IMG/VR virus record: IMGVR_UViG_3300037483_000348
Span: 1,943-65,942 of that record
Reading direction: 5' to 3' (one strand)
Length of the DNA stretch: 64,000 bases
Origin: a virus
Lineage: Duplodnaviria; Caudoviricetes
Part shown: positions 1 through 64,000 of the stretch, one piece after another
How the letters are laid out: each line of letters starts with the position of its first letter
Position numbering within the stretch: position 1 is the stretch's first letter
Translations under genes and position numbers: made by a program
The notes under the pieces: generated by a model
Database searches by the model: none
The model's input: the letters and a program-made list of their open reading frames with translations, nothing else
Told to the model about the DNA's origin: nothing

Positions 1-2
1 CT

Positions 3-716
3 GCGAAGTCGGTCTCGTTCATCCCGGCCAAGCTGACCGACAACGCCATATTGATGGCGGCCGACCCCGGCTATCTCGCCAACCTCATGGCGCTGCCGAC
101 TGTTGAACGTGAACGGCTTCTCGGCGGCAACTGGAAAATCCGCCCCGCCGCTGGCCTCTATTTCCAACGCTCATGGTGCGAAGTGGTCGACGCAATTCCC
201 GCCGGCGTCAAATGGGTGCGCGGCTGGGACCTGGCCGCAACGCCCAAGACCGAAGGCAATGATCCGGACTGGACCTGCGGAACCAAGATCGGCCTGCTTC
301 CAGACGGAACGTTTCTGGTGGCCGATCACCGCCGCGACCGGCTCTCGCCTTCCGGCGTGGAGAAGATGATCAAGAACACGGCGAGCGCGGACGGATACGA
401 AACCCGCATCTCATTGCCGCAGGACCCCGGCTCGGCGGGGAAAAGCCAGATAGCCACGCTGAAAAAGATGCTGGCCGGCTACGAGGTTCGATCCTCTCCG
501 GAGACAGGCGACAAGATCGTCCGCTTCGGCGGGTTCTCGGCCCAAGCGGAAGCCGGAAACGTCTTTGTGCTTCGCGGCCCATGGAACACGACCTGGTTCG
601 ATGAGCTGGAGGGTTTTCCCGAGGGCGTTCATGACGATGACGCGGATTCCACGTCCCGCGCCTTCAACGAACTGGTCGGTCGGACTTCGGCCTTTGATTG
701 GTATGTCGGGAGCTAG
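3..716 (+). CDS. terL: Terminase large subunit, C-terminal nuclease domain (5' partial)
   Basis: Frame open from nt 3; WVRGWDLAA and HDDDADSTSRAF motifs of Terminase_6C; upstream of portal. Confidence 0.9.
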   Translation, partial: AKSVSFIPAKLTDNAILMAADPGYLANLMALPTVERERLLGGNWKIRPAAGLYFQRSWCEVVDAIPAGVKWVRGWDLAATPKTEGNDPDWTCGTKIGLLPDGTFLVADHRRDRLSPSGVEKMIKNTASADGYETRISLPQDPGSAGKSQIATLKKMLAGYEVRSSPETGDKIVRFGGFSAQAEAGNVFVLRGPWNTTWFDELEGFPEGVHDDDADSTSRAFNELVGRTSAFDWYVGS

Positions 717-721
717 GCAAC

Positions 722-970
722 ATGCAGATCGGCAGGATCGAGGGCGCGACCCGGGTTATCGGCAAGTCTCAAGGCTATCTCGGACTGCCGCTGCGAGACG
801 AGAAGATCAATTGCACCGTGGGCGGGGAGGAGACTCCAGCCATGGTCACGGCATGGTTCCCGACGCCTGACGAACTGGCGCGGCTCAATGCCGGCGCTCC
901 GGTCCATCTGCGGGTTCTCGGCACCGCGCATCCGCCGGTCATGGTGGACGTCGGCCAGGAGCCCGACTGA
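722..970 (+). CDS. Conserved phage hypothetical protein
   Basis: ATG at 722 (MQIGRIEGATRVIGKSQGYLGLP); fills the terL-portal gap. Confidence 0.6.
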   Translation: MQIGRIEGATRVIGKSQGYLGLPLRDEKINCTVGGEETPAMVTAWFPTPDELARLNAGAPVHLRVLGTAHPPVMVDVGQEPD

Positions 971-972
971 GC

Positions 973-2403
973 ATGGCGTCTCTCAACCCGCTGTCGTGGT
1001 TCCGCCGCGAGGAAAAGGCGTCCGCCGCGGGCGGCGCGATTTCGGCATGGACGGTCGGCCGCGCCGTCTGGACGGAACGCAACTACGAGAGCCTGGCGAA
1101 CGAAGCCTATCTGCGCAATTCCGTCGCGTTCCGCTGCACCAAGATGATTTCAGGCAGTGCGGCGACGCCGCGATGGCTGCTGCACAACAAGGCGGGCAAG
1201 GAATTCGACGAGCACCCGCTGCTCGACCTGCTCAACCATCCGACCCCGCTCCATGGCGGCGCGACGATGCTGGAGGCGTTCTACGCCTATCTGCTTCTGT
1301 CGGGAAACAGCTATCTCGAAGCAGTCGGGCCCAACAACAAGCCGCCGCGCGAACTGTGGAACCTGCGGCCCGACCGGACCCGCATCATCGCCGGCCCGCA
1401 GGGCATTCCGCAGGGCTTCGAATACGAGGCCTATGGCCGCCTCATCAAATGGGATGTCGATCCGCTCACCGGCAAGGGGCCGATCCTTCACCTGAAAGAG
1501 TTCCATCCGCTCAACGACTGGTACGGCATGAGCCGGGTCGAGGCGGCGGCCTACGGCATCGATCGCCACAACGCGGCATCGGCGCACAACAAGGCGCTGC
1601 TGGACAATGGCGCGCGACCTTCAGGCGCGCTCATCTTCAAGCCCGTCGGCACCGGCGAACACGTCCGCTCCGCGCCCGAGGATGTCGTGAAGAAGGCCGA
1701 GGAGCGGCTGCAAGAGCGTCACGGCGGGCCCGAGAATGCCGGCCGGGCGCTGGTGTTCGGCGGCAATGTCGACTGGACCGAAATGGGTCTCTCGCCGAGG
1801 GACATGGATTTCGGCCAAGGCAAGGACGACGCGGCGCGCGACATCTGCACGTCGTTCGGCGTGCCCCACATCCTGATCGTTCCGGGCGAGTCCACCTACA
1901 ACAACGTCCGCGAGGCCAAGCTGGAGCTGTGGGAGGACACTGTTCTCCCGCTCATCGATCGCACCACCGACGCGCTCAATACCTGGCTGGCGCCGATGTT
2001 CGGGGACGATCTCAGGCTGGCGCCCGATCTCGACGACATCTCGGCGCTGGAATACCGCCGAGAGATCAAGCGCAAGTCTACGCTTGAATTGGTTGCGGCC
2101 GGCCTGATCGATGCTGATGAGGGCCGCGAGGCGCTGCAATACGGTCCCCGTGAAGCGGGCAAGCTGAAAAAGATCGACGCCACCGTGCTCAAGGCGCTGC
2201 TCGAGAGCGTCAAGACCGCGGGTTACGAACCGCTGCTCCGCTACCTGAAATCCGTCGGCCTGGTCGACGAGACCGCCACGCCCGAGCAACTGATCGAGGC
2301 GGCGACCGCCCATCTCGAAGATGACGACGACGAAATCGACAACGCAACCACCCCGGCCGCCAACGAAGACGAGATCGAGGACGAAGACGATGATGCTGCT
2401 TGA
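973..2403 (+). CDS. HK97-family portal protein with acidic C-terminal extension
   Basis: YLLLSGNSY, DWYGMS, LDNGARPSGAL, FGVPHIL, TYNNVREA motifs. Confidence 0.95.
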   Translation: MASLNPLSWFRREEKASAAGGAISAWTVGRAVWTERNYESLANEAYLRNSVAFRCTKMISGSAATPRWLLHNKAGKEFDEHPLLDLLNHPTPLHGGATMLEAFYAYLLLSGNSYLEAVGPNNKPPRELWNLRPDRTRIIAGPQGIPQGFEYEAYGRLIKWDVDPLTGKGPILHLKEFHPLNDWYGMSRVEAAAYGIDRHNAASAHNKALLDNGARPSGALIFKPVGTGEHVRSAPEDVVKKAEERLQERHGGPENAGRALVFGGNVDWTEMGLSPRDMDFGQGKDDAARDICTSFGVPHILIVPGESTYNNVREAKLELWEDTVLPLIDRTTDALNTWLAPMFGDDLRLAPDLDDISALEYRREIKRKSTLELVAAGLIDADEGREALQYGPREAGKLKKIDATVLKALLESVKTAGYEPLLRYLKSVGLVDETATPEQLIEAATAHLEDDDDEIDNATTPAANEDEIEDEDDDAA

Positions 2404-3097
2404 GCGCAAGGACGATATGCAGTTCAAGGGCGACGTTACCCTTCCGCTGCCTCTGGACCTCAAGCAGGTCACTGAGGATGGCGAGTTTGAGGGCTACGCC
2501 GCCACCTTCGGCAATGTCGATCGCGGCGCCGATATCTGTGTGGCCGGCTGCTTCGCCGATACGCTGGTGCGCTTTCCGCCGCCCAAGGTGAAGATGCTTT
2601 TCCAGCATCGCACCGACATGATCATCGGCAAGTGGCTGGAACTGCGCGAGGACCCCAAGGGCCTCTACGCCAAGGGCAAGCTGTTCAACAGCGTCGAAAA
2701 GGGCCGAGAGACGCTGGCGCTGATGCGCGAGGGCGCGCTTGACGGCCTGTCGATCGGGTTCAAGTCCCTGGTCGACGAATACGACCGGACGCTCGGCGTG
2801 CGCCGGCTGATCAAGGTTGAACTCAGGGAGATTTCGGTCGTCACCTTCCCGATGAACGACCAGGCGACCGTCTCCGGCGTCAAGAACCACGAATTCAATC
2901 CCCGCGAGATGGAAAGAGCCTTTCGCGAGGAAATGCACCTTTCTTCCGGCGATGCCGTGACGGCTGTCGCGCTCGTGAAGAAGCACCTTCGGCGTGATGC
3001 CGAAGATCACTCATCTGCTGCCGCTCGTGATGAGACCGGAGCGATGAACGGCCTGCTCGAAGCCCTGCGGGGCGTTCGCGAGGGCCTTCACTCGTAA
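2390..3097 (+). CDS. HK97-family prohead protease
   Basis: FEGYAATFGNVD, LFQH, GLSIGF, EISVVTFPMN motifs; ATG at 2390 overlapping portal end. Confidence 0.92.
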   Translation: MMLLERKDDMQFKGDVTLPLPLDLKQVTEDGEFEGYAATFGNVDRGADICVAGCFADTLVRFPPPKVKMLFQHRTDMIIGKWLELREDPKGLYAKGKLFNSVEKGRETLALMREGALDGLSIGFKSLVDEYDRTLGVRRLIKVELREISVVTFPMNDQATVSGVKNHEFNPREMERAFREEMHLSSGDAVTAVALVKKHLRRDAEDHSSAAARDETGAMNGLLEALRGVREGLHS

Positions 3098-3116
3098 CCA
3101 CCATCAGGAGACCATC

Positions 3117-4529
3117 ATGAGCAACATGCTCCACAGGGAAGCGTTTGTCCTTGAGCGCAAGGACGACAACGGCAACAAGCCGGACAAGGTCATGGAGGAA
3201 GTCACCCGCGAGGTGAAGTCCATCGGCGGCGACGTCAAGAAGCTGCAGGAATCCATGCAGAATGACCTCGCCGAGGTTCGCAAGATCGCCGAGGAGGCCA
3301 AGACCGCCAACAGCCCGGAGATCAAGTCGCAGATCGAGGCGCTGACCACGTCGGTCGGCGAGAAGCACGCGGCCATCGAAAAAGTCATCGCCGACCTGAA
3401 GGAACAGGCCGACGCGGTGGAAACGGCGCTGAACCGCTCGCACACCACGGGCGACGATCCCGACGCGCAGAAGAAGGCGGTGGACGACGCGCTGCGCTTC
3501 TTCGAGGGTAAGATGGCCGCTTCCGGCAATCTGACCTGGGGCAATCGCCCCACCACGGAGACCGCCGATATCGACGGCTACAAGGCTTGGGAAAATGCCT
3601 TCCCGATCTATCTGCGCGCCCATGACGAGCGGGTGATCGAGGCCAAGGCGCTGTCGGTCGGCATCAATCCGAACGGCGGCTATCTGGTCCCGACGGCACG
3701 GTCCAGCCGCATGACCCAGAAGATCTACGAGAGCTCGCCCATTCGCCAGCTCGCGATGATCGAGACCATCGGCACCGACTCGCTCGAGATTCCCTACGAT
3801 CTCGACGAGGCCGGAACCGGCTGGGTCGGTGAGACTCAGTCCCGCGCCGAGACCGATACGCCGACCGTCGGCGAGCAGAAGATCCCGGTCCACGAGATGT
3901 ACGCGAAGCCCAAGGCGACGCAGAAGTTCCTCGAGGACGCGTCGATCGACGTCGAGGCGTGGCTTGCCCGCAAGGTCGGCGAGAAGATGGGTCGCACCGA
4001 GGCCACGGCGTTCGTCAACGGCAACGGCGTGCTCCAGCCGCGCGGCATTCTGACCTATGCGCATGGCACGTCGGGCGCCCGCGATACCATCCGCCAGGTG
4101 GCGTCTGGTGCGGCGGCGACCATCACCGGCGACATCATCGTCAAGATGCCGTGGGAACTGAAAGGGCCGTATCTCGCCAATGCGACGTGGCTCATGAAGC
4201 GCTCCACGGTGCAGGCGGTGATGCTGCTCAAGGACGGCGACGGCCAGTATATGTGGCGTCCCGGCCTTACCGCTGGAGCGCCTTCGACGCTGGTCGGCTT
4301 CCCGGTCAGCCAGGCCGACGACATGCCGGTGGTCGGGGCCAACAACCTCGCCATGGCCTTCGGCGACTTCCGCCGCGGCTACACCGTGGTCGATCGTCTC
4401 GGCATCACCACGCTTCGCGATCCCTATTCGGCCAAGCCGTATGTCGAGTTCTACACGCGCAAGCGTGTCGGCGGCGCGGTGGTCGATTTCGAGGCGTTCG
4501 CGATCGTGAAGGTCGCCGCGTCGGTCTAA
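3117..4529 (+). CDS. HK97-fold major capsid protein with long N-terminal delta domain
   Basis: GGYLVP, FVNGNG-QPRGIL, AFGDFRRGYTVVDR, RVGGAVVDFEA motifs. Confidence 0.95.
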   Translation: MSNMLHREAFVLERKDDNGNKPDKVMEEVTREVKSIGGDVKKLQESMQNDLAEVRKIAEEAKTANSPEIKSQIEALTTSVGEKHAAIEKVIADLKEQADAVETALNRSHTTGDDPDAQKKAVDDALRFFEGKMAASGNLTWGNRPTTETADIDGYKAWENAFPIYLRAHDERVIEAKALSVGINPNGGYLVPTARSSRMTQKIYESSPIRQLAMIETIGTDSLEIPYDLDEAGTGWVGETQSRAETDTPTVGEQKIPVHEMYAKPKATQKFLEDASIDVEAWLARKVGEKMGRTEATAFVNGNGVLQPRGILTYAHGTSGARDTIRQVASGAAATITGDIIVKMPWELKGPYLANATWLMKRSTVQAVMLLKDGDGQYMWRPGLTAGAPSTLVGFPVSQADDMPVVGANNLAMAFGDFRRGYTVVDRLGITTLRDPYSAKPYVEFYTRKRVGGAVVDFEAFAIVKVAASV

Positions 4530-4602
4530 CCCGGCCCCTGAATGAGATGCCCGTCGCGGCCTGATCCGCGGCGGGTTCCCTCTGGAACAAGGAACCACGA
4601 AA

Positions 4603-5049
4603 ATGCACATGAACTTTCTCAAGGACGCGAAGTTCCTTGCGGTCGAGAACGCGGCGGCGGCGGGGCAGACCACGCTCACCACCGATGTCGTCGACACGCG
4701 GGGCTTCGATTCGATCTGCTTCATCGTCAAGCTGGGCGATGTCGACAACACCAGCGTTCTCACGCTGACCGCAAAGACCAACACGGCGGACTCAACGTCC
4801 TCGCCGACGCCCACCACGCTGGCCGATACCGTCACCCATACGGCCGACGCCACGGATGCCGACAACAAGCTGTTGATCCTCGACATCCACAAGCCGCGCG
4901 ACCGCTATGTGTTCGCAACGCTTGCGCGCGCCACGGCCGATGCCGTTGTGGATGGCATTTTCGTCATCCTCTACAACGCGCATGAGAAGCCGGTGACGCA
5001 GGACGCCACGGTGATCGCTTCGGCCCTGCTGAACGATCCGGCGGCCTGA
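4603..5049 (+). CDS. Head-region protein, possible capsid decoration
   Basis: Good RBS, beta-rich, directly after capsid gene; function inferred from position. Confidence 0.6.
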   Translation: MHMNFLKDAKFLAVENAAAAGQTTLTTDVVDTRGFDSICFIVKLGDVDNTSVLTLTAKTNTADSTSSPTPTTLADTVTHTADATDADNKLLILDIHKPRDRYVFATLARATADAVVDGIFVILYNAHEKPVTQDATVIASALLNDPAA

Positions 5050-5150
5050 TCCCTGAAGGCGGGGCTCCGGCCCCGCCATCTCCCCATCAACTCCAAAGCG
5101 CGCAGCGCTAGAGGCGCGAAGGCGACCTCGCAACAAAGGAGACTATTCCC

Positions 5151-5744
5151 ATGGCCGATGGCACATATCAGCCCAAGGTTTACCGCGAGCAGGGCGGCGA
5201 TCGTCAGGTCATCGCATCCGGCGGTTCGCTCGATGTCGAGAGCGGCGGCGAACTGGATATCGAAAGCGGCGCATCGCTCAAGCTGGCCGGGACCGCGATT
5301 TCCGCAACTGCGGACGAACTCAACGCGGCTGCCGATGTCAGCGCAAGGCAGGTTGCCCTTGGCGACGAGGACGCGACGATCAGCGCGGCTAACAGCGGCA
5401 AGACGCACACCATCGACAATGTCAGCGCCGACCGCACCTTTACCCTCCCGCCAGTCGCCGCCGGTCTGGAATATCTCTTTGTGGCCGAGGTTGGCGCCGC
5501 CGACGGCCACGACTGGGTATTCGTTGCCGACGACACCGCCGATCTGTTCAAGGGCGGGCTTCTATCCGTCGATACCGATGCTGGTCCGGCAACTGTCGCC
5601 GCTGTCGTTGCGGACCAATCCGACGATGACCAGCTTCAGGTCAACCTCCCTCAAGGCGGGACGTCGATTCGCATGATCAGCGATGGAACCTACTGGATTG
5701 TCTCTGGTACGGTGGTCAGCGCCGAAGCGCCGGTATTCAGCTAA
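5151..5744 (+). CDS. Head-region structural protein (head fibre/decoration candidate)
   Basis: RBS AGGAG; SGGxLDxESG mini-repeats; position. Confidence 0.55.
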   Translation: MADGTYQPKVYREQGGDRQVIASGGSLDVESGGELDIESGASLKLAGTAISATADELNAAADVSARQVALGDEDATISAANSGKTHTIDNVSADRTFTLPPVAAGLEYLFVAEVGAADGHDWVFVADDTADLFKGGLLSVDTDAGPATVAAVVADQSDDDQLQVNLPQGGTSIRMISDGTYWIVSGTVVSAEAPVFS

Positions 5745-6109
5745 TGTTCGCGGAACGCAAGAGCGTCACCCTGACCACGGACGATCAGGGTGACGTCACC
5801 GGCTATATCGAGGTGCCGCACGGCCGCGTCATGTCGCTGCACTACGTCAAGGACGACTTCGATAATGGCGTGGATTTCACCATCTCGGCGGAAGCGACCG
5901 GCGAGGGGCTGTGGACCGAAAGCGACGTGAATGCGGCGAAGTCGGTCTATCCCCGCGTTCCCGTGACCGACCAGGTTGGCGGTGGCGTCACCTTCGACGG
6001 CACCAACGAAACCTATGAGCCGATCCTTCTCGCGAACGACCGGATCAAGATCGTCGTCGCCAGTGGCGGCGACACCAAGACGGGCGAATTCATCGCCGTC
6101 ATTGCATAG
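5744..6109 (+). CDS. Hypothetical structural protein
   Basis: Translationally coupled ORF in head operon. Confidence 0.55.
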   Translation: MFAERKSVTLTTDDQGDVTGYIEVPHGRVMSLHYVKDDFDNGVDFTISAEATGEGLWTESDVNAAKSVYPRVPVTDQVGGGVTFDGTNETYEPILLANDRIKIVVASGGDTKTGEFIAVIA

Positions 6110-6121
6110 GGAGTCACCGAC

Positions 6122-6511
6122 ATGACCAAGTGCCTGATCAAGAAGCCCTTCCCGTTCTCCGAGGACGGCTTTACCACCAAGTCGGCGGAGAGGGATCAGG
6201 TTCGCACCGATATCCCGGAAGCCAGCATTCCCGGCCTCAAGGCGGAGGGATACATCGAGATCGTCGAGGGCGACGCCCCTGTCGTCGAGGTCAAGGATGC
6301 CGGCCCGTCGGTCGAGAACAAGATGGAGCCGGAGCCCGTCGCGGAAAACAAGGACGAGCCGGAAGGCAAGGCCGAAGATGACGCAAAGGTCGCGATCGAA
6401 GGCCTGCGCGCCGAATACACCAAGTTCAAGGGCAGGAAGCCATTCTCGGGCTGGGATGCCGACACGCTGCGCGCCAAGATCGCGGAGATGAAGACCGAGG
6501 CGGGCGAGTAA
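6122..6511 (+). CDS. Hypothetical protein with C-terminal HeH/LEM-like helix pair
   Basis: GRKPFSGWDADTLRAKIAE C-terminus. Confidence 0.5.
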   Translation: MTKCLIKKPFPFSEDGFTTKSAERDQVRTDIPEASIPGLKAEGYIEIVEGDAPVVEVKDAGPSVENKMEPEPVAENKDEPEGKAEDDAKVAIEGLRAEYTKFKGRKPFSGWDADTLRAKIAEMKTEAGE

Positions 6512-6517
6512 GCCGGC

Positions 6518-6946
6518 ATGACGACGCGCCAGGACCTCCATATCCGCCAGGGTGAGACCTGGTCGTTCGTCCATACCCATTTGTCGGGCGGCTCGGCTGT
6601 TGACCTCACCGGCTACACCGCCCGCATGAAGATCAAGCGCGACGTGCAGTCGGGAACCGAAGCCTTTCTGTCCACCGGGGCCGACAAGAACGGCGGCACG
6701 ATCACGCTCGGCGGCGCTCAGGGCACGATCACCCTGTCCATGACGGCGGCAGAGAGCGCCGCACTTGGCGGATCGACGCTCAACTGGCACTGGATGGACG
6801 AGGCGGGCCTGACCGGGGAGCGCAGGACGCGCGCCCACGATCGGGAGCTGAAATTCATCTACGACCTCGAGATCGTTGATGGCGACGGCGCTGTGACGCG
6901 CGTTCTTGAAGGGCGCGTGCTCGTCTATCGCGAGGTGTCGAGCTAA
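6518..6946 (+). CDS. Structural protein, BppU-N-like Ig fold
   Basis: IRQGETW, DLTGYTARMKIK, YDLEI, TRVLEGRV pattern. Confidence 0.6.
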   Translation: MTTRQDLHIRQGETWSFVHTHLSGGSAVDLTGYTARMKIKRDVQSGTEAFLSTGADKNGGTITLGGAQGTITLSMTAAESAALGGSTLNWHWMDEAGLTGERRTRAHDRELKFIYDLEIVDGDGAVTRVLEGRVLVYREVSS

Positions 6947-7470
6947 TGGCAATCACTGTCGAGGACGGGACCGGCGTTGCCGGCGCGGAGAGCTATGCCA
7001 GTGTCGCCGATGCCGACACCTATTGGGGCAAGCGCACCCACCAGGCGCTCTACACGACATGGGACGGTGCTTCGACAGCGGAAAAGGAAGGCGCGCTGCG
7101 CGAGGCCACGACCTATGTCGAGGCGCGCTGGGGCCAGTTCTACCGGGGTGTGAAGCGGGGCAATGCGCAGGGCCTGCAATGGCCGCGCAGCGATGCCGAA
7201 GACGATACGGGCTACCCGCTCCCCGATCTGCCGCCAGAACTGGCGAGCGCTGTTGCCGAGCTTGCGGCGCGCGCCGTTTCCGCCCTGCTTGCCGAGGATC
7301 GCGACCGTGGCGGCCAGGTCAAGCGCGAGCGGGTCGAAGGCGCGGTTGAGGTGGAATATTTCGAGGGTGCGCCCGCCGATCCCGATTATGGTTCTGTCGC
7401 CGGCATTCTGGCGCCGGTGCTCAACGGCGCGCAGCCCGAGGCGCGGACGCCAAGCTGGAACTGGCGCTGA
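6946..7470 (+). CDS. Head-tail adaptor (connector) protein
   Basis: ITVEDGTG-AESYASVADAD, QGLQWPR, VKRERVEGAVEVEY motifs. Confidence 0.75.
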   Translation: MAITVEDGTGVAGAESYASVADADTYWGKRTHQALYTTWDGASTAEKEGALREATTYVEARWGQFYRGVKRGNAQGLQWPRSDAEDDTGYPLPDLPPELASAVAELAARAVSALLAEDRDRGGQVKRERVEGAVEVEYFEGAPADPDYGSVAGILAPVLNGAQPEARTPSWNWR

Positions 7471-7886
7471 TGGCCGGCTTCAACTACGCGGCCATGCAGG
7501 ACAAGGCCGACACGCTGCTGGACCGCTTCAAGCAGGGCACCGTCACCTTGCTGCGCGTCACGCCCGGAACGCCTGATCCGGATGAACCCTGGGTGCCGGT
7601 AGATGACACGACCGTCACCTACGCGCTGAAAGCCACGGTGCGGAGTGTTGAAGATCGCTACGTGGACGGAACCACGATCTTCGCCACGGATTCGATGGTC
7701 ACTGCCTCGCCCATCATGACCAAGACGCATGAAGATGGAGATGCGGTCGCCAATGTCGAAACCGAGCTTGAAGTCCTGCCGGGCGACGACATGGCGATCG
7801 ACGGCAAGGTGGTGACGATCGTGAAAACCATGCGGGTGCCGAAGGCGGGCACTGCGGTGGTTTGGAAATTTATCACGAGGGGCTGA
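7470..7886 (+). CDS. Head closure / head-tail joining protein
   Basis: Position after adaptor, size and beta-barrel pattern. Confidence 0.62.
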   Translation: MAGFNYAAMQDKADTLLDRFKQGTVTLLRVTPGTPDPDEPWVPVDDTTVTYALKATVRSVEDRYVDGTTIFATDSMVTASPIMTKTHEDGDAVANVETELEVLPGDDMAIDGKVVTIVKTMRVPKAGTAVVWKFITRG

Positions 7887-7887
7887 G

Positions 7888-8913
7888 ATGGCACGTCGCC
7901 CGACGCCTCAACAGCGCCTCGAAAAGCTGCTCGCAGAGTTTGAGCCCATCATTCGCAAAGCTTTCAGGGCAGCGATCCGCGACCTCGCCTCCAATGCAGA
8001 AATCGGCCAGGTGGCCGATATGTTGGCAAAAGGGGATATCGAAGGGGCGCTGCGGGCACTGCATATCGACCCGGCCGCGTTTCGGGGTCTCGATGAGGCA
8101 ATCCGACAGACGTACATCGCCGGCGGGTCGAGCGCCGCGGCGACAGTCCCCGCAGTGACGCAACTGGATGGCACCCGGCTTGTCATGCGCTTTGACGCCA
8201 GATCGCCAAGGGCGGAAAGGTGGCTTGCGGAACACAGTTCCACTCTCATCACCAACATCGTCGAGGACCAGCGCGGCATGGTCCGCACCGCACTGCGCGA
8301 AGGCATGGAAAGGGGCAGGAACCCGCGTTCTGTTGCTCTTGATATCGCGGGAAGAATCAATCCGGCGACGGGCAGGCGAGAGGGCGGCTTGCTCGGGCTC
8401 ACATCCGGCCAGGAGCGTGCCGTTTCGAAGGCAAAGGACGAACTGCTCTCGGGCGACAGGACGCAGCTCAGGAACTATCTGACGCGCGGTCGGCGCGACA
8501 AACGCTTCGACACCTATGTCCGCAAGGCGATCAAGGACGGCAAGCCGGTCCCCTCCAATATCGTCAGCCGCATGACGGGGCGCTACGCGGATCGGCAATT
8601 GCAGCTCAGGGCAGAGACGATCGCTCGAACCGAAGCGATCGCCTCGCTCAACCGCAGCCAGGTTGATGCGTTCGGGCAGGCCATCGATTCCGGCGCCATC
8701 AACCGGGGCGACGTCAGGAAGGTGTGGAAGGCCACACGCGACGCGCGTACCAGAGACAGTCACCGCCATCTCGACGGCGAGAGCGTTGGTTACGACGAGC
8801 GCTTCGCCAACGGGTTGCTCTATCCCGGCGAGCCGGGCGGACCGGCGGCGGAGGTGATCAACTGTCGCTGCACTCTGCTGCTGCGTGTGGATTTCCTCGC
8901 GAACCTGTCTTGA
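7888..8913 (+). CDS. Head morphogenesis protein (Mu gpF / SPP1 gp7 family)
   Basis: RAETIARTE, KVWKATRDARTRDSH, LLYPGEP, EVINCRC motifs. Confidence 0.87.
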   Translation: MARRPTPQQRLEKLLAEFEPIIRKAFRAAIRDLASNAEIGQVADMLAKGDIEGALRALHIDPAAFRGLDEAIRQTYIAGGSSAAATVPAVTQLDGTRLVMRFDARSPRAERWLAEHSSTLITNIVEDQRGMVRTALREGMERGRNPRSVALDIAGRINPATGRREGGLLGLTSGQERAVSKAKDELLSGDRTQLRNYLTRGRRDKRFDTYVRKAIKDGKPVPSNIVSRMTGRYADRQLQLRAETIARTEAIASLNRSQVDAFGQAIDSGAINRGDVRKVWKATRDARTRDSHRHLDGESVGYDERFANGLLYPGEPGGPAAEVINCRCTLLLRVDFLANLS

Positions 8914-8943
8914 CAGCGGCAACTGTTGTAACCAATTTGGCAC
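8910..8943 (+). promoter_or_regulatory. Putative sigma70 promoter overlapped by operator copy (TAACCA ATT TGGCAC, 8929-8943)
   Basis: TTGACA at 8910-8915, 17-nt spacer, CAATTT; operator covers the -10. Confidence 0.5.
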
Positions 8944-9054
8944 TAATTTCGCGGGTTCTCCGGGAGAAAGCGCTCCTCCAGGGTGCTGAGCCAAGATCGA
9001 CACTTGGAACCCGCTCCATCAAATCGGCCATCTGGCCGAATTACGAGGCCCGAC

Positions 9055-9207
9055 ATGAAAAACGGAACACTGGTCGAATACCGGGACAGCGCCAACCGCA
9101 AGCGCCAGGGGCGCGTCTCTCGCCGCAGCGACCGCACCGGCCGGCGCATGTACCGCGTCAATGACCAGTGGTTTGAGCGGGGCGATCTGACCGTCCTTCC
9201 AGAGTAG
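9055..9207 (+). CDS. 50-aa basic microprotein
   Basis: GAGG RBS, ATG at 9055; downstream of internal promoter. Confidence 0.5.
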   Translation: MKNGTLVEYRDSANRKRQGRVSRRSDRTGRRMYRVNDQWFERGDLTVLPE

Positions 9208-9235
9208 CAATCTCGGCCATTCCGGAGCAGTCACG

Positions 9236-9649
9236 ATGGCGCAGACTTTCTCCGCGACCATCGACGCCTGGGCCCGCAAGTCCGAAGCGCGGATGCTCGC
9301 GATATTCCAGACCGCTTCGCAGTATTTCATCAAGGACGTGATCGACCGGACGCGGCGGGACACCGGCTATCTCGTCAACAGCCTGACAGTGAATCTCGAC
9401 GGCCCACTCCCGATGCGCGAGGGCGCTCGCCCGCCACCGGGCACGCCTGAGAATTCCTACGAGCCGCAGCCCTACGCGCTCACCATTGCCGGCGCCCCAC
9501 TCGGCGGGACAATTTTCGGATCGTTCATTGCCGAATATGCTGCGGTGCGAGAGGCTTACGACCAGATGATCGGCCTGTCCGCCCAGAACTGGAAAGCGCA
9601 TGTGGCGAAAGCTAGCGCCGAGGCTCGCGCCCGCGTTCGTTCAGGCTGA
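9236..9649 (+). CDS. Neck / tail completion protein (HK97 gp10-like)
   Basis: DTGYLVNS motif, position. Confidence 0.62.
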   Translation: MAQTFSATIDAWARKSEARMLAIFQTASQYFIKDVIDRTRRDTGYLVNSLTVNLDGPLPMREGARPPPGTPENSYEPQPYALTIAGAPLGGTIFGSFIAEYAAVREAYDQMIGLSAQNWKAHVAKASAEARARVRSG

Positions 9650-9797
9650 TCAGTCCTGCGAGGATCACCAGCAGAGCTGCGCGGGAGGTTTTCAGCGCGG
9701 TGTCGCCGGCGGTCGTCTTGCCCGTCATGCCGTCAAGGTCAAACACGATCCGATGCAGGAAATCCGCAACCTCGTCGTCGGACAGCGACTCGCTCAT
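9612..9797 (-). CDS. Small antisense hypothetical protein
   Basis: Fills 170-bp gap in late operon; weak support. Confidence 0.35.
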   Translation of the reverse strand: MSESLSDDEVADFLHRIVFDLDGMTGKTTAGDTALKTSRAALLVILAGLISLNERGREPRR

Positions 9798-9816
9798 TTG
9801 CTCGGGGTAGCACGCG

Positions 9817-10260
9817 ATGCCAACGCCTGAAACGTCTATCTGGCTCGCGCTAAAAGCCCGGGTGGGAACGCTATCTTTGAGCCCGGCTCTTTCGGTCGCC
9901 TATCCCAATGTTGACTTCACGCCGCCAACCTCGGGCGGGCAGCCTCAAAACTATCTGAGCGTCAGGCGTTTGCCGAACACGACGCAGATCGCCTCGATCG
10001 GCAAGCGCGGCGACAACCGCCACTTCGGCATATTGCAGATCATGCTTCACGCCCGGAAGGACCAGGACATCTCGGTCTCGAACGAAATCGCCGGCCTGAT
10101 CGTCCAGCATTTCAAGCCTGGCACGGCCATGGTCTCCAATTCGATCAGCGTGCGCGTGGAAATGCCGCCTTCGGTCGCGGCCGATATCTCGAAATCGGAA
10201 GATCCGCTCATGCTGATCCCGATCTCGATCCGGTACTACGCGGACGTTCCGCGCACCTGA
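9817..10260 (+). CDS. Tail terminator protein
   Basis: VAYPNVDFTPP, FGILQI motifs; upstream of tail tube. Confidence 0.7.
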   Translation: MPTPETSIWLALKARVGTLSLSPALSVAYPNVDFTPPTSGGQPQNYLSVRRLPNTTQIASIGKRGDNRHFGILQIMLHARKDQDISVSNEIAGLIVQHFKPGTAMVSNSISVRVEMPPSVAADISKSEDPLMLIPISIRYYADVPRT

Positions 10261-10287
10261 GTTTCAGTCAGCTTCAAACAGTCAACC

Positions 10288-10313
10288 GGCCCGCCCTTGA
10301 GCGGGCCTTTTTT
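10288..10313 (+). terminator. Intrinsic terminator before tail tube gene
   Basis: GGCCCGC-6nt-GCGGGCC followed by T6. Confidence 0.8.
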
Positions 10314-10336
10314 CGTTGGAAACAGGAGATTGCGGG

Positions 10337-11581
10337 ATGCCGTACTCAGAGCAGAGCCAAGGCTACGTGGCCTACAAGATTCAGTCCGCACTCGGCACTC
10401 AGGCCAGCGGCTCGGACGCGGAGGTTCTTCGCCTCACGGGCGGCCAGCAGGGCCGGCTCACAAAGGCCGCCGTGGAAAGTCAGGAAGTGCGCCGTGACGC
10501 CATGTCGGTGATCGGCAGGCACGGCACCCAGAAAACCGCCGGCGCCTACGACACGGAGCTGTCGATCGGCAATGTCGACACCATCCTCGAAGCCGTCATG
10601 CGCGGCACCTATGAGGCTGCGATCGTGGTCGACGACGCGACCGTGGCCATGTCGAGCGCCACGCTGTCGGTCTCGTCCAACGTCATCACGGCGTCGGCCG
10701 GTTCCTTCATCACGTCCGGGTTCCGTGTCGGTGACATCGTTCGCGAGAGCGAGGGCATCGCCGCGGCCGACCGGGACAAGAACATGCGCATCACGGCGCT
10801 CACCGCTACCGCGATGACCGTTGTGCGTCTCGATGGCACGGCGCTCACCGATGCGGCTGGACCGATCGCGGCCTGGACCATCACCCGCACCGGGCGGAAG
10901 CTGATCAATCCGGCGGCGGGCTCGCTGGTGAAGCGCTACTTCACCATCGAGGAATACGAGGTGCTGATCGACTCCTCGGAAATCTTCGACGATTGCGTCT
11001 GGTCGGGCATGGCGTTTTCCATGGCGCCGAACGGGCTGTTCATGGCGAACCCGAGCTGGACCGGCACCGGACAGTTCGAGACCAAGACGGCGGGCGACGC
11101 GCCGTTCTTTTCCTCGCCGACGGAAACCTCCGCCGAACCGCTCGCCGCCATCGATGCGCAGCTCTATCTCGGATCGAGCGAGATCCTCGATCTCACCGCT
11201 TTCGACCTGACCATCGACACGCAGGCCACCGCACCCGACGTTGCCGCGTCGGTCTATGCGCCCGATGTGTTCCAGGGCGCTATGACGGTCGGGATGAATC
11301 TCACCATGCTCCGATCCGACCTGCTCGACGTGGCGGATTTCATCAACGAGACCGCACTGTCGCTGCATGTCGTCATTTCGGAGCCCGAGAGCGCGCCGGA
11401 GGATTTCGTATCGATCTATGTGCCGAACTTCACGCTCGGCTCGGTCGACAAATCCGCGCTGTCGAAAGCAGGCGGTCCCCGCACCCACACCATTGCGGTT
11501 CCTCCTGCCCTCGTCGGCAAGGACCTGCAGGGCGGGGCCTATGATCCGGCGATGATCAAGTTCCAGGTCAGCAACGCCTGA
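10337..11581 (+). CDS. Major tail tube protein
   Basis: AGGAG RBS; VESQEVRRDAM, KRYFTIEEY motifs; position. Confidence 0.85.
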   Translation: MPYSEQSQGYVAYKIQSALGTQASGSDAEVLRLTGGQQGRLTKAAVESQEVRRDAMSVIGRHGTQKTAGAYDTELSIGNVDTILEAVMRGTYEAAIVVDDATVAMSSATLSVSSNVITASAGSFITSGFRVGDIVRESEGIAAADRDKNMRITALTATAMTVVRLDGTALTDAAGPIAAWTITRTGRKLINPAAGSLVKRYFTIEEYEVLIDSSEIFDDCVWSGMAFSMAPNGLFMANPSWTGTGQFETKTAGDAPFFSSPTETSAEPLAAIDAQLYLGSSEILDLTAFDLTIDTQATAPDVAASVYAPDVFQGAMTVGMNLTMLRSDLLDVADFINETALSLHVVISEPESAPEDFVSIYVPNFTLGSVDKSALSKAGGPRTHTIAVPPALVGKDLQGGAYDPAMIKFQVSNA

Positions 11582-11609
11582 GCCTGACCACAACCAAACG
11601 GAGACCACC

Positions 11610-11864
11610 ATGTCCAAGGAAAAGGCGGTGAGAACCGCTGCCGAAGCCCTTCACGCAGCCATCGGTGAAGCCGAGGCGGCAGGATTTGCCATCGCGTGGC
11701 CGCGCCGCGCATCCGAGCTGCCCGGCATCGGCATCAGCCAGACCGCGAAGGCCAAGGTCGACATCGCCAAGGAAGCGGCAAAGGCCGGCATTGCCACGAC
11801 ACGCAATCCGACGCCTGAAAAGGCAGCGGAGCCGAAGCCGACCGACTTCAAGCCCAAGACCTGA
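11610..11864 (+). CDS. Hypothetical protein
   Basis: GGAG RBS, Ala/Lys-rich ORF. Confidence 0.5.
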   Translation: MSKEKAVRTAAEALHAAIGEAEAAGFAIAWPRRASELPGIGISQTAKAKVDIAKEAAKAGIATTRNPTPEKAAEPKPTDFKPKT

Positions 11865-11917
11865 TCCAATCCCGCCCGACACGGGACAGTCCTCGCGCGA
11901 GCGAGTGTTGCGCAACA

Positions 11918-11954
11918 GGCTACCGGCCGGTCGGGGCCGGTAGCCATTCTTTCC
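11918..11954 (+). promoter_or_regulatory. 11-bp perfect hairpin (attenuator/terminator-like) before chaperone gene
   Basis: GGCTACCGGCC-6nt-GGCCGGTAGCC then ATTCTTTCC. Confidence 0.5.
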
Positions 11955-11971
11955 GACCAAGGAAGACTCCG

Positions 11972-12469
11972 ATGGAAAATAAAACCGACGCCGCGAAGGT
12001 CGCGGCACTCGACGATTTCGACCTGTCAGACATCGATTCCGCCGACGAGGCGAAGATGACGGTGGTCGCCAACGGCAAGCTGACGAGCTGGGTCTGGACG
12101 TTCGCCGGACCGGGACATCCGAAGGCGATCGAGCAGTCGAACCGTTTGGCGCGTGAGCGCCTGCATCACGACCGCATGATCGAAAACGCCCGCGCCAACG
12201 GCAAGAAGTACAAGGCGCCGGAGGAAAGCGTCGACGAGGTTCGTGAAAAGAACGTCAGGATGGTCGTGGAACGCCTGCTCGGCTGGTCGCCGGTCAAGAT
12301 GAACGGCCAGGACTTCCCCTTCTCGCCCGAGAGCGCGAAAAATATCCTGCTCGATCCGCGCAAGCAGAGCCTGCTTATCCAGGCGCTTGAGTTCATTGGC
12401 GAGGAAACGGCTTTTACGCAGCGCTCGGAGAAGGACTCAAAGAGTTCGCCGAGCGCGAGTTCCAACTGA
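11972..12469 (+). CDS. Tail assembly chaperone (gpG analogue)
   Basis: Between tail tube and tape measure; ends AFTQRS typical of G/GT pairs. Confidence 0.75.
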   Translation: MENKTDAAKVAALDDFDLSDIDSADEAKMTVVANGKLTSWVWTFAGPGHPKAIEQSNRLARERLHHDRMIENARANGKKYKAPEESVDEVREKNVRMVVERLLGWSPVKMNGQDFPFSPESAKNILLDPRKQSLLIQALEFIGEETAFTQRSEKDSKSSPSASSN

Positions 12470-12816
12470 GCCTCAAAAACAAGAACGGCGTCTCCGACCG
12501 CGAAACGTTGGAGACGCTGCTCGAAAAGGCGATCAAGCAGGGCGACGAAACCAAGATCGCCAAGCGGGAAGCCGACCTGTTCGTGCCGCCGATGCCCGCC
12601 GGCGCTCAATATCTGTGGGCCGTGTTCCACGCCATTCGACGCCGCATCGGGGCGGGAATGAGCGGCCCCCAACCGATCTCCTGGGCCGATATCGACGCCT
12701 ATGTGCGGCTCAAGAAATTCCCGCTGGCGCCATGGGAAATCGGACTGATCGAAGATTTGGACGACATCTACCTCCAAGCCTGCTCGGAGCGTCTGAAACA
12801 CGAAAGCAACGAGTAG
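12391..12816 (+). CDS. Tail assembly chaperone, frameshift part (gpT analogue), -1 frame
   Basis: -1 frame open 12391-12816 with no good start; ISWADIDAY and WEIGLIEDLD motifs. Confidence 0.7.
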   Translation, partial: VHWRGNGFYAALGEGLKEFAEREFQLSLKNKNGVSDRETLETLLEKAIKQGDETKIAKREADLFVPPMPAGAQYLWAVFHAIRRRIGAGMSGPQPISWADIDAYVRLKKFPLAPWEIGLIEDLDDIYLQACSERLKHESNE

Positions 12817-13224
12817 TCAGAGCGCATCGGGAATGGCGTTGGCGATCTGGCACATTTGGCGAAGCGTCGGCGCGTCCAGAAAGATCGCTTGTGTTTCGCC
12901 GTTGACCACTTCGGTCGCAAAGCCGTCGTAGCCGGCATACGCTCCAAAGCCGTTGCGGGAATTGTAGAACCCGCACACGACAATGCTTTCCGCGCCGCTG
13001 CGCAAGGTGGCGCGGGACGCTTTAACATTCGCCAGCAGGAGGCTGGCAGAGTCCTTCAAGACGCCCCTGAATTTGGCTCGGACCTTGTTCTCCAGAGCGC
13101 CGTCGAAGGCGATCGGAACATAGGGTTTGGCCACCACCGCTTGGACTCGGGCCGCATCGGGTCCGCCGGTCGTGCACCCGACCATCGTAATCGTAACCAC
13201 CATCATTCCGATCAATCGCAGCAT
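12817..13224 (-). CDS. Antisense lipoprotein (moron)
   Basis: Lipobox MVGC after hydrophobic signal; VCGFYNSRNGFGAYAG motif. Confidence 0.7.
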   Translation of the reverse strand: MLRLIGMMVVTITMVGCTTGGPDAARVQAVVAKPYVPIAFDGALENKVRAKFRGVLKDSASLLLANVKASRATLRSGAESIVVCGFYNSRNGFGAYAGYDGFATEVVNGETQAIFLDAPTLRQMCQIANAIPDAL

Positions 13225-13282
13225 CGCCGCCTCCTTTTTCAAGGGGAGCGACGATAGCGCATTTCAAGCCGGGGTAAAGCAA

Positions 13283-16200
13283 TTGGAAGACGTTGCCCGC
13301 CTCGGTTTCGATATCGAGTCCCAGCCTATCAGCAAGGCGTCCGGCGAGCTCGACCGACTCACCGCTGCCGGAAAACGCGCCGAAGATCAGGCAACCGGTC
13401 TCGGCAACCGGGCGGACGCGGCCGGCAAGAAAATCGTCGGCGCAAATGACAATGCGGCGCGTTCCGCCGAGAGGCTTCGCCGCCAGAACGAATTGCTCGC
13501 AGGATCGTTTCGGATGATCACGCGAGCGGCGGTCACGCTTGGCGCGGCGTTTCTGGCCATGGCGAGCACCAGGTTCCTCAGCGGTGCGATAGAGGCTGCA
13601 TCAGACCTGAACGAGACCGTATCCAAGACAGCCACCATCTTCGGAAGCAGCTCCGACGCGATGATGAAGTGGGCGTCGAACAGCGCCCAGGCCATGGGTC
13701 TCAGCAAGCAGGCCGCGCTGGAAGCGGCTTCGACCATGGGCAACATGTTCGTCCAGTTGGGTTCCGGCAGCGAAACGGCGGGCCAGATCAGCCGCGACAT
13801 GACGCAACTCGCTGCTGATATTGCGTCGTTCAACAATGTGGCTGGCGGCGCGGCGGCCGTTTCCAATGCCATGCAGTCGGCCTTCCGCGGCGAATACGAT
13901 TCGCTTCAGCGCTACATCCCAACAATCAATGCGGCGACGGTCCAGCTGGAAGCGCTCCGCATGACCGGCAAGGCCAATGCAAAGCAGCTGACCGCGCTGG
14001 ACAAAGCCCTGGCGGCTCAGAAGCTCATCATGGAAGGCGCCGGCGTTGCGGCTGGTGATTTCGCCCGAACCTCGTCGCAGCTCGCGAACCAGCAGCGCAT
14101 AGCCGCAGCTAACACCACGGATTTGTCTGCCAAATTGGGCGAAGCATTCAAGCCGGCGGCAACGGCGACGGTGCAGGCTTATAATGATGCTGTTGTGTTC
14201 TTGTCAGAGAATCTGGACACAATCGCAAAACTGGCGAAGATTGCCGGTGTCACGCTCTTTGTGGCGTTCGCACCCGCTCTGCTGGGAGCGATGGCCTCTG
14301 GTTTTGTGGCTTTGGGCATTGCCGGCGTCACCGCTATTCGCGCCATCACGATAGCGATCGCGTCGAACCCGATCGGTGCGCTCGCGGTCGGTATCACGCT
14401 CGCGGCGGCGGCAGTGTGGCAGTTCCGGGATACGATCAATCAGGCGCTTGGGGTCGATGTCGTCGGCATAGCCAAGAGCGCGGCCAATCTGGTCATCAAC
14501 AGTTTCGCAGCGGCATTCGCTGACATCAAGTTCGTGTGGCAGCAGCTGCCCAATGTCATGTCCGCCGTGATCGTTGGCGCGGTCAATGTCGTCGCGGCCG
14601 GCACCGAAAAGATGATCAATTTCGCTATCGCCGGCATCAACAGGCTGATCGGGGCGGTGAATAGCCTTCCGGACTGGCTCAAGCCGGAAGCATTGGAAAA
14701 CATCAGCCCGATTGGGGAATTCAGCGTCGGGCGAATGGACAATCCTGCCGCCGCGGCTCTGGGTGACGCGAACCAGTGGCACGAACTTCATGTCCGCTCC
14801 ATCCTCGCCAGAGACAACTTCAAGGGCATCGGTGACGCTGCCTCTGATGCCTCTGGCGGCGTGAATGACATGAGCGGCGCCATCGCGGCCGCCAATGACA
14901 ATCTCGACGGCTCCGGAAAGGCTGCGAAAGAAGCAGCCAAGGCTCTCAAGAAGTTCCAGGAGGAAGCCGACAAGCTGGTCGAGAAGCATTTCCCGCAGCA
15001 GGCCGCCGAGGCAAAGGCCGAGGAACTGATCCGGCTGCTCGACAAGTTTGGCGACAAGCTGACCGACATCCAGAAAAAGGCCATCGGTCTCGAAATCGAT
15101 GAGCTGTTTGACACGGCGGCCAACGGCGCGCGGGAAGCGGCCAAGACGGTTGAAGAAACGCTGGGTTCGGTGCTGTCCGATCTCTTCAAGGGGCCGATCG
15201 AGGACGTGGACGAGTTCTTTGACAAGATCCTGTCGGGCTTCGCCAGCCTCGGCCAGGCCAACCTGTCCAAGTTCTTCGATGGGTTCCTCACCGGCGGAAA
15301 GACGGCGGCGAACGACAATCAGCCGAACCCATGGGCCGGGCTCACCAAGGCGGTGGAAAGGGGCGCTGCTGTCGGCACCGAGAGCGGCGCGTCGAAGGGC
15401 ATCGAGGGGCTGGCCGGGCTGTTTTCGGGCGGCGGTTCCAATCCGCTGTCGGGCAAGGTCGGCGGCGTGCTGAGCGCAGGCTTGGGCGGAGCCGGCATCG
15501 GCTATGAAACGCAAAGCCCGATCATGGGAGGTCTCGGCGGGGCGCTTTCCGGTTTCATGGCGGCGGGACCGATCGGCGCTGTCGTCGGCGGCATCTTCGG
15601 TATTCTGGGCGGTATTTTCGGCCGCGCGAAGAAGGCCCGCGAGGAACAGGAAAAGGCTCAGAAGGCGATCGAGGAAAACCGGGGCGCGATCGACAACTTC
15701 CTTGCGGCCGGGCTCGGCCAGGGGCTTGGCGTTGCTCAGGCAGCGGAGCGCAAGTTCCTCGATCAGGGCAGGGAATTCAGGGCGACGGCGGAAAAGGCCG
15801 GCGACAGGCAACTCGTCAACGATCTCGACCGCGCCATGACGCAGATGTCGAACCTGCTCAGAAACGATTTCGTGCAGGCCTTCAACGGCACCATCGAAAG
15901 CCTCGAGGCCGGGCTGGGCTCCAATTCGCCCTTCACCCAGGCGCAGAATTCCATCGTGGCGCTGCGCGAGGAGCTGCTGAACTTCATCGCCGACACCCAA
16001 TGGGCCGGGCAGAATGTCGAGCGCGCGCGCAAGGCGACACAGGATTATGCCCTGAGCCTGCTTGGGGCGCAGCCGGAACTGACCGACGTCGAGGAGGGGT
16101 TGCAGCGCATCGCCGGTACGGCGGCGGGCCTGGGCAACACGCTGCTTCAGCTGGGGATGTCCGCATCGGATGCGGCCAACAGCATTCAGTCCGGGCTGCG

Positions 16201-17371
16201 CAATGCCATTGCCGAGCTTCGCAAGGACTTTGACGAAGACCTGTCGCGCTCGATTAACGATCTGGCGGGCAACAGCTATCTCAACGAGATTGCGGACGCG
16301 CAGGATCGCTACAACGAGCGCCTTCGGGACGCAGCGGCGCTCGGTCTCGGAGCGGAGCGGGCCAACCACGAATATGCGCTGGCGCTGGCCGAGATCGCGT
16401 CACAGGCCGGCCTCAGCGCGACGCAACTGAGCGGGCTTGGAAGCCAGTTCGGCGCATCGACGCAGATCATCGACGACGCGCAGGCCGCGCTTTTGACCTT
16501 CCGCGACCTGTCGGGCCAGATCAGGACGTTTCTGGACAGCCTGGTGCTGAACAGTTCGCTTTCCACGCTCTCGCCGCAGGACCGGCTTTCCGAGGCGCGG
16601 CGGCAGTTCGAGGACGTGGCTTTCCGGGCCGGGGAAGGCGATGTCGAAGCGCAGGGCCAGCTCGAAGCCGTCAGCCGGACCTATCTGGAGGAAGCCAAGG
16701 GCTTCCACGCATCGACCGAGGAATATGCGGCGATCTTCGACACGGTCCGGGGCACGCTGACCGGGATCGCATCCTCGGCAATGTCGGAAGCCGAGGTAAT
16801 GGCCCGACAGACGGAATTGATGACGGCGCAGATCGGCGCGACTTCATCGGTCACGACCAGCGTTGACAGTCTCGCATCGCGCATAGCGCAAGATGCAGGC
16901 GTCACCCATGCACAACTTGCGCAGATCGCGGCCAACACTGCCCAGCCGGCTCCGGTCGTTGTGGTGGCGCCTCAGTTGCCCGGTCAGACGCACGATGCGA
17001 ACTGGTGGGGCAATCCGTCGAACTGGAGCGGGCGGTTCGCCACAGGCGGCTATACCGGCGACATGGGCCGCAACGCCGTTGCCGGCGTCGTCCATGGCCA
17101 GGAGTTCGTTGCTCACGCCGAGGCAACCCGCAGGTGGCGTCCGCAGCTCGAGGCGATGAACGCCGGGCAAGCGCCGAGCATGGGCGGTGGTTCGGACCGC
17201 GAGAACTTCCGCGAGCTTGGCCGGATGATCTCGGCAGCAGTTGCGGCTCAAACCGATGCGCTGAAGGCGGAAATCGAAGAACTGCGCGAGCAAAATCGTA
17301 AATCCAACGACGCGCTGCGCAGGGCGACTGAGCAAAAACCGCGTCTCACCGCAAACGGAAAGACCTACTGA
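13283..17371 (+). CDS. Tape measure protein (about 1362 aa)
   Basis: TTG start with GGGGT RBS; DVARLGFDI N-terminus, Ala/Gly-rich helices, FATGGYTG motif. Confidence 0.9.
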   Translation: MEDVARLGFDIESQPISKASGELDRLTAAGKRAEDQATGLGNRADAAGKKIVGANDNAARSAERLRRQNELLAGSFRMITRAAVTLGAAFLAMASTRFLSGAIEAASDLNETVSKTATIFGSSSDAMMKWASNSAQAMGLSKQAALEAASTMGNMFVQLGSGSETAGQISRDMTQLAADIASFNNVAGGAAAVSNAMQSAFRGEYDSLQRYIPTINAATVQLEALRMTGKANAKQLTALDKALAAQKLIMEGAGVAAGDFARTSSQLANQQRIAAANTTDLSAKLGEAFKPAATATVQAYNDAVVFLSENLDTIAKLAKIAGVTLFVAFAPALLGAMASGFVALGIAGVTAIRAITIAIASNPIGALAVGITLAAAAVWQFRDTINQALGVDVVGIAKSAANLVINSFAAAFADIKFVWQQLPNVMSAVIVGAVNVVAAGTEKMINFAIAGINRLIGAVNSLPDWLKPEALENISPIGEFSVGRMDNPAAAALGDANQWHELHVRSILARDNFKGIGDAASDASGGVNDMSGAIAAANDNLDGSGKAAKEAAKALKKFQEEADKLVEKHFPQQAAEAKAEELIRLLDKFGDKLTDIQKKAIGLEIDELFDTAANGAREAAKTVEETLGSVLSDLFKGPIEDVDEFFDKILSGFASLGQANLSKFFDGFLTGGKTAANDNQPNPWAGLTKAVERGAAVGTESGASKGIEGLAGLFSGGGSNPLSGKVGGVLSAGLGGAGIGYETQSPIMGGLGGALSGFMAAGPIGAVVGGIFGILGGIFGRAKKAREEQEKAQKAIEENRGAIDNFLAAGLGQGLGVAQAAERKFLDQGREFRATAEKAGDRQLVNDLDRAMTQMSNLLRNDFVQAFNGTIESLEAGLGSNSPFTQAQNSIVALREELLNFIADTQWAGQNVERARKATQDYALSLLGAQPELTDVEEGLQRIAGTAAGLGNTLLQLGMSASDAANSIQSGLRNAIAELRKDFDEDLSRSINDLAGNSYLNEIADAQDRYNERLRDAAALGLGAERANHEYALALAEIASQAGLSATQLSGLGSQFGASTQIIDDAQAALLTFRDLSGQIRTFLDSLVLNSSLSTLSPQDRLSEARRQFEDVAFRAGEGDVEAQGQLEAVSRTYLEEAKGFHASTEEYAAIFDTVRGTLTGIASSAMSEAEVMARQTELMTAQIGATSSVTTSVDSLASRIAQDAGVTHAQLAQIAANTAQPAPVVVVAPQLPGQTHDANWWGNPSNWSGRFATGGYTGDMGRNAVAGVVHGQEFVAHAEATRRWRPQLEAMNAGQAPSMGGGSDRENFRELGRMISAAVAAQTDALKAEIEELREQNRKSNDALRRATEQKPRLTANGKTY

Positions 17372-17775
17372 TGGCTGTCACGCTCTACAGCGCGCGCAAG
17401 ATCAACGATCACATGCACGCCATCGCGGCCTGGACCATGCCGAGCGCGATCTGGCTCGGGCTGCACACCGGCAATCCGGGCTTCACCGGCTCACTCGCCA
17501 ATGAGATATCGATCTCGGCGACGGGCTATGGCCGTGCCGATCTGACCGGCAAGCTTTCCGCCGCAGACGCTTCCACCGGCATCTGCACCCTCACGTCGGT
17601 GATCAACATCGGCCCGGCTCTAGTCGACTGGGGGCTGCTCACGCATTTCTCGATCCATGACGCGGAAACCGGCGGCAACATGCTGTCCTACGCGGAGTTT
17701 TCCGAGGCGCAGACGATCCTGACCAGCGATCAGTTCCAGCGCGTGCCGGGGCAATTGCTGATCCGCCTTCTCTAG
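17371..17775 (+). CDS. Tail tip-region protein
   Basis: WLGLHTGNPG, HFSIHDAETGGNML motifs; coupled to TMP. Confidence 0.65.
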   Translation: MAVTLYSARKINDHMHAIAAWTMPSAIWLGLHTGNPGFTGSLANEISISATGYGRADLTGKLSAADASTGICTLTSVINIGPALVDWGLLTHFSIHDAETGGNMLSYAEFSEAQTILTSDQFQRVPGQLLIRLL

Positions 17776-17845
17776 AATTCCGCAATCTCGCGGATAACCG
17801 CCGCACATGCGGCTTCTTCAACCTCCCAACTGATGGAGAACGAAC

Positions 17846-18319
17846 ATGGCTGGCTATGCGGCCTCAAACCTGCTGGACGGTACTCAGCAGGCGATCTCGA
17901 CTTCCTTCAAGACGCTGGCGGCGCTCATGGCGTCAAACGGCACGGCGCTGCGGCGCATTTCCGTGCACGAGTTCGCCTTCGGCGTCGACGGCACTCCGGC
18001 CGACCAGGCCATGACCTACGATGTCAGCCGCACCACGGCGGACGGCACCGGCACCGCTGTTACCCCTCCTCCGCTCGATCCGGCGGACGCTGCCTTCCTG
18101 GGTATCGGCAAGGCCAATTACACGGCCGAACCGACCGTCACCGCGGCGTCCTCGCTTTGGGGTCAGGGCGTCAACCAGCGCGCAACGATCCGCTGGGTCG
18201 CATTCCCGGGGCAGGAGTTGGTCATCCCGGCGACCAATGTCGCCGGTCTCGCCTTCCGCGCCAAATCGCCCGGCTATACCGGCACGGCGGTAGCGCAGAT
18301 CGAATTCGTCGAGCGCTAA
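17846..18319 (+). CDS. Hypothetical structural protein
   Basis: GGAG RBS; beta-rich 157 aa. Confidence 0.58.
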   Translation: MAGYAASNLLDGTQQAISTSFKTLAALMASNGTALRRISVHEFAFGVDGTPADQAMTYDVSRTTADGTGTAVTPPPLDPADAAFLGIGKANYTAEPTVTAASSLWGQGVNQRATIRWVAFPGQELVIPATNVAGLAFRAKSPGYTGTAVAQIEFVER

Positions 18320-18336
18320 GTCTCGGCTGAATTGCA

Positions 18337-18370
18337 TGGCCGGGCCCTGACGCCCGGCCATTTCCTTCTC
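18337..18370 (+). terminator. Probable terminator
   Basis: TGGCCGGGC-6nt-GCCCGGCCA then TTTCCTTCTC. Confidence 0.55.
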
Positions 18371-18387
18371 TCTGACAGGAGGCTTGA

Positions 18388-18735
18388 ATGCCGACAGTTC
18401 ACCACGAAGCCGCGCTCGAATTTCTCGGCGCCGCCCAGAAGGGCAAGTTCGACGCGGGCGATCTGCGCGCCGCGATCGATGCCGAGTTTCCTGGCTGGGG
18501 CACCAACGCCGTGCCGACCATCGGCTACAGCGATCCCGGACATCACGTGAGCCTGATCATATCCCGCACCCTGCACGACACGCTGCCGGGCGGGGCGGGG
18601 CGCTACTCATGGGATTATCAGCACGGCTTCAATGACGTGATGCGATTCCTCGAGAGCAACCGGGCCGACGACAAGGCGGTATCGAAATGGCTCGACGACG
18701 CCGTGAAGGAACTCATCAAGGTCATGGCGGGCTGA
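18388..18735 (+). CDS. Hypothetical protein
   Basis: AGGAGG RBS. Confidence 0.58.
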   Translation: MPTVHHEAALEFLGAAQKGKFDAGDLRAAIDAEFPGWGTNAVPTIGYSDPGHHVSLIISRTLHDTLPGGAGRYSWDYQHGFNDVMRFLESNRADDKAVSKWLDDAVKELIKVMAG

Positions 18736-18739
18736 AACC

Positions 18740-18997
18740 GTGCGGCGTCCCGGAGGCTACCTGATCTGCACCGATCCTGATGCGACCCAGGAGCATGACA
18801 CCTTCAGCTGCGCTCATTGCAACGCCATCGTGACAGTCGAACCCTTCGCCGATCCCGCCGATATGGGCGGGCGGTGCGGGGTCTGCGACGGGCTGATCTG
18901 CAAGACGTGCAACGCCACGGGCCTGTGCGATCCGCTTGAGGAAAAGCTGAAACGCGCCGAGGCGAGCTATCACGCCCGCCGCAGTTACGGAATCTGA
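18740..18997 (+). CDS. Small Cys-rich zinc-finger protein
   Basis: CAHC, CGVC, CKTC plus two further Cys. Confidence 0.6.
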   Translation: MRRPGGYLICTDPDATQEHDTFSCAHCNAIVTVEPFADPADMGGRCGVCDGLICKTCNATGLCDPLEEKLKRAEASYHARRSYGI

Positions 18998-19000
18998 CGA

Positions 19001-20506
19001 ATGTTCGGTCGCCGCCCCTTCGGACGCCTGCCCTTTGGCGGACGGTTCGTTCAGGCGAGCACAACACCCATATTCGAGGATAGCTGGCACCAGCCAGTCT
19101 CGGAACCGACGCGCTTTGCACTTGCGCCGGCCGCCGCGGCTTGCCTCATCAGCCTGCATTCCTTTGCGATCGACCCGAGCATTCTCACGCAGCCCGAGGC
19201 GGTCAGTCCCGACCGCTTCCATCGCGAATTGTCGGAGCCGGTCAGGTTCCGCCCCGCTCTACAGTCCGCCGATCAGCAGTTCTCGGCGTTTGTGCAGGCC
19301 GCTCCATTCGAGGAAGCGCCGCATCTTGAGGCGCATGTCCAGCCGCAGGCCGAACCCGTTCGTTTCGCACCGGCCCTGGCCACGGCGCTTCAGCAATATC
19401 AGGCTTTCGTTCAGTTCGCGCCGTTCGGCGAGGTCATCGATCTTCAGAAATGGCACCAGCCATTCTCGGAGCCGGTTCGTTACGCCCCGGCCCTGCCTGC
19501 CTACGACCAGCAGTATGAAGCCTTTGTTCAGTTCGGTCCGTTCGATCAGACACCGCTTCCCGGCTGGGTGCAGCCGCAGTCCGAGCCTATTCGTTTTCGT
19601 GCCAGTCTGCCGGCATACGATCAGCAGTTCCTTGCATTCCAGAGCTTTGCCCCGTTCGCAGAAGTTCCGGCGCCCGACAAGTTCCATCGTGATCTATCCG
19701 AGCCAACCAGGTTCGCACCGCTTCTGGCGACCGGATCGCAGCAATTCGCGGCATTTGTCGATTCCGAACCGTTCCCCGAGCGGGTTACGGCCGATCGATG
19801 GGTTCCGCCGCTCAATGAACCGGTCAGATTCCTTCCGTCGCTCGATACGGCGCATCAGCAGGCTCTTGCCTATCAGGGCTTCGAGCCGTTCGAGGAAAAG
19901 TCGCATCCCGACGCTTGGCATCCGCTGCTTAGCGAGCCGGTTCGTTTCGCGCTCTCGCTCCCGGTTCATGGCCAGCAGTTCGACGCCTTTGTTCAGTTTG
20001 CGCCGTTCGCGGAAAGTGTCAGCGCCGACCGGTGGGTTCCTCCGCTTGCCGAGCCGGTCCGCTTCGCGCTTTCCATGCCGGTCCACGGTCAGCAATTCGC
20101 GGCCTTTGTCGGCTTTGCGCCGTTTGCGGAGATCGTCTCGGCCGATCGATGGGTTCCGCCTCTATCGGAACCGACTCGTTTTGCGCCGTCACTGCCGGCA
20201 TACGAGCAGCAATTTCTCGCGTTTCAGGGGTTTTCGCCCTTCCCGGAACCGCCGCATGTCGATGCGTTCATGCAGCCGTTCAGCGATCCGGTCAGGTTCC
20301 GCGCTTCGCTGGAAGCGCGGCTTCAGCAGTTCCTCGCATGGTCCGAGTGGCCCGTTGTTCTCGTTTCGAACGACATGGAGGTCACCATCGAGATCATCCC
20401 CGAAATGACCGGAGCGAACGCCTTGCAGACCACGCTCGACAGTGGAGAGGGGGAGATCACATACGCAGCCGTGATCCGCCCGTGGTTCCTGTCGGACAGG
20501 GCCTAG
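19001..20506 (+). CDS. Tail-module protein built of 39-aa tandem repeats
   Basis: 11 (E/D)PxR(F/Y) motifs; typical codon usage; coupled to next gene. Confidence 0.75.
   Translation: MFGRRPFGRLPFGGRFVQASTTPIFEDSWHQPVSEPTRFALAPAAAACLISLHSFAIDPSILTQPEAVSPDRFHRELSEPVRFRPALQSADQQFSAFVQAAPFEEAPHLEAHVQPQAEPVRFAPALATALQQYQAFVQFAPFGEVIDLQKWHQPFSEPVRYAPALPAYDQQYEAFVQFGPFDQTPLPGWVQPQSEPIRFRASLPAYDQQFLAFQSFAPFAEVPAPDKFHRDLSEPTRFAPLLATGSQQFAAFVDSEPFPERVTADRWVPPLNEPVRFLPSLDTAHQQALAYQGFEPFEEKSHPDAWHPLLSEPVRFALSLPVHGQQFDAFVQFAPFAESVSADRWVPPLAEPVRFALSMPVHGQQFAAFVGFAPFAEIVSADRWVPPLSEPTRFAPSLPAYEQQFLAFQGFSPFPEPPHVDAFMQPFSDPVRFRASLEARLQQFLAWSEWPVVLVSNDMEVTIEIIPEMTGANALQTTLDSGEGEITYAAVIRPWFLSDRA
19217..20353 (+). 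repeat. Ten ~117-bp (39-aa) coding tandem repeats
   Basis: Consensus WxxPLSEPVRFxxxLxxxxQQFxAFxxFxPFxExxxxDx. Confidence 0.9.
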
Positions 20507-20509
20507 GCG

Positions 20510-22081
20510 ATGTTCGGCGTTCGCAAGTTCGGCACTCTGCCTTTCGGCAGATATCCCGATCCGGCCGACGGCTACATGACCGTCATCGTCAAGCAGGAAA
20601 TGACGCTGACGACGACCTACGAGATATTCGTAGCGACGCGCGAATTCATCACGGCAAACGGCGATACGCCGGCGGACCAGCCCTTCGCCGGCGTTCTCGA
20701 CCAGGCGCTGAATTTCCGACGCTCCATCTTGGGCGGGGACGGCATTTCGGGTTTCCTGCACGGGCAGGGCGAGATGATCATCCTGAACGGCGGAGAGTAC
20801 GATTTCCTGCCGCAGTTCTACGCCTTGGACGGACGCGACCAAGAAATCAGGCTCGGCAGGACCGACCTCGATTACGCGGACTGGTTCACGATCTTCAAGG
20901 GCACCGCCACGTCCTTCCATGTCGGGGAGGCCGAGTTCCGCATCGATCTGCAGGACTATGCCTACAAACTCGACGTTCCGCTGCAGACCAACGTCTATGC
21001 CGGGACGGGCGGCATCGAGGGCGGGGATGATCTGAAAGGGCGGCGCAAGCCGCGCGCCTTCGGGCATCTGAGGAACATCACGCCCGTCCTGCTCAAGGCC
21101 AACAGCCAGCTCTACCATGTCAATGACGGGCCGGTGAATGCTATTCCCGCTGTTTACGCCAATGGCGCCGCGCTTTCGGTCGGCAGCGATCATGCCGATT
21201 CAGCGACGCTTCTGGCAGCATCGGTCACCAGCGGGTTTTTCGACACCTGCATCGCCGAGGGCATGTTCCGGGTCAATTTCGTGCTCGACGGCGACGTGCT
21301 GACCTGTGACGTGGAGGGCGACACGACGGGCGGAACCTTCGCTGAAACCATCGCCACGATTGCGCGGCGCATGGTCTCGTCATCGACGGTGCTGGCCGAT
21401 CCCGGCGATCTCTATCTGCCAGCCTTCGATGCGTTCGAATTGGCGGCGCCCTACAAGGCCTGCTTCTACGCCAGCCACAATGACGATGTTTCGGTCTCCG
21501 AAGCGCTGGCCCGCATCATTGGATATGGCAACTACATCGGGTTCCGCCGGAACGGCAAGCTCGAGATCGTGCGGTTTGTCACACCGGCCAGCCCGCCAGT
21601 CATGCGGTTCGATAAGAATGATATCCGCGACATACAGCGCGAGAAGCTGCCCGACGGGCTCTATCCCCCTCCATGGCGCTGGAGGGTCGGATACGGGCGC
21701 AACTGGACCGTGCAGGACGAGGTGGCGGGTTCGGTCAGCGATGCAACGCGCGCCTTCCTCGCCGAGCAGCTGCGTTTTGCCGTGGCTGAAAGCGCCTCGA
21801 CCAAGATCAACCATCCCTTCGCGCAAGAACGCGAGGTAGGTGGATATCTCAAGGATGAGGCCGACGCGCAGGCCGAAGCCGACCGCCTTCTGGCGCTGCA
21901 TTCGGCCAGCTCGTCGCTTTACCGCTTCGCACTCGACACGCGGCCCTTCGGTCTCAACGTTGGCGAGACGGTGCATGTCACCTATCCGCGGTTCGATCTC
22001 GCCGACGGGCGCCTCTTGCGCGTCGTGTCGATCAATGAAGACGCAAAGGCCGATGCGGCCGAGATCGTGGGGTTCGGATAG
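20510..22081 (+). CDS. Tail tip / baseplate hub-like protein
   Basis: DDLKGRRKPRAFG, NITPVLL motifs; position. Confidence 0.72.
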   Translation: MFGVRKFGTLPFGRYPDPADGYMTVIVKQEMTLTTTYEIFVATREFITANGDTPADQPFAGVLDQALNFRRSILGGDGISGFLHGQGEMIILNGGEYDFLPQFYALDGRDQEIRLGRTDLDYADWFTIFKGTATSFHVGEAEFRIDLQDYAYKLDVPLQTNVYAGTGGIEGGDDLKGRRKPRAFGHLRNITPVLLKANSQLYHVNDGPVNAIPAVYANGAALSVGSDHADSATLLAASVTSGFFDTCIAEGMFRVNFVLDGDVLTCDVEGDTTGGTFAETIATIARRMVSSSTVLADPGDLYLPAFDAFELAAPYKACFYASHNDDVSVSEALARIIGYGNYIGFRRNGKLEIVRFVTPASPPVMRFDKNDIRDIQREKLPDGLYPPPWRWRVGYGRNWTVQDEVAGSVSDATRAFLAEQLRFAVAESASTKINHPFAQEREVGGYLKDEADAQAEADRLLALHSASSSLYRFALDTRPFGLNVGETVHVTYPRFDLADGRLLRVVSINEDAKADAAEIVGFG

Positions 22082-22834
22082 ATGCCCGCCGCTGTCGTCC
22101 ATACAAACCTCGCGGACTCCGCCACGATCACCGCATCGTCGAGCCTGCTTTTGGCGCAGCCGCAGCGGGTCCAGAACGAGCATGTCTCGCGCGCCTGGCG
22201 CTCGCAGCTGCCTACATCCTACCTGATCTTCGATCTGGGCTCGGCGCTCTCGATCGACACCGTCGCGATGATCGGGATCACGGCTTCAACGATCCGGTGC
22301 AGGATCTCCGCAACGGACGATACCGGCGTCACGGGCGAGCTTTATGACAGCACCGTCGTCAATGTCGATCAGGACTATCTGCAGGCCATCTTCGCGCTGG
22401 GCTCGGCTGTTTCGGGGCGCTACATCCGCATCGACCTGACGCACTCGACGCTTACCTACACCGAGATCGGCCGCGCCGTGATCGGGCTGCGCTCGGCATT
22501 CACCACGAATTTCTCCTATGGCTGGGGCCGGACCTTCATCGATCCGAGCCAGCGCACAAAGACGCGCGGCCAGCTGACGCAAATCACGGCTGAACGAAGC
22601 TATCGCCTGATCGAACTGCCCTTCGACTGGATCGATGAGGCGGATCGCTACGGCTTTGTGGAGACCATCGATCGGGTCAACGGGCTCAAGACCGACGTGC
22701 TGATGCTATTCGACACCGACAGCGCCAACCTGCCGCGTGACACGATCTGGGGCCTGATCACCGACGCCACGCCGGTCAACCAGCCCTTCTTCGACATCTT
22801 TTCCAAGAATTACCGCATCGAGGAGCGCCGCTAG
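22082..22834 (+). CDS. Tail tip protein
   Basis: NFSYGWGRTFIDPS motif; coupled ORF. Confidence 0.65.
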   Translation: MPAAVVHTNLADSATITASSSLLLAQPQRVQNEHVSRAWRSQLPTSYLIFDLGSALSIDTVAMIGITASTIRCRISATDDTGVTGELYDSTVVNVDQDYLQAIFALGSAVSGRYIRIDLTHSTLTYTEIGRAVIGLRSAFTTNFSYGWGRTFIDPSQRTKTRGQLTQITAERSYRLIELPFDWIDEADRYGFVETIDRVNGLKTDVLMLFDTDSANLPRDTIWGLITDATPVNQPFFDIFSKNYRIEERR

Positions 22835-24238
22835 ATGGCCCACTACGAAGCCCTGCCGCACGTTGCCGAAGTATCCACGTCCGAAGGCACGAACGACTTT
22901 GAGCTTGCCGGCGCGGTCGATGACAGCCGCGCCTTCAGCGACGTCCTTGCCAACGGCGACACAGTGGCCGTCTCGGCCTATCTGGTGACGGGTGGTGGGC
23001 TGGAATGGGAAGACGGCATCTACACCTACAATTCCGGCACCGGAAAGCTTGAGCGCACCACTGTTCTGGAAAGCTCCAACGCCGACGCCAAGGTGTCGTT
23101 CTCCGCAGGCACAAAGACGCTGGTGTCGACACCGCTGGCCAAGCGCTATCGGCAGATGGTCAGCGCCGGCTATGCTCAATCCCTTACCGAAGCCGAGAAG
23201 CTGCAGGCACGTGAGAATATCGGCGTTGCGCTCGATTCCCGCAGCAATCGCATCGTCAATGGCGGTATGGAGATCGGCCAACAGAATGGCACGTCGTCCG
23301 GCACCTCAACAGCCTATTACGGTGCGGACCAATGGTCGACGAACTTCGTCACCTCGGCCGGTACGATCACGACTCAGCGGGTTCTTAGCGCAAGCCCGGC
23401 CAGTTCGCGCTATCGGTATCGCGTTACGATTACCACGGCCGACGCTTCGCTGGCGGCTGGCGAGTTTCTGGCGATCACGCAGAACCTCGCAGGCGTCAAC
23501 GTATCTGATTTCCTGTATGGAGAGGCGTCGGCCAAGGATGCTGTTTTGCGCTTTGGCTTCAAGGGGCCGGCCGGCACCTATGCCGTTGCGGTACGCAATT
23601 CGGATGCGAACCGGACCTTCATTGCCGAGTTCACAATATCGGGTGGTGAGGCAAACACCGATACTGTGCAGGAAATCGCTATTACTGGCGACACGACTGG
23701 CACTTGGCTGATCGGTGATGGAGTCATCGGGCTGACGCTCGATATTGTTCTGGCGGCGGGTTCAACGTTCCAGGGCTCGGCTGGCTGGAACGCGGGGCTT
23801 TATCGCGGCACGTCATCGACGTCGAACGGCATGGCCACCATCAATGATGTCTTTGAACTGTTCGACGTTGGCCTCAAGATCGATCCCGATGCGACTGGCG
23901 AATACGGTCTTTATGAGCATCCTACCGCCGATCTGGAAATACAGCGGTGCCGAGACTTCTTCGTCTACGTGAACGGTGCAACATCGTCGACGGCGGATGA
24001 GCGCATACTAGTACGGGCACCCACCACGATCACCGGCGGCATCGGCTACGGATGGATTTCGTTCGGCCGAAAGATGAGTAGGGCGCCCGTTATTACCCTG
24101 AATAATGCGACGGTTACAAATGGTAGCGGCGCAGCCGCCCAGGACGCTAGTCGATGGGGGTTCAACATAAGGTTTGACCCAAGCACTGGTTCGGCGTCGG
24201 TCATTTTTGGCTACACCGCCAATGCGCGGCTGGCGTAA
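22835..24238 (+). CDS. Tail fibre / receptor-binding protein
   Basis: AQSLTEAEKLQARENIG fibre repeat, NRIVNGGMEI, LEIQRCRDFF motifs. Confidence 0.8.
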   Translation: MAHYEALPHVAEVSTSEGTNDFELAGAVDDSRAFSDVLANGDTVAVSAYLVTGGGLEWEDGIYTYNSGTGKLERTTVLESSNADAKVSFSAGTKTLVSTPLAKRYRQMVSAGYAQSLTEAEKLQARENIGVALDSRSNRIVNGGMEIGQQNGTSSGTSTAYYGADQWSTNFVTSAGTITTQRVLSASPASSRYRYRVTITTADASLAAGEFLAITQNLAGVNVSDFLYGEASAKDAVLRFGFKGPAGTYAVAVRNSDANRTFIAEFTISGGEANTDTVQEIAITGDTTGTWLIGDGVIGLTLDIVLAAGSTFQGSAGWNAGLYRGTSSTSNGMATINDVFELFDVGLKIDPDATGEYGLYEHPTADLEIQRCRDFFVYVNGATSSTADERILVRAPTTITGGIGYGWISFGRKMSRAPVITLNNATVTNGSGAAAQDASRWGFNIRFDPSTGSASVIFGYTANARLA

Positions 24239-24242
24239 TCTG

Positions 24243-25652
24243 ATGTCTTTTACAGTCGCGCTCGACCCGAATAATTCACCCGCCAAGAACAAGCTGGAAA
24301 TCGAGAAGGCTCTTTCCGGTTTCGACGGCAGTGGTGGTGAGATACGCCTTCCTCGCTCTAAAGAACCATTTCCTTGTGATCCAGGCATTGTATGGCCTAC
24401 GCAGAAGAACATCACTCTCATAGGAGAGGGACGGGCGGATGCCTATGAGGCGTCCTATGCTGGCACGAAGCTGAAATTCACAGCGGGCACGACTGCGTTC
24501 GACTTTTCGTCTTTCCTTCCATTCTCCGGCTCTGGTCCGCACGCTGCAATCGAGAACATTGCGTTCGATGGCGACCGCGTTTGCAACTTCGGCTTGAAGG
24601 TGTACGGCAATGTCAGTTTGAAGCACCTGCACGTCACAAAATTCAATACGGTGGGCATCCATTACGCGGACTGGATCAATTCGTCCTCGATGGAACATAT
24701 TTCAACAGTCGGGAACGATGGCCACGGAGTGTTGATCGGCGGTTACGGTGCGCTGAAAAACACTCCCTTCAGTATGCGTTGGCTCAGAAGCCGTTCAAAT
24801 GGCGGCATAGGACTTGTCCTCAGAAACGCTATGCACTTCTCCGGCTATGATGGCATTATCGAAAGTAATGCTGGCGGTGGTATCGACATATATCGCCCAG
24901 CAAGCACCAATCTTATTGGGTGCGCCCTCCACGAATACTGGCTGGAGAATAATCTGCTAGGCGCAGCAGGATACTCTCTGACCATTGATGGTGACGCTCC
25001 GCCAGAGCTTTTCAGATTCATAGGCGGTGGTATAAGTGCAGGCAGCTTGACTAAAGCCGCGTTGATTAACAACGCTGACACGGTCCTTTTCGATAGCGTG
25101 GAGTTCACTGGCTCCGGTCATGTCGATATCGGCCCCAACGCATCGGCAATCGGGTTTCTGGACTGTCGCGGTCATGTTCTTAACGGCAACACCGCTGCCA
25201 CTTGGGACAAGTCGCGCATGCAGCTTGCCACTGGCAGCAGCGGCGGCGGCGGGGGTGGGCCAACTGTAGCGTTCCACGCTCATAAGGGTGGCGCAAATCA
25301 GACAGTGCAGGCGAATAACACCGAAAAGGTCACCTTCCCTGTCGAGGTGTTCGACACCAACAGCAATTTCGCCAACAGCCGTTTCACGCCGACCGTCGCC
25401 GGCCCCTACGCTATTTCGGCTTCTGTGAAGGCGGCTGTCAACTCGCACTGTCGCGTTTTCATCTACAGGAACGGACAGTACCTGATGGAGGCGACCATTT
25501 ATGGAAATGGTTCTCCGACCGCAACTGCAACCGCCACTATCTGGATGAACGGGTCAACCGACTATCTGGAAGTATACGCGGTCTGCGCGTCTGGCACGAC
25601 TATTTACGGCGGGGCCGGTGATACATATTTCTCCGGCGCTCTGGTTGGATAA
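24243..25652 (+). CDS. Tailspike-like beta-helix depolymerase with C-terminal C1q-like domain
   Basis: Pectin-lyase-like G/N-rich rungs, poly-Gly linker, VAFHA...FDTNSNF...FTPTVAGPY C1q pattern; lower GC. Confidence 0.72.
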   Translation: MSFTVALDPNNSPAKNKLEIEKALSGFDGSGGEIRLPRSKEPFPCDPGIVWPTQKNITLIGEGRADAYEASYAGTKLKFTAGTTAFDFSSFLPFSGSGPHAAIENIAFDGDRVCNFGLKVYGNVSLKHLHVTKFNTVGIHYADWINSSSMEHISTVGNDGHGVLIGGYGALKNTPFSMRWLRSRSNGGIGLVLRNAMHFSGYDGIIESNAGGGIDIYRPASTNLIGCALHEYWLENNLLGAAGYSLTIDGDAPPELFRFIGGGISAGSLTKAALINNADTVLFDSVEFTGSGHVDIGPNASAIGFLDCRGHVLNGNTAATWDKSRMQLATGSSGGGGGGPTVAFHAHKGGANQTVQANNTEKVTFPVEVFDTNSNFANSRFTPTVAGPYAISASVKAAVNSHCRVFIYRNGQYLMEATIYGNGSPTATATATIWMNGSTDYLEVYAVCASGTTIYGGAGDTYFSGALVG

Positions 25653-25673
25653 TCGCTGAAGATATGCTATGTC
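25645..25673 (+). promoter_or_regulatory. Putative moron promoter
   Basis: TTGGAT-N17-TATGTC with TG extension. Confidence 0.4.
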
Positions 25674-25712
25674 TTTTCATAACCTGTTTCCGCACAAAGG
25701 GAGACGCGGGAG

Positions 25713-26045
25713 ATGAAACGCCGTTCATTCTTGACATTGATTGGGCTTGCCCCCGTTGCTGCGACGGCAACGGAGCTACCCCAGCGCGAGCAAGAGCCGC
25801 TTAACGAGACGCTGTTCGACTGGGGACAGGTGCAGTGGATGCCAATCCTGTACGCCCCGAAAGACGGAAGGCGGCTAACGGCTCGCGATTACGGGGGGAA
25901 CCAGGCAGAGGTCGTTTTCGACGGCCGCAATTGGATCACCGACTATGACGGCCTTATGTCGTGCATGAGCGGGCAATGCTTCCCCGCCGTTTATTATCTT
26001 GTTCGCGACCAACAGTTGAAGATCGTTTCGCGCGATCTAGGCTAG
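25713..26045 (+). CDS. Hypothetical protein with twin-arginine-like N-terminus
   Basis: MKRRSFLTLIGLAPVAATA; WMPILYAPKDG (DUF551-like). Confidence 0.55.
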   Translation: MKRRSFLTLIGLAPVAATATELPQREQEPLNETLFDWGQVQWMPILYAPKDGRRLTARDYGGNQAEVVFDGRNWITDYDGLMSCMSGQCFPAVYYLVRDQQLKIVSRDLG

Positions 26046-26157
26046 CTCTACTCTCTTGCCACCCTGAGCGCCTTTAGCATCCCGCTCATATAGCAAACCC
26101 TTCAATCTTTCGCACCTCTTTAAACCACTCTGCCGGTAACGGCGGAAGGAGAACGCT

Positions 26158-27087
26158 ATGACATGGCGACTAGCCAAAAGCCTCGAAACCCTGCGCTCGC
26201 AGGTCAACAAGGCATCCCCCAATCGATCGAAGGCCAGCGACGGCACGATAGGCGACGCTGCCCACGCCTCGCGGTCATCGGATCACAACCCGCATGTCCG
26301 GGATGGCTCCATGGGCGTCGTGACGGCCCTCGATATCACTCACGATCCCGCGCATGGCGTCGATATCCAGAAGCTTGCCGATGCGCTTGTGGCGTCGAGA
26401 GACAGCCGGATCAAATACATCATCTGCAACGGCAATATCGTATCCGGTTCTGGCCAGTCCAAGCCCGCGTGGAAATGGCGGCCCTACAGCGGTTCGAACA
26501 AGCACACCAAGCACGTTCATTTCTCGGTCAAGGGCACAAAGGCGCTTTACGATTCGACTAAGCCTTGGCGGTTCGATGGCTCCGATATTTCCGAGGTCAC
26601 GCCATCCGACAGTATCATGAAGCGCGGCGCGAAGGGGCCGTTCGTCAAGGAATTGCAGATCAACCTTATCAAGCTGGGCCACGGCCCGCTAGAGGATGAC
26701 GGCGTCTTCGGCGAAAAGACAGAGCGCGCCGTGAAGGCGTTCCAGCGCAACGCCGGACTGACCCCGGATGGCTGGGCAGGACCGCGCACTATCGATGCCA
26801 TCGGCGCGGCAGTGGCCGACAAGGCGTCGAAGCCCAAGATCAAAGCGGCGCAAAAGTCCGTGCCCGAGACGGCCGACGACGAGGTGAAGGAAAGTACCAA
26901 CTGGCTTCAGGGCATCATCGGCTTTTTCACCGGCGGCGGCGGGCTGGGAACCATGCTCTACGGCGTTGAATGGCAGGTGGTGGTGACGATCCTGGCCGTC
27001 GGGCTGGTGGCTGCGATCATCATCTATCTGTTCCGCCGCAGGCTGATTGCCGCCTTCCGCGAGATCAATGCGGGGGTAAGGCGCTGA
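26158..27087 (+). CDS. Endolysin: Zn-peptidase-like domain, PG-binding domain and C-terminal TM segments
   Basis: SDHNP...ALDI...HTKHVHFS; DGVFGEKTERAVKAFQ...DGWAGPRT; hydrophobic tail. Confidence 0.85.
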   Translation: MTWRLAKSLETLRSQVNKASPNRSKASDGTIGDAAHASRSSDHNPHVRDGSMGVVTALDITHDPAHGVDIQKLADALVASRDSRIKYIICNGNIVSGSGQSKPAWKWRPYSGSNKHTKHVHFSVKGTKALYDSTKPWRFDGSDISEVTPSDSIMKRGAKGPFVKELQINLIKLGHGPLEDDGVFGEKTERAVKAFQRNAGLTPDGWAGPRTIDAIGAAVADKASKPKIKAAQKSVPETADDEVKESTNWLQGIIGFFTGGGGLGTMLYGVEWQVVVTILAVGLVAAIIIYLFRRRLIAAFREINAGVRR

Positions 27088-27359
27088 TGTTCGGTCTCAA
27101 CTATCTCTCTGCCGGCGCGGGAGCCGCCGCGGCCGCCGTCGTTACCTTCGGCGTGCTTCAGACCTACACGACGCTGGTGATCGTCCCTGCGGTCAAGAAG
27201 GAGACGCGAGCTCTGGTCAATGCCGAGGCTCGCGAACGGGCATTTGAGCTCATCGAAAAACGAGGCGAAGACAATGCTGAAATTAGCGCTTTCGATATGG
27301 CTGATCTCTGCCGCGAGTTGGGCGGTGTCTGGGTGCTCGCCGACGACCGCTGCGATTGA
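27087..27359 (+). CDS. Inner-membrane spanin (Rz-like)
   Basis: N-terminal TM plus helical region; overlaps lipoprotein gene. Confidence 0.6.
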   Translation: MFGLNYLSAGAGAAAAAVVTFGVLQTYTTLVIVPAVKKETRALVNAEARERAFELIEKRGEDNAEISAFDMADLCRELGGVWVLADDRCD

Positions 27360-27492
27360 GGGTGCGGGGTTTTCCCTGCTCGAGCCCTCGCCTGAGACCC
27401 GGGCGTTCATCATCGCCAACGACCGGCCCTTCGCCGAGGATGTGGCGGGCAACAATCGCGCCTGCCGCCGCTCCCCGGCCTGCCAGAAATGA
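27274..27492 (+). CDS. Outer-membrane spanin lipoprotein (Rz1-like)
   Basis: Lipobox VSGC; overlaps upstream gene in another frame. Confidence 0.65.
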   Translation: MLKLALSIWLISAASWAVSGCSPTTAAIEGAGFSLLEPSPETRAFIIANDRPFAEDVAGNNRACRRSPACQK

Positions 27493-27572
27493 GCTGGGGC
27501 GTCGGCATCTTCGTCGCGGCGCTCGCCGTCGCCGGCATCTGGCTGACGGTCGGCGCGCCGGGGCTGCTGTGA
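27489..27572 (+). CDS. 27-aa single-TM peptide
   Basis: ATGA coupling; MSWGVGIFVAALAVAGIWLTVGAPGLL. Confidence 0.4.
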   Translation: MSWGVGIFVAALAVAGIWLTVGAPGLL

Positions 27573-27597
27573 GCTGCAGCGAGGGGAGCCAATAGCG

Positions 27598-27891
27598 ATG
27601 TCTGAAATCAAAACCGAGCCGGTTCGAGCACAACGTTTTGACGACATCGACGACGTCGACAAGCATCCGGGCGCCTTTGAGTACTACAAGGACGGCGCTC
27701 GCTATCCGGCCGGCATGATCTATTCGTGCCCGTGCGGGTGCGGCGCCCGCGGTAGCCTTGCCTTCCGCCCGCACGCTTCGCCCTCTTGGGAGTGGGACGG
27801 CAACACGGAGGCTCCGACACTGAAGCCCTCCGTCCACCATGTCGGCCATTGGCATGGCTGGCTGACCAATGGCGTGTGGAAGTCATGCTGA
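27598..27891 (+). CDS. DUF6527-like protein
   Basis: CPCGCG and PTLKPSV...HWHGWL motifs. Confidence 0.7.
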   Translation: MSEIKTEPVRAQRFDDIDDVDKHPGAFEYYKDGARYPAGMIYSCPCGCGARGSLAFRPHASPSWEWDGNTEAPTLKPSVHHVGHWHGWLTNGVWKSC

Positions 27892-27958
27892 TGGCTGACT
27901 GCGGGTAAAGGAGCCAATAGCAGTGCATGTTTGACACCAACACTGAAAGGAATTCCTC

Positions 27959-28150
27959 ATGGAAAGCGCCTTGATCAACCTGTTCATATTCTGCTTTGTC
28001 GTCCTGCTCGTCGCGGCAATAACCATCATGCTCATCCGCCGGGCGCCGTTCATCGAGTCGCCTTTCAAGGGGTGGCTGGTTTATGCCGTCTACTTCTTCG
28101 CTGGCGTGCTCGTCATCTTCCGGCTGCTGGGCTTCATTGGCGTCGGCTGA
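27959..28150 (+). CDS. Small two-TM membrane protein (holin candidate)
   Basis: Two hydrophobic helices in lysis cassette. Confidence 0.55.
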   Translation: MESALINLFIFCFVVLLVAAITIMLIRRAPFIESPFKGWLVYAVYFFAGVLVIFRLLGFIGVG

Positions 28151-28151
28151 C

Positions 28152-28562
28152 ATGACCGAGACCGGAGTTGGCAAGGTCGTCGATCCGACCAAAAACGTCC
28201 TCGATCTTGTCGAGGCCGAGAGCCACCGCCAGGACGGTCTGCGCGAGGCGGAGAGCAAGTTTCAGAACGCGATGCGAGACGCCGAAACGCGACGGCTGCG
28301 CGACCTCGCGGATCTGACCGTGAGGTATCAGGCGATCATCGAGCAGATGCGGCAGACCTCGCTGGACAGCACCTCGACGCTGCTGGCGACGCAGCTCAAG
28401 GAGACAAAGAACGACCTGTCGGATCGCATGTCCAAGCAGGAGCAGTTTCGCTGGGAGACCGGCGGACGGGGCACCGGCCGCTCCGACTTTCTGGGCTGGA
28501 TCGTCGCCGCTGTCGTGATCGCCGGATTTCTGTTCACCTACTTGGCAGACAAAGCTCCATAG
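28152..28562 (+). CDS. Coiled-coil protein with C-terminal TM
   Basis: ATG at 28152 directly after upstream stop. Confidence 0.55.
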   Translation: MTETGVGKVVDPTKNVLDLVEAESHRQDGLREAESKFQNAMRDAETRRLRDLADLTVRYQAIIEQMRQTSLDSTSTLLATQLKETKNDLSDRMSKQEQFRWETGGRGTGRSDFLGWIVAAVVIAGFLFTYLADKAP

Positions 28563-28696
28563 AAGCAGCGGGCCGGCGGCGTGTTGAAGCACGACCGCCA
28601 GCCCTGACCGGGACGGCCTTCACGCGACCGCCACGGCTGGGAACAAGCATACCCCGCCTGTGGTTCATCTATTATGAACAAAAGGCAGGGGATGGA

Positions 28697-29080
28697 TTGT
28701 TGGTGGCAAGCTTAAACGACATCTACGACCGCCTCGGACAGTTGACCGGAACCATCAAGGCCGTCGAGAGCCGGGTCACCGAGTTGCAGCGCGACATGGC
28801 CCATTCCGACGAAAAATCGGATGCGAGCCGGGCCAACGTCCATAGGCGTCTTGACGAGGTCGTGATGCGCACCACCAGCCTGGAAAATGACGTGATCGGC
28901 GTCAAGAACAAGGTCGAGCGCGTCGAAGGCGTAACTGACGAAATCAGGGCGCTGCGCCAACAGGCTCTGGGCGCCGGCACGCTGGGCGTGTGGCTGTGGA
29001 AGATCGGCGGCTGGGTGATTACGGCCGCCGCAGGCTTCATGGCCGCCTACACATGGCTGACGGGCCGCCCGCCGCCGTGA
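28697..29080 (+). CDS. Coiled-coil protein with C-terminal TM (DUF1515-like)
   Basis: DEKSDASRANVHRRLDE motif plus TM. Confidence 0.6.
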   Translation: MLVASLNDIYDRLGQLTGTIKAVESRVTELQRDMAHSDEKSDASRANVHRRLDEVVMRTTSLENDVIGVKNKVERVEGVTDEIRALRQQALGAGTLGVWLWKIGGWVITAAAGFMAAYTWLTGRPPP

Positions 29081-29110
29081 CCAGCCTGTATGTTCAAAGG
29101 GGAATTGCCG

Positions 29111-29422
29111 ATGTCATGGATCAACCGCTACAGCGCGGGCGCCACTGCGCTTGCCGTAACCATTGGCATATGGACTGCCTTTGGCTTTCCGGTTCCTGCC
29201 ACCAGCGCCGATATCAAACGCCTTGAAGCCCACCAGCTCGAGACGGCAATCCGCGTCTACGAGGACCAGGCCGACCGGCTAATCATCCGGCGCGAGCAAT
29301 GGCGGGCCGAAGGACTGCCGTCATTCAATCCCGCTGTTGTCGCGACCGATCGACAGCTCGACCGCGTGCAGGAGGATTTGCGCGAGGCAAGACGGCGCCG
29401 GATCGAACTCGGCAAGGACTGA
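29111..29422 (+). CDS. Membrane-anchored hypothetical protein
   Basis: N-terminal TM, helical remainder. Confidence 0.5.
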   Translation: MSWINRYSAGATALAVTIGIWTAFGFPVPATSADIKRLEAHQLETAIRVYEDQADRLIIRREQWRAEGLPSFNPAVVATDRQLDRVQEDLREARRRRIELGKD

Positions 29423-29467
29423 CATCTCCCGAAGGGCTTCTGTTCAATCAACAAGGAATTGGCCGAG

Positions 29468-29836
29468 ATGCGATCTCGACTGCTTTTCGTGCTGTGGCTG
29501 CTACTCGGCCTCGGCCTGGGTGCGCTCTGTGGCGTTGCGCTGATGGTGCAGCCGGTCAGGGCTCATGATGCAATTCCGACCGCCGCTAAGCCGAACGGCT
29601 GGTCATATCCGCTGGCGTGCTGCTCGGGCTATGATTGCCGGGAAGTGACTGGCGGGCCGGGCGGGCTGGTCCGCGAGCACGGCAACGGCTACGAGATCGC
29701 CACCACGGGCGAGGTCATTCCGCAGACCGACGCCAAGATCAAACTTTCACCGGACGGGCAGTTCCACTGGTGCTCCAAAGGCGGGCGCGACGATAGCGAC
29801 ACGATCTGCCTGTTCGTGCCGCCCCCCATGTTCTGA
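29468..29836 (+). CDS. Secreted Cys-rich small protein
   Basis: Signal peptide, HDA...WSYPLACCSGYDC...ICLFVPP pattern. Confidence 0.65.
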   Translation: MRSRLLFVLWLLLGLGLGALCGVALMVQPVRAHDAIPTAAKPNGWSYPLACCSGYDCREVTGGPGGLVREHGNGYEIATTGEVIPQTDAKIKLSPDGQFHWCSKGGRDDSDTICLFVPPPMF

Positions 29837-29860
29837 CCCCAACTTCATCAATGCAGTTCT

Positions 29861-29896
29861 CCCTCCTGGCCTTCGGGCCGGGAGGGCAGCTTTTTT
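29861..29896 (+). terminator. Terminator ending the late/lysis transcript
   Basis: 11-bp stem, TTCG loop, T6; convergent with tRNA array. Confidence 0.8.
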
Positions 29897-29903
29897 GCGT
29901 TTG

Positions 29904-29977
29904 TGGTTCCCGCTCGTGGATTCGAACCACGATCTGCGCCTTCAAAGGGCGTTATCCGACCGTTAGACGAAGCGGGA
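29904..29977 (-). tRNA. tRNA-Gln(TTG)
   Basis: Cloverleaf, loop CT-TTG-AA, encoded CCA, 74 nt. Confidence 0.88.
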
Positions 29978-29981
29978 AGAT

Positions 29982-30058
29982 TGGTGCCGCCCGCAGGACT
30001 CGAACCTGCACTTGAGCATGTTTTGAACATGCGGCCACTGCCGTTGGGCTAGAGCGGC
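29982..30058 (-). tRNA. tRNA-Leu(CAA), short variable region
   Basis: GCATG-TTCAAAA-CATGC arm, 6-nt variable region, A73, CCA. Confidence 0.85.
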
Positions 30059-30135
30059 TGGTACCCGTGGAGAGATTCGAACTCCCATCGCCTAGTTCCT
30101 AAGACTAGCGCCTCTACCAGTTGGGCTACACGGGC
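30059..30135 (-). tRNA. tRNA-Leu(TAG), short variable region
   Basis: CTAGT-CTTAGGA-ACTAG arm, 5-nt variable region, A73, CCA. Confidence 0.87.
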
Positions 30136-30147
30136 ACGGAAGGAAGG

Positions 30148-30224
30148 TGGAGCTGACGGGGCGGACTCGAACCCCCAACCTGCCGCTTACAAGGCGGCTG
30201 CTCTACCGATTGAGCTACGCCAGC
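30148..30224 (-). tRNA. tRNA-Thr(TGT) with bulged T-stem
   Basis: GCCGC-CTTGTAA-GCGGC arm, CCA; T-stem 3' strand CCGCCC has an extra G. Confidence 0.82.
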
Positions 30225-30265
30225 GAATTGCTAGCGTGTCGTTCGCAAGAGTCGTTGTAAGGGAA

Positions 30266-30344
30266 TGGTCAGGGCGGCTGGATTCGAACCAGCGATCTCC
30301 GCGTTCCAAGCGCGGCAGGGACGGCCAAGCTCCCCCACGCCCTG
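30266..30344 (-). tRNA. tRNA-Pro(TGG)
   Basis: CCGCG-CTTGGAA-CGCGG arm, C1-G72, A73, CCA. Confidence 0.9.
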
Positions 30345-30648
30345 AATAGGGCTAGGTCGCGGTCGGTCGATATGCGCTTCGCGGTTCATGGGCGCGCTTC
30401 TAACGCAGGAGGCAGATGTTCGCAAGAGAGCGGCTTTTTTGCGTTTCGGGCAATGAAAAGGCGGCCGACCGACATTCTACCCAACGCCGATGGCCGCCTC
30501 TCTGGTGATCCCTACGGGACATGGCTTTTCTACGCCAGAAGCGATTGCATGTGAAGCCGTGAGCGAGCGGATGCTGTGCATAGACGGCGGCTCGGCTCAG
30601 GAGCCGGGTCAGGACGCGCGTTCTTGCCTTCCGGGGCTAATTATATAC

Positions 30649-30676
30649 TTGACACCACAAACGCAGGATGTAGTAT
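30649..30676 (+). promoter_or_regulatory. Transposase promoter within left IR
   Basis: TTGACA-N16-TAGTAT. Confidence 0.6.
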
Positions 30677-30700
30677 GGGTTGCAGAAGGGAACTGCAGCC

Positions 30701-31645
30701 ATGTTTTCAGCACCGCACTTTCACAATGACGACGCCGCCCGTAAGACGCTGGAGGAAATCCGCTGGCCGAATGGGCGCAATTGCCCGCACTGCGGAACGG
30801 TTGATCGGTCCTATCAGACTAAGCGCGCGCAGAAGTCAGGCGCGGTTGTCTATCGCTGCGGTGAGCCCTCTTGCCGGAAGGATTTCAGCGTCACGACCAA
30901 GAGCGTGATGGAGTCGTCACATATCCCGCTGCACAAGTGGATGCAGGGCTTCTATCTCATGGCGTCGTCAAAGAAGGGCATGTCAGCCCACCAGATGCAC
31001 CGGACACTCGGCATTACCTACAAAGCGGCATGGTTCATGGCGCATCGCATCCGCGAAGCCATGCGCGCCGATGGCACGTTCGGGCCGCTTGGTGGCGAGG
31101 GAAAGACGGTTGAGGCCGACGAGACCTATTACGGCTATCGCGACGATAAGAAGCTCGGCAAGCGCACCATTCGCGGCAAGCGCGGACATGGTGGCCAGCG
31201 CCCGATTATCGCACTGGTCGAGCGTGGCGGTTCTGTGCGGACCTTCTATGCCGCCGTTGCCGACAAGGCGAACGTCACCAAGATCGTGACAGAAAACGTT
31301 GCCCGCGAAAGCTATCTCTACACCGACGAAAGCCGCCTCTATGGCGATGCCGACCAGCTTTTCGCGGAGCATTCAACGGTGAAGCACACCGCCGGCGAAT
31401 ACGCCCGCTATGAAGGCGACCGGGTAATCCACACCAACACGGTCGAGAACGTGTTCAGCGTGTTCAAGCGTGGCATGAAGGGTGTCTATCAGCACTGTGC
31501 AGAGAAGCACCTTCACCGGTATTTGGCGGAGTTTGATTTCCGCTACAATCACCGTTCGGCGCTAGGCGTCGAGGATAAGGCGCGTACCGTTGCCGCCATC
31601 CGCGGCGCGGAAGGCAAGCGCCTCACCTATCACCAAGCTGACTAA
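30701..31645 (+). CDS. IS1595-family transposase
   Basis: N-terminal CPHC zinc ribbon; VEADETY, YTDES, TNTVENVFS catalytic motifs. Confidence 0.95.
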   Translation: MFSAPHFHNDDAARKTLEEIRWPNGRNCPHCGTVDRSYQTKRAQKSGAVVYRCGEPSCRKDFSVTTKSVMESSHIPLHKWMQGFYLMASSKKGMSAHQMHRTLGITYKAAWFMAHRIREAMRADGTFGPLGGEGKTVEADETYYGYRDDKKLGKRTIRGKRGHGGQRPIIALVERGGSVRTFYAAVADKANVTKIVTENVARESYLYTDESRLYGDADQLFAEHSTVKHTAGEYARYEGDRVIHTNTVENVFSVFKRGMKGVYQHCAEKHLHRYLAEFDFRYNHRSALGVEDKARTVAAIRGAEGKRLTYHQAD

Positions 31646-31875
31646 GCCGGTTTTCCACCACCGCGCCGCCCGCTTTTTGCGCTGGCGGAAGAAGCATCCG
31701 AAGAAGTAGCGGCTTTCTTGCCGCGCTTCTTCTGTTGCGCGGGCACGCCTATCGGTGACATGCTCTTGAGCGGCGCGGGAGGAGTGTTCACGGCCGACTT
31801 TAACAGCCTGCGAAAGCGGACTTCGGCTTCGTTGTCGCCGTAGCGGTCTTTGTCTGGAATGTCATTTTGACCCAT
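31642..31875 (-). CDS. Small IS1595-associated hypothetical protein
   Basis: EAEVRFRRLLKSAVNTPP pattern; convergent with transposase. Confidence 0.55.
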   Translation of the reverse strand: MGQNDIPDKDRYGDNEAEVRFRRLLKSAVNTPPAPLKSMSPIGVPAQQKKRGKKAATSSDASSASAKSGRRGGGKPA

Positions 31876-31877
31876 AA

Positions 31878-32765
31878 ATGAAAACCTCGAGAATTCTGAT
31901 TAATCAAAACGGTGTGGATTACCGTTTCCTTCGGTTTGAGCGGTCATCTGACGGCTCAATTATGGTGATAGTCGATCGCGATTCCAGCCCGGGGATAGAC
32001 GTAAGAAGAAGTTTTTCGGACGGGAGATTTCTTCCGACGAGCAACCCTGACGGTAAGCGAGAGCCGCATGCGCGCTGGACGGTTCACACATCGGGAATCG
32101 TAAACTATCGGCAAGCAAGCGAATCTCCAAGGACCCAGAGAATCCAGCCGCTATACGAGCTAACACAGAATTGGCTCATAGGATGGGTTTCGATTCCGGC
32201 AGTTAGCCGCCTGACACCCTTGGACCATTCAAGGACGCACCTTGTTCAGGGGACAATAGATGTTCCTCACAATTTCAACGAGCGCATCACGTTAGGAATT
32301 CTGGTTTGCCCCAGCCCTCCCGTATCGGAGATCAGCGAATATTGGCTCGCACTCAATTTCGAAACCTATTCAATTGTCGTTACGCCGGTGCCACTTCCAT
32401 TCGATATCGGCCCCGATATTTCGGAACACTTCATCTACTGCTCTGTGGCGCCTCAAACCGATAGCTTTCCAGGTGTCGGGGTTGCGGAAGCGGAACTCAA
32501 ATTCTACCAAAAAGTCCACGGTCACGGCGTGAAGGTTTTCCATCAGGAAGACGGTTCCTATGTTGTTCTAGCCCCGCGCGAAATGGTTAAGCCGCCGACA
32601 CTCAAGGTAGGCTTCGACAGGGACGATTTGCGAATCGAACTAATCCACTCGCAGAAATCTCTGCGTCATAAGGTTCGGTTTTGGATTTGTGACAAAGGCG
32701 GTCGAAACAAGACCGACGATCTTCACAAACATATTGTTTCAATGGAGTTCGATAGCAGGCTCTGA
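31878..32765 (+). CDS. IS passenger, unknown 295-aa protein
   Basis: Long low-GC ORF inside IS ends; no motif recognised. Confidence 0.7.
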   Translation: MKTSRILINQNGVDYRFLRFERSSDGSIMVIVDRDSSPGIDVRRSFSDGRFLPTSNPDGKREPHARWTVHTSGIVNYRQASESPRTQRIQPLYELTQNWLIGWVSIPAVSRLTPLDHSRTHLVQGTIDVPHNFNERITLGILVCPSPPVSEISEYWLALNFETYSIVVTPVPLPFDIGPDISEHFIYCSVAPQTDSFPGVGVAEAELKFYQKVHGHGVKVFHQEDGSYVVLAPREMVKPPTLKVGFDRDDLRIELIHSQKSLRHKVRFWICDKGGRNKTDDLHKHIVSMEFDSRL

Positions 32766-32966
32766 CGGGAGTTCGGGAACCGGGCCCCACCAACGCAGGT
32801 CATCGCATGCGTCTCCGTTTTCCTCATCGAAGAAGCCCCGCTCATCGCCCCACACCAATCGCGGATATCCTAGATCATTCAAGCCAACGAAGATGCGGCC
32901 ATCGCGTGGTGCCGTCGCAATAGGGCTCGCAAACTTCTCACAATCTCTGTCGGGCGCGCCAGACAT
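32739..32966 (-). CDS. Small hypothetical protein (DUF551-like)
   Basis: PIATAPRDG motif. Confidence 0.4.
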   Translation of the reverse strand: MSGAPDRDCEKFASPIATAPRDGRIFVGLNDLGYPRLVWGDERGFFDEENGDACDDLRWWGPVPELPSEPAIELH

Positions 32967-33086
32967 GGGGATTCCTCCAGTGTCAGACGCAACACTAGCA
33001 CTTGTGCTTGTGGTGTGAAAGACATAAATAGGCTTCCGGGGTATTGGGAGAGGGCGGAGGTGAGAATCGCGCTCAGCGGGGCTGTA

Positions 33087-33263
33087 TCAGGACGAGATGT
33101 TGTAGAATGAACGGATGCCAAGGCCACTGTATGGAAATGGCGTGGCGGTGTCGTTCCGCAGTTGGCGATCGTAGCTAGATTCCAATGCCACTTCGCCGAA
33201 GGCCTTCTTTTCCATGAGCGCGAGATGCAGCTTCATGATCTCCTGCATCTTCGCCCACAATTC
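33087..33263 (-). pseudogene. 3' part of a 79-aa phage gene split by IS element 2
   Basis: Joins in frame with 37482-37552 once the IS and one TSD are removed. Confidence 0.75.
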
Positions 33264-33335
33264 CGGTATTAGGTAGCAGTCTCACCTACAAGGTAATAGT
33301 GTCCCCCTTACGCTTGAGGCGTGAGGGGAAAGATA

Positions 33336-34190
33336 ATGCCGCTAGCTGCGCATTATTTAGCACTAAAGCAGATAGCATCGGCCGATCTAACAGACGCGCT
33401 GGTTCGACCCGCACTTGAATCGGTAATTGTCGAGTCACTCGATGTCATCAACGGAGCGCAGGCTATTGATCTCGTTTCGAAGGTGGCGGGCAAATCGTAC
33501 GAGATGCGCCACTTCGGGAACAGGTTCTCTCGCCCGATCAACAAGGCGCTGTTTTGGCCGAATGTCGACCGACAAGCAATGTTGACGGCTTTGTTTGACG
33601 CTCCAGAGGCCGCTGATCCGGCAACATTGGACCGATATCTCTACACAGCAGCTATGTCGTACCCTGCGGCAAACGATCTAGAAAAATCCGACGACAAGAA
33701 AACACCTGGGACATTCTTTGAGATTCTCATCGGGTTCCTTTTTGCGGCCCGCTACGGCGTGAATCCTAGAAAGAGCATCACGGTCCCGACACTGGAGATC
33801 GAAAACAAAATTCCGACCGACTACATTTTCGAGCTTTCGGGCAATCGGCGGATACATCTACCGGTTAAGCTTTCGACGCGCGAGCGGGTCGTCCAAGTGT
33901 GGGCGCACCAGCGGGTGCTGGACGGTATGCACGGCGTAGGCCGATTCCGGGGAATTCTGGTTTGTCTTACTGAGACGAACAAGCAACAGAACACGTCAGT
34001 GGTCGAGGTATGCCTGCCCGGCCAATGGGCCGCATACCAGATGTACATTGCTCAGCTCGATAGGGTCTATTACCTAGACCCACCTAACAAATATCTCGCA
34101 CTCCGAGACACGTGGCCGCATATCCAAGTGTGGCCGCTATCTCGTTTCTTTCAGGAAGCGGATGCCGTAACGCAGCCGGTCAACGCCTGA
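33336..34190 (+). CDS. Putative type II restriction endonuclease, PD-(D/E)xK fold
   Basis: PGTFFE...PTD...PVKLSTRER matches the E...PD...KxSxRER layout of EcoRII/Cfr10I-type enzymes; next to MTase. Confidence 0.65.
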
Positions 34191-34911
34191 GCCCCTTCCA
34201 CCTCTGGCTAGGCTTGGCCTTCCAAAAGACCAGAAAATACGAATGGTTCTTCCGCGCATGCGCTTGAGTGATTAGTCGGCTGACACCCGGCTTGTTGCGG
34301 CGCATCACCACAAACAGATCTTCGGTTACGAAGCCCTTGGATTCGTATTCGTTGATGATTTCCACATGGGTAAGCCGTTGACGATTGGCGCAAACCTCAT
34401 CCTGGCACTTCACGATAAAGAAGCCGTTCCTGCGGAGGACTCTCATCGCCTCGTCTGCCGTCTGGAAATAGAGGTCTAGGACGGCTTCGTGATACTTCTT
34501 TGTCGGATGGCTAGCCCCGTTGTTCCGATAATACCCCTCGTAATTCTGGTGGCCAACGTGGGCGCTCCCGCCCGGCGTGTGCATGTAGGGCGGATCGAAA
34601 ACGATACAATCTATCGACTCATCTTCGTAGGGCAGTTGTCGGCAGTCGACACCATCTGTCAGGTCGGTCGCAAGCAGCTGATAGGCGCTTGGGTCGACGT
34701 TCTTCCAGAAGACGCCCTTGCCATAAGTAATATCAGCGATAGTGCTCCCCCGTGGCACGTAAAGCGATAGGATATTCGGAAGCACAAGGTCATTGGTCTC
34801 CTGATAAGCGCTGAAAACCAGATCGTTGGTCGCTTCGCCTTGTGGCGACTTGCGGCCTGGCTTTCTTTCAACCTCAGGCGTGATGGCGGAATAATGTTCT
34901 ACAAATGACAC
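34180..34911 (-). CDS. Amino-DNA methyltransferase (m6A or m4C)
   Basis: [11 protein letters not shown] (motif I-like) then VFDPPY (motif IV); GTG at 34911 abuts upstream stop (alternative start 34947). Confidence 0.85.
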
Positions 34912-34912
34912 T

Positions 34913-35146
34913 TTAATCGTCCTCCAAATGGATTGCTTTTGCTCCAATCGCCTTCAGGCATTGGACGAGAAAGACGGCTGAGAACGCACCTCTCCCAATT
35001 TTGTTGGAGATGTTCCGGCGGTCTTCATGAATGCCCATATCTCCCAATTTGTCGGCCAGGTCGGCGTAGCTAAGATTCCGCCGACTTAGCTCGCTCTTAA
35101 GGAGTCCCTTAACCTCAGATTGCCAGTCGCGCGACGTTCGCGTCAT
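34913..35146 (-). CDS. DUF6471-like HTH regulator
   Basis: [19 protein letters not shown]...[20 protein letters not shown]. Confidence 0.8.
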
Positions 35147-35197
35147 AGGGAGTCATCCGATTCAATGTCAGAGTCATCATAAACGATGTTTTTCTCA

Positions 35198-35242
35198 TTG
35201 ACAACAAGATTGGAAACACCATATATGATGTCATCGACATCA
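35198..35242 (+). promoter_or_regulatory. Transposase promoter with palindromic operator TGATGTC-ATC-GACATCA
   Basis: TTGACA at 35198; ATATATGAT 17 nt later; palindrome 35226-35242. Confidence 0.55.
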
Positions 35243-35256
35243 AAAACGGTGTTTCT

Positions 35257-36225
35257 GTGGCTCAACATTTCCTCCTCTCCGCTGCTGCCCGGTCGCTTTC
35301 GCTGACCGCCGTTGCGCGCATGTCAGAAGAGGAGGCGCGCGATACCTTTCGCCGCATTCGTTGGGCCGACAACGATGGCGAACCCTACTGCCCTCGTTGC
35401 GGTTGCGTGACCGTATCTGCGCTGGCAACGCGCCCCGTTTGGAAATGCAGCGGATGCAAGTACCAGTTTAGCGTCACCGCCGGCACGATCTTTGACAATC
35501 GCAAACGCCCCGTCCGCGATTACCTCTTGGCGATCGCGATCTTTGTGAACGGTGCCAAGGGGTACAGCGCCCTTCAATTGTCCCGTGATCTCGACTGCCA
35601 GTACAAGACAGCATTTGTGCTGGTCCACAAACTTCGCGAAGCCATCACAGCAGAGCAGCGGGACGTGAAACTGTCCGGCACCGTGGAAATCGACGGCGCG
35701 TACTTTGCGGGCTATCGCAAGCCCGAAAACAAGGCTTCCGAGCGGGTCGACCGGCGGCTAGCGGAAGAACGTACAGGCAAGCGCCGTGTCGTGATTGTGT
35801 TGCGTGAGCGCGGAGGGCGCACTCTTCCCTTTGTCACCCGCAAGGAAAGCGAAGGCACTGCGATCGCGCGCCAGCGGGTTGCGATGGGCAGCACGATCCA
35901 TGCCGATGAGGCTACAGCTTGGGACACCCTGTACGCGCACTACGAAATGAAGCGCGTTAATCACTCTGTCGAGTACAAATCGGATGACGGCGCGTGTACC
36001 AACCAAGCGGAATCATTTTTTGCCCGCCTACGCCGTTGTGAGATCGGCATTCACCACCGCATCGGATCGCGATTGCTTCGCAGCTACGCCTCGGAAATGG
36101 CGTGGCGCGAGGATCGGCGCCGGGTCAGCAACGGCGGTCAGTTCCGCGAACTGACAAGCCTCGCGCTAGCGCATCCGGTCAGCCGCGAGTGGTGCGGGTA
36201 CTGGCAGCGCAATAAGGCAGCATAG
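35257..36225 (+). CDS. IS1595-family transposase
   Basis: CPRCGC...CSGC zinc ribbon; VEIDGAYF, IHADEA, TNQAESFF motifs. Confidence 0.95.
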   Translation: MAQHFLLSAAARSLSLTAVARMSEEEARDTFRRIRWADNDGEPYCPRCGCVTVSALATRPVWKCSGCKYQFSVTAGTIFDNRKRPVRDYLLAIAIFVNGAKGYSALQLSRDLDCQYKTAFVLVHKLREAITAEQRDVKLSGTVEIDGAYFAGYRKPENKASERVDRRLAEERTGKRRVVIVLRERGGRTLPFVTRKESEGTAIARQRVAMGSTIHADEATAWDTLYAHYEMKRVNHSVEYKSDDGACTNQAESFFARLRRCEIGIHHRIGSRLLRSYASEMAWREDRRRVSNGGQFRELTSLALAHPVSREWCGYWQRNKAA

Positions 36226-36236
36226 GAGATCATTGC

Positions 36237-36671
36237 ATGGGCGAATCGCACGTTATGACCGGCCTTGTGGCCAAGCGCGCCGAATTGGCCGGGAAACTGG
36301 AGCACCATCAATCGATGGTTCGGCAGCTCATTATGGAAATCGATGCCCTCGATCAGACGTTACGGCTTTTCAATCCAGACATCGAACTTGATGAGATCAA
36401 GCCAAAGCCGCTGCCGCCTCGCCACGCCGCCTACAAAGGCGAAGTCGCTCGCATCGTTCTGTCGACGCTGCGCAACGCTAGTAGGCCATGCAGCACTCAC
36501 GAACTTACCATGCACGTCATGGCGGAACGCGGCATGAATACCGCAGACAAGCGGCTTGTCAAAACCGTCGGAAAGCGGGTTGGCGCTTGCCTGCGACACC
36601 ATCGGTCGAAGGGATTGTTACGGTCCAACCAGGGTCTCGGGAAACTTATCTATTGGGAGGTCGCGCGCTAG
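36237..36671 (+). CDS. IS passenger: coiled coil plus winged-helix-like domain
   Basis: GLVAKRAELAG...LDQTLRLFNPD pattern. Confidence 0.7.
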   Translation: MGESHVMTGLVAKRAELAGKLEHHQSMVRQLIMEIDALDQTLRLFNPDIELDEIKPKPLPPRHAAYKGEVARIVLSTLRNASRPCSTHELTMHVMAERGMNTADKRLVKTVGKRVGACLRHHRSKGLLRSNQGLGKLIYWEVAR

Positions 36672-36910
36672 TCCCGGTCAAAATCGCGACTGTGGTAGCC
36701 CTCCCTAAACATAGCGTCCAGTTCGCGGATTAGAATGTAGCGCGCCGCGTCGTTCGGGGAGTTGCCGAGCCGCTTTTTGTCAACAACGAGATGCTTCAAG
36801 TACGCGAAGTGGTCAGTAGGAAGCTTAAACGACACCGACTCCGCATCGCTTCGGCCGGGTGGTCGACCCCTCTTCCGTTTGCCAGGCGCTACCCGATCTG
36901 CCATACGCAC
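36668..36910 (-). CDS. Small AT-hook / ribbon-helix-helix-like protein
   Basis: KRGRPPGRS then VSFKLP...NDAARYILIREL. Confidence 0.55.
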   Translation of the reverse strand: MRMADRVAPGKRKRGRPPGRSDAESVSFKLPTDHFAYLKHLVVDKKRLGNSPNDAARYILIRELDAMFREGYHSRDFDRD

Positions 36911-37048
36911 ACTGATTTTCTTGCATTAAAAAACTGATTTATTATTCCTCTTAATTGTTGCTCTGGCGAGTCCTGATGCGCTATTTTCTTAGAGCGGTGA
37001 TTCGAATTCGTGGACTCTCTCGAAGTTTAATGTGCAGGATAGCGCCGC

Positions 37049-37079
37049 AAAGGAAACGGGCGGCCCAAAAGACCGCCCG
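37049..37079 (-). terminator. Terminator of micropeptide unit
   Basis: CGGGCGGTC-TTTTG-GGCCGCCCG then TTTCCTTT on minus strand. Confidence 0.7.
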
Positions 37080-37099
37080 CCCCAGCCTCTAGACAGGCA

Positions 37100-37243
37100 T
37101 TAGCCGGTCGTCACGGTCGTCACGGTCGGACGTGGCGGCCGGCGGAAGTGCGAGACGATGGTTTCCCACTTCCCATGCCTTAATCGGAGATACGTCCGCA
37201 CGTAGACGGTCTTTTCCCCGATCAGTTCAGCAACGTGACGCAT
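37100..37243 (-). CDS. 47-aa Arg-rich micropeptide
   Basis: GGAG RBS; VYVRTYLRLRHGKWETIVSHFRRPP; own promoter and terminator. Confidence 0.55.
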   Translation of the reverse strand: MRHVAELIGEKTVYVRTYLRLRHGKWETIVSHFRRPPRPTVTTVTTG

Positions 37244-37266
37244 AATGCGTTCTCCGTACTGAGAGC

Positions 37267-37329
37267 GGCAGCCTGGGGCATGCCTCCCCTCGGGGCACCC
37301 CATGTGCCCCGCCTGGCATCAGGGCTACC
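37267..37329 (-). ncRNA. Long structured 5' leader hairpin
   Basis: Nested stems GGTAGCC/GGCTGCC, ATGCC/GGCAT, CGGGGCAC/GTGCCCCG. Confidence 0.45.
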
Positions 37330-37481
37330 GGTGGGGTGTCTGGGAGGTCTCAGATGGAGCACGAATCAACGCGCTGTTGCTGTACGATAATTGCACCCTC
37401 CGCGTGTAAAGGGTCAAGTCGCTAAAGGTTAAATCCCAAGGGCTATCAAGACTCTATAGGTGAGACTGCTACCTAATACCG

Positions 37482-37552
37482 CACAATTCCGGCGAAGGGT
37501 CGCCGATATCGACAATCCTGACATCGGTCTGCGTGATTTGCACTTCGTGCAT
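37482..37552 (-). pseudogene. 5' part of the IS-split phage gene
   Basis: ATG at 37552 with RBS, MHEVQITQTDVRIVDIGDPSPEL ending in the TSD. Confidence 0.75.
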
Positions 37553-37555
37553 TTC

Positions 37556-37738
37556 CTATCTCCGCTCTACAGGGTCAGGTGGTTTGGCTTCGGAGAGGAT
37601 GGCGTCAGCCGCGTCGTAGCAGCCATCGCGTTCAGCGTTGGCGAGGGCAGTGGCGATGATGTTGGCCCGTGCCCTGTAGTCTTCCTCACATTCGTCCAAC
37701 AGCTTCCACGCCGCTTCCATGTGCTTATCGCTCGCCAT
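37556..37738 (-). CDS. Hypothetical protein, paralogue A (MASDKHMEAA)
   Basis: Shares termini with 38274-38513. Confidence 0.6.
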   Translation of the reverse strand: MASDKHMEAAWKLLDECEEDYRARANIIATALANAERDGCYDAADAILSEAKPPDPVERR

Positions 37739-37752
37739 CGCCTAGCCTCCCT
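37713..37752. repeat. 40-bp direct repeat copy 1 (copy 2 at 38488-38527)
   Basis: GCTTCCATGTGCTTATCGCTCGCCATCGCCTAGCCTCCCT identical at both sites. Confidence 0.92.
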
Positions 37753-37864
37753 CTACGGGAGGGGCGGGCGGCAGACGCCAGTGCGTCGGCTCGATAATCA
37801 TTGCCATGCCGGGAAGGCCGCCCGTGTGGGCGCGGAAGGATGATTCGAGCACGGCGTCATCCAT
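37742..37864 (-). CDS. 40-aa DUF551-like C-terminal remnant
   Basis: EPTHWRLPPAPP motif. Confidence 0.45.
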   Translation of the reverse strand: MDDAVLESSFRAHTGGLPGMAMIIEPTHWRLPPAPPVEGG

Positions 37865-38174
37865 GATACCTTGCCTCCATCGTGATCTCGACATCGTTGA
37901 AAACGAAGTGAACCGTCATGCCGGTGTGGCAGTGGATTTCCCATGCGACCTTGCAAGCGGCGCTGATGTCAGTGCCGGCCAGAAACTCGGGCTCCCAGCG
38001 CTCGCCATCGCGATCGAGTTTGCTGCATCCGTCGACGATCACCCCGACCCGTTCGAACTGCCACTTCATATGCATGTGGCTGTCACTTTGCTTCACGAAC
38101 GGCATCATCGCGTCGTTGATCGCGCGCTTGCGTGCTTCCCACTCGTCGCGGATCGAAGCGACTGACGTGTTCAT
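37857..38174 (-). CDS. Hypothetical protein
   Basis: GGAGG RBS; operon context. Confidence 0.55.
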   Translation of the reverse strand: MNTSVASIRDEWEARKRAINDAMMPFVKQSDSHMHMKWQFERVGVIVDGCSKLDRDGERWEPEFLAGTDISAACKVAWEIHCHTGMTVHFVFNDVEITMEARYHG

Positions 38175-38273
38175 CTACCTCACCTCCAATGCGATCTCGA
38201 CAGGCCCGGAAGACAGAACCGCAACAGTCCATACCGCAAGACCGAGAAGGGCTATCAAGCGGAGTGTGGGCAT

Positions 38274-38513
38274 CTACTTGCCCTCCCCGGCTTCGGAGAG
38301 GATGGCGTCATTGAGCGCGCCACGGATGTACCCTTCCGTCATGCCAGCAAAACGCATAGGCCGGGTGCGGATAATCTCAGCCGCCCGCTTCATGCCTTCG
38401 CGTTCAGCGGCGGCAAGGGTGGTGGCAGCAATCAGCAAATCATCAGCGGATGCGGGCATATTCATGCAGTGAAGCATCTGTCGCGCTGCTTCCATGTGCT
38501 TATCGCTCGCCAT
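38274..38513 (-). CDS. Hypothetical protein, paralogue B (MASDKHMEAA)
   Basis: Shares termini with 37556-37738. Confidence 0.6.
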   Translation of the reverse strand: MASDKHMEAARQMLHCMNMPASADDLLIAATTLAAAEREGMKRAAEIIRTRPMRFAGMTEGYIRGALNDAILSEAGEGK

Positions 38514-38516
38514 CGC

Positions 38517-38828
38517 CTAGCCTCCCTGGGATACGGGAGGGGCGGGGATGCCGCCTGTTCCGCCGCATCGCGGGCATTCGCCGCCCCAAGCTGCGTATTC
38601 ACCGGAGCCGTTGCAGTCGGGGCAAGTTTCCATAGGGGCGGGGCAAAGGGCGGTGCGGGTGTTCCACGCTTCGCCGGCTGCTACGTCCGCCTGCACTGTT
38701 CTTGTCGATGCGGCGCAAACTGTGCACGCGACATAGAGACCGAATTTACGGGTTTCTTTCCGTATTTCCGCTTCCCCGCCACAAAACGGGCACGGCAGCA
38801 GTTCGGCCTTTTCGTCGGGAGCGGTCAT
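38517..38828 (-). CDS. lar: Lar-family restriction alleviation protein with extra zinc finger
   Basis: ELLPCPFCGGEA...CTVC...AWNTR plus CPDC/CPRC. Confidence 0.7.
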   Translation of the reverse strand: MTAPDEKAELLPCPFCGGEAEIRKETRKFGLYVACTVCAASTRTVQADVAAGEAWNTRTALCPAPMETCPDCNGSGEYAAWGGECPRCGGTGGIPAPPVSQGG

Positions 38829-38905
38829 CACGTTTCCTTTTCGGCTCCAAGTGGGCACTAATATCGGAGCAACCTCTCCGCTTCACGGCAGTTGCAGATT
38901 TGAAG

Positions 38906-39097
38906 CTATCTCTGGGCTCTTAAAGCCGTGTCTTCTTCTGTGCCACCCAAAGAGGCGATGTAGACACCGCCGTTTGCCTGCGGAACGACCTTGACGCCGG
39001 TAAACGGCGGCTCGTGGGCGAACACTGTCGCGCCCGATTCGAGCTGCATCAAGGTCGTGATCAGTTCGCTGACGGTTCTGGCAATCTTCGGTTCCAT
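38906..39097 (-). CDS. Hypothetical protein
   Basis: Short ORF in leftward operon. Confidence 0.4.
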   Translation of the reverse strand: MEPKIARTVSELITTLMQLESGATVFAHEPPFTGVKVVPQANGGVYIASLGGTEEDTALRAQR

Positions 39098-39212
39098 CGA
39101 TCATTTCCTTCATAGCGGGCCCATCCCGATTGGTGCGGCCTGATCACGTTTATAGCCGTTCTGGTTTCAAGTATCCAGATTGGTTCCGAGAAATCTGTGC
39201 ACGGCGTGGGCC

Positions 39213-39241
39213 TTGCAAATCAAGGCGTCGGCGGCTATGAG
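39213..39241 (+). promoter_or_regulatory. tRNA-type sigma70 promoter with GC-rich discriminator
   Basis: TTGCAA-N17-TATGAG then GCCGGTCGC, directly before tRNA fragment. Confidence 0.6.
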
Positions 39242-39251
39242 GCCGGTCGCG

Positions 39252-39291
<40 letters not shown>

Positions 39292-39412
39292 CGGATATCC
39301 AGTCTGGCACCACAAAAAATCCCCACAAAATCAACGCCTTGCGAAACCATAGCCAAACAGTGGTGTGACCTCTCTCGCCGAATTGCAGCCAGAATGGCTA
39401 TGGACTGGCGCG

Positions 39413-39679
39413 CTAATCGTAGTCGACAAAGAAAAGTTGGCCGGTTTCCAGGCTCGCTCCATACTTTCTGTCTTCCGGCAATCCATGCTCGATGGCGGCT
39501 TGCCGCACCCAATAATGCGGCGGACGGCTGTCAATAATCGTCTGTTGCTTTTGCAAGTTGAGCGTCATCGTCGGGCCTGCCGTGGCGTCCTTGATGCGCT
39601 TGGCCTGTTCAGGCGTAAGCCGCTTGCCGGTGTCGATTAATGTGGGCTGGTCTGTCATCCCTTCATCCTCCTGCTTCAC
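39413..39679 (-). CDS. Hypothetical protein
   Basis: Operon context. Confidence 0.45.
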   Translation of the reverse strand: MKQEDEGMTDQPTLIDTGKRLTPEQAKRIKDATAGPTMTLNLQKQQTIIDSRPPHYWVRQAAIEHGLPEDRKYGASLETGQLFFVDYD

Positions 39680-39899
39680 GACAAACGCGGCACGGGCAGT
39701 CCATGCCGTGCTCCGTTATGCCAGCTTCATCTTCCGCCGCGCGCCACGCCGCCGCACACATGATGCAGTTCGGTCCTTCGCCGGCCAGCACGTTCCAATA
39801 CTTGCTCCCGTAGCAGGGATCATTATCGCACATGACGCGGCCGAGAGGTGGGCCGGAGAGGCTGATCGTGTTGGACGGGAACTTCTGCGGGCGGGACAT
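39663..39899 (-). CDS. Small Cys-rich protein
   Basis: CDNDPC, CIMC, CPCRVC. Confidence 0.5.
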   Translation of the reverse strand: MSRPQKFPSNTISLSGPPLGRVMCDNDPCYGSKYWNVLAGEGPNCIMCAAAWRAAEDEAGITEHGMDCPCRVCREAGG

Positions 39900-39903
39900 G
39901 GCT

Positions 39904-40179
39904 TCATCGTTCCTTCGCTAGAGCGGCGTCGATCATGTCTTGCCAGCATCCGAGCGCGTCATTTCCGAATCGCGCTTCAAGCATTCCGTCCGTCGGCTCA
40001 CGCATTGCCTCTATAGCCGCGCGGGCGGGAGCGACGAACTCGCGCCATAGAAAGTGGCCGGGGTCACCGTTTTTCAAACGCCCATCTACCCGGGGCAAGT
40101 CGCCGGGCTCGATGCTGTCTGGATCGTATCCGTTCCGCTGGCACAGGACGCGCGCCACGCGTTCAACAATCTCGCTCAT
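39904..40179 (-). CDS. Hypothetical protein
   Basis: IVERVARVLC...ARAAIEAMREPT pattern. Confidence 0.6.
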   Translation of the reverse strand: MSEIVERVARVLCQRNGYDPDSIEPGDLPRVDGRLKNGDPGHFLWREFVAPARAAIEAMREPTDGMLEARFGNDALGCWQDMIDAALAKER

Positions 40180-41201
40180 GCGGCCTTCCTCTTTGCTTTC
40201 TTCACCTTCGGCGCCTTGGCCCCGAAAGCATCCTCGATGATATGCTCTCCTGCATCGCCATGAACATAGGTCTGCACGAGCAGCTGCCTCGAGTCCCATC
40301 CGCCGAGCTTCGCCGCGGTGTCGACGTCGAGCTTCTTCCTGACGATCAGCTCCGTCGCGAATGAATGCCGGCCTGGCTGGTGCGTGCCGAGGTAGGGGAT
40401 TTTCGCCCTGGCGCACACGTCCTGGATCACGGTGTAGACGGCGCGCTTCGATCGGTAGCCGAACACGCGATCGCCACGCGGTTTCAGATCCTGCAGCTCG
40501 AACACCAGCTCGGCCGTCAGCTTCGCAACCCTTTCCTTGCCGTTCTTCGTCCGCGTTAGCGTGACGGTCCGGTTCGGAAGGTCGAGATCGTCGGGCTCGA
40601 CGCGCAGCGCTTCCGAGATGCGCGCCGCCGTCTGGTAGTTGAACAGCATCAGCGCACGCACCCACGGATTGTCGCAGTGCTTGCGGAAGCGGTCGATATA
40701 GTCGCGCGTCACGGCAACCCTTGGCGCGGTATCCGGCAGGCGCACGTCGCGGTCGCGCTTGGAAAACCCCTTGATCTTGATCGCGGGGCAGTCGCCGGCG
40801 TCGGCGCTGTGATTGATGACCGCCTTCATCGGCGTCACGACCTGGCGGTTCCATGTCGTATAGGCCGCATCGGGATAAAGTTCCTTCGCGGCCTGCCGGA
40901 CCTTCGTTCCGCTCAGGTCGGAAATGCGCGTGTCCCGGAAATGCTCGATCAGCGGCTCCAAGAATCTGTCGTCCTTCCCTGCATCGATGTAAGCCTCGGC
41001 GGCCATGCCGAACGTGTAGATCGCCTTGTTGCCGAGGATCAGCGCTTCGTGTGCTTCGCGCTCTCTGGACTGGCGGATCGCATCTGCCTTCTTTTCCTCA
41101 GTTTCTCCAGTGCTCTCATGTACGGAGCTTTCCCCGTCCTTCGTCCTGACGGTCCCTGTGAGCCACCAGAAGCGGCCTCGTCTGTAGATGGTGAGCGGCA
41201 T
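40176..41201 (-). CDS. int: Tyrosine integrase
   Basis: TAARISE (R), TKNG (K), HQPGRHSF (HxxR), GGW, TYVH (Y). Confidence 0.92.
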   Translation of the reverse strand: MPLTIYRRGRFWWLTGTVRTKDGESSVHESTGETEEKKADAIRQSREREAHEALILGNKAIYTFGMAAEAYIDAGKDDRFLEPLIEHFRDTRISDLSGTKVRQAAKELYPDAAYTTWNRQVVTPMKAVINHSADAGDCPAIKIKGFSKRDRDVRLPDTAPRVAVTRDYIDRFRKHCDNPWVRALMLFNYQTAARISEALRVEPDDLDLPNRTVTLTRTKNGKERVAKLTAELVFELQDLKPRGDRVFGYRSKRAVYTVIQDVCARAKIPYLGTHQPGRHSFATELIVRKKLDVDTAAKLGGWDSRQLLVQTYVHGDAGEHIIEDAFGAKAPKVKKAKRKAA

Positions 41202-41395
41202 GACTGACTCCGTACAAACAACTGGTCGACCTGCTCTGCCGTCAGCAGGACCTTGCGCTTGTGAACATAACCTATCCCGGCCTTGCGCGCGCGCTCGCGG
41301 ATGGTGCGGGCGGTGATGGTGACGCCGCTGGCGCTGAGCACGGCAGCCCAATGCTCGGCGGGCTTTGATCGGGAGAGGTCGGGGAGAATGGTCAT
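41039..41395 (-). CDS. Excisionase-like protein overlapping int
   Basis: ARTIRERARK HTH-like segment, LLTAEQVDQL; position. Confidence 0.55.
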   Translation of the reverse strand: MTILPDLSRSKPAEHWAAVLSASGVTITARTIRERARKAGIGYVHKRKVLLTAEQVDQLFVRSQSCRSPSTDEAASGGSQGPSGRRTGKAPYMRALEKLRKRRQMRSASPESAKHTKR

Positions 41396-41916
41396 TCGAC
41401 GGCCTCAACCTTCGCGCCGTGAATATCGGAAAAACTATGCCATCCAGCCTCGGTGAATTCCTTGCTATAGACTTCGCCGCGCGGCTTGATCGGTTGCCAT
41501 CCCTCGTCGCAAAACAGACGGTAGTGCCAAACGTCGAGCGCCTTGCCTTCGGGCGTGTACGGGCCTTCGAGCCAAGTCAGCTTAGCGTCACCGCCGAAGA
41601 AAGCCTCCGCGAGTTCCTGATAGAATGCCGCCTGCTTCGGGACAGGAGAGCCTGTCATCGGGTCGCGCTGAGCCATCGACAGGTGCCAGCATCGTTCATA
41701 GTCCGGGTTCTTCCACCATCCGCCCGTATGGTGGCCGATGTCGCGCGTCGGCGTTCCCGAGATCGGCGTCACGCGACATTCACCGCCAATCTGGATGACG
41801 AGCTTGTGGTGGCCGCAGCCGTTGGGCTTGCGCAGATCGCATGAACCGCCGGCCTCGGCGACGATGGCTTTCGCCTCTCGAAGCACCAGTCGGCGGAATT
41901 TCCTCAATCTGCTCAA
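41392..41916 (-). CDS. Possible fusion of a HicA-like N-terminus and a conserved phage domain
   Basis: TTG with GAGGAGG RBS; GCGHHKLVI...TPISGTP then GWWKNPDYERCWHLS...WHYRLFCD. Confidence 0.55.
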   Translation of the reverse strand: MSRLRKFRRLVLREAKAIVAEAGGSCDLRKPNGCGHHKLVIQIGGECRVTPISGTPTRDIGHHTGGWWKNPDYERCWHLSMAQRDPMTGSPVPKQAAFYQELAEAFFGGDAKLTWLEGPYTPEGKALDVWHYRLFCDEGWQPIKPRGEVYSKEFTEAGWHSFSDIHGAKVEAVE

Positions 41917-41959
41917 TCTGGCCTCCTCGCCAAATCTCCGATCCGGACTATACCATTCA

Positions 41960-41974
41960 TAGCCAAAATGGTTA
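41960..41974. promoter_or_regulatory. Operator copy TAGCCA AAA TGGTTA at an extended -10 promoter (TG-G-TATAGT, minus strand)
   Basis: Palindrome; -10 at 41953-41948. Confidence 0.6.
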
Positions 41975-42010
41975 CACAGTGGCCAGCGAAAGGCTGTGGA
42001 TAGGCCCTGC

Positions 42011-42232
42011 TCATCTCGGCTCACCCTCCGGGGTGGTGGCTTCCGCAAGGATTTTGCGAAATTCGCGGGCGATCTCTAGGCAAGCATCTCGGCCCTGAAA
42101 GAAGATTCCACGGTCGAACACGAACGCTGCGGCTTCCGCATAGTCGTCACTGGTGTCTCGCGAGAGTGAGCAATGTCCGCTTTCGAGGATATCCACGACG
42201 TGCTTTATTTGCGCTTCCGTCAGTCTCGCCAT
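42011..42232 (-). CDS. Hypothetical protein
   Basis: Operon context. Confidence 0.45.
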   Translation of the reverse strand: MARLTEAQIKHVVDILESGHCSLSRDTSDDYAEAAAFVFDRGIFFQGRDACLEIAREFRKILAEATTPEGEPR

Positions 42233-42234
42233 CC

Positions 42235-42519
42235 CTATCCCTCCGCGTCGAGAGAACGGAGAAGGGCGAGGCCTGCCTTGGTGATGCGAATGGAGAATTC
42301 ATCGCCAGCGAATCCAGGCCCCCACTGCTGAGCAAGATTCTTAGCGAAAAGGCGGTTCCATGTGTCGGGGTCGCCGTCGTCAGAAAATTCCTCTGTGTGC
42401 TCATCATCGCAACTGATGCCACCGCCATAGCTGGCTACCAGCTTCAACGCCTTAGCTTCGCGCTCTCGCAATTCTCGGATCGTCAGGATCACGACTTCGC
42501 TGGAGATGATCGCGGCCAT
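42235..42519 (-). CDS. Hypothetical protein
   Basis: RBS; ITKAGLALL ending. Confidence 0.5.
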   Translation of the reverse strand: MAAIISSEVVILTIRELREREAKALKLVASYGGGISCDDEHTEEFSDDGDPDTWNRLFAKNLAQQWGPGFAGDEFSIRITKAGLALLRSLDAEG

Positions 42520-42713
42520 TACCCTTCCTCCATAGAGCGGAGAGCCGCGCGACCGGCAGGGGTGATCGACCACCAGTTGGTAATGCGAGATGTGGGATGC
42601 CGCTCAATTAGACCGGCTTTGACCAGCGTCATGGCGGTCGCGGCATGAACCCAGCCCAATTCCACGTTGGACAACGACCACAAGGCCCGCCGCTGCGCAT
42701 ACGTCAGCTTCAT
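42519..42713 (-). CDS. Small winged-helix-like protein
   Basis: LVKAGLIE...ITPAGRAAL. Confidence 0.55.
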   Translation of the reverse strand: MKLTYAQRRALWSLSNVELGWVHAATAMTLVKAGLIERHPTSRITNWWSITPAGRAALRSMEEG

Positions 42714-43135
42714 TCACTTGCCCTCCGGTGTTCCCCGTCTGCGTCGAGATAGACGCGCACCGCCCGCATGATCCGCTCCACCAGCACATCGGACGCTTCG
42801 TTTGCGCCATTGTGCCGAACATCGTTGTAGGCTTCGCGGAGCGCCTTCACCCCCACCCCGCCCAATGGGGCGGCAAGGGCGGCGCGGAGATCGTTGATGG
42901 TCGCCCACGCTCTGTCCTCGGGACCATTCGGCGCAACTTCACCAGCCAACTCTCGGATGATGCCTTCGAGACGGTCCAGCATCGCCTCCACCGCTTCCGG
43001 TGGTGGGGCGGCGGCGTCCAGATAGGTGCGGATGGCCTTCGTTAGCTTGTCGAGTTCAATCGATGATGGTTCTGCGTGCGGATCGTGGTTGGCGAAGAAA
43101 GCCGCCCGCAACGCCTTCGGGTTCAGTTCAGCCAT
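42710..43135 (-). CDS. Hypothetical protein
   Basis: Coupled ORF. Confidence 0.5.
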   Translation of the reverse strand: MAELNPKALRAAFFANHDPHAEPSSIELDKLTKAIRTYLDAAAPPPEAVEAMLDRLEGIIRELAGEVAPNGPEDRAWATINDLRAALAAPLGGVGVKALREAYNDVRHNGANEASDVLVERIMRAVRVYLDADGEHRRASE

Positions 43136-43316
43136 TGTCGTAAACCTCCCCAAGCGCCGCAGCTACATGGCCGTGATCAATCTTCTGACCGTGGCGTTGC
43201 TGGTACACATCGCACGTCATCTGCATTAGAAACTCGGTGGACTTTTCGGGGAATTCTCCCTCCAGTTCGTCCCAGATTTCGACAATCGTCGCGTTGTTCG
43301 GTGCGTCATTTGCCAT
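43128..43316 (-). CDS. Hypothetical protein
   Basis: Coupled ORF. Confidence 0.45.
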   Translation of the reverse strand: MANDAPNNATIVEIWDELEGEFPEKSTEFLMQMTCDVYQQRHGQKIDHGHVAAALGEVYDNG

Positions 43317-43524
43317 CGGGCTTCTCCCCGACAAGGCGCGTATTATAGCGAAGGATCGGACGGTATTTCATTTCGCGCAGCAAGTTTGCTGCATCGTTTC
43401 GCAGCGGCTCGTGCGAGTAATACCAGCGACGAAAGAAACCACGCCAACCAGTATTCTCTATAGCCATGCACTTAAGAATATAGATCATCCTCTCGTGGTA
43501 GTGGCGGTCCAGTTCACTTGCCAT
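43306..43524 (-). CDS. Hypothetical protein
   Basis: Coupled ORF. Confidence 0.45.
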   Translation of the reverse strand: MASELDRHYHERMIYILKCMAIENTGWRGFFRRWYYSHEPLRNDAANLLREMKYRPILRYNTRLVGEKPDGK

Positions 43525-44281
43525 CGTTTTGCTCCATGAGGTTGCGGGCGCGGATGAAATGCGCGGCTCGCATGACAGCAACGCGGCCCCACAATTTGTT
43601 CAGCATTTCGATTATGTCGTCGCTGTCGAAATCGTAACGTGACAACACTTCCGCAAACGGCCTCAGCCCCTCCACTAGCTCCGCATTCCGGGTGCGGAGG
43701 GTGGCGAGTTCGGTTTCGGCGGCGATGCGGCGCTCAGTGGCAGTACGCGCCATGTGCATCGCAGCCTTGATTTCCGACTGATCGAAAATCGCCTTCAAGT
43801 CGAGTTCAAGTTCATCCCGCTCCCGCGTCAGCCGCTCTATCTTCGCCTGTGCGGCGGTGGCTGAGACGAGGGGTTCGGCATTGTGACCGTCCTTTCGCCA
43901 CCGCTCAGCTTGTGCGGGAAGGTCTGTGAGGTAGAAGAAGCCGCTTTCGACGCGAACGCCCCAAGCGACCGCGCCATCTGGCGACTTCGCCTGACAACTG
44001 TTCCCGTTTACATCGACGGGAAACAGCCGATCGACCTTGCGGGCTTCCTCGTAGTCGCGGGCGATGATAACCTCACGGCCATCGGCCAAGGCAATGTTGC
44101 CGGGTCGCCAGCCGTGACCGCAGCACGAAGCGACGGTTTTCATCCCAGCCACGTTCAAAGCCGCGACGATCTCGGCAATGCACGGGTCGCAGTGGAATCC
44201 GCGCTCCTTGTCGAGCACCATCTTCTTCTCGCGATCCAGATGACAGGTCTCGTCGCCGCAGAAGCAGTCCCGCAGGGCCAT
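43514..44281 (-). CDS. Hypothetical protein, N-terminus resembling the TYW3-like motif, C-terminal coiled coil
   Basis: DPCIAEIVAALNVAGMKTVASCCGH. Confidence 0.55.
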   Translation of the reverse strand: MALRDCFCGDETCHLDREKKMVLDKERGFHCDPCIAEIVAALNVAGMKTVASCCGHGWRPGNIALADGREVIIARDYEEARKVDRLFPVDVNGNSCQAKSPDGAVAWGVRVESGFFYLTDLPAQAERWRKDGHNAEPLVSATAAQAKIERLTRERDELELDLKAIFDQSEIKAAMHMARTATERRIAAETELATLRTRNAELVEGLRPFAEVLSRYDFDSDDIIEMLNKLWGRVAVMRAAHFIRARNLMEQNDGK

Positions 44282-44295
44282 GGCTATCTCTCCTT

Positions 44296-44616
44296 TCACG
44301 CCGCTCTTTTCAGATTCTCCGCTGCCCGGTAGATCGCAGCGACACGGCAAACCGCTTCCTCGCGCAGTTCTTCGAGGATTCCCGGCAGGTGATCGAATGA
44401 GCCCTTTTCAAAACCAGCCTTGATCTCCGCCAGCGGGACGCCAGCGTCGGAAAGCAGCTTGATCTGTTTGATCCGGTTCACCTGCTCCGGGGTGTAGAGG
44501 CGGGTGACGCCGTTTCTGACGGGGGCGATCAGGCCTTTCTCCTCCCAAAAGCGCAGGGCTCTAAGGGTGATGTCGTATTGCCGGGAAACGGCGCCGATGG
44601 TTTTCAAGTCATGCAT
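44296..44616 (-). CDS. MerR-family HTH protein
   Basis: TIGAVSRQYDITLRALRFWEEKGLIAP. Confidence 0.85.
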   Translation of the reverse strand: MHDLKTIGAVSRQYDITLRALRFWEEKGLIAPVRNGVTRLYTPEQVNRIKQIKLLSDAGVPLAEIKAGFEKGSFDHLPGILEELREEAVCRVAAIYRAAENLKRAA

Positions 44617-45086
44617 GGTGTTTCTCCGTGATCGAACAGGGGAAGGCCGACTTTCCGGCGCGGCGCCGGTATGGGGCGCAGCGCTGCCGTTGGCGGGCGC
44701 TTCGCGATTTCCAGCGCCCAATTGATCAGCTGCTCGGCGCGCTCATTGGTGAGATGATCAGGACCGTTCCATCTGCGCGCCCACCGGCAGAGACGAATGA
44801 AGCGGGCCGCGGCAATCCGGATGGCCTTCTCGCGCGTGTCGAAAACGCCCGGCCGGTCGTAGCAGTCAGTCCCGATCTCGATGCTGTAGACCGAGCCGTA
44901 GGTAGACCAGCGGCCGTCTGCCAGGGCGATGACCTCGAAATGAAAGCGTCCCGACACGCCGCGATGGCCGAACGTGTCATAGGCCCACCACTGGTCGCCT
45001 TCCATCGGCCAGAGATAGTTGTTGAACGGGCGCCTGCCGTCGGCCCGCTCGATCGGGCCATCATAGGGTTGGGGATCGTGCTTCAT
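44604..45086 (-). CDS. Hypothetical protein
   Basis: Coupled ORF. Confidence 0.5.
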   Translation of the reverse strand: MKHDPQPYDGPIERADGRRPFNNYLWPMEGDQWWAYDTFGHRGVSGRFHFEVIALADGRWSTYGSVYSIEIGTDCYDRPGVFDTREKAIRIAAARFIRLCRWARRWNGPDHLTNERAEQLINWALEIAKRPPTAALRPIPAPRRKVGLPLFDHGETPCMT

Positions 45087-45973
45087 GCGCTCGGCCCCGC
45101 ATTGATGCCGGTGTGGCGAGTGACGATGTTGGCGCCGCCGTCGGCGCGGCGTGCGTTGTTCTGAGGAACGCGCAGCGGGTTGTGGTAGCCGTCGGGCAGG
45201 AAGGGCTGCAGATCGCGCTTGATGTAATGCGCCTTGCCGAGCGCCTGCAGCCGGTCGATGGCGCGCAAAGTGTAATCGCGCCAGTCGGTCGTGCGCGTGA
45301 TCTCTTTCAGGTAGTTGGCTCTCCCGACCTTGTAGAGATCAACGAATCCGTGCGTGGCCTCGATGATCGCGAGCGATGCTTCGATGTCCAGCGTCGGCTC
45401 CAAGCTGACCCATGTGAAGATGCCGCGCTCGTGAAAGGCTCGCAGGGCTGCGATCCGATCGCCAGGATCGGCAGCGCCACGCTCCCACTTCCGGGAGAAG
45501 CGATCATCGAGACTGGTAAGCGTCGAGGCGAACGCATCTCGATGCGGCCGGAAGCGATACATATCCGCGAGGGCGCGCGTGCCGCCTTTTGTCAGCGTGC
45601 AGAAAGCCAGATCGTGCGAGATCAGGACTTCGATTGTCTCGCTCGTCAGGCTGGTATCGCCGGGATGAAACGGATCGGTCGTGAAGCTGAGCATCACCTG
45701 CTCGCGGATTCCGGCGTCGTGATACTTCCGGGCATCGGACGTCAGTCGCTTCACGAAATCTGCGCGCGGCACCGCGCCTGCGTCGAACTCCGGTCGCGGC
45801 TGCTTCGTCACCAGCGGCACGTAGCAGTAGGCGCAGCCATGCCCGCAACCGCGATAGGGGTTCGCGGCGAGAGGCGCATACTCTCCCGCCTGGCCCTTCG
45901 GCGCATAGATGATCGAGCAGCCTTTGACGCTGACGCCATCAGGGTTGATCGTGATTCTGCGCGCATCAGCCAT
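45083..45973 (-). CDS. Radical SAM protein (SPL/Rv2578c-like)
   Basis: NPYRGCGHGCAYCY (CxxxCxxC), TTDPF, LTKG, VSLEP. Confidence 0.88.
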   Translation of the reverse strand: MADARRITINPDGVSVKGCSIIYAPKGQAGEYAPLAANPYRGCGHGCAYCYVPLVTKQPRPEFDAGAVPRADFVKRLTSDARKYHDAGIREQVMLSFTTDPFHPGDTSLTSETIEVLISHDLAFCTLTKGGTRALADMYRFRPHRDAFASTLTSLDDRFSRKWERGAADPGDRIAALRAFHERGIFTWVSLEPTLDIEASLAIIEATHGFVDLYKVGRANYLKEITRTTDWRDYTLRAIDRLQALGKAHYIKRDLQPFLPDGYHNPLRVPQNNARRADGGANIVTRHTGINAGPSA

Positions 45974-46196
45974 AGGTGATATCCACCGGCGCGATTTTCA
46001 CATTCCGCTCTTTGGAGAGCCGCGCGAAATGCTCTCGGATGGCGAAATCGCCCATGCCTTTCAGGACGAGAAAGCCGGCGTGAACAGCTAGCCAATTGAC
46101 CATCGCCGCGCTGTCAGTCGGACTGACGGTGTCGACGAGAATGCGTTCACCATCGACAACTGCTGCAAATCCCTTCGCCATTACGTCGCTCCCCAA
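45966..46196 (-). CDS. Hypothetical protein
   Basis: Coupled ORF. Confidence 0.45.
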   Translation of the reverse strand: MGSDVMAKGFAAVVDGERILVDTVSPTDSAAMVNWLAVHAGFLVLKGMGDFAIREHFARLSKERNVKIAPVDITYG

Positions 46197-46311
46197 TCGC
46201 CAGGGTCTTTCAGAAACCCGTCATCCGGTTTTTCGCGAAGCGCCAGCCACAGCGCGATGCCGGCGAGGATGGCGGCTCCAACGAGGAACCCGGATACGGC
46301 CCACAGCATGG

Positions 46312-46554
46312 TCATGCCATCCGCCTTCTGCTCTTGGCCTTGACGTGGATGCGCGGCTTCGGCCAGCCAAGCTCCTTGCGCATCTGCGCATGGAGGAGAT
46401 CCTGCTTCTGCTGGTGAATCTCACCCACGGCCTGCATGTTGCGATGATCGGTGACGAGGCGATCGAGATCGTCCAGCCGCTGATAGCGCGGATTGGCGCG
46501 GCGCAGTTTGCGCCGTCGCCACCATGAGGCCAATGCTTCGAGGAACGAGGTCAT
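46312..46554 (-). CDS. Small basic hypothetical protein
   Basis: Coupled ORF. Confidence 0.45.
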   Translation of the reverse strand: MTSFLEALASWWRRRKLRRANPRYQRLDDLDRLVTDHRNMQAVGEIHQQKQDLLHAQMRKELGWPKPRIHVKAKSRRRMA

Positions 46555-46555
46555 C

Positions 46556-46948
46556 TCACTCGTCTTTCGTCAGCACAGAAAGAGCGGCCTCGCTGGACTC
46601 GACCAGGCGTTTCGCCGCGCTGATGTCGGCCGCGGCTCTTTCCTTTTCGCCGGCGATGCGCTCGCTCAATAGAGCCGTGTCCTCCTCGAACTGCTTCTTG
46701 AGCGCCTTCTTGTCCGCTTCCAGTCCTGAGACCTCGGCCTTCGAGCGCTTGCGAATGTCGGCTATGATCTGCCGGTGCTTCGCGATGGCGCGGCGGTGAA
46801 TACCGGCCACGCTCTCGAGCTCCGCGCCGATATCGGCGCGATCCTCCAGCCTGAGCGGCGTCACGTTGTCGTGGAGCCGGCGATCGAGATCGCGGGCGAG
46901 ATCGCGCTCCATGGCGTCGACTGTTTTCATGGCTTGTGCGGTGCTCAT
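46556..46948 (-). CDS. Coiled-coil protein downstream of SOS box (antirepressor candidate)
   Basis: GGAAAGGA RBS, ATG at 46948. Confidence 0.6.
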   Translation of the reverse strand: MSTAQAMKTVDAMERDLARDLDRRLHDNVTPLRLEDRADIGAELESVAGIHRRAIAKHRQIIADIRKRSKAEVSGLEADKKALKKQFEEDTALLSERIAGEKERAAADISAAKRLVESSEAALSVLTKDE

Positions 46949-46994
46949 TGTTTCGTCCTTTCCAGGAGATATCCTTTGACGAGGGACTCGGGTC

Positions 46995-47009
46995 GAACAC
47001 GTACTGAAC
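46995..47009 (-). promoter_or_regulatory. Alphaproteobacterial LexA box GTTC-N7-GTTC
   Basis: GTTCAGTACGTGTTC on minus strand, intergenic. Confidence 0.6.
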
Positions 47010-47027
47010 GCTGATTTCTGGCGGCGA

Positions 47028-47525
47028 TCACGAAAACACTCTCCCGCTGATGCCGTAGTTGCGCGGTCCGGATTTCGCCGGCTGAGGCTTGTTGTTCGCA
47101 CGCCACCAATCCCTGACGATCGCAGGCGTCATGTCCTTCATGGCCCGTTCCAGCAATGCGAGCTTGCGCAGATCGGCCTGATTGCTCATGTGGCACTCGG
47201 GCTCGGGAAGCTGGGTGACGTGGGCGAGGTAGTAATAGGCGCGATTGCGCATTGCCTTGCGGATACGCCGAACGGCGGTGTCGTGCGCTTCGGTGCCTTC
47301 CGGCTCCTCGATGCGGTAGAGCGATTCCGCGTTCTTCCAGATCGGATCGAACAGGGCGTGGCAGCGCTGGCGCGCGTCGTGGACTTCCTGGGAGACGAGC
47401 GGCTTGCCATCCCAGCTATGGAGGCCACAGCACTGGTGGCGGTAGCCGTAGCGCGTCTCGCGGGTCATGGCCGGGTGCAAGCAACGCGGGCAGCGGGGTG
47501 GCTCGGGAACGATGCGGGTCGTCAC
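47028..47525 (-). CDS. Zinc-finger protein (DUF3268-like)
   Basis: CPRC...HQCCGLHSW...ARQRCHALFDPIW. Confidence 0.65.
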   Translation of the reverse strand: MTTRIVPEPPRCPRCLHPAMTRETRYGYRHQCCGLHSWDGKPLVSQEVHDARQRCHALFDPIWKNAESLYRIEEPEGTEAHDTAVRRIRKAMRNRAYYYLAHVTQLPEPECHMSNQADLRKLALLERAMKDMTPAIVRDWWRANNKPQPAKSGPRNYGISGRVFS

Positions 47526-47869
47526 GTCTCACGTCCTTCCGGTTCAGGCGGCTCGACGCTGAACACCACGCGCGCGCCAAGGACTTCGGAGAGAACATTT
47601 TCCGCCGCCTCGATATCGAAATTGAGCGGCTCCTGCGGCATCTCGCCGACCTTGATCGTTGCGGTTAGCTGCGGCCGGACGAACAGTGATTTTGGAAGCT
47701 CCACCGAACACTTCATGGCGCGTTCGTCGGTTCCCATAGCTGGCGGATTTTTCGATATGTTCGGAGTAGTGCCGTCGCTGCAAAAGCGCAGCCAAAACGA
47801 GTATTTGATCGTGTCGTTCATGTTCGATTTCCTGTCCTGCGGATCGATGATGAGGTCTTTCAAACTCAT
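47522..47869 (-). CDS. Hypothetical protein
   Basis: Coupled ORF. Confidence 0.55.
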   Translation of the reverse strand: MSLKDLIIDPQDRKSNMNDTIKYSFWLRFCSDGTTPNISKNPPAMGTDERAMKCSVELPKSLFVRPQLTATIKVGEMPQEPLNFDIEAAENVLSEVLGARVVFSVEPPEPEGRET

Positions 47870-48279
47870 GTCCCGAACCTCCGCTTGCCCTTCTGCATCG
47901 GTCGGGACGGGATCTTGCGCTTGCGCTTTCCCTGCCCGGTGACGCCGGTGAGGCGGTCCAGCTTGGCGATGGCGTGTTTGTCGGAGCCGTAGGTCGTTGC
48001 CTTGCGCCCGTTGGTTTTGACGGCATGGCAGGATTTGTGGACGGCCTGCAGGTTCTCAACGGTATCGGGCCCACCAATGCCTAGAGCGAGGGCGTGGTCA
48101 TAATGGAGATCATCGAGCGCGCCGAGCTTCTCGCCGCAAAGCGGGCAGCGCGCCTGAGAAACCATGACCTTCAACTTGTCGAGCGTGGTGAGCTTGCGGC
48201 GGGTCGGCTTCTGCTTCCCCTCGCTCCCGGTGTTCTTCGCCCTCCGGTCGGGCAGTGTGGCGATCCTCGCTGCCATCAC
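47866..48279 (-). CDS. HNH endonuclease
   Basis: CPLC...YDHALALGIGGPDTVENLQAVHKSCH. Confidence 0.85.
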   Translation of the reverse strand: MMAARIATLPDRRAKNTGSEGKQKPTRRKLTTLDKLKVMVSQARCPLCGEKLGALDDLHYDHALALGIGGPDTVENLQAVHKSCHAVKTNGRKATTYGSDKHAIAKLDRLTGVTGQGKRKRKIPSRPMQKGKRRFGT

Positions 48280-49046
48280 TGCCCGACCTCCTGGCGGTCC
48301 GCCGGCTCTGGGAACGCATTTGAGGGAATGGGCTCGGGTTCATATGCGCGGACGCGCTCGACCAGTTCGGCCAGCTCCTCGTTGAAGATGCGAACAGCCG
48401 TGGCGATCGAAGCGATGTAAACTTCGTCGCGATAGACCCGCTTGATGAGCGGAGGCAGCTTCGGGCAGAAGGACATGAAGTCCCACCATTCCCGCTCACA
48501 AAGCCAAAGACCGCCTTGAACCTGGGCTTTGTGCTCGGACGGCAAGGCATTCTTGAACAGCCGCTCAATCTGGATATGCGCGAGCGCGGACTTGATCTCC
48601 AGACCGCCGTTGTTCCCGATCAGCGAGTCCGGACTGCATCCCGCATCTCCGCTCCGGACGAAGCCGACGAGTTGCGGCGCTGTATCGGTGTGGAAGGCGT
48701 AGAGACGCCTGGCATCGGCCTCTTGCTCGCTGCCGCGATCCATGTGAGCGTTGGAATACGTCTCGCTCAACTCGCCCGTCAGAATTTCGCCCGCCAACTC
48801 GCGCATGTACTTCGCGCGGGTTAGTGCCGGGTTGGCATTCTTGCTCTTTGCGGCTTTCACAGCGGCTGCGAGTTGCGCGGGAGAGCACCCAGACTTTACC
48901 AGAGCGTCGATCATCGCATTCGGCATTGTGCCGTCCGCCCGACCTTCGGACATTACGATCGAAAACTGCGATGCCGTGGGCAGTCCGCGCCGGCACTCAA
49001 ACCATTCAGGTGTGCCCTGCTCAACGTCGAATATCTCGATGCCCAT
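48276..49046 (-). CDS. YqaJ-like viral recombinase exonuclease
   Basis: QGTPEW...PTASQF, CSPDSLI, GLEIKS, QVQGGLW. Confidence 0.92.
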   Translation of the reverse strand: MGIEIFDVEQGTPEWFECRRGLPTASQFSIVMSEGRADGTMPNAMIDALVKSGCSPAQLAAAVKAAKSKNANPALTRAKYMRELAGEILTGELSETYSNAHMDRGSEQEADARRLYAFHTDTAPQLVGFVRSGDAGCSPDSLIGNNGGLEIKSALAHIQIERLFKNALPSEHKAQVQGGLWLCEREWWDFMSFCPKLPPLIKRVYRDEVYIASIATAVRIFNEELAELVERVRAYEPEPIPSNAFPEPADRQEVGQ

Positions 49047-49858
49047 CAGTTCTGGCCTCCGGCGCCTTGCCGCTGATTGCGTTGGCCGTATGCGCGGAGA
49101 TTCTGCACCGCGTCATCGAACAGATGCGCCGGGAGCTCGGGAACGGCGTTGATCTCATAGACCTCGCAGAACTTATCGGTGTAGGCGCCGACTTCCTCGA
49201 TGATTCCGAGGATTGCCTTGACCTGCTCGGCGCTAATCGGCCCGTCGTCCTTGACGCGATTGCCATCACGGTCATCGCCGGTCGAGATGTTGAACAACAT
49301 GCAGAGCAAGTAGCGCCGGCCATAGGTGGCCGTGCTGCCGAAGGCCTGTGTTCCGGTCTTGTTGACCTTGCCCTGGGAACCGGCTCCATCGACGGGAATC
49401 TCACCAACGCCGTTGCGGACGTGGCCTTCCGCGTGAGAGATTTCCCAAAGGATGCGAAGCTCGCCCTGTTCGTTGTAGCCGTCGGGCTGGAATGACACCG
49501 CGAAGCCGTGCTGATGGATAATCGGCATGGCCTGTTCTTCGATCGCCGCCAGATCGGCGTAGGTCGATTTGGTGTGCGTGTTGCTCCGGTTCTTGGTGAC
49601 AACCGGAAGCTCGGCCTGACATTTCGACATGGCCGCGAAATAGGCCCGCTTGGCGGCAAACTCGGCATCCTCCCGATCGCGCCGCCGCTGGTTCTCGACT
49701 TCCTCGTTGCGGAGCTGGAGCATCCGCTCCAGCTTGTCGACGGAAGCCTGCGGATCGAGAACCACCCGCTCGATCATCTGAATGAACGGATCGGGCCGGT
49801 CGGCATCCATGCGGTCCACGGAACCGCTTTCCTTGCGAATATCGACTGCGGTGTTCAT
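49046..49858 (-). CDS. erf: ERF-family ssDNA annealing protein
   Basis: YADLAAI, QAFGSTATYGRRYLL, DDRDG. Confidence 0.9.
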   Translation of the reverse strand: MNTAVDIRKESGSVDRMDADRPDPFIQMIERVVLDPQASVDKLERMLQLRNEEVENQRRRDREDAEFAAKRAYFAAMSKCQAELPVVTKNRSNTHTKSTYADLAAIEEQAMPIIHQHGFAVSFQPDGYNEQGELRILWEISHAEGHVRNGVGEIPVDGAGSQGKVNKTGTQAFGSTATYGRRYLLCMLFNISTGDDRDGNRVKDDGPISAEQVKAILGIIEEVGAYTDKFCEVYEINAVPELPAHLFDDAVQNLRAYGQRNQRQGAGGQN

Positions 49859-49861
49859 CGA

Positions 49862-50905
49862 TCAGAACCTCATTGAGACGTTGGGGATTTCGCCGGCCAC
49901 GATCGCCAGCACGATTTTCTTGGCCGTCGCCTCTCCCGCACCCTGGGCCATGAGGGCTTCCTTCGCTTCGGCCATGATGCGTCCGCGATGCTCGCGATCG
50001 GCGGCGCGGGCCTCCTCCTCGCGGCGGGTGCGTTCTTCGGCTTCCTGCCGTTCGCGATCGCGCCGGTTGGCCTCATCGATCGCCGCCTGCTTTTCCCGCT
50101 CAGCCTTCGCGAGGGCTTCGCTCGCCTTGCGCTCCTCCTCCTCGCGGATGCGCTGGGCTGTTTCTTCCTCGCGCCGTTTGGCTTCCGCGGCTTCCTGCTC
50201 GCGGCGTTCCTTTTCCACGCGCTCGCGCTCGGCTGCTTCGGCTGCCTTCTGCTCGGCCTCGCGGCGCTCGATCTCCTCGCGGTCGCGCCTTTCCTTCTCT
50301 GCGCGAAGTTCTTCAAGCTCGCGCTTGTCAGCTTCCGCCTTCTGGTGCGCCTCGAACGCGGTCCTTACCTTGTCGAGCGCGATCTTGTGCGCCACGCGCG
50401 CCTGATCCTCGAACTCGCCTAGCTCCGACGTGATGACGATCTTTTCTTCAAGCTCGCGGAGCAGGACGCCGAAGGGCTGAGGCTCGCCGCCGATGAAGCC
50501 GCTGCCGCAATCCTCGATCGCTTTCAGGATCGACTTGCAGTATTCGATGCGGGCTTCTTCCTGCTTTTCCCATGCCGTCAGCGGGCGCCGGGCTTCCTCG
50601 GCCAGTTCATCCAGATCATCGCGAACCCGGCGTCGACGGGCGTCGACCGCGTTGATCTTGGCCCGCGCCTCCTCGTTGAGTTGCTTGCCGGCCGCGTCGA
50701 TGGCGGTTTTGCGGCGCGTCATCTTGTAGGCCAGGGAGCCGATTTCCTTGCGGCTCGTGGCCGTCGAGAGATCGGGCTCGAACGCTGCGATCTCGGCTTT
50801 CATGCGCTCGTAGAATTGAGCGTACAAATCGTCATCGACCAGCAATGCTGCTGCGTTCGTCTCGATTATCGTGTCGAAATCCTTGACATCAGCGTGGACG
50901 TTCAT
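49862..50905 (-). CDS. Long coiled-coil phage protein, first gene of early-left operon
   Basis: PDLSTATSRKEIGSLAYK; E/R/A-rich tail. Confidence 0.75.
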   Translation of the reverse strand: MNVHADVKDFDTIIETNAAALLVDDDLYAQFYERMKAEIAAFEPDLSTATSRKEIGSLAYKMTRRKTAIDAAGKQLNEEARAKINAVDARRRRVRDDLDELAEEARRPLTAWEKQEEARIEYCKSILKAIEDCGSGFIGGEPQPFGVLLRELEEKIVITSELGEFEDQARVAHKIALDKVRTAFEAHQKAEADKRELEELRAEKERRDREEIERREAEQKAAEAAERERVEKERREQEAAEAKRREEETAQRIREEEERKASEALAKAEREKQAAIDEANRRDRERQEAEERTRREEEARAADREHRGRIMAEAKEALMAQGAGEATAKKIVLAIVAGEIPNVSMRF

Positions 50906-50951
50906 CCGTTCCTCACTATCGTTTCACGTGAAACCGTTTCGGGCCGCAAAA

Positions 50952-50966
50952 TAGCCATTCTGGCAC
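50952..50966. promoter_or_regulatory. Operator copy TAGCCA TTC TGGCAC
   Basis: Upstream of early-left operon. Confidence 0.6.
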
Positions 50967-51151
50967 TATCGAGACCACGAAAAATCCTGAAATTGCCGGC
51001 CCGTCCGCCGCGGGCGGGGTTGCCTGGGGTAAGGCGTGCAGCGGACAGGGCCAGCAGCGCAGATACGCGATACATTGGACTTGGCGACGATTGCCCGGGG
51101 GACGGGAGGGGAACTGAAATCATCGGTCTGTCCTTCTGCGCATCATCAAGA

Positions 51152-51166
51152 TAACCAATATGGCTA
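51152..51166. promoter_or_regulatory. Operator copy TAACCA ATA TGGCTA
   Basis: Intergenic, between cI end and early-left operon. Confidence 0.6.
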
Positions 51167-51215
51167 CTTGTGGCAAGAAGAAACCTTACCGAGCGGCAAT
51201 GTGCACAGGGAAATT

Positions 51216-51809
51216 TCAGATAGCCGAGATTCGGAGCTTGGCGCGGCCGATGACGGTGAGCGAATCCGCCTTCACCACCTCGTCCTCGACCGCCGGATCG
51301 TCGCTGGTGACGCGAATCATTCCGGTTGTCATGACCGACAATCGTCGCCATTGCGGTTCGCCCTGGATATTCACGGCATAGATGCCGGGGCGCCTGGCCT
51401 CGTTGTCGTCGAGATCGACGATCAGCGCGTCGCCGCGCTTGGTGTGCGAGGATACGTCGTCGCTGTCGACGAACATGACCTGCAGGCGGTGCAGCCTGGC
51501 TGACGGCACCATGCGCTGGAACAGCGAGTGGGAGATCGACAGGAGCGGCGTGGAATCGGCGCCGCCATCTTCCAGCAAGTCATAGATCGCGCTGTATTTT
51601 TCGGTGTCGACCAGCGCGGCGTCGGGAAACATCAGCTCCTGCGGCGTGCAATTGAGGACCGGCGCCAGCATGTTCGCCCATTTGCGCGACAGCTTGCGCC
51701 TGTTGTTTTCCATCCGGCCGAGCTGCTGCGGCGAGATCCCGGCCCTGCGCGCCAGTTCGGCCTTGGTCAGACCGGCCCGTTCCCGGTAAAGCGTGATGCC
51801 GTTTCTCAT
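51216..51809 (-). CDS. cI: CI-like repressor (XRE HTH plus degenerate S24 domain)
   Basis: RERAGLTKAELARRAGISPQQLGRMENN; RGDALIVD; divergent from cro. Confidence 0.85.
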   Translation of the reverse strand: MRNGITLYRERAGLTKAELARRAGISPQQLGRMENNRRKLSRKWANMLAPVLNCTPQELMFPDAALVDTEKYSAIYDLLEDGGADSTPLLSISHSLFQRMVPSARLHRLQVMFVDSDDVSSHTKRGDALIVDLDDNEARRPGIYAVNIQGEPQWRRLSVMTTGMIRVTSDDPAVEDEVVKADSLTVIGRAKLRISAI

Positions 51810-51903
51810 GTTTTGCGGGATAGCGCAGAATCCACTGTGGGAGAACTCGTCCGAACTGGTTATCATCCTTGACTTGGAACCAATCCGGTGACATTCGGGA
51901 TAC

Positions 51904-52149
51904 ATGGAGATTGATGAACGTCACGAACTTACGATCTGGATCGCGGAGAACCTTGCCGGCGATGCGAAGGAATTCGCGCGCCGCATCGATGCGACCTACC
52001 AGTCGGTCTGCCGCTATCAGCGCGGGCGGATGCCGCGGCAACCGTTCCTCGATCGCATCGTCATCGTGACCGGCGGAGCCGTGACGGCGGACGCATGGCT
52101 TGGCAAGGAGGCTGCGGATGTTGTCGCTCGCCGCGATCTCGCGGCTTGA
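51904..52149 (+). CDS. cro: Cro-like HTH protein
   Basis: FARRIDATYQSVCRY...IVIVTGGAVTADAW. Confidence 0.75.
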   Translation: MEIDERHELTIWIAENLAGDAKEFARRIDATYQSVCRYQRGRMPRQPFLDRIVIVTGGAVTADAWLGKEAADVVARRDLAA

Positions 52150-52374
52150 CGCGGGCCACGCAGAACCCTTTTGCCCGCATGTCGCGCTTGGCGATGCGCG
52201 CGGCGATACGTTCGACCACTTCACCTATCGGTTCCCAACCGTTTTCGTCGTCGACCATCCGCAGCCTCCTGTGCCGGCTGTGAAGATGGCGGAAAATCCA
52301 TGGCGAGTGCGCCCGGAGTTATTGTTCACGTCCGAACAGTCATCGTTCCTGTCCTTGTATTGCGTGAGGGAAAG

Positions 52375-52623
52375 ATGCAGCAGAAACAGCTTGCAAAAAG
52401 ACTACAAGACGCCGCGATGGAGGCGGCGGGGCCGATCCGCCCCGGCATGTCCATACAGGCCCAGATCAATTCGGCCTGCGACAATCTCGGCTATCCGAGA
52501 GGCCACTGGCGTGTCGTGGCGGCGTGGTACGGAAGCGGAGGATCGTGGCAGGCCACGGCCGCGTTCGACTTCCTCGACCGGCTGGAGAAATACCGCGGCA
52601 GGGCGTCCGAACGCGCGGCATGA
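52375..52623 (+). CDS. Possible CII-like regulator
   Basis: GAGGG RBS; position after cro. Confidence 0.45.
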   Translation: MQQKQLAKRLQDAAMEAAGPIRPGMSIQAQINSACDNLGYPRGHWRVVAAWYGSGGSWQATAAFDFLDRLEKYRGRASERAA

Positions 52624-52773
52624 CAGCGATTATATTCACACTCGCTTAACCAGCAATCGGAACTTTTCTGTTAACATTTGGCCGCGCGGGTCGATCCGCG
52701 CGGCCGGGTTTCCGATGGTGGTCGCATTGGGGCCACAACACGAACTGCGATCAGCGCAGTCGGGGGGCATCCA

Positions 52774-52995
52774 ATGAACCGGACGGAAATCACCGCCCAG
52801 GCCAGGCGGTACGCCGCCGACCTTTTCGAGGCTCGGGAATTATCCGACAACCAAGCCGCCGAACGTGTTGCGATCTCCATGATCGTGGCGGCATTGGGCT
52901 TCATCGAGCATCAGAGTGGACCAGAAAGAGTGCGTCGAGTCGTCGGCGCCGCGATGCAGATCGCGGCTTCCGATCGGGCGAGCATCAAACACTAG
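52774..52995 (+). CDS. Hypothetical protein
   Basis: RBS, position. Confidence 0.45.
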   Translation: MNRTEITAQARRYAADLFEARELSDNQAAERVAISMIVAALGFIEHQSGPERVRRVVGAAMQIAASDRASIKH

Positions 52996-53127
52996 CCGGC
53001 GCCTGTCGTGTATTGAGTAGGGGCTGCCGTCCAACCCGGGGATGGGTGGGCGACGCATGAATATCGAGGAATGGACGGCGGTCTCGGGGCGCAACAGCCT
53101 CGCGACGGGTGAAACGGGAGGGTTCGC

Positions 53128-53955
53128 ATGAGCCGCCCGTGGATGCCCTTCTATGTCGCCGACTATCTCGCCGACACCGGTCATCTGACCACGATTGAGC
53201 ATGGCGCATACATGCTTTTGATCATGCACTATTGGCAAAAGGGCGGTCTCCCCGACGACGACAAGCGCTTGGCTAGCATTGCTAGAGCTACGCCAGAGCA
53301 ATGGGCTGACATGCGTGAAGCGGTGGCGGAGTTTTTCGAGCCGGGCTGGAAACACCCAAGAATCGAGGACGAACTCGAAAAGTCCACGAAAGCCTACGAA
53401 AGGCGGGCTGCGGCGGGACGGGCCGGTGGCAAAGCTAAAGCTCACAACCAACAAAGCTCTAGCAATGCTAGTAGCAATGCTAAAGCCCCGCTCTACCATC
53501 CACAATCACATACTAAGATAGAAAAAGAAGCACCTAACGGTGCTTCCAAAAAGCGCGGGACACGGCTCCCCGACGATATCGAACCGGACATACAGGCGGC
53601 GCTATCCGAGGGCCTTTCCGAAGCCGAAGCGCGACGGGAGATCGCAAAGTTCCGCGACTATTGGCGGAGCATTCCCGGCCAGAAGGGCGTCAAGCTCGAT
53701 TGGCCCGCGACGTGGCGCAATTGGTGCCGCAAGGCCGCTGACGACAGACGCCCGCGCGGCGGCCACTCCCCACCGTCTCAAGCGCCCAGAAACGTCGGCG
53801 AACGCTCCTTTCTCAAACTTCAAGCGGAATACGAAAATGAACCTACCGACACAACATCAGGACATTTGGAAGCCGGCGACGGACGGCGAGAAACTGAGGG
53901 CGCTGTCCATGCTGGCCCCACTACCGGCGCGCCAGGCGCTTTCGGCCGAAATTGA
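53128..53955 (+). CDS. Replication initiator, YdaU/DUF1376 family
   Basis: PWMPFYVADYLADTGHLTTIEHGAYMLL; KLDWPATWRNW. Confidence 0.9.
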   Translation: MSRPWMPFYVADYLADTGHLTTIEHGAYMLLIMHYWQKGGLPDDDKRLASIARATPEQWADMREAVAEFFEPGWKHPRIEDELEKSTKAYERRAAAGRAGGKAKAHNQQSSSNASSNAKAPLYHPQSHTKIEKEAPNGASKKRGTRLPDDIEPDIQAALSEGLSEAEARREIAKFRDYWRSIPGQKGVKLDWPATWRNWCRKAADDRRPRGGHSPPSQAPRNVGERSFLKLQAEYENEPTDTTSGHLEAGDGRRETEGAVHAGPTTGAPGAFGRN

Positions 53956-54376
53956 AGATGCGACCTACGCCATCATCATGGAGGGAATGACCGCTTACGG
54001 GCTTGAGCGCGCCGTCCGGGCAGCGTTGCACGGCAAGCACGGCAGCAAGTTCTACCCTAACCCGCCCGAGTTTCGCGAACTCTACGACAAGGCGATGAAG
54101 CACCATGTCGATATGCGTGATCGTATCCATCGCCAAGAGCGGTGGCGCCGGGAACGCCCGCCAGAACTGCCCGCCAGAAGCGAAGCGGAGAAGCAGCGCC
54201 AGCGGGACAGAATGACCCGGTACTATCGCGGCTCGGGATACGACACCCAAGGCGATGAAGCGGATTTCCGCTCCCGCATGGAAGCCAAATACGGCAAGGA
54301 ATTGCTGGATAGCATTCCCGACAACCCGAACCCCTCGGCAGTGGCCGGTTTCGAACGTCCGCGCAAAATCATTTGA
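53837..54376 (+). CDS. Replication-associated protein (helicase loader-like)
   Basis: KFYPNPPEFRE motif; position after initiator. Confidence 0.55.
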   Translation: MNLPTQHQDIWKPATDGEKLRALSMLAPLPARQALSAEIEDATYAIIMEGMTAYGLERAVRAALHGKHGSKFYPNPPEFRELYDKAMKHHVDMRDRIHRQERWRRERPPELPARSEAEKQRQRDRMTRYYRGSGYDTQGDEADFRSRMEAKYGKELLDSIPDNPNPSAVAGFERPRKII

Positions 54377-54384
54377 CTAGGCTA

Positions 54385-54399
54385 TAACCATTTTGGCAC
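54385..54399. promoter_or_regulatory. Operator copy TAACCA TTT TGGCAC
   Basis: In 29-bp gap before late regulator candidate. Confidence 0.6.
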
Positions 54400-54405
54400 C
54401 AAGAG

Positions 54406-55122
54406 ATGCAGATGCGGCATGAACATTTCCAGGCGGGGATCCCATTGAGCAGGCTGTTCCTCGATTCACCGAAAGAGCTCGAAAAGCGGATCGACCGCAT
54501 GGTCGACCATTTCCGCACAGCCGAATATCTGTTCTATCAGACCAAATCGAAGGGCATCCCCAACCCGCGCGAACTGATCTGGCTTTTGTTCCAGGATGCG
54601 ATGCGGACGGCGCGGAACACACCCTTCACGGAAATCTACAAACTGCGCTCCATGCGCTCAGCGCTGCCCGATACGCGGGTGTCGGAAGCCGATGCCTTCG
54701 CAACCAAAGTCGCCCGCCTGAGCTCAGGCATGTCGCAATACGACGACAGCGTCGTCCGCTCGAAGGTCAACGAGACCGATCTCGATCGCATGGTCGACGT
54801 GCTGGACCTGCTGCGCTTCGCGGCGGGAGAGGGCGCGTTGAGGCGCCGCCGCGTGGTGCTGGCCCGCGCTGCCGGGCTGACCAACGAGCAGTGCGCCCGC
54901 ATATGGGATCGATTTCGCGTCTACGAGGGGCCGCGTCAGATGGCCTATGTCGTCTACGACGCAAAGCAGCGGGTGATCGGGGACATCCTGCAGGGCATGG
55001 ACAGGCATTTCGCGCTGGCTAGGACAAGCAGGGGCTTTCGCCGACTCTCAATTCGGGAAATCGAAAGGCGGAAACGGGCAAAGAAGGCTTTTGAGAAATC
55101 TGAGGCGTCGAATGACGCTTGA
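54406..55122 (+). CDS. Putative late transcription regulator (DUF6362-like)
   Basis: DLDRMVDVLDLL...VLARAAGL helix pattern; position. Confidence 0.55.
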   Translation: MQMRHEHFQAGIPLSRLFLDSPKELEKRIDRMVDHFRTAEYLFYQTKSKGIPNPRELIWLLFQDAMRTARNTPFTEIYKLRSMRSALPDTRVSEADAFATKVARLSSGMSQYDDSVVRSKVNETDLDRMVDVLDLLRFAAGEGALRRRRVVLARAAGLTNEQCARIWDRFRVYEGPRQMAYVVYDAKQRVIGDILQGMDRHFALARTSRGFRRLSIREIERRKRAKKAFEKSEASNDA

Positions 55123-55540
55123 TGTCTCGATGCCACGCGACTTGCGCGACCGGCGCCGCGCCAAGGGCTATTGCGCGATCTCCATCGTCGGCGTCGAGAG
55201 CGAGCAGTTCTACCGCGTGCTCTCAACCGAGGACGTGGAGAACACGCTGCGGGGAATGCAGCGGGGAAACTGGCGGCCGCTGCAGATCAAGCGCCTGCTG
55301 TGGACGCCTGGAATCGAGATCGCGCGAACCGTCGTGTCGCAAACTGAAAGCGGGCTGCGCGAACGCGGCTGGCCGGTCTCGCTTCACTGGTGCTCGGCAC
55401 CGATTGCCGAGATCGAGGCGCTGATCAAGGCCAGGCTCAACGCTCTCCGGTCAAAATACTGGACGCACGACCAGCTCGTCGCCGCGCTGCGCGAGACGTC
55501 CAACCGGGAAGCCGATCAATTCGCGAGAGGGATTTTCTGA
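55112..55540 (+). CDS. Hypothetical protein
   Basis: Coupled ORF. Confidence 0.5.
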   Translation: MTLDVSMPRDLRDRRRAKGYCAISIVGVESEQFYRVLSTEDVENTLRGMQRGNWRPLQIKRLLWTPGIEIARTVVSQTESGLRERGWPVSLHWCSAPIAEIEALIKARLNALRSKYWTHDQLVAALRETSNREADQFARGIF

Positions 55541-55947
55541 TGGAAGGACTGAAAATGACAGCGACGAAGGACGATTGGAAACGAGCCACGGCCGAAGTCG
55601 AAGCCATCGAGAAGGAGCGCGAAGCGCTGCTGGTTCCGACCAAGGAACGATATGATGCCGCCCGCGATCGGCTCGAGGAGATCGAAGATCAGTGCGGTGA
55701 TCTGCTCGGGCGCTGTGAGGGCTGCTCAGAACCGATATTCGAAGGCGACCGGCACAGCTTTGATCGAATGAGCGATATCATGATGTGCGAGGATTGCTCA
55801 CCGACCTGGCATGATCTGCTGCGCGAGCCGGAGAGCTTCTACAACGGCGAAGATGTCTACTACACGCCGGAGACAGCCAAGGCCGCGGCGGATGCTCATA
55901 TCGCCAAGGGCGGAAGCCTTGACGACAAGATCGGCGTCTCCTCCTGA
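55540..55947 (+). CDS. Coiled-coil plus zinc-finger protein
   Basis: CEGC...CEDC. Confidence 0.6.
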   Translation: MEGLKMTATKDDWKRATAEVEAIEKEREALLVPTKERYDAARDRLEEIEDQCGDLLGRCEGCSEPIFEGDRHSFDRMSDIMMCEDCSPTWHDLLREPESFYNGEDVYYTPETAKAAADAHIAKGGSLDDKIGVSS

Positions 55948-57134
55948 TGCACAGCTTCTCCGAAATCACCCGCGAGCACACGCCGCGCGTCGGCATCCGC
56001 TGGCATCAATTCGCCGACCTGTTTCCCTGGATCGAGGGCAAGGCCCTGGTCGAGCTCGAAGCCGATATCGATGCGAACGGCGTGCTCGAACCGATCGTGT
56101 TCCTCGACGGCGCCATCCTCGACGGCCGCAACCGCTACATCACGGCGCGCAAGCTCGGCGTCGAATATCCCCGCGTCGAATACACCGGCGACGATCCGCT
56201 TGCGTTCGTTCTGTCGAAGAACCTGTCTCGCCGCCATCTCACCGACCAGCAGCGCGCCATGGTTGCGGCGAAGATCGCAAAGCTGCCAAAGGGCAGGCCC
56301 GGGTTAAATCGGCCAGATGGCGCAATTACCACGGGCGAAGCCGCGAAGATGATGGACGTGCCTGTCCGCTCCGTGACGCGGGCCAAGGTCGTCGAGCGCG
56401 AGGGATCGACAGAGCTCAAGAACGCGGTCGAGACCGGCCAGATCAGTGTGGCGTCTGGCGCCGAGCTCGCCCGGCTTCCCCACGACAAGCAGGTCGAGAT
56501 TATCCGCCAGGCCGATCCGAAGGCGTTCCAGCAGGCGGCGAAGCAGGTGCGCGCGGAGCGCCGCGCCGAGAGCGGCGGCCGTCGCGAAAACGATCTCTAT
56601 CCGACACCGGATAGCATCATCGCTGAAATCGTGAGGCGATGGAAACCGAGGGCGCGAAGGATTTGGGAGCCGTGCTACGGCGATGGCCGGGTCGCGAAGG
56701 CACTCATTCAGGCTGGCTACGGTGTTGCTTGGGGCGATATCACGACAGGCCAGGATTTCTTCTCCTACGCCGCGCCATTTGAACCAGCGCTATGCACGAA
56801 CCCACCTTTCGACCGCGTCCGCGAGTTCATCGATCATGCCTTCGCCATCGGCGTCCAGGAAATGTGCCTCGTGCTGCCGGAACGCATATGGGCCTGCGGC
56901 GCGGGGCGGGAGCAATTCGAGCGTCACCGCCCGGCTGTCTGGTCCAACATGGACTGGCGCGAGGACTATCTTGGCAAGGGCGGCAGCCCCGACCGCGCCC
57001 TGGCGGTGGCGATATGGGATAGCCCGTGCGCGCCGACATGCAGTTTCGACGTGTGGACGCGGCAGGCGACAAGCGAAGCCGAAGCCTTCGATCCTGAGAC
57101 CGGCGAGATCCTCGAGGCGGGAGAGGCGGCTTGA
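55947..57134 (+). CDS. ParB-like domain fused to an adenine DNA methyltransferase
   Basis: GVLEPIV...ILDGRNRY...NLSRRHLT; NDLYPTP, IWEPCYGDG, TNPPF. Confidence 0.85.
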   Translation: MHSFSEITREHTPRVGIRWHQFADLFPWIEGKALVELEADIDANGVLEPIVFLDGAILDGRNRYITARKLGVEYPRVEYTGDDPLAFVLSKNLSRRHLTDQQRAMVAAKIAKLPKGRPGLNRPDGAITTGEAAKMMDVPVRSVTRAKVVEREGSTELKNAVETGQISVASGAELARLPHDKQVEIIRQADPKAFQQAAKQVRAERRAESGGRRENDLYPTPDSIIAEIVRRWKPRARRIWEPCYGDGRVAKALIQAGYGVAWGDITTGQDFFSYAAPFEPALCTNPPFDRVREFIDHAFAIGVQEMCLVLPERIWACGAGREQFERHRPAVWSNMDWREDYLGKGGSPDRALAVAIWDSPCAPTCSFDVWTRQATSEAEAFDPETGEILEAGEAA

Positions 57135-57412
57135 ACAAGTTCAACGGCTTCACCCGCGCTGTCTCAGGCGGTCATCACGCAATGCTGCGCTTTGCGGAGG
57201 ATGGACAGGCCGAGCCTGTGCTTGGCGAAGGCGGCAAGCCCGTCGTCTACCCGACCGAGCTCGAGGCACAGAAAGCCGTCACCGATCATTTGCTCGCATA
57301 CTTCAACGGCCATTTGCGGCGGGACGGCGCAACGGCGAACGGCGCCAAGGCGGCAGCCGAGCGCATCTTTCTCAAAGGCGGCAAGGTGGTTGCCGTGGAG
57401 CACCGGCGATGA
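57131..57412 (+). CDS. Hypothetical protein
   Basis: Coupled ORF. Confidence 0.55.
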   Translation: MNKFNGFTRAVSGGHHAMLRFAEDGQAEPVLGEGGKPVVYPTELEAQKAVTDHLLAYFNGHLRRDGATANGAKAAAERIFLKGGKVVAVEHRR

Positions 57413-57627
57413 TGACGGGCGGCCGCACAGTCTCGTTTCGTGAGGGATGGGCCTGTCGCATCCTGTCTTGGGGGCCGGCGCACTATTTCCGTCGCGCGGA
57501 AGCTGGAATCTGCAATTCCATCTGCGGTTCCATGCAGGGCGTTCCTGCCGGTGCGCTTCTCGAAGCCGGTAACTGGAAAAAGTGCAAACGATGCGAGCGG
57601 CTGATTGGAAGCGAGAACAAGCGCTGA
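57409..57627 (+). CDS. Small Cys-rich protein
   Basis: AHYF...SICG...CKRC. Confidence 0.5.
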   Translation: MMTGGRTVSFREGWACRILSWGPAHYFRRAEAGICNSICGSMQGVPAGALLEAGNWKKCKRCERLIGSENKR

Positions 57628-57732
57628 AATTATGCCCGGGGCTGGTAGGAAGGGGGCCAGGACGCGCGGGAGGGGTCTGGCGAGTGTGGAGGGAAGGCCG
57701 AAGGCCGTTTCGCTCGCCTGTGGCCGTTGGTG

Positions 57733-57747
57733 GTGCCAATCTGGCAC
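57733..57747. promoter_or_regulatory. Operator copy GTGCCA ATC TGGCAC (perfect palindrome)
   Basis: Intergenic, next to TTGACA at 57755. Confidence 0.55.
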
Positions 57748-57944
57748 TAATTCCTTGACAAAATCCAAGGTTCGCCCGACAAAGCGCGCATCGGCTGATC
57801 TTCTGCGCAAATGACGATCATGTCGTCTCTGCCGCCGACTGGACGAAGGCGGCACGTCCTCCCGGACAAAAACGAGAGGGTGCGGCGACCAAACCGCACC
57901 CTCTCTCCCTACCGACCGGCGCGAGCCCCGACGCCGGCACGGAT

Positions 57945-58130
57945 TCAGTGTAGCAATGTCTGTCGCGCGTGAGCTTCGCGCAACCTTGCCTCCATGTTGC
58001 GCAGCGTCCGTGACGTCGCCGCCAAGGTGTCGGCGAGATGGTCGGCCTTGTTCGGGTCCACCGTCTTGATCGCAACGAACTCGCCGTCTTTCCAGCCCGA
58101 CGCTACCGTCGACACCAGCCGCTCCACCAT
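57945..58130 (-). CDS. Hypothetical protein
   Basis: Operon context. Confidence 0.4.
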   Translation of the reverse strand: MVERLVSTVASGWKDGEFVAIKTVDPNKADHLADTLAATSRTLRNMEARLREAHARQTLLH

Positions 58131-58143
58131 GCGCTCGAGCTGG

Positions 58144-58479
58144 TCATGCGGGCTCAGGCAAAGGAGGATGCGCTCGGGAATAGTCTGCCTCCGCGTCCGC
58201 TTCCTCGCTCGTCATGGTCTGGAACGGATTGTCGGCCTCGCCAACGGCGGTCGCCTGCCCCAAGTCGTGCACTTCCTCGCGATGATGGAAATGCGCGTCC
58301 CGTTCGATCTCGGTCCAGTCGAATCCATGCGCGTCGGCCAAGTGCATCAGGTCGATCAGCGCATAGGTGAGATTGAGCTTTTCGTCGCCTTGGTCGCCGC
58401 CTTCGTTGACCCATGCTGACAGGGCAGTATTGCCCCGGCTGGCGCGGGCGTTGGTCGACATATCGTCATGGACGGTCAT
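58144..58479 (-). CDS. Hypothetical protein
   Basis: LIDLMHLADAHGFDW pattern. Confidence 0.55.
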   Translation of the reverse strand: MTVHDDMSTNARASRGNTALSAWVNEGGDQGDEKLNLTYALIDLMHLADAHGFDWTEIERDAHFHHREEVHDLGQATAVGEADNPFQTMTSEEADAEADYSRAHPPLPEPA

Positions 58480-58832
58480 GCCGCTTCTCCCTGCTTTCTG
58501 GCTTTGAGGCTGGCGGCGATCTTCGCAGGTTGCGCGATGCAGTTCGTCCAGTCGACCAGCGCCACGAATGCCGGAATGAACTCCCAATCGTAGGGAATCA
58601 GGTCCAGCTCCTCGGCGCCTTCGTGGCTGCCGATCAGCTCGAAGGTCCGGAGCGCGTCATCGGACAGCGCGATCGCGACGTGGCGCATTTCCACACTGCC
58701 GCGACCCCGGAACGCATGTTCGAGTTCGGTCTGCCAAGTCGGCGCAACGAGCTTGCTTTCTTCCCGCGCTTCCAGCATCGCCTCCCATATGCACAGCGCG
58801 GCTTCCATGCGCAGCGTTTCGGAATAGGCCAT
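58476..58832 (-). CDS. Hypothetical protein
   Basis: GGAGG RBS; coupled. Confidence 0.55.
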   Translation of the reverse strand: MAYSETLRMEAALCIWEAMLEAREESKLVAPTWQTELEHAFRGRGSVEMRHVAIALSDDALRTFELIGSHEGAEELDLIPYDWEFIPAFVALVDWTNCIAQPAKIAASLKARKQGEAA

Positions 58833-59440
58833 CAGCGTCCTCCCTCGATCGCGTCGGAGAGCGGCGACAGGACCTCGTTCCAGATCGCCTCGCAGACGGG
58901 GTTGGCGCTGTAGTCGGAGACCACGTCCCAACCGTCATTCCCGTAAATCATTTGGAACCAGCCGGCCTTGTTGCCTTCGCTGTCCCTGATGACGATCACG
59001 TCCTCGTCGGTGGAAAACAGCGCGGCCATGATCTCGGCCTTGTCGGTCGATCGCTTCACCGGCCAATCCTCGCCGTCGCTGACGGAAATGGCGTAGCCGC
59101 GTTTCAAGCAGCCATCGACGAGGGCGGTGCACATGCGCTTCTCGGCTCGGATGCGCGGCGCCAGCGGCAGGCTGTAGTTGCGATGGTCGGGATCGGTAGC
59201 GTCGGCTATCGCTGAATCGAAGCCGGTCGGCGCCGGCGGAAACCGGAACTTGTCGAGGCCGCTAGGACCGAAGTTTGGATCGTTGCGCAGGCCGTGCAGG
59301 ATCGAGCCACGGTTCGGCATTGCCTCGCAATGCGACAGGCGCGCGTTGTACCAGTCGATCCGCAGATCGTCTTTCCACTTGCGGCCTCGCTCGTCCGCGT
59401 AGGATCGCAAGGCTGCCAGTTCGTCTTTGTTGGGTGTCAT
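58832..59440 (-). CDS. Hypothetical protein (two-domain)
   Basis: GGAGA RBS; YGNDGWDVVSDY motif. Confidence 0.6.
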   Translation of the reverse strand: MTPNKDELAALRSYADERGRKWKDDLRIDWYNARLSHCEAMPNRGSILHGLRNDPNFGPSGLDKFRFPPAPTGFDSAIADATDPDHRNYSLPLAPRIRAEKRMCTALVDGCLKRGYAISVSDGEDWPVKRSTDKAEIMAALFSTDEDVIVIRDSEGNKAGWFQMIYGNDGWDVVSDYSANPVCEAIWNEVLSPLSDAIEGGR

Positions 59441-59490
59441 GGTCTTTCTCCGTGGTAGGGATATGCTTTCGATACCAGTAACTTAGTCTA

Positions 59491-59505
59491 TAACCAAACT
59501 GGTTA
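59491..59505. promoter_or_regulatory. Operator copy TAACCA AAC TGGTTA (perfect palindrome)
   Basis: Upstream of 59440 start. Confidence 0.65.
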
Positions 59506-59525
59506 CAATAGGGTTGTGAAAAAAG

Positions 59526-60128
59526 TCAGGCCACGCGCTGGAATTTCGCCTCCAGCACGTCTTTGGAGATCGAATTGCGCTCCCCCGTCTCGGTGTCCAT
59601 GATGCAGGCCTGATCGACATGAACCGGGTGGCAACCGACGACGCGCCAGTTGCGGCCGGTCTTGTCCTTCGCTTCCGAGCCGAGCCAGGGGCCGACGTCC
59701 AGCGGTTCGGGTTTCGGGCCGAGGCGGTATTGGTCGGGCAGCTTGGGGTGCTTCCACGCGCAACCCTGATCCTCGAGCCCGTATTCAAAGACCTCGATTC
59801 CCAATGCCTCGAACAACCACACTGATATGTATGCACGATGGCAATATTGATCGTCGTCTGGCTTCTCGTAGCAGAGCAGCGCGGCGTCCTTGCCGTTCGC
59901 CAGCTTTTCGATCTGTTCGACCGTCTCCTGCGGATCGAGATGCCTCAGCCCCTCGAAATAGAGCTGCTTGTATTGCGGGATCGAGGCGGTGCGAAAATAT
60001 GAGCCAGGCGCCAGCGACATCATCTTGCGGAAACCTGCCGGATAATTTCTTGGCGTTCCTCTGCTCACTCCGATCTTTTGGATAGTGTCAGGGAGGGGAG
60101 AGAACCAACTCGAAGTGACGATCTTCAT
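59526..60128 (-). CDS. DUF488-family protein
   Basis: IGVSRGTP...LAP...ALLCYE...CHR signature. Confidence 0.72.
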   Translation of the reverse strand: MKIVTSSWFSPLPDTIQKIGVSRGTPRNYPAGFRKMMSLAPGSYFRTASIPQYKQLYFEGLRHLDPQETVEQIEKLANGKDAALLCYEKPDDDQYCHRAYISVWLFEALGIEVFEYGLEDQGCAWKHPKLPDQYRLGPKPEPLDVGPWLGSEAKDKTGRNWRVVGCHPVHVDQACIMDTETGERNSISKDVLEAKFQRVA

Positions 60129-60830
60129 GGCTGCATCTTTCGTTGCTTGGTGAGTCCTGTAACTTTATTTGACGACGCTTTGCTCGACAATGAAAAGACG
60201 CTGTTGTTAACCGATATGCACTCTATTGCCTTCGCCGAGGCGGACGCGCTCGATCCACTGGCAGCGCAGTTCCTTTGCCATGAACTCCCGATCCAGCGTG
60301 ACCGGCGTCAGATGCTCGCGGACAGTTCCGTCGAACGGGTCGATCTTGATGAAACGCATAGCGGTTTCCTCTCGTCGTTGTGGTGGGGAAGGGTGGGGCG
60401 CTTGCCGGCCTCGAACAGATCGAGCCACCACTCGACCAGCTCGGCGGTGTAGAGGTCGTCGATGGCGCGACGTTTCGGGCGCTTCATGATCTCGCGCTCG
60501 AGCCAGTCGAGCTGGCCGTCGGTGGTCTTGCGGAACAGAAGCATCCGGAAGGCATCGGCCAGGCGGAGATCCAGTTCGCGGGAGCCTGTCTCGCGGATCG
60601 GAGAGTGATCCCCGTTCCAGGTTCGCCACATGCGCAGGGCCTGGGTGATGGTGGCTTCGATCATCACCAGCACTCCTCGATGCGTTCGATCTGCTTTCTG
60701 ACTTCCTCGCCGCGCTTTTCGGCCGTTGCGATCTGCACCGGGTCTCCGGTAGCTCTTGCTCGCGCCATGTCGATCTGCGCAAAGGCCAGGTCGATCGGGT
60801 AGTGAGCGAGGGAAGGGGCGGCGAGGGTTC

Positions 60831-61058
60831 TCATTGCTTTGCTTTCCGCATTCTCTGACGAGCCTTGCGCTGACGTTTGCGGGCAGCGCGCTTTTCAGGG
60901 GATGCACGGCGGCGCTTCGGCTCGCGTTCCGGTAGAGTCGGGAAGGGTTCGCTGATAGGCCGCATGGGGTCTGTCAGCGCGCCCGGCGCAAGTAGGGAAG
61001 CAGCCGCCAGAGCGAGATTTGCGCCGATGAAGCCGTACTTTTTCCGCGTCTCGATCAT
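60831..61058 (-). CDS. Small protein with hydrophobic segment and basic tail
   Basis: ORF track; operon context. Confidence 0.4.
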   Translation of the reverse strand: MIETRKKYGFIGANLALAAASLLAPGALTDPMRPISEPFPTLPEREPKRRRASPEKRAARKRQRKARQRMRKAKQ

Positions 61059-61226
61059 TGGACCGGCCCGTCCAGCGAACCGACGAATACGATCGCCGCC
61101 ACGCTAACAGCCACGAAAATCAGGAACAGCGCGTTCCTGGCTCTCATCTCTCCGAGCCAATCGATCAGCTCGTCTCTTTCCGGGGGCATCGTGTTTCCTT
61201 TCTGTGGAACCAATGATGATAGGCTA

Positions 61227-61241
61227 TAGCCATAATGGTTA
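61227..61241. promoter_or_regulatory. Operator copy TAGCCA TAA TGGTTA
   Basis: Intergenic. Confidence 0.62.
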
Positions 61242-61249
61242 CAAATTGG

Positions 61250-62059
61250 CTAAACGGAAAAATCGAACGTCATCTGAGTCGGCCCCGCCCCAGGCGTCGG
61301 CTCGGCGATGGGCAGGGGTGCCTCCTCGTCACCACGTCCATCTTCCGGGGAGCGGTTCGCCGCATCTCCGCTCCCCGGATCGAACCGCTTGGGGAACATC
61401 ATTGCCATCGGCGTCGGCGAGGCCGACCACATCTCAAGGCTGAGCGTGTTGCCATGCTGCACGACGCCTGACACTCCGGCGAGCGAGGTCTGGATGTAGC
61501 AGCCGGCCATCGCCTTGAACTCTACGTCGATCATCTGCCAGTGGCAGTGCCGTGCCGGCTCGAAGCCCTGCTCGCGCATGTATTCTGCAATTGCCAGGAC
61601 CATGCCGCCCATGCCGGCGGCGGGCTCGCTGGCGGTGAAATAGCCGCGCCCCTTGCCTTCGATGATTTTACCGATATCGCCCAAATTCATGCGCGCCATC
61701 ATGCGCGAGAGCTCGGGCGGCGTGAAGAACTGGCCCAGGTCTCCTGACCCGCCGATCTCCATGAAGGTCGGGCCGAGGAAATCGCACAGCTGCGCCTCCA
61801 GCGCTTCAACCGTCACGGCCAGCATCTCGGAGAGGCGCTTCATCGTCTGCTCGGGATGGCGGCAGCGCTTGACGATCCGCATATAGTCGTCCTCGTTCGC
61901 CTGCCAGTGGTCGGTGCCTTTCAGAACGGAACCGCGGATCGCGCGATAGCCGGCCTCGAGGAAATCACTGAGCACTTCGTAGCGCGCGCGACCTTCCTGT
62001 CGGCCGATCTCCTCCATCAGGTTGATGAAGGATTTGCGGTGCGGTTCATGCGGGTGCAT
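61250..62059 (-). CDS. HsdM-like SAM-binding protein lacking the NPPY/F catalytic motif
   Basis: GQFFTP, EPAAGMGGM, GNTL; no (N/D)PP(Y/F) in the ORF. Confidence 0.72.
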   Translation of the reverse strand: MHPHEPHRKSFINLMEEIGRQEGRARYEVLSDFLEAGYRAIRGSVLKGTDHWQANEDDYMRIVKRCRHPEQTMKRLSEMLAVTVEALEAQLCDFLGPTFMEIGGSGDLGQFFTPPELSRMMARMNLGDIGKIIEGKGRGYFTASEPAAGMGGMVLAIAEYMREQGFEPARHCHWQMIDVEFKAMAGCYIQTSLAGVSGVVQHGNTLSLEMWSASPTPMAMMFPKRFDPGSGDAANRSPEDGRGDEEAPLPIAEPTPGAGPTQMTFDFSV

Positions 62060-62549
62060 CGACCTGTTCCGCTCGCGCGTCCTCGAAATCGACGATGATC
62101 CGGCGCGTTGGGTCTGAATCGTTGTCGACCTTGACGGCGTATTGAGCAACGCCGTGCGCATAGACCTCGTCGATCGTCCCGGTGTGATCTTCGCCGCCCC
62201 ACCGGGCTATGACGCGCGTACCGACCGGGAATGGCGGCTCGATCTTATTGTCCTCGACCCACTTCTGCTGCGCAGCCTTGATCTCGAGTTTCGCAGCGCT
62301 CGACCAGGTATCGAGTTCGTCGAGCATCGACATATCGCAATCCCAATAGCAGCGCTCGTCGAGCGCCTTGGCGAGCTGATAGCCGTCCATGTGCGCGTAA
62401 CCGACGCGCGCAATGTCACGCACCGAGTCGTCGATCTGGCTTTCCTCGATATGCCCGAATTTCCTGAGCGCTTCTGCGACCTGGCGGGCTGCGCGTTGCT
62501 TCATCTCGTCGGTGAGGATGATGGGGCGCTTCGGAATGGTGTTCGTCAT
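62046..62549 (-). CDS. Hypothetical protein with C-terminal SH3/Tudor-like strand pattern
   Basis: DGYQLAKALD; PFPVGTRVIARW. Confidence 0.6.
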   Translation of the reverse strand: MTNTIPKRPIILTDEMKQRAARQVAEALRKFGHIEESQIDDSVRDIARVGYAHMDGYQLAKALDERCYWDCDMSMLDELDTWSSAAKLEIKAAQQKWVEDNKIEPPFPVGTRVIARWGGEDHTGTIDEVYAHGVAQYAVKVDNDSDPTRRIIVDFEDARAEQVDAPA

Positions 62550-62675
62550 TTCGGTCTCCGTTGGTAGGGGTGGGTCGCGGCGGACGACCAGTCATCAATC
62601 GCCCGCCGCTATCGAAGAAGATTTCGCTTAACCAGCTGTCCCCATTTTTCCTCCCTTGTTTGTTGCGGTGAAAAT

Positions 62676-62966
62676 TCAGGCCGGGACGACGAAGCGGCCG
62701 GACGGATCGTTGGAGCCGTTGCCGGTCCAGCGGGCTTCCTGCTCCATGACCTTCGATGTCAGGGAATCGTCATCCTCGGCCATGTCGGCTATGCGCAGTC
62801 CAAGATCGCGCGTCAGCGGATCGTCGTTGATGATGAGGTTGTGCTTGCCGACATAGACGCCATCGATGACGACGCGGGGCTCGCCTTCCTCCCATTCGAG
62901 GCTGGCTTCAAGCTCCACTTCCATGTCGCGGATGAAGCCGATGGTAGGGCAGTAGGGGAATTTCAT
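62676..62966 (-). CDS. Acidic hypothetical protein
   Basis: GGAGA RBS. Confidence 0.55.
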   Translation of the reverse strand: MKFPYCPTIGFIRDMEVELEASLEWEEGEPRVVIDGVYVGKHNLIINDDPLTRDLGLRIADMAEDDDSLTSKVMEQEARWTGNGSNDPSGRFVVPA

Positions 62967-63001
62967 TGGTCGTCTCCGTGGTAGGGTTCGGGTGGTTGGG
63001 G

Positions 63002-63424
63002 TCAGGCGGCTTGCCGTTCTTCGCGCAGCGCCTTGCGTTCGGTGTAGGTGAGATTGCCTTCACAGGACGCGCAGAGGGGCTTGCGCATGAACTCGTCACG
63101 CTCCCGCTTCGCCTTTTCTGCGGACTGCTGCTTTCCTTCCGCTTTGGCGATGGCGGCGCGCAGTTTGGCGCGCGTCGCAACCTCAATGCGCACTTCGCCC
63201 GACCACTTGTCAGTGCATTCGCCATCGGAGTAACCGCGAGCGCGCAAGGTGTTCTCGATCGTGGCTAGCGCTGCTTTCAGCGCCTCGCGCATATCGCCCG
63301 CCGCAGCGAACAGATGCGCGTTGGCGAATTTCTGCTCCTCAGTGCCGAGGAGAGACGCGACTTTCTTCCCGCTCTCATCAGCGATGTAGACGAAGCCGTT
63401 CTTGGAAATGACGGAGAAGGTCAT
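63002..63424 (-). CDS. Hypothetical protein
   Basis: ANAHLFAAAGDMREALK pattern. Confidence 0.55.
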   Translation of the reverse strand: MTFSVISKNGFVYIADESGKKVASLLGTEEQKFANAHLFAAAGDMREALKAALATIENTLRARGYSDGECTDKWSGEVRIEVATRAKLRAAIAKAEGKQQSAEKAKRERDEFMRKPLCASCEGNLTYTERKALREERQAA

Positions 63425-63555
63425 CGAAATTCCTCTCTTGACAAAACCGCGTTACCGGGTGGAGAAATCACGCACTCTCCACCCGATTCGCAGAAGTGAT
63501 CAGCCGGCGATGGCCTAGCGGCTTCCCCGCCGCGCCAATTCGTGTAACCACTAGA

Positions 63556-63570
63556 TAACCATTCTGGTTA
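63556..63570. promoter_or_regulatory. Operator copy TAACCA TTC TGGTTA (perfect palindrome)
   Basis: Divergent intergenic region, 21 bp before ATG. Confidence 0.65.
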
Positions 63571-63591
63571 CAAGTCAACCAAGGAAGCACC

Positions 63592-64000
63592 ATGCGTCCC
63601 GTTGTCCCCGATGAACTGCTGGCGATTTCGGGAGAGCCGGTGTTTCGTCCCGCGCCCGAGATCATCGAATGGGCGCGGCGGACCTTCATCGACGACGACG
63701 CTTCGCTGCTAAATCCCGATCACGCGCATCTGGCCTTCGCTACCATCGGCGCGTTGTGGACCAATGTTTCCAATTCCCGGCAGGGCAGGACCATCATCGG
63801 CCAGTGCGAAACGGGACAGCCCCGCGCCATGATGGGGAAGTGGCCCAAGGCCCGTGCCGAAATGCAGATGCTGCAGTGGTTCGGACTGGTGCCGGATTTC
63901 CTGCTGACGTTCGATGCCAACTACGCCGCGCAATGCAGCGATGACGAATTTTGCGCGCTGGTCGAGCACGAGCTGTATCATGCGGGGCAGGACAAGGATG
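63592..64000 (+). CDS. Putative phage metallopeptidase (3' partial)
   Basis: LLNPDHAHL...PDFLLTFDA...ALVEHELYH (HExxH); family often lies just upstream of packaging genes. Confidence 0.8.
   Translation, partial: MRPVVPDELLAISGEPVFRPAPEIIEWARRTFIDDDASLLNPDHAHLAFATIGALWTNVSNSRQGRTIIGQCETGQPRAMMGKWPKARAEMQMLQWFGLVPDFLLTFDANYAAQCSDDEFCALVEHELYHAGQDKD

What the first reader, a model, noticed from the sequence alone, without database searches (positions are those of the whole stretch)
29982..30135. Two Leu-anticodon tRNAs without the long variable arm, fused with zero spacer
Seen: variable regions are only 6 nt (TCAAGT) and 5 nt (GCGAT); both have A73 and similar D-arms (TAGCCCAAC...GGC); the CCA of Leu(TAG) at 30059 is directly followed by G1 of Leu(CAA) at 30058. 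Known: bacterial tRNA-Leu are class II with a long variable arm, and LeuRS relies on A73 and tertiary structure rather than the anticodon. Inference: either streamlined class-I tRNA-Leu evading host nucleases, or tRNAs charged with another amino acid that recode or mistranslate CUA/UUG.
Basis: partly seen in the sequence, partly recalled or inferred. Interest (0 to 1): 0.7.

Follow-up and report, generated by a model that had tools for sequence, protein, structure and literature searches.

The report
Short-armed leucine tRNA pair in phage
This phage carries two real leucine tRNA genes that lack the long extra arm, but such tRNAs are common in phages and in Actinomycetota and keep the other leucine identity marks, so they are most likely ordinary leucine tRNAs for rare codons.

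Summary
ARAGORN and Rfam both call tRNA-Leu(UAG) at 30059-30135 and tRNA-Leu(CAA) at 29982-30058 on the minus strand. Variable loops are 5 nt and 6 nt, both have A73, and there is no spacer between them.

They sit in a five-tRNA cluster (Pro-Thr-Leu-Leu-Gln) of a 66-kb siphovirus-like phage. Its nearest named relative is Azospirillum phage Cd.

They are not unusual:
- Leu(UAG) has full-length look-alikes in over 200 GenBank phage records.
- In IMG/VR contigs chosen without regard to Leu, 16 of 46 Leu tRNAs were short-armed.
- The same D-arm occurs as a chromosomal tRNA-Leu in about 14% of sampled Actinomycetota genomes, but in about 1% of genomes from the likely host class.

Both genes keep the E. 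coli-type LeuRS identity set: U8, A14, A15-U48, G18G19, A20a and A73. This body type was found only with Leu anticodons, and its stems covary strongly. At CUA and UUG codons, homologous proteins have leucine as often as at other Leu codons.

Zero-spacer junctions make up about 5% of adjacent phage tRNA pairs.

Best reading: ordinary rare-codon leucine tRNAs. Recoding is unsupported and nuclease evasion is untested. This scan has reported the same family at least seven times on other DNA.

The parts
30059..30135 (-). tRNA-Leu(UAG), type I: 5-nt variable loop GCGAU, G1.U72, A73, G37, encoded CCA
   Evidence: ARAGORN. Rfam 56.6 bits. Type I Leu HMM 54.6 bits against 31.0 for the next isotype, with the anticodon masked. 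39 of its 40 nearest tRNAs are short Leu.
29982..30058 (-). tRNA-Leu(CAA), type I, diverged member: 6-nt variable loop UCAAGU, 10-nt D-loop, G1-C72, A73, A36A37A38, encoded CCA. Starts directly after A76 of the upstream tRNA.
   Evidence: ARAGORN. Rfam 43.5 bits. Type I Leu HMM 29.4 bits against 25.2 for Asn, a weak margin. 38 of its 40 nearest tRNAs are short Leu. No blastn match in GenBank phages.
30266..30344 (-). tRNA-Pro(UGG), first gene of the cluster
   Evidence: ARAGORN; Rfam 53.5 bits
30148..30224 (-). tRNA-Thr(UGU), 12 nt upstream of Leu(UAG)
   Evidence: ARAGORN; Rfam 60.7 bits
29904..29977 (-). tRNA-Gln(UUG), last gene of the cluster, 4 nt after Leu(CAA)
   Evidence: ARAGORN; Rfam 53.9 bits
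29861..29886 (.). G+C-rich hairpin (11 bp) between the tRNA cluster and the convergent ORF 29459-29836. It has a T-run on the + strand and an A-run on the cluster side. It is a terminator for the + strand gene and possibly marks the 3' boundary of the tRNA transcript.
   Evidence: Terminator scan; sequence read

Best explanation
The two genes are working leucine tRNAs of the type I (short variable loop) tRNALeu family. They are carried in a five-gene phage tRNA cluster that supplies decoders for codons rare in a G+C-rich genome: CCA, ACA, CUA (and probably other CUN codons), UUG and CAA. The long arm is missing, but the elements bacterial LeuRS is known to use are all present: A73, the U8-A14 pair, the A15-U48 Levitt pair, the G18G19 placement, A20a, and the D-loop/T-loop contacts. 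The host LeuRS is therefore expected to leucylate them, which is inference. The cluster is probably transcribed as one precursor. RNase P cutting 5' of G1 of Leu(CAA) would at the same stroke release Leu(UAG) with its finished CCA end, so no 3' trimming or CCA addition is needed at that junction. This processing step is also inferred.
For: Shown here:
- Both genes are called by two independent tRNA finders.
- Both carry every E. coli-type identity element. Across 333 family members the frequencies are U8 96%, A14 96%, A15 99%, GG-N-A 99%, U48 97% and A73 96%.
- The 3-bp D-stem with a 10-11-nt D-loop is the same architecture as in type II tRNALeu from the same contigs.
- The cloverleaf is 98.3% paired over 72 diverse members. 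All 20 pairs show changes on both sides. The covariation score is 0.976 against 0.13-0.17 for slid controls.
- In an IMG/VR scan on the D-arm motif alone, all 131 hits lying in complete tRNAs had Leu anticodons and short loops; none had another anticodon.
- With the anticodon masked and the variable loop removed, both window tRNAs score best on the type I Leu model, and their nearest neighbours are type I Leu.
- Position 37 fits the normal Leu isoacceptor pattern: G36G37 for UAG and A36A37A38 for CAA.
- The five anticodons match minor codons of the phage: CUA 2.9% and UUG 10.8% of Leu, CCA 9.4%, ACA 9.6%, CAA 19.7%.
- Homologous proteins have Leu at 5 of 6 aligned CUA cells and at 66.7% of 39 UUG cells, against 54.5% for CUG and 51.4% for CUC.

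From the literature:
- The type I tRNALeu(CAA) of S. coelicolor is leucylated by its LeuRS, and attempts to delete its gene failed (PMC6614811).
- E. coli LeuRS does not need the long arm in minimalist tRNALeu variants (PMC9976931).
Against: - No charging data exist for any phage type I tRNALeu.
- E. coli LeuRS failed to charge the S. coelicolor type I tRNALeu(CAA) transcript, and some Streptomyces LeuRS need a specific leucine-specific-domain sequence to do so (PMC6614811). Acceptance by a proteobacterial LeuRS therefore cannot be assumed.
- The same D-arm motif was found in only 4 of 401 genomes of the presumed host class, so the host enzyme probably sees only long-armed tRNALeu natively.
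- Leu(CAA) beats the next isotype model by only 4 bits.
- The CUA test rests on 4 sites. Host tRNAs also read these codons, so the alignment test cannot exclude partial mistranslation.
- The host is inferred only from 58% capsid identity to Azospirillum phage Cd.
Confidence: 0.8

Rival explanations
1. Counter-defence. These are still leucine tRNAs, but the short arm is selected in phages because it hides them from host toxins that recognise class II tRNAs by their long variable arm. Examples are MenT3/AbiEii-type nucleotidyltransferases or arm-directed nucleases. The phage can then keep decoding Leu codons when host tRNALeu is disabled.
For: - In the same phage contigs Ser (70 of 72) and Tyr (33 of 35) keep the long arm, while Leu is mostly short.
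- In a sample not selected on Leu, 16 of 46 Leu were short against 1 of 33 Ser.
- Leu is the one class II tRNA whose bacterial synthetase does not need the arm (PMC9976931), so it is the one that could lose it.
- Short arms appear on at least two different D-arm backgrounds in phages, which suggests repeated loss.
Against: - Nothing in this window or genome points to such a toxin or to an arms race.
- The same architecture is an ordinary solitary chromosomal tRNA in many Actinomycetota, so it does not need a defence rationale.
- Its spread among phages could reflect horizontal movement of tRNA cassettes.
- No arm-directed toxin acting on tRNALeu during phage infection has been shown.
Confidence: 0.12
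2. Identity switch or recoding. The short-armed tRNAs are charged with an amino acid other than leucine, or ambiguously, and so alter the meaning of CUA/UUG in phage or host proteins.
For: - Loss of the long arm removes one feature that separates class II from class I tRNAs.
- A73 is shared with several other isotypes.
- Leu(CAA) scores only 4 bits better on the type I Leu model than on Asn.
- Deliberately mistranslating tRNAs exist in bacteria; this rests on my own knowledge of the tRNAProA work in Streptomyces.
Against: - The body type was found only with Leu anticodons (131 of 131).
- All LeuRS identity elements are conserved at 96-99% in the family.
- Homologues have Leu at CUA and UUG sites as often as at other Leu codons.
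- The S. coelicolor member is leucylated (PMC6614811).
Confidence: 0.04
3. Dead cargo. The genes are transcribed and folded but poorly charged, or not charged, by a proteobacterial LeuRS. They persist only because they travel with a mobile tRNA cassette.
For: - E. coli LeuRS did not charge the Streptomyces type I tRNALeu(CAA).
- The motif is rare in the presumed host class (4 of 401).
- The cluster lies next to IS1595-type transposase genes in a lower-G+C accessory stretch.
Against: - Both genes have intact cloverleaves and every conserved tertiary nucleotide.
- The family shows strong compensatory change, which means it is under selection.
- Phages of Escherichia, Salmonella, Erwinia, Vibrio, Bacillus and Microcystis all keep such genes.
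- An unrelated IMG/VR contig (L015) keeps the same five-tRNA set.
Confidence: 0.04

Closest known systems
Type I tRNALeu(CAA) of Streptomyces coelicolor (Fan, Huang, Ji & Wang, NAR 2019, PMC6614811)
   Same: - A bacterial-type tRNA with a Leu anticodon and a 5-nt variable loop.
- U8-A14 is used as an identity element, and it is leucylated by a normal LeuRS.
- The same D-arm motif as in the window occurs in solitary chromosomal tRNA-Leu genes across Actinomycetota.
   Different: - The window genes are phage-borne and sit in a tRNA cluster, in a phage of a probable alphaproteobacterial host.
- One has anticodon UAG and one has a 6-nt loop.
- The paper gives the S. coelicolor variable loop as ending in C48, whereas both window tRNAs and 97% of the family end in U48.
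- Charging of the phage copies is untested, and E. coli LeuRS rejected the Streptomyces tRNA.
Canonical bacterial class II tRNALeu (for example E. coli leuW, leuX, leuZ products)
   Same: - A73, U8-A14, A15-U48, the G18G19 position, A20a, a 3-bp D-stem with an 11-nt D-loop.
- G37 for CUN readers and A37 for UUR readers.
- G1.U72 as in E. coli tRNALeu(UAA); that last point is from my own knowledge.
   Different: No long variable arm: 5-6 nt in place of the 9-25 nt seen in the long-armed phage Leu tRNAs.
Short-armed tRNA-Leu genes already annotated in phages (Felixounavirus wV8, Erwinia phiEa21-4, Vibrio KVP40, Cronobacter CR8, Bacillus P59, Microcystis Mwe-JY26, Streptomyces and Gordonia phages)
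   Same: - The same family: 75-85% identity to Leu(UAG) and the same D-arm.
- Tandem Leu-Leu pairs with 1-3-nt spacers.
- P59 even has the same gene order, Pro-(Tyr)-Thr-Leu(tag)-Leu(taa).
   Different: - Different hosts and phage lineages.
- The window's Leu(CAA) is more diverged, with no blastn hit.
- Its junction has 0 nt rather than 1-3 nt.
Dimeric tRNA precursors of phage T4 and tightly packed phage tRNA arrays
   Same: Adjacent tRNAs with little or no spacer, expected to be separated by RNase P at the 5' end of the downstream tRNA. This is from general knowledge; the spacing statistics are.
   Different: Here the upstream tRNA encodes its own CCA, so the single cut would leave a mature 3' end.

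Membership tests
tRNA (Rfam RF00005) | Covariance-model score above the curated gathering score | tested here: met
   56.6 and 43.5 bits against a gathering score of 29, with full-length model matches. ARAGORN cloverleaves.
Type I (short variable loop) tRNALeu family of phages and Actinomycetota | Leu anticodon (NAG or YAA) with a variable loop of 4-6 nt | tested here: met
   UAG with 5 nt and CAA with 6 nt. In the family, 177 of 194 have 4-5 nt and 11 of 194 have 6 nt.
Type I (short variable loop) tRNALeu family of phages and Actinomycetota | 3-bp D-stem (GCC/GGC) and a 10-11-nt D-loop reading C13 A14 A15 N1-3 G18 G19 N A G N | tested here: met
   Both window tRNAs match the scan pattern used. 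The D-loop is 11 nt in UAG and 10 nt in CAA.
Type I (short variable loop) tRNALeu family of phages and Actinomycetota | A73 discriminator and U at the last variable position (U48) | tested here: met
   Both have both. Family frequencies are 96% and 97%.
Type I (short variable loop) tRNALeu family of phages and Actinomycetota | Overall sequence similarity to family members once the anticodon is ignored | tested here: met
   The type I Leu HMM is the best model for both: 54.6 against 31.0 bits, and 29.4 against 25.2 bits (a weak margin for CAA). 39 of 40 and 38 of 40 nearest neighbours are short Leu.
Type I (short variable loop) tRNALeu family of phages and Actinomycetota | Leucylation by LeuRS | not testable with these tools
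   Shown only for the S. coelicolor tRNALeu(CAA) (PMC6614811). No data exist for phage copies.
Canonical bacterial class II tRNALeu | Long variable arm with a stem | tested here: not met
   The variable loops are 5 and 6 nt and cannot form a stem.
Canonical bacterial class II tRNALeu | E. coli-type LeuRS identity set: A73, A15-U48, G18G19, A20a, U8-A14, U54-A58 | tested here: met
   All are present in both genes. The element list is from PMC9976931.
Identity-switched or mistranslating tRNAs (body of one isotype, anticodon of another) | The body's identity elements belong to a different amino acid than the anticodon | tested here: not met
   The body is Leu-type and the anticodons are Leu. This D-arm body was never found with a non-Leu anticodon (131 of 131).
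Identity-switched or mistranslating tRNAs (body of one isotype, anticodon of another) | The affected codons align with a non-cognate residue in homologues | tested here: not met
   Leu at 5 of 6 CUA cells and at 66.7% of UUG cells, against 51-55% at CUG and CUC. The CUA sample is small.

The most novel reading that the evidence does not exclude
Phages prefer short-armed leucine tRNAs because losing the arm makes them invisible to host abortive-infection or toxin-antitoxin enzymes that pick out class II tRNAs by their long variable arm, while LeuRS still accepts them. LeuRS is the only class II synthetase that ignores the arm. On this reading the window's tandem pair would be a counter-defence module rather than simple codon supply.
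Probability: 0.12. Interest if true: 0.7.

Novelty: new member of a known kind. Interest (0 to 1): 0.3.

Why it matters
For this window the result is routine annotation: two ordinary, if compact, leucine tRNAs.

The wider pattern is worth a specialist's note. A 2023 review still states that tRNALeu carries a long arm everywhere except animal mitochondria (PMC9976931). Yet in the sample here about a third of phage Leu tRNA genes lack the long arm, as does a chromosomal Leu tRNA in a sizeable share of Actinomycetota. My literature searches found no paper describing the phage family.

Whether proteobacterial LeuRS enzymes charge these tRNAs is untested, given that E. coli LeuRS rejected the Streptomyces one. 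It could be tested directly.

Tried and rejected
- **blastn of Leu(CAA) alone against GenBank phages:** no match. Its family membership had to be shown by motif, HMM and nearest-neighbour tests instead.
- **Sequence-only isotype HMMs:** resolution is limited. The window's Thr scored 39.9 bits on the Lys model against 39.1 on Thr, so I did not lean on the 4-bit margin for Leu(CAA).
- **Close relatives of the phage:** none were found. The large ORF at 19001-20506 had no tblastn hit in GenBank phages. The best capsid identities were 58-61%. Conservation of the cluster within one phage lineage therefore could not be followed. The only other contig with the same five tRNAs (L015) shares nothing else with the window in the 4.7 kb held.
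- **The genome search 'relatives':** not available for a virus record.
- **Promoter scan:** it found no sigma-70-type promoter on the cluster's strand.
- **Paper on long tRNA arrays (PMC8421152):** it says nothing about the tRNALeu type.
- **Rejected readings:** a suppressor or shifted-anticodon reading, because both loops are standard 7-nt loops with U33; and the zero spacer as a special fusion, because such junctions are about 5% of phage tRNA junctions.

Full report
**What is there**

The window covers 64 kb of a single 65.9-kb contig with 61% G+C. It encodes an HK97-type major head protein, a tape-measure protein, a tail-fibre protein and an endolysin. The capsid protein is 58% identical to that of Azospirillum phage Cd and 61% identical to two IMG/VR contigs. 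This is therefore a siphovirus-like phage. An alphaproteobacterial host is likely, but that is inference.

ARAGORN finds five tRNA genes, all on the minus strand and all with an encoded CCA:
- Pro(UGG) 30266-30344
- Thr(UGU) 30148-30224
- Leu(UAG) 30059-30135
- Leu(CAA) 29982-30058
- Gln(UUG) 29904-29977

Rfam's tRNA model matches all five full length. The two Leu genes score 56.6 and 43.5 bits against a gathering score of 29.

The variable loops are GCGAU and UCAAGU. Both genes have A73. The D-arms are similar. A76 of Leu(UAG) at 30059 abuts G1 of Leu(CAA) at 30058.

**Are such tRNAs unusual?**

No.
- A blastn search with Leu(UAG) alone finds 225 GenBank phage records, 203 of them covering at least 80% of the gene. 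Nearly all annotated hits are labelled tRNA-Leu. Hosts include Escherichia, Salmonella, Shigella, Erwinia, Cronobacter, Vibrio, Streptomyces and Gordonia.
- In 13 fetched phage regions ARAGORN calls short Leu tRNAs of 74-79 nt with anticodons UAG, CAA, UAA and AAG.
- Bacillus phage P59 has the same gene order as the window: Pro, (Tyr), Thr, Leu(tag), Leu(taa). Both of its Leu genes are 77 nt and are 1 nt apart.
- Over 133 phage loci plus the window there are 194 Leu tRNAs with variable loops of 4-8 nt and 45 with long arms. In the same contigs 70 of 72 Ser and 33 of 35 Tyr tRNAs keep the long arm.
- That sample was selected for short Leu. I therefore drew a second one with a generic class I D-arm motif. 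There, 16 of 46 Leu tRNAs are short, against 1 of 33 Ser.

**Bacterial genomes**

- All 121 motif-bearing tRNAs in the returned loci have Leu anticodons and short loops, and 120 have A73.
- Of the 80 listed records, 66 are Actinomycetota. There the gene is usually a solitary chromosomal tRNA, with anticodon UAA 36 times, CAA 11 times and UAG 11 times.
- Most of the 14 non-actinobacterial records show it inside tRNA arrays of 3-34 genes or next to another tRNA; three have it alone.
- In even samples of genomes, the exact motif occurs in 58 of 401 genomes of the phylum of a Nocardia genome. One of these, G671, is an unpublished genome, so the count is 57 of 400 without it.
- It occurs in only 4 of 401 genomes of the class of a Hyphomicrobiaceae genome.
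- The reversed-pattern control gave no hits in either sample.

The architecture is thus native to Actinomycetota and rare in the presumed host class.

**Is the body a leucine body?**

The review by Giegé and Eriani (PMC9976931) lists the E. coli identity elements for leucine: A73, the A15-U48 pair, G18G19 and A20a in the D-loop, and the D-loop/T-loop contacts. It also states that the long arm is dispensable for E. coli LeuRS.
- Both window tRNAs carry U8, A14, A15, the GG-N-A spacing, U48, A73 and a UUCGA T-loop. Across 333 short Leu tRNAs each element is present in 96-99%.
- The 3-bp D-stem with a 10-11-nt loop is the architecture of long-armed tRNALeu in the same contigs. Most other class I tRNAs have 7-9-nt D-loops.
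- Scanning IMG/VR with the D-arm motif and no constraint on the anticodon gave 150 occurrences. Of these, 131 lie in complete tRNAs, and all 131 have Leu anticodons and short loops. The other 19 are not complete tRNAs.
- I built HMMs per isotype with anticodons masked and variable regions removed. Leu(UAG) scores 54.6 bits on the type I Leu model against 31.0 on the next model. Leu(CAA) scores 29.4 against 25.2, which is a weak margin in a test of limited resolution.
- The 40 nearest tRNAs of each are 39 and 38 short Leu tRNAs.
- On an alignment of 72 members below 80% mutual identity, the cloverleaf is 98.3% paired. All 20 pairs change on both sides. The covariation score is 0.976 against 0.13-0.17 when partners are slid. 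The family is therefore under selection as a tRNA.

**Decoding**

From 64 ORFs chosen by third-position G+C, the five anticodons match minor codons: CUA 35 (2.9% of Leu), UUG 129 (10.8%), CCA 9.4% of Pro, ACA 9.6% of Thr and CAA 19.7% of Gln. This fits the usual picture of phage tRNAs covering codons the host reads poorly.

To test recoding, I aligned these ORFs by tblastn to phage Cd and 14 IMG/VR relatives. I then counted the homologue residue at each Leu codon:
- CUA: Leu in 5 of 6 cells, from 4 sites.
- UUG: Leu in 66.7% of 39 cells, from 22 sites.
- Controls: 54.5% for CUG and 51.4% for CUC.

There is no sign that CUA or UUG means anything but leucine. The CUA sample is small, and host tRNAs also read these codons.

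**The zero spacer**

Among 1037 adjacent same-strand tRNA pairs in the phage loci, 52 have a gap of 0 nt and 120 a gap of 1 nt. Of the zero-gap pairs, 14 have an upstream tRNA with an encoded CCA. There are 27 tandem short Leu-Leu pairs, with spacers of 1-6 nt in 16 of them.

The junction is therefore the tight end of a common arrangement. The expected consequence is that one RNase P cut creates both the 5' end of Leu(CAA) and the mature CCA end of Leu(UAG). This is inferred from what is known of RNase P.

**What is known**

Fan et al. 2019 (PMC6614811) described a type I tRNALeu(CAA) in Streptomyces coelicolor with a 5-nt variable loop.
- Its own LeuRS and the human mitochondrial LeuRS leucylate it. 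E. coli LeuRS does not.
- Attempts to delete the gene failed.
- The paper states that almost all bacterial tRNALeu are type II, and it does not mention phages.

Seven literature searches found no paper describing the phage family.

Earlier reports of this scan reached the same reading on other phages and arrays. I list them, but my conclusions rest on the tests above.

**Open point**

Why phages so often carry the short form is not settled. One possibility is escape from toxins that recognise class II tRNAs. A 2026 preprint suggests the abortive-infection toxin AbiEii prefers tRNAs with long variable arms. Leu is also the only class II tRNA that can lose the arm without losing its bacterial synthetase. 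Nothing in this window bears on that idea. The ordinary chromosomal use of the same design in Actinomycetota shows that it needs no such rationale.

**Verdict**

The genes are new members of a known, widespread kind, most likely ordinary leucine tRNAs. Recoding is not supported and nuclease evasion is untested.

Noticed in passing
window 30680-31645 (+) and 35257-36225 (+); G+C dip across 30000-38000: Two IS1595-family transposase genes, each with the zinc-ribbon and ISXO2-like DDE domains and only 30% identical to each other, flank a lower-G+C stretch (53-59% against about 62%). That stretch also holds a DNA methylase gene at 34180-34947 (-). The tRNA cluster sits at the edge of this accessory stretch.
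   Followed up: partly
window 30452-30498 (minus strand): About 110 nt upstream of tRNA-Pro there is a 7-bp G+C stem (GGCGGCC ... GGCCGCC) with a 25-nt loop, followed by TTTTCATT on the cluster's strand. It could be a terminator or attenuator ahead of the tRNA genes. The scan tool does not list it because the loop exceeds its limit.
   Followed up: no
L015:1329-1957 (IMGVR_UViG_3300037418_001883): An otherwise unrelated 52-kb viral contig carries the same five tRNA species in another order (Leu(caa), Leu(tag), Gln, Pro, Thr), followed by Ala and Gly. Its Leu(caa) also has a 6-nt variable loop. Its Leu(tag) shares the window's anticodon arm and GCGAU loop, with 94.5% identity over 55 nt. This suggests the tRNA set moves as a cassette.
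   Followed up: partly
L300, L360, L382 (IMG/VR loci): There is a second kind of short-armed Leu tRNA with a type II-like D-arm (GACGGAAYNGGTATACGT) and a GUUUU variable loop. Intermediates with 7-8-nt loops occur in the same contigs. This suggests the long arm has been lost more than once in phages.
   Followed up: no
L051:10658, L142:2754, L144:247, L135:4047 and 15 others: Nineteen copies of the type I Leu acceptor and D-arm 5' half run into unrelated sequence instead of a complete tRNA. They could be integration-site remnants, interrupted genes or tRNA-like RNAs.
   Followed up: no
L013:3701-3774 (Streptomyces phage Alone3): A 74-nt gene annotated tRNA-Ser(gct) has no long variable arm and a weak D-stem. 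This is odd because bacterial SerRS relies on the arm.
   Followed up: no
family-wide: The G1.U72 wobble pair is much more frequent in phage copies (88 of 194) than in bacterial chromosomal copies (23 of 121). The window's Leu(UAG) has it and Leu(CAA) does not.
   Followed up: no

What the first reader, a model, noticed from the sequence alone, without database searches (positions are those of the whole stretch)
33256..37489. IS1595 (ISNha5-type) transposon carrying a convergent restriction-modification pair inside a phage
Seen: perfect 25-bp IRs and an 8-bp TSD enclose a PD-(D/E)xK nuclease and a small DPPY methyltransferase whose 3' ends overlap by 11 bp, an HTH gene, the transposase, two more ORFs and a micropeptide unit. 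Known: RM systems act as defence and addiction modules, and KxSxRER-type enzymes often recognise CC/GG-containing sites. Inference: a mobile mini defence island that makes the phage a vector of RM immunity and addiction. The compact 244-aa MTase type paired with this nuclease looks atypical.
Basis: partly seen in the sequence, partly recalled or inferred. Interest (0 to 1): 0.76.

Follow-up and report, generated by a model that had tools for sequence, protein, structure and literature searches.

The report
Jumping gene carrying restriction-modification in phage
This is an intact 4.2-kb jumping gene of a known type (an IS1595 'transporter' insertion sequence) that landed in a temperate phage carrying a restriction enzyme and its protective methylase. 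Its relatives carry other defence or toxin-antidote gene sets in the same slot.

Summary
Perfect 25-bp inverted repeats (33264-33288 / 37457-37481) and an 8-bp duplication (CACAATTC) bound a 4,218-bp IS1595-family element inside a temperate phage.

The nuclease is a close structural relative of Kpn2I, a CCGG-family enzyme. It keeps the catalytic D...K...Q residues and the R-E-R motif that reads CCGG. The small DPPY methylase lies convergent to it in 54 of 80 bacterial loci that encode the nuclease. The pair is therefore a real, widespread, uncharacterised type II RM system, not an odd pairing. Its methylase family has more than 7,500 homologues.

The DUF6471 HTH gene, the 144-aa gene and the 47-aa ORF are backbone genes of the IS lineage, not RM parts. 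The cargo sits downstream of the HTH gene. In the nine-member transposase clade holding this element, that slot carries five kinds of type II RM, a Shosta-like pair or a Panacea-type antitoxin pair. The antidote gene always comes first.

No enzyme activity or specificity was tested, and site-avoidance analysis gave no signal. This scan has found IS1595 transporter ISs with RM cargo before on other DNA. Verdict: a clean new member of a known kind, with a moderately interesting cassette-swapping lineage behind it.

The parts
33256..33263 (.). Left copy of the 8-bp target-site duplication (CACAATTC)
   Evidence: Identical to 37482-37489.
33264..33288 (+). Left terminal inverted repeat (IRL), starting CGGTATTAGGTAGCA
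   Evidence: 25/25 complementary to 37457-37481. The same IR consensus is found in 15/17 genomic and 25/80 metagenomic relatives, each with an 8-bp TSD.
33336..34190 (+). Type IIP restriction endonuclease, Kpn2I-like, CCGG family (284 aa from ATG 33336; 289 aa from GTG 33321)
   Evidence: PADLOC REase_II 1e-25. PDB 6ekr (Kpn2I) 4.6e-26 by sequence. AF2 model pLDDT 88.6; best fold match 6ekr, E 9e-16, TM 0.76, followed by PspGI, PfoI, AgeI, BsaWI and Ecl18kI. D167, K183, R187-E188-R189 and Q197 are invariant in 17 homologues.
34180..34911 (-). Compact amino-methyltransferase (243 aa from GTG 34911; 255 aa from TTG 34947). Motif I (ADITYGKG) lies before motif IV (FDPPY).
   Evidence: PF01555 scores 36.1 bits against a cut-off of 26.7. 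More than 7,500 homologues of 66-80% identity, named site-specific DNA-methyltransferase. Convergent partner of the nuclease in 54/80 loci. The fold is a plain class-I SAM MTase.
34913..35146 (-). DUF6471 helix-turn-helix protein (77 aa). An IS backbone regulator, first gene of the HTH-MTase operon.
   Evidence: PF20075 4e-28. Divergent from the transposase in 13/17 genomic relatives and detected in 53/80 metagenomic relatives, with or without RM. Absent from 80 RM loci that lack this IS.
35176..35204 (-). Promoter-like site (TTGTCA-17-TATGAT) upstream of the HTH-MTase genes
   Evidence: Matches 10 of 12 consensus positions. This is a consensus match only.
35257..36225 (+). IS1595-family DDE transposase with N-terminal zinc ribbon (322 aa)
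   Evidence: PF12762 3e-41, PF12760 2e-11, NF033547 4e-41. Relatives align from residue 1.
36237..36671 (+). orf144, a conserved backbone gene of this IS lineage; function unknown
   Evidence: Homologues in 11/17 genomic and 47/80 metagenomic relatives. Forms a 26-member cluster among complete elements. No Pfam family; only a weak HARE-HTH lead.
36668..36910 (-). orf80, a small ORF of unknown function
   Evidence: Homologue only in L109 and L161. No family hit.
37100..37243 (-). 47-aa Arg-rich small ORF (inside the 67-aa frame 37100-37303), followed by a terminator-like hairpin
   Evidence: The core of about 30 residues is conserved at 48-70% identity in L109 and 10 metagenomic relatives. Terminator-like site at 37099-37074.
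37457..37481 (-). Right terminal inverted repeat (IRR)
37482..37489 (.). Right copy of the 8-bp target-site duplication

Best explanation
The segment is an intact, recently inserted transporter insertion sequence (tIS) of the IS1595 family, of the ISNha5-like lineage.

Backbone. A DUF6471 HTH gene lies divergent from a zinc-ribbon DDE transposase. These are followed by a conserved 144-aa gene and a small Arg-rich ORF. The element ends in 25-bp IRs (CGGnnTTA...) and makes an 8-bp target duplication.

Cargo. The slot between IRL and the HTH gene holds a type IIP restriction-modification pair. A compact DPPY amino-methyltransferase sits directly behind the HTH gene and is inferred to be co-transcribed with it. 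A convergent Kpn2I-like nuclease of the CCGG family overlaps its 3' end by 11 bp.

Shown: the anatomy, the fold and motifs, co-conservation of the pair, membership of an IS lineage with swappable cargo, and the phage context.

Inferred:
- The nuclease cuts a CCGG-core site (possibly TCCGGA) that the methylase protects.
- In a lysogen the pair restricts unmodified incoming DNA and penalises loss of the element or prophage.
- Placing the antidote gene behind the IS's own regulator gets protection expressed first on arrival in a new genome.
- The cassette is exchanged between related IS backbones by recombination between conserved flanks.
For: - Ends and TSD.
- Transposase domains.
- Related elements: 15/17 genomic and 25/80 metagenomic relatives have the same IR consensus and perfect 8-bp TSDs, lengths 2.2-7.6 kb.
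- Nuclease: sequence match to Kpn2I at 4.6e-26 with aligned D, K, RER and Q. PMC6344858 gives PD...K...D/E plus R-(D/E)R as the family signature, with Q in Kpn2I. Best fold match is Kpn2I, TM 0.76. 6EKR is Kpn2I.
- Pair co-conservation: the DPPY MTase is convergent in 54/80 loci. In about 22 others a C5 MTase, often with Vsr, takes its place. That fits a cytosine-containing site.
- Sister element L155 has the same order IRL-R-M-HTH-Tnp-orf144-smallORF-IRR. Its nuclease is 63% identical, but its MTase is a C5 type. DNA homology breaks exactly at the M gene.
- Transposase tree: a 100/99-supported clade of 9 elements. Eight carry RM (five kinds), a Shosta-like pair or a Panacea-type pair in that slot, antidote first.
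- Promoter-like site before HTH-M.
- Phage genes around the element.
Against: - No activity, methylation or transposition data exist.
- No sigma-70-like promoter was found for the nuclease gene.
- NCCGGN hexamers are not specifically avoided, either in the phage or in 1.08 Mb of loci from genomes carrying the nuclease. The site therefore remains unassigned.
- The MTase model is mediocre (pLDDT 68.8) and resembles no solved DNA MTase closely. The target base (m6A or m4C) is open.
- No second copy of this exact element and no empty-site phage were found. Mobility of this copy is inferred from its perfect ends and from relatives.
- ISNha5 itself was not available for comparison.
Confidence: 0.82

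Rival explanations
1. The DUF6471 HTH is a controller (C) protein of the RM system. It times restriction against modification and is part of the cargo rather than of the IS.
For: Its stop codon abuts the MTase start, so the two look co-transcribed. A promoter-like site precedes it. C proteins are small HTH proteins (general knowledge).
Against: Homologues sit divergent from the transposase in 13/17 genomic relatives and occur in 53/80 metagenomic relatives, most of which carry no RM. None was found beside the nuclease in 80 loci that lack this IS backbone. In relatives the same gene precedes unrelated antidotes such as the Panacea antitoxin, a DprA-like protein and Vsr.
Confidence: 0.1
2. The RM pair is no longer a working restriction system. 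For example, the nuclease is dead or silent and only the methylase matters, protecting phage DNA from host enzymes of the same specificity.
For: No promoter-like site was found for the nuclease gene. Phages often carry solitary protective methylases, and this phage also has a ParB-methylase fusion.
Against: The nuclease is full length and keeps every one of the 61 columns that are invariant in 17 homologues, including the catalytic and recognition residues. Its model is confident. A Shine-Dalgarno-like GAGGGG lies before ATG 33336. The perfect IRs and TSD argue for a recent insertion with little time for decay.
Confidence: 0.1
3. The RM genes reached this spot independently of the IS, by a separate insertion into a resident IS or by recombination. 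They are not mobilised with it.
For: RM units can move on their own (PMC2853133). The GC of the RM part (about 54%) is below that of the transposase part (about 59%).
Against: No internal repeats or second TSD bound the RM genes. L155 carries a homologous nuclease in the same position within its own IR and TSD. Six of nine clade members hold an RM in that slot inside the IRs. A different IS1595 lineage (L004, L005) also encloses this RM pair within its IRs, with 7/8-matching TSDs.
Confidence: 0.06

Closest known systems
Transporter IS (tIS) of the IS1595 family, ISNha5 group (Siguier, Gagnevin and Chandler 2009, as cited in PMC11891212 and PMC8101967)
   Same: - DDE_Tnp_IS1595 transposase with an N-terminal zinc ribbon, terminal IRs and an 8-bp TSD.
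- Passenger genes, including a transcription regulator.
- The IR starts CGGnnTT, the length lies within 3.4-7.9 kb, and E...R falls at +7. These match ISNha5-group features as I recall them from ISfinder.
   Different: - The cargo here is a complete type II RM pair.
- The 'regulator passenger' (DUF6471) and orf144 behave as conserved backbone genes.
- The lineage exchanges toxin-antidote cassettes in one fixed slot. I found no description of this in the papers held.
- The ISNha5 reference itself was not compared.
Kpn2I (TCCGGA) and the CCGG family of type IIP restriction endonucleases (PMC6344858; PDB 6EKR)
   Same: - Fold (TM 0.76).
- Permuted active site D...K...Q, with Kpn2I's unusual glutamine.
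- R-E-R CCGG-recognition motif.
- Convergent R and M genes.
   Different: - About 25% identity in the fold alignment.
- From memory (Lubys et al. 1999), the partner of Kpn2I is a roughly 42-kDa N4-cytosine MTase with its own C protein. Here the partner is a 243-aa DPPY enzyme, and in relatives a C5 MTase plus Vsr.
- Specificity for the outer base pair is unknown.
Transposon-like RM units flanked by inverted repeats with an 8-bp duplication (Furuta, Abe and Kobayashi 2010, PMC2853133)
   Same: RM genes lie inside IRs with a short TSD, and the RM acts as a selfish mobile unit.
   Different: Those units lacked a linked transposase. This one is autonomous and belongs to a defined IS family.
Earlier findings of this scan: IS1595 tISs with RM or methylase-nuclease cargo, some in phages
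   Same: Same family of element and same class of cargo. One earlier case also describes a phage-resident family that swaps cargo.
   Different: - A different subgroup (ISNha5-like with a DUF6471 HTH, not ISSod11-type).
- A separate R and M pair of the Kpn2I type.
- Antidote-first placement behind the IS regulator.

Membership tests
IS1595 family insertion sequence / transporter IS | Transposase with the DDE_Tnp_IS1595 catalytic domain | tested here: met
   PF12762 E 3.4e-41 (141 bits against a cut-off of 27); NF033547 4.2e-41.
IS1595 family insertion sequence / transporter IS | N-terminal zinc-ribbon domain (all groups except IS1016) | tested here: met
   PF12760 E 2.1e-11, residues 23-70. 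The feature is stated in PMC8101967.
IS1595 family insertion sequence / transporter IS | Terminal inverted repeats and an 8-bp target-site duplication | tested here: met
   25/25 IRs and an 8/8 TSD. The same holds in 40 related complete elements.
IS1595 family insertion sequence / transporter IS | Passenger genes inside the IRs (defines a tIS) | tested here: met
   The R and M genes lie between IRL and the backbone genes.
ISNha5 subgroup of IS1595 | IR ends CGGnnTT, length about 3.4-7.9 kb, DDER-type catalytic residues (recalled from ISfinder, not from a held paper) | tested here: inconclusive
   The IR starts CGGTATT, the length is 4,218 bp, and the transposase has ...NQAESFFARLR... (E, then R at +7). 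The criteria are from memory, and the ISNha5 sequence could not be fetched.
CCGG-family type IIP restriction endonucleases (Kpn2I-like) | PD-(D/E)xK fold with the permuted PD...K...(E/D/Q) active site | tested here: met
   D167, K183 and Q197 align with Kpn2I residues and are invariant in 17 homologues. The fold search ranks Kpn2I first, then other family members. The definition comes from PMC6344858.
CCGG-family type IIP restriction endonucleases (Kpn2I-like) | R-(D/E)R motif at the N-terminus of the recognition helix | tested here: met
   R187-E188-R189 are invariant and align to TRER of Kpn2I.
CCGG-family type IIP restriction endonucleases (Kpn2I-like) | Cleavage at a CCGG-containing site | not testable with these tools
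   Needs enzyme assays. Site avoidance gave no signal.
Type II restriction-modification system | Nuclease and methyltransferase genes adjacent and co-inherited | tested here: met
   A DPPY MTase is convergent in 54/80 loci, and most of the rest have a C5 MTase there instead.
Type II restriction-modification system | The methylase protects the site that the nuclease cuts | not testable with these tools
   Requires a methylome or protection assay.
N6/N4 amino DNA methyltransferases (PF01555) | (D/N/S)PP(Y/F) catalytic motif, a SAM-binding motif I, and a family score above the cut-off | tested here: met
   FDPPY and ADITYGKG are invariant in 18 homologues. PF01555 scores 36.1 bits against 26.7, covering half of the profile only. 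The motif order is linear (I before IV), unlike typical beta-class members.
C-protein-controlled RM system | The small HTH gene is co-inherited with the RM genes | tested here: not met
   No DUF6471 homologue was found in 80 RM loci. The HTH travels with the transposase instead.

The most novel reading that the evidence does not exclude
The window's element belongs to a lineage of ISNha5-like transporter ISs that works as a shuttle for toxin-antidote-type modules: type II RM of several kinds, a Shosta-like pair, Panacea-type TA, and further out Rosmer and BstA-like genes. The module sits in one slot directly behind the IS's own DUF6471 regulator. The antidote gene comes first, so the IS supplies the 'protect first' expression logic and gains addiction in return. 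Cassettes are exchanged between backbones faster than the transposase diverges, and phages are among the vehicles.
Probability: 0.45. Interest if true: 0.62.

Novelty: new member of a known kind. Interest (0 to 1): 0.45.

Why it matters
- It is a well-delimited example of how a restriction-modification system travels three levels deep: a cassette inside an IS, inside a phage, inside a cell.
- It identifies a large, unannotated family of Kpn2I-like nucleases. All 540+ homologues are named 'hypothetical'. The family has two alternative methylase partners, so it is a ready source of new CCGG-type specificities.
- It assigns a role to DUF6471 proteins and the orf144 family as backbone genes of an IS lineage.
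- If the clade-level pattern holds, these ISs are a simple natural platform for exchanging defence and addiction cassettes. They would also be a useful guilt-by-association marker for finding new toxin-antidote systems in the unannotated cargo, for example in L109 and L145.

Tried and rejected
- Recognition site from site avoidance. Observed/expected counts for all 64 palindromic hexamers were computed in the window and in 1.08 Mb of loci from nuclease-bearing genomes. TCCGGA was 0.76-0.82 and ACCGGT 0.32-0.85, neither standing out from other palindromes. No conclusion.
- Other copies or an empty site. One copy only in the virus record. No megablast hit in plasmids or phages. The exact junction and IR patterns are absent from viral and metagenome contigs. 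The left-neighbour protein has no viral relatives, and it proved to belong to another IS.
- Solved relative for the MTase. None by sequence profile. Fold search gives only generic class-I MTases such as Trm11, Bud23 and N6AMT1.
- Direct comparison with ISNha5. No sequence or table is in the paper library, and no Nitrobacter plasmid hit was found.
- Literature on TCCGGA methylomes. Nothing useful.
- The idea that the HTH is an RM controller was considered and rejected.
- The 57-aa remnant of the interrupted phage ORF has no family hit.
Full report
**Observation**

The window is bases 1943-65942 of a 65.9-kb IMG/VR virus record rated 100% complete. PHROG scans give portal, major head, head-morphogenesis, tape-measure and integrase (40176-41408, minus strand) genes. 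The host DNA is therefore a temperate tailed phage.

Within it, 33264-33288 and 37457-37481 are perfectly complementary over 25 nt. Both are flanked by CACAATTC. A 25-nt perfect inverted repeat in 6 kb is expected about 1e-8 times by chance, and an 8/8 flank match has p of about 1.5e-5 (my arithmetic). Removing the element joins a 79-aa minus-strand ORF of unknown function.

The element's GC is about 53-54% over the RM genes, against 60-63% in the phage.

**Gene content**

The ORFs are listed and scanned:
- A nuclease at 33336-34190 (+).
- A DPPY methyltransferase at 34180-34911 (-), overlapping the nuclease's 3' end by 11 bp.
- A DUF6471 HTH gene at 34913-35146 (-), whose stop abuts the MTase start.
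- An IS1595 transposase at 35257-36225 (+), with a zinc ribbon and the DDE domain.
- orf144, orf80 and a 47-aa Arg-rich ORF, followed by a terminator-like hairpin.

**The nuclease**

By sequence it matches one solved structure, 6EKR, at E 4.6e-26. 6EKR is Kpn2I (also the fold-search title).

PMC6344858 defines the CCGG family by a permuted PD...K...D/E active site and an R-(D/E)R recognition motif. It notes that Kpn2I has glutamine in place of the last acid. The window protein aligns D167, K183, R187-E188-R189 and Q197 to those positions. All are invariant in 17 homologues from several phyla.

An AlphaFold model (pLDDT 88.6) finds Kpn2I first (E 9e-16, TM 0.76). PspGI, PfoI, AgeI, BsaWI and Ecl18kI follow, all CCGG-family enzymes.

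The family has 540+ members, and every one that carries a name is annotated as hypothetical.

**The pair**

In 80 genome loci that encode a nuclease homologue, a homologue of the small MTase (59-73% identity) lies immediately downstream and convergent in 54.

In most of the other 26, the neighbour is a C5-cytosine MTase of 360-390 aa, often with a Vsr mismatch endonuclease. A few of the 26 are cut off by contig ends.

So the nuclease is always part of an RM unit, with two interchangeable methylase types. A cytosine methylase plus Vsr fits a CCGG-containing site.

The DPPY MTase family is very large: more than 7,500 homologues, about 245-256 aa, 66-80% identical. It has motif I before motif IV. 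No solved relative exists by sequence, and its model resembles generic class-I MTases.

'Atypical pairing' is thus not supported. 'Uncharacterised' is fair, because no PADLOC type II MTase model matches it well (best E 2e-5).

**What belongs to the IS**

I compared the element with transposase relatives from three sources:
- Alphaproteobacterial genomes, 48-69% identity.
- Metagenomes, 61-83%.
- 18 other viral contigs, 53-65%.

These relatives share the IR consensus CGGnnTTAkGTAGCA... and perfect 8-bp duplications. This holds in 15/17 genomic and 25/80 metagenomic loci. The remaining loci are mostly short contigs. Element lengths run from 2.2 to 7.6 kb.

A DUF6471 gene lies divergent from the transposase in 13/17 genomic relatives and was detected in 53/80 metagenomic loci. 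An orf144 homologue is present in 11/17 and 47/80. The small Arg-rich ORF is conserved in the nearest relatives.

None of these genes accompanies the RM pair elsewhere. They are backbone genes, and the HTH is not an RM-specific controller.

**The cargo slot**

A maximum-likelihood tree of 41 transposases from complete elements places the window in a clade of nine with 100/99 support. In all nine, orf144 follows the transposase directly, and 1.5-2.1 kb lies between IRL and the HTH gene.

That slot holds:
- Window: Kpn2I-like R plus DPPY M.
- L155: Kpn2I-like R (63% identical) plus C5 M.
- L126 and L128: REase_II (PDLC03423, DUF7687) plus D12 adenine M.
- L129: MT-A70 M plus BglII-like R.
- L192: Vsr plus C5 M plus Eco29kI-like R.
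- L166: a DprA-like protein plus a ShosT-like protein (Shosta-like).
- L134: a SocA/Panacea antitoxin plus a 138-aa ORF.
- L109: three ORFs with no family hit.

In all eight annotated cases, the gene directly behind HTH on the same strand is the antidote: M, Vsr then M, or the antitoxin.

The window's nearest transposase (L126, 82%) carries a different RM. The most similar nuclease (L155) sits on a more distant backbone (69%). DNA homology between the window and L155 stops exactly at the M gene. Cassettes, and even single genes of a cassette, are therefore exchanged faster than the backbone diverges.

Outside the clade (32 elements, 73 ORFs scanned) the cargo includes:
- Rosmer RmrT/RmrA.
- Two BstA-like KilA-N/Bro-N proteins.
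- A Panacea antitoxin.
- A HicB-like antitoxin.
- A methylase-Mrr fusion.
- DUF3800, ParA-like and LRR proteins.

A separate IS1595 lineage, with a transposase about 30% identical, also encloses the same R-M pair within its own IRs and 7/8-matching TSDs in two deltaproteobacterial MAGs.

**Mechanism**

Shown: the anatomy, the family memberships, co-conservation of the pair, and cargo exchange.

Inferred:
- The nuclease cuts a CCGG-core palindrome and the methylase protects it.
- M is transcribed with HTH from the promoter-like site at 35204-35176. R has no recognisable sigma-70 promoter, which would favour methylation before restriction on arrival.
- In a lysogen the pair restricts unmodified DNA and penalises loss of the element.

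The site could not be inferred, because NCCGGN avoidance is unremarkable.

**Comparison and novelty**

IS1595 tISs with passenger genes are known (Siguier et al. 2009, cited). So are RM units in transposon-like structures and on prophages (PMC2853133).

This scan has already reported several IS1595 tISs with RM or methylase-nuclease cargo, including a phage-resident cargo-swapping family of another subgroup.

The element is thus a new member of a known kind. Three things seem undescribed in the sources I could read:
- DUF6471 and orf144 as the backbone of this lineage.
- The fixed antidote-first slot with swapped toxin-antidote cassettes.
- The Kpn2I-like nuclease family with its two methylase partners.

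**Limits**

- The ISNha5 reference was not available.
- ISNha5-group criteria and the properties of M.Kpn2I are from memory.
- The cargo survey covers 41 complete elements from biased samples, and two of them (L126, L128) share their cargo.

Noticed in passing
window 30628-33040: A second, different IS1595-family element lies only about 220 bp to the left. Its transposase (30680-31645) is 30% identical to this one, with E...K at +7. It has imperfect 38-nt IRs at 30637-30674 / 32994-33031 and carries a 295-aa low-GC passenger (31878-32765) with no PHROG hit. Two cargo-carrying ISs have therefore landed in the same accessory region between the tail genes and the integrase.
   Followed up: partly
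window 55947-57134 (+): The phage also encodes a 395-aa protein with ParB-like and DNA-methyltransferase PHROG matches (phrog_799, phrog_4715). This is a second, phage-borne methylase unrelated to the IS cargo.
   Followed up: no
L116 and L117 (two loci of one genome, G323): Two copies have almost identical transposases (tree branch lengths about 0.01) but different cargo between the transposase and orf144. One carries a 575-aa N6_N4 methylase fused to an Mrr-like nuclease domain. The other carries a SocA/Panacea antitoxin plus a 124-aa ORF. This is evidence for very recent cargo exchange within one genome.
   Followed up: partly
L110:3061-10670: A 7.6-kb relative carries a Rosmer pair (RmrT 6.8e-41; HTH plus M78 peptidase RmrA). 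It also holds what looks like a nested IS630-type transposase (DDE_3). A different small HTH gene takes the place of DUF6471.
   Followed up: partly
L118:8761-9531 and L119:7055-7885: Bro-N and KilA-N proteins are carried as cargo by relatives. Two members of the outside-clade ORF set, presumably these two, match the PADLOC BstA model (best E 2.5e-54). BstA is a prophage abortive-infection protein.
   Followed up: partly
L004:7572-10572 and L005:7728-12387: A distinct IS1595 lineage (IR CGGGAGTAT..., transposase 29-32% identical) in two deltaproteobacterial MAGs encloses homologues of the same nuclease (55%) and DPPY methylase (59-68%). The TSDs match at 7 of 8 positions. This looks like independent capture of the same RM family.
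   Followed up: partly
window 36237-36671 (orf144) and homologues: A 140-165-aa protein family is conserved in this IS lineage (26 of 41 complete elements). It has no Pfam family. It is predicted to have an N-terminal coiled coil, and there is a weak HARE-HTH/HTH_20 lead in L155's copy. It lies either directly after the transposase or inverted at the far end of the element.
   Followed up: partly
L109:7090-8801, L145:4122-5663: Cargo-slot ORFs have no Pfam or PADLOC match: 245, 201 and 121 aa in L109, and 353 and 159 aa in L145. By position they are candidates for unknown toxin-antidote or defence modules.
   Followed up: no
L224:882-3893 (IMGVR_UViG_3300047462_000191): This is the only other viral contig found with a nuclease homologue (56%). 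It carries the nuclease with Vsr and a convergent C5 methylase, and no IS1595 transposase nearby.
   Followed up: partly
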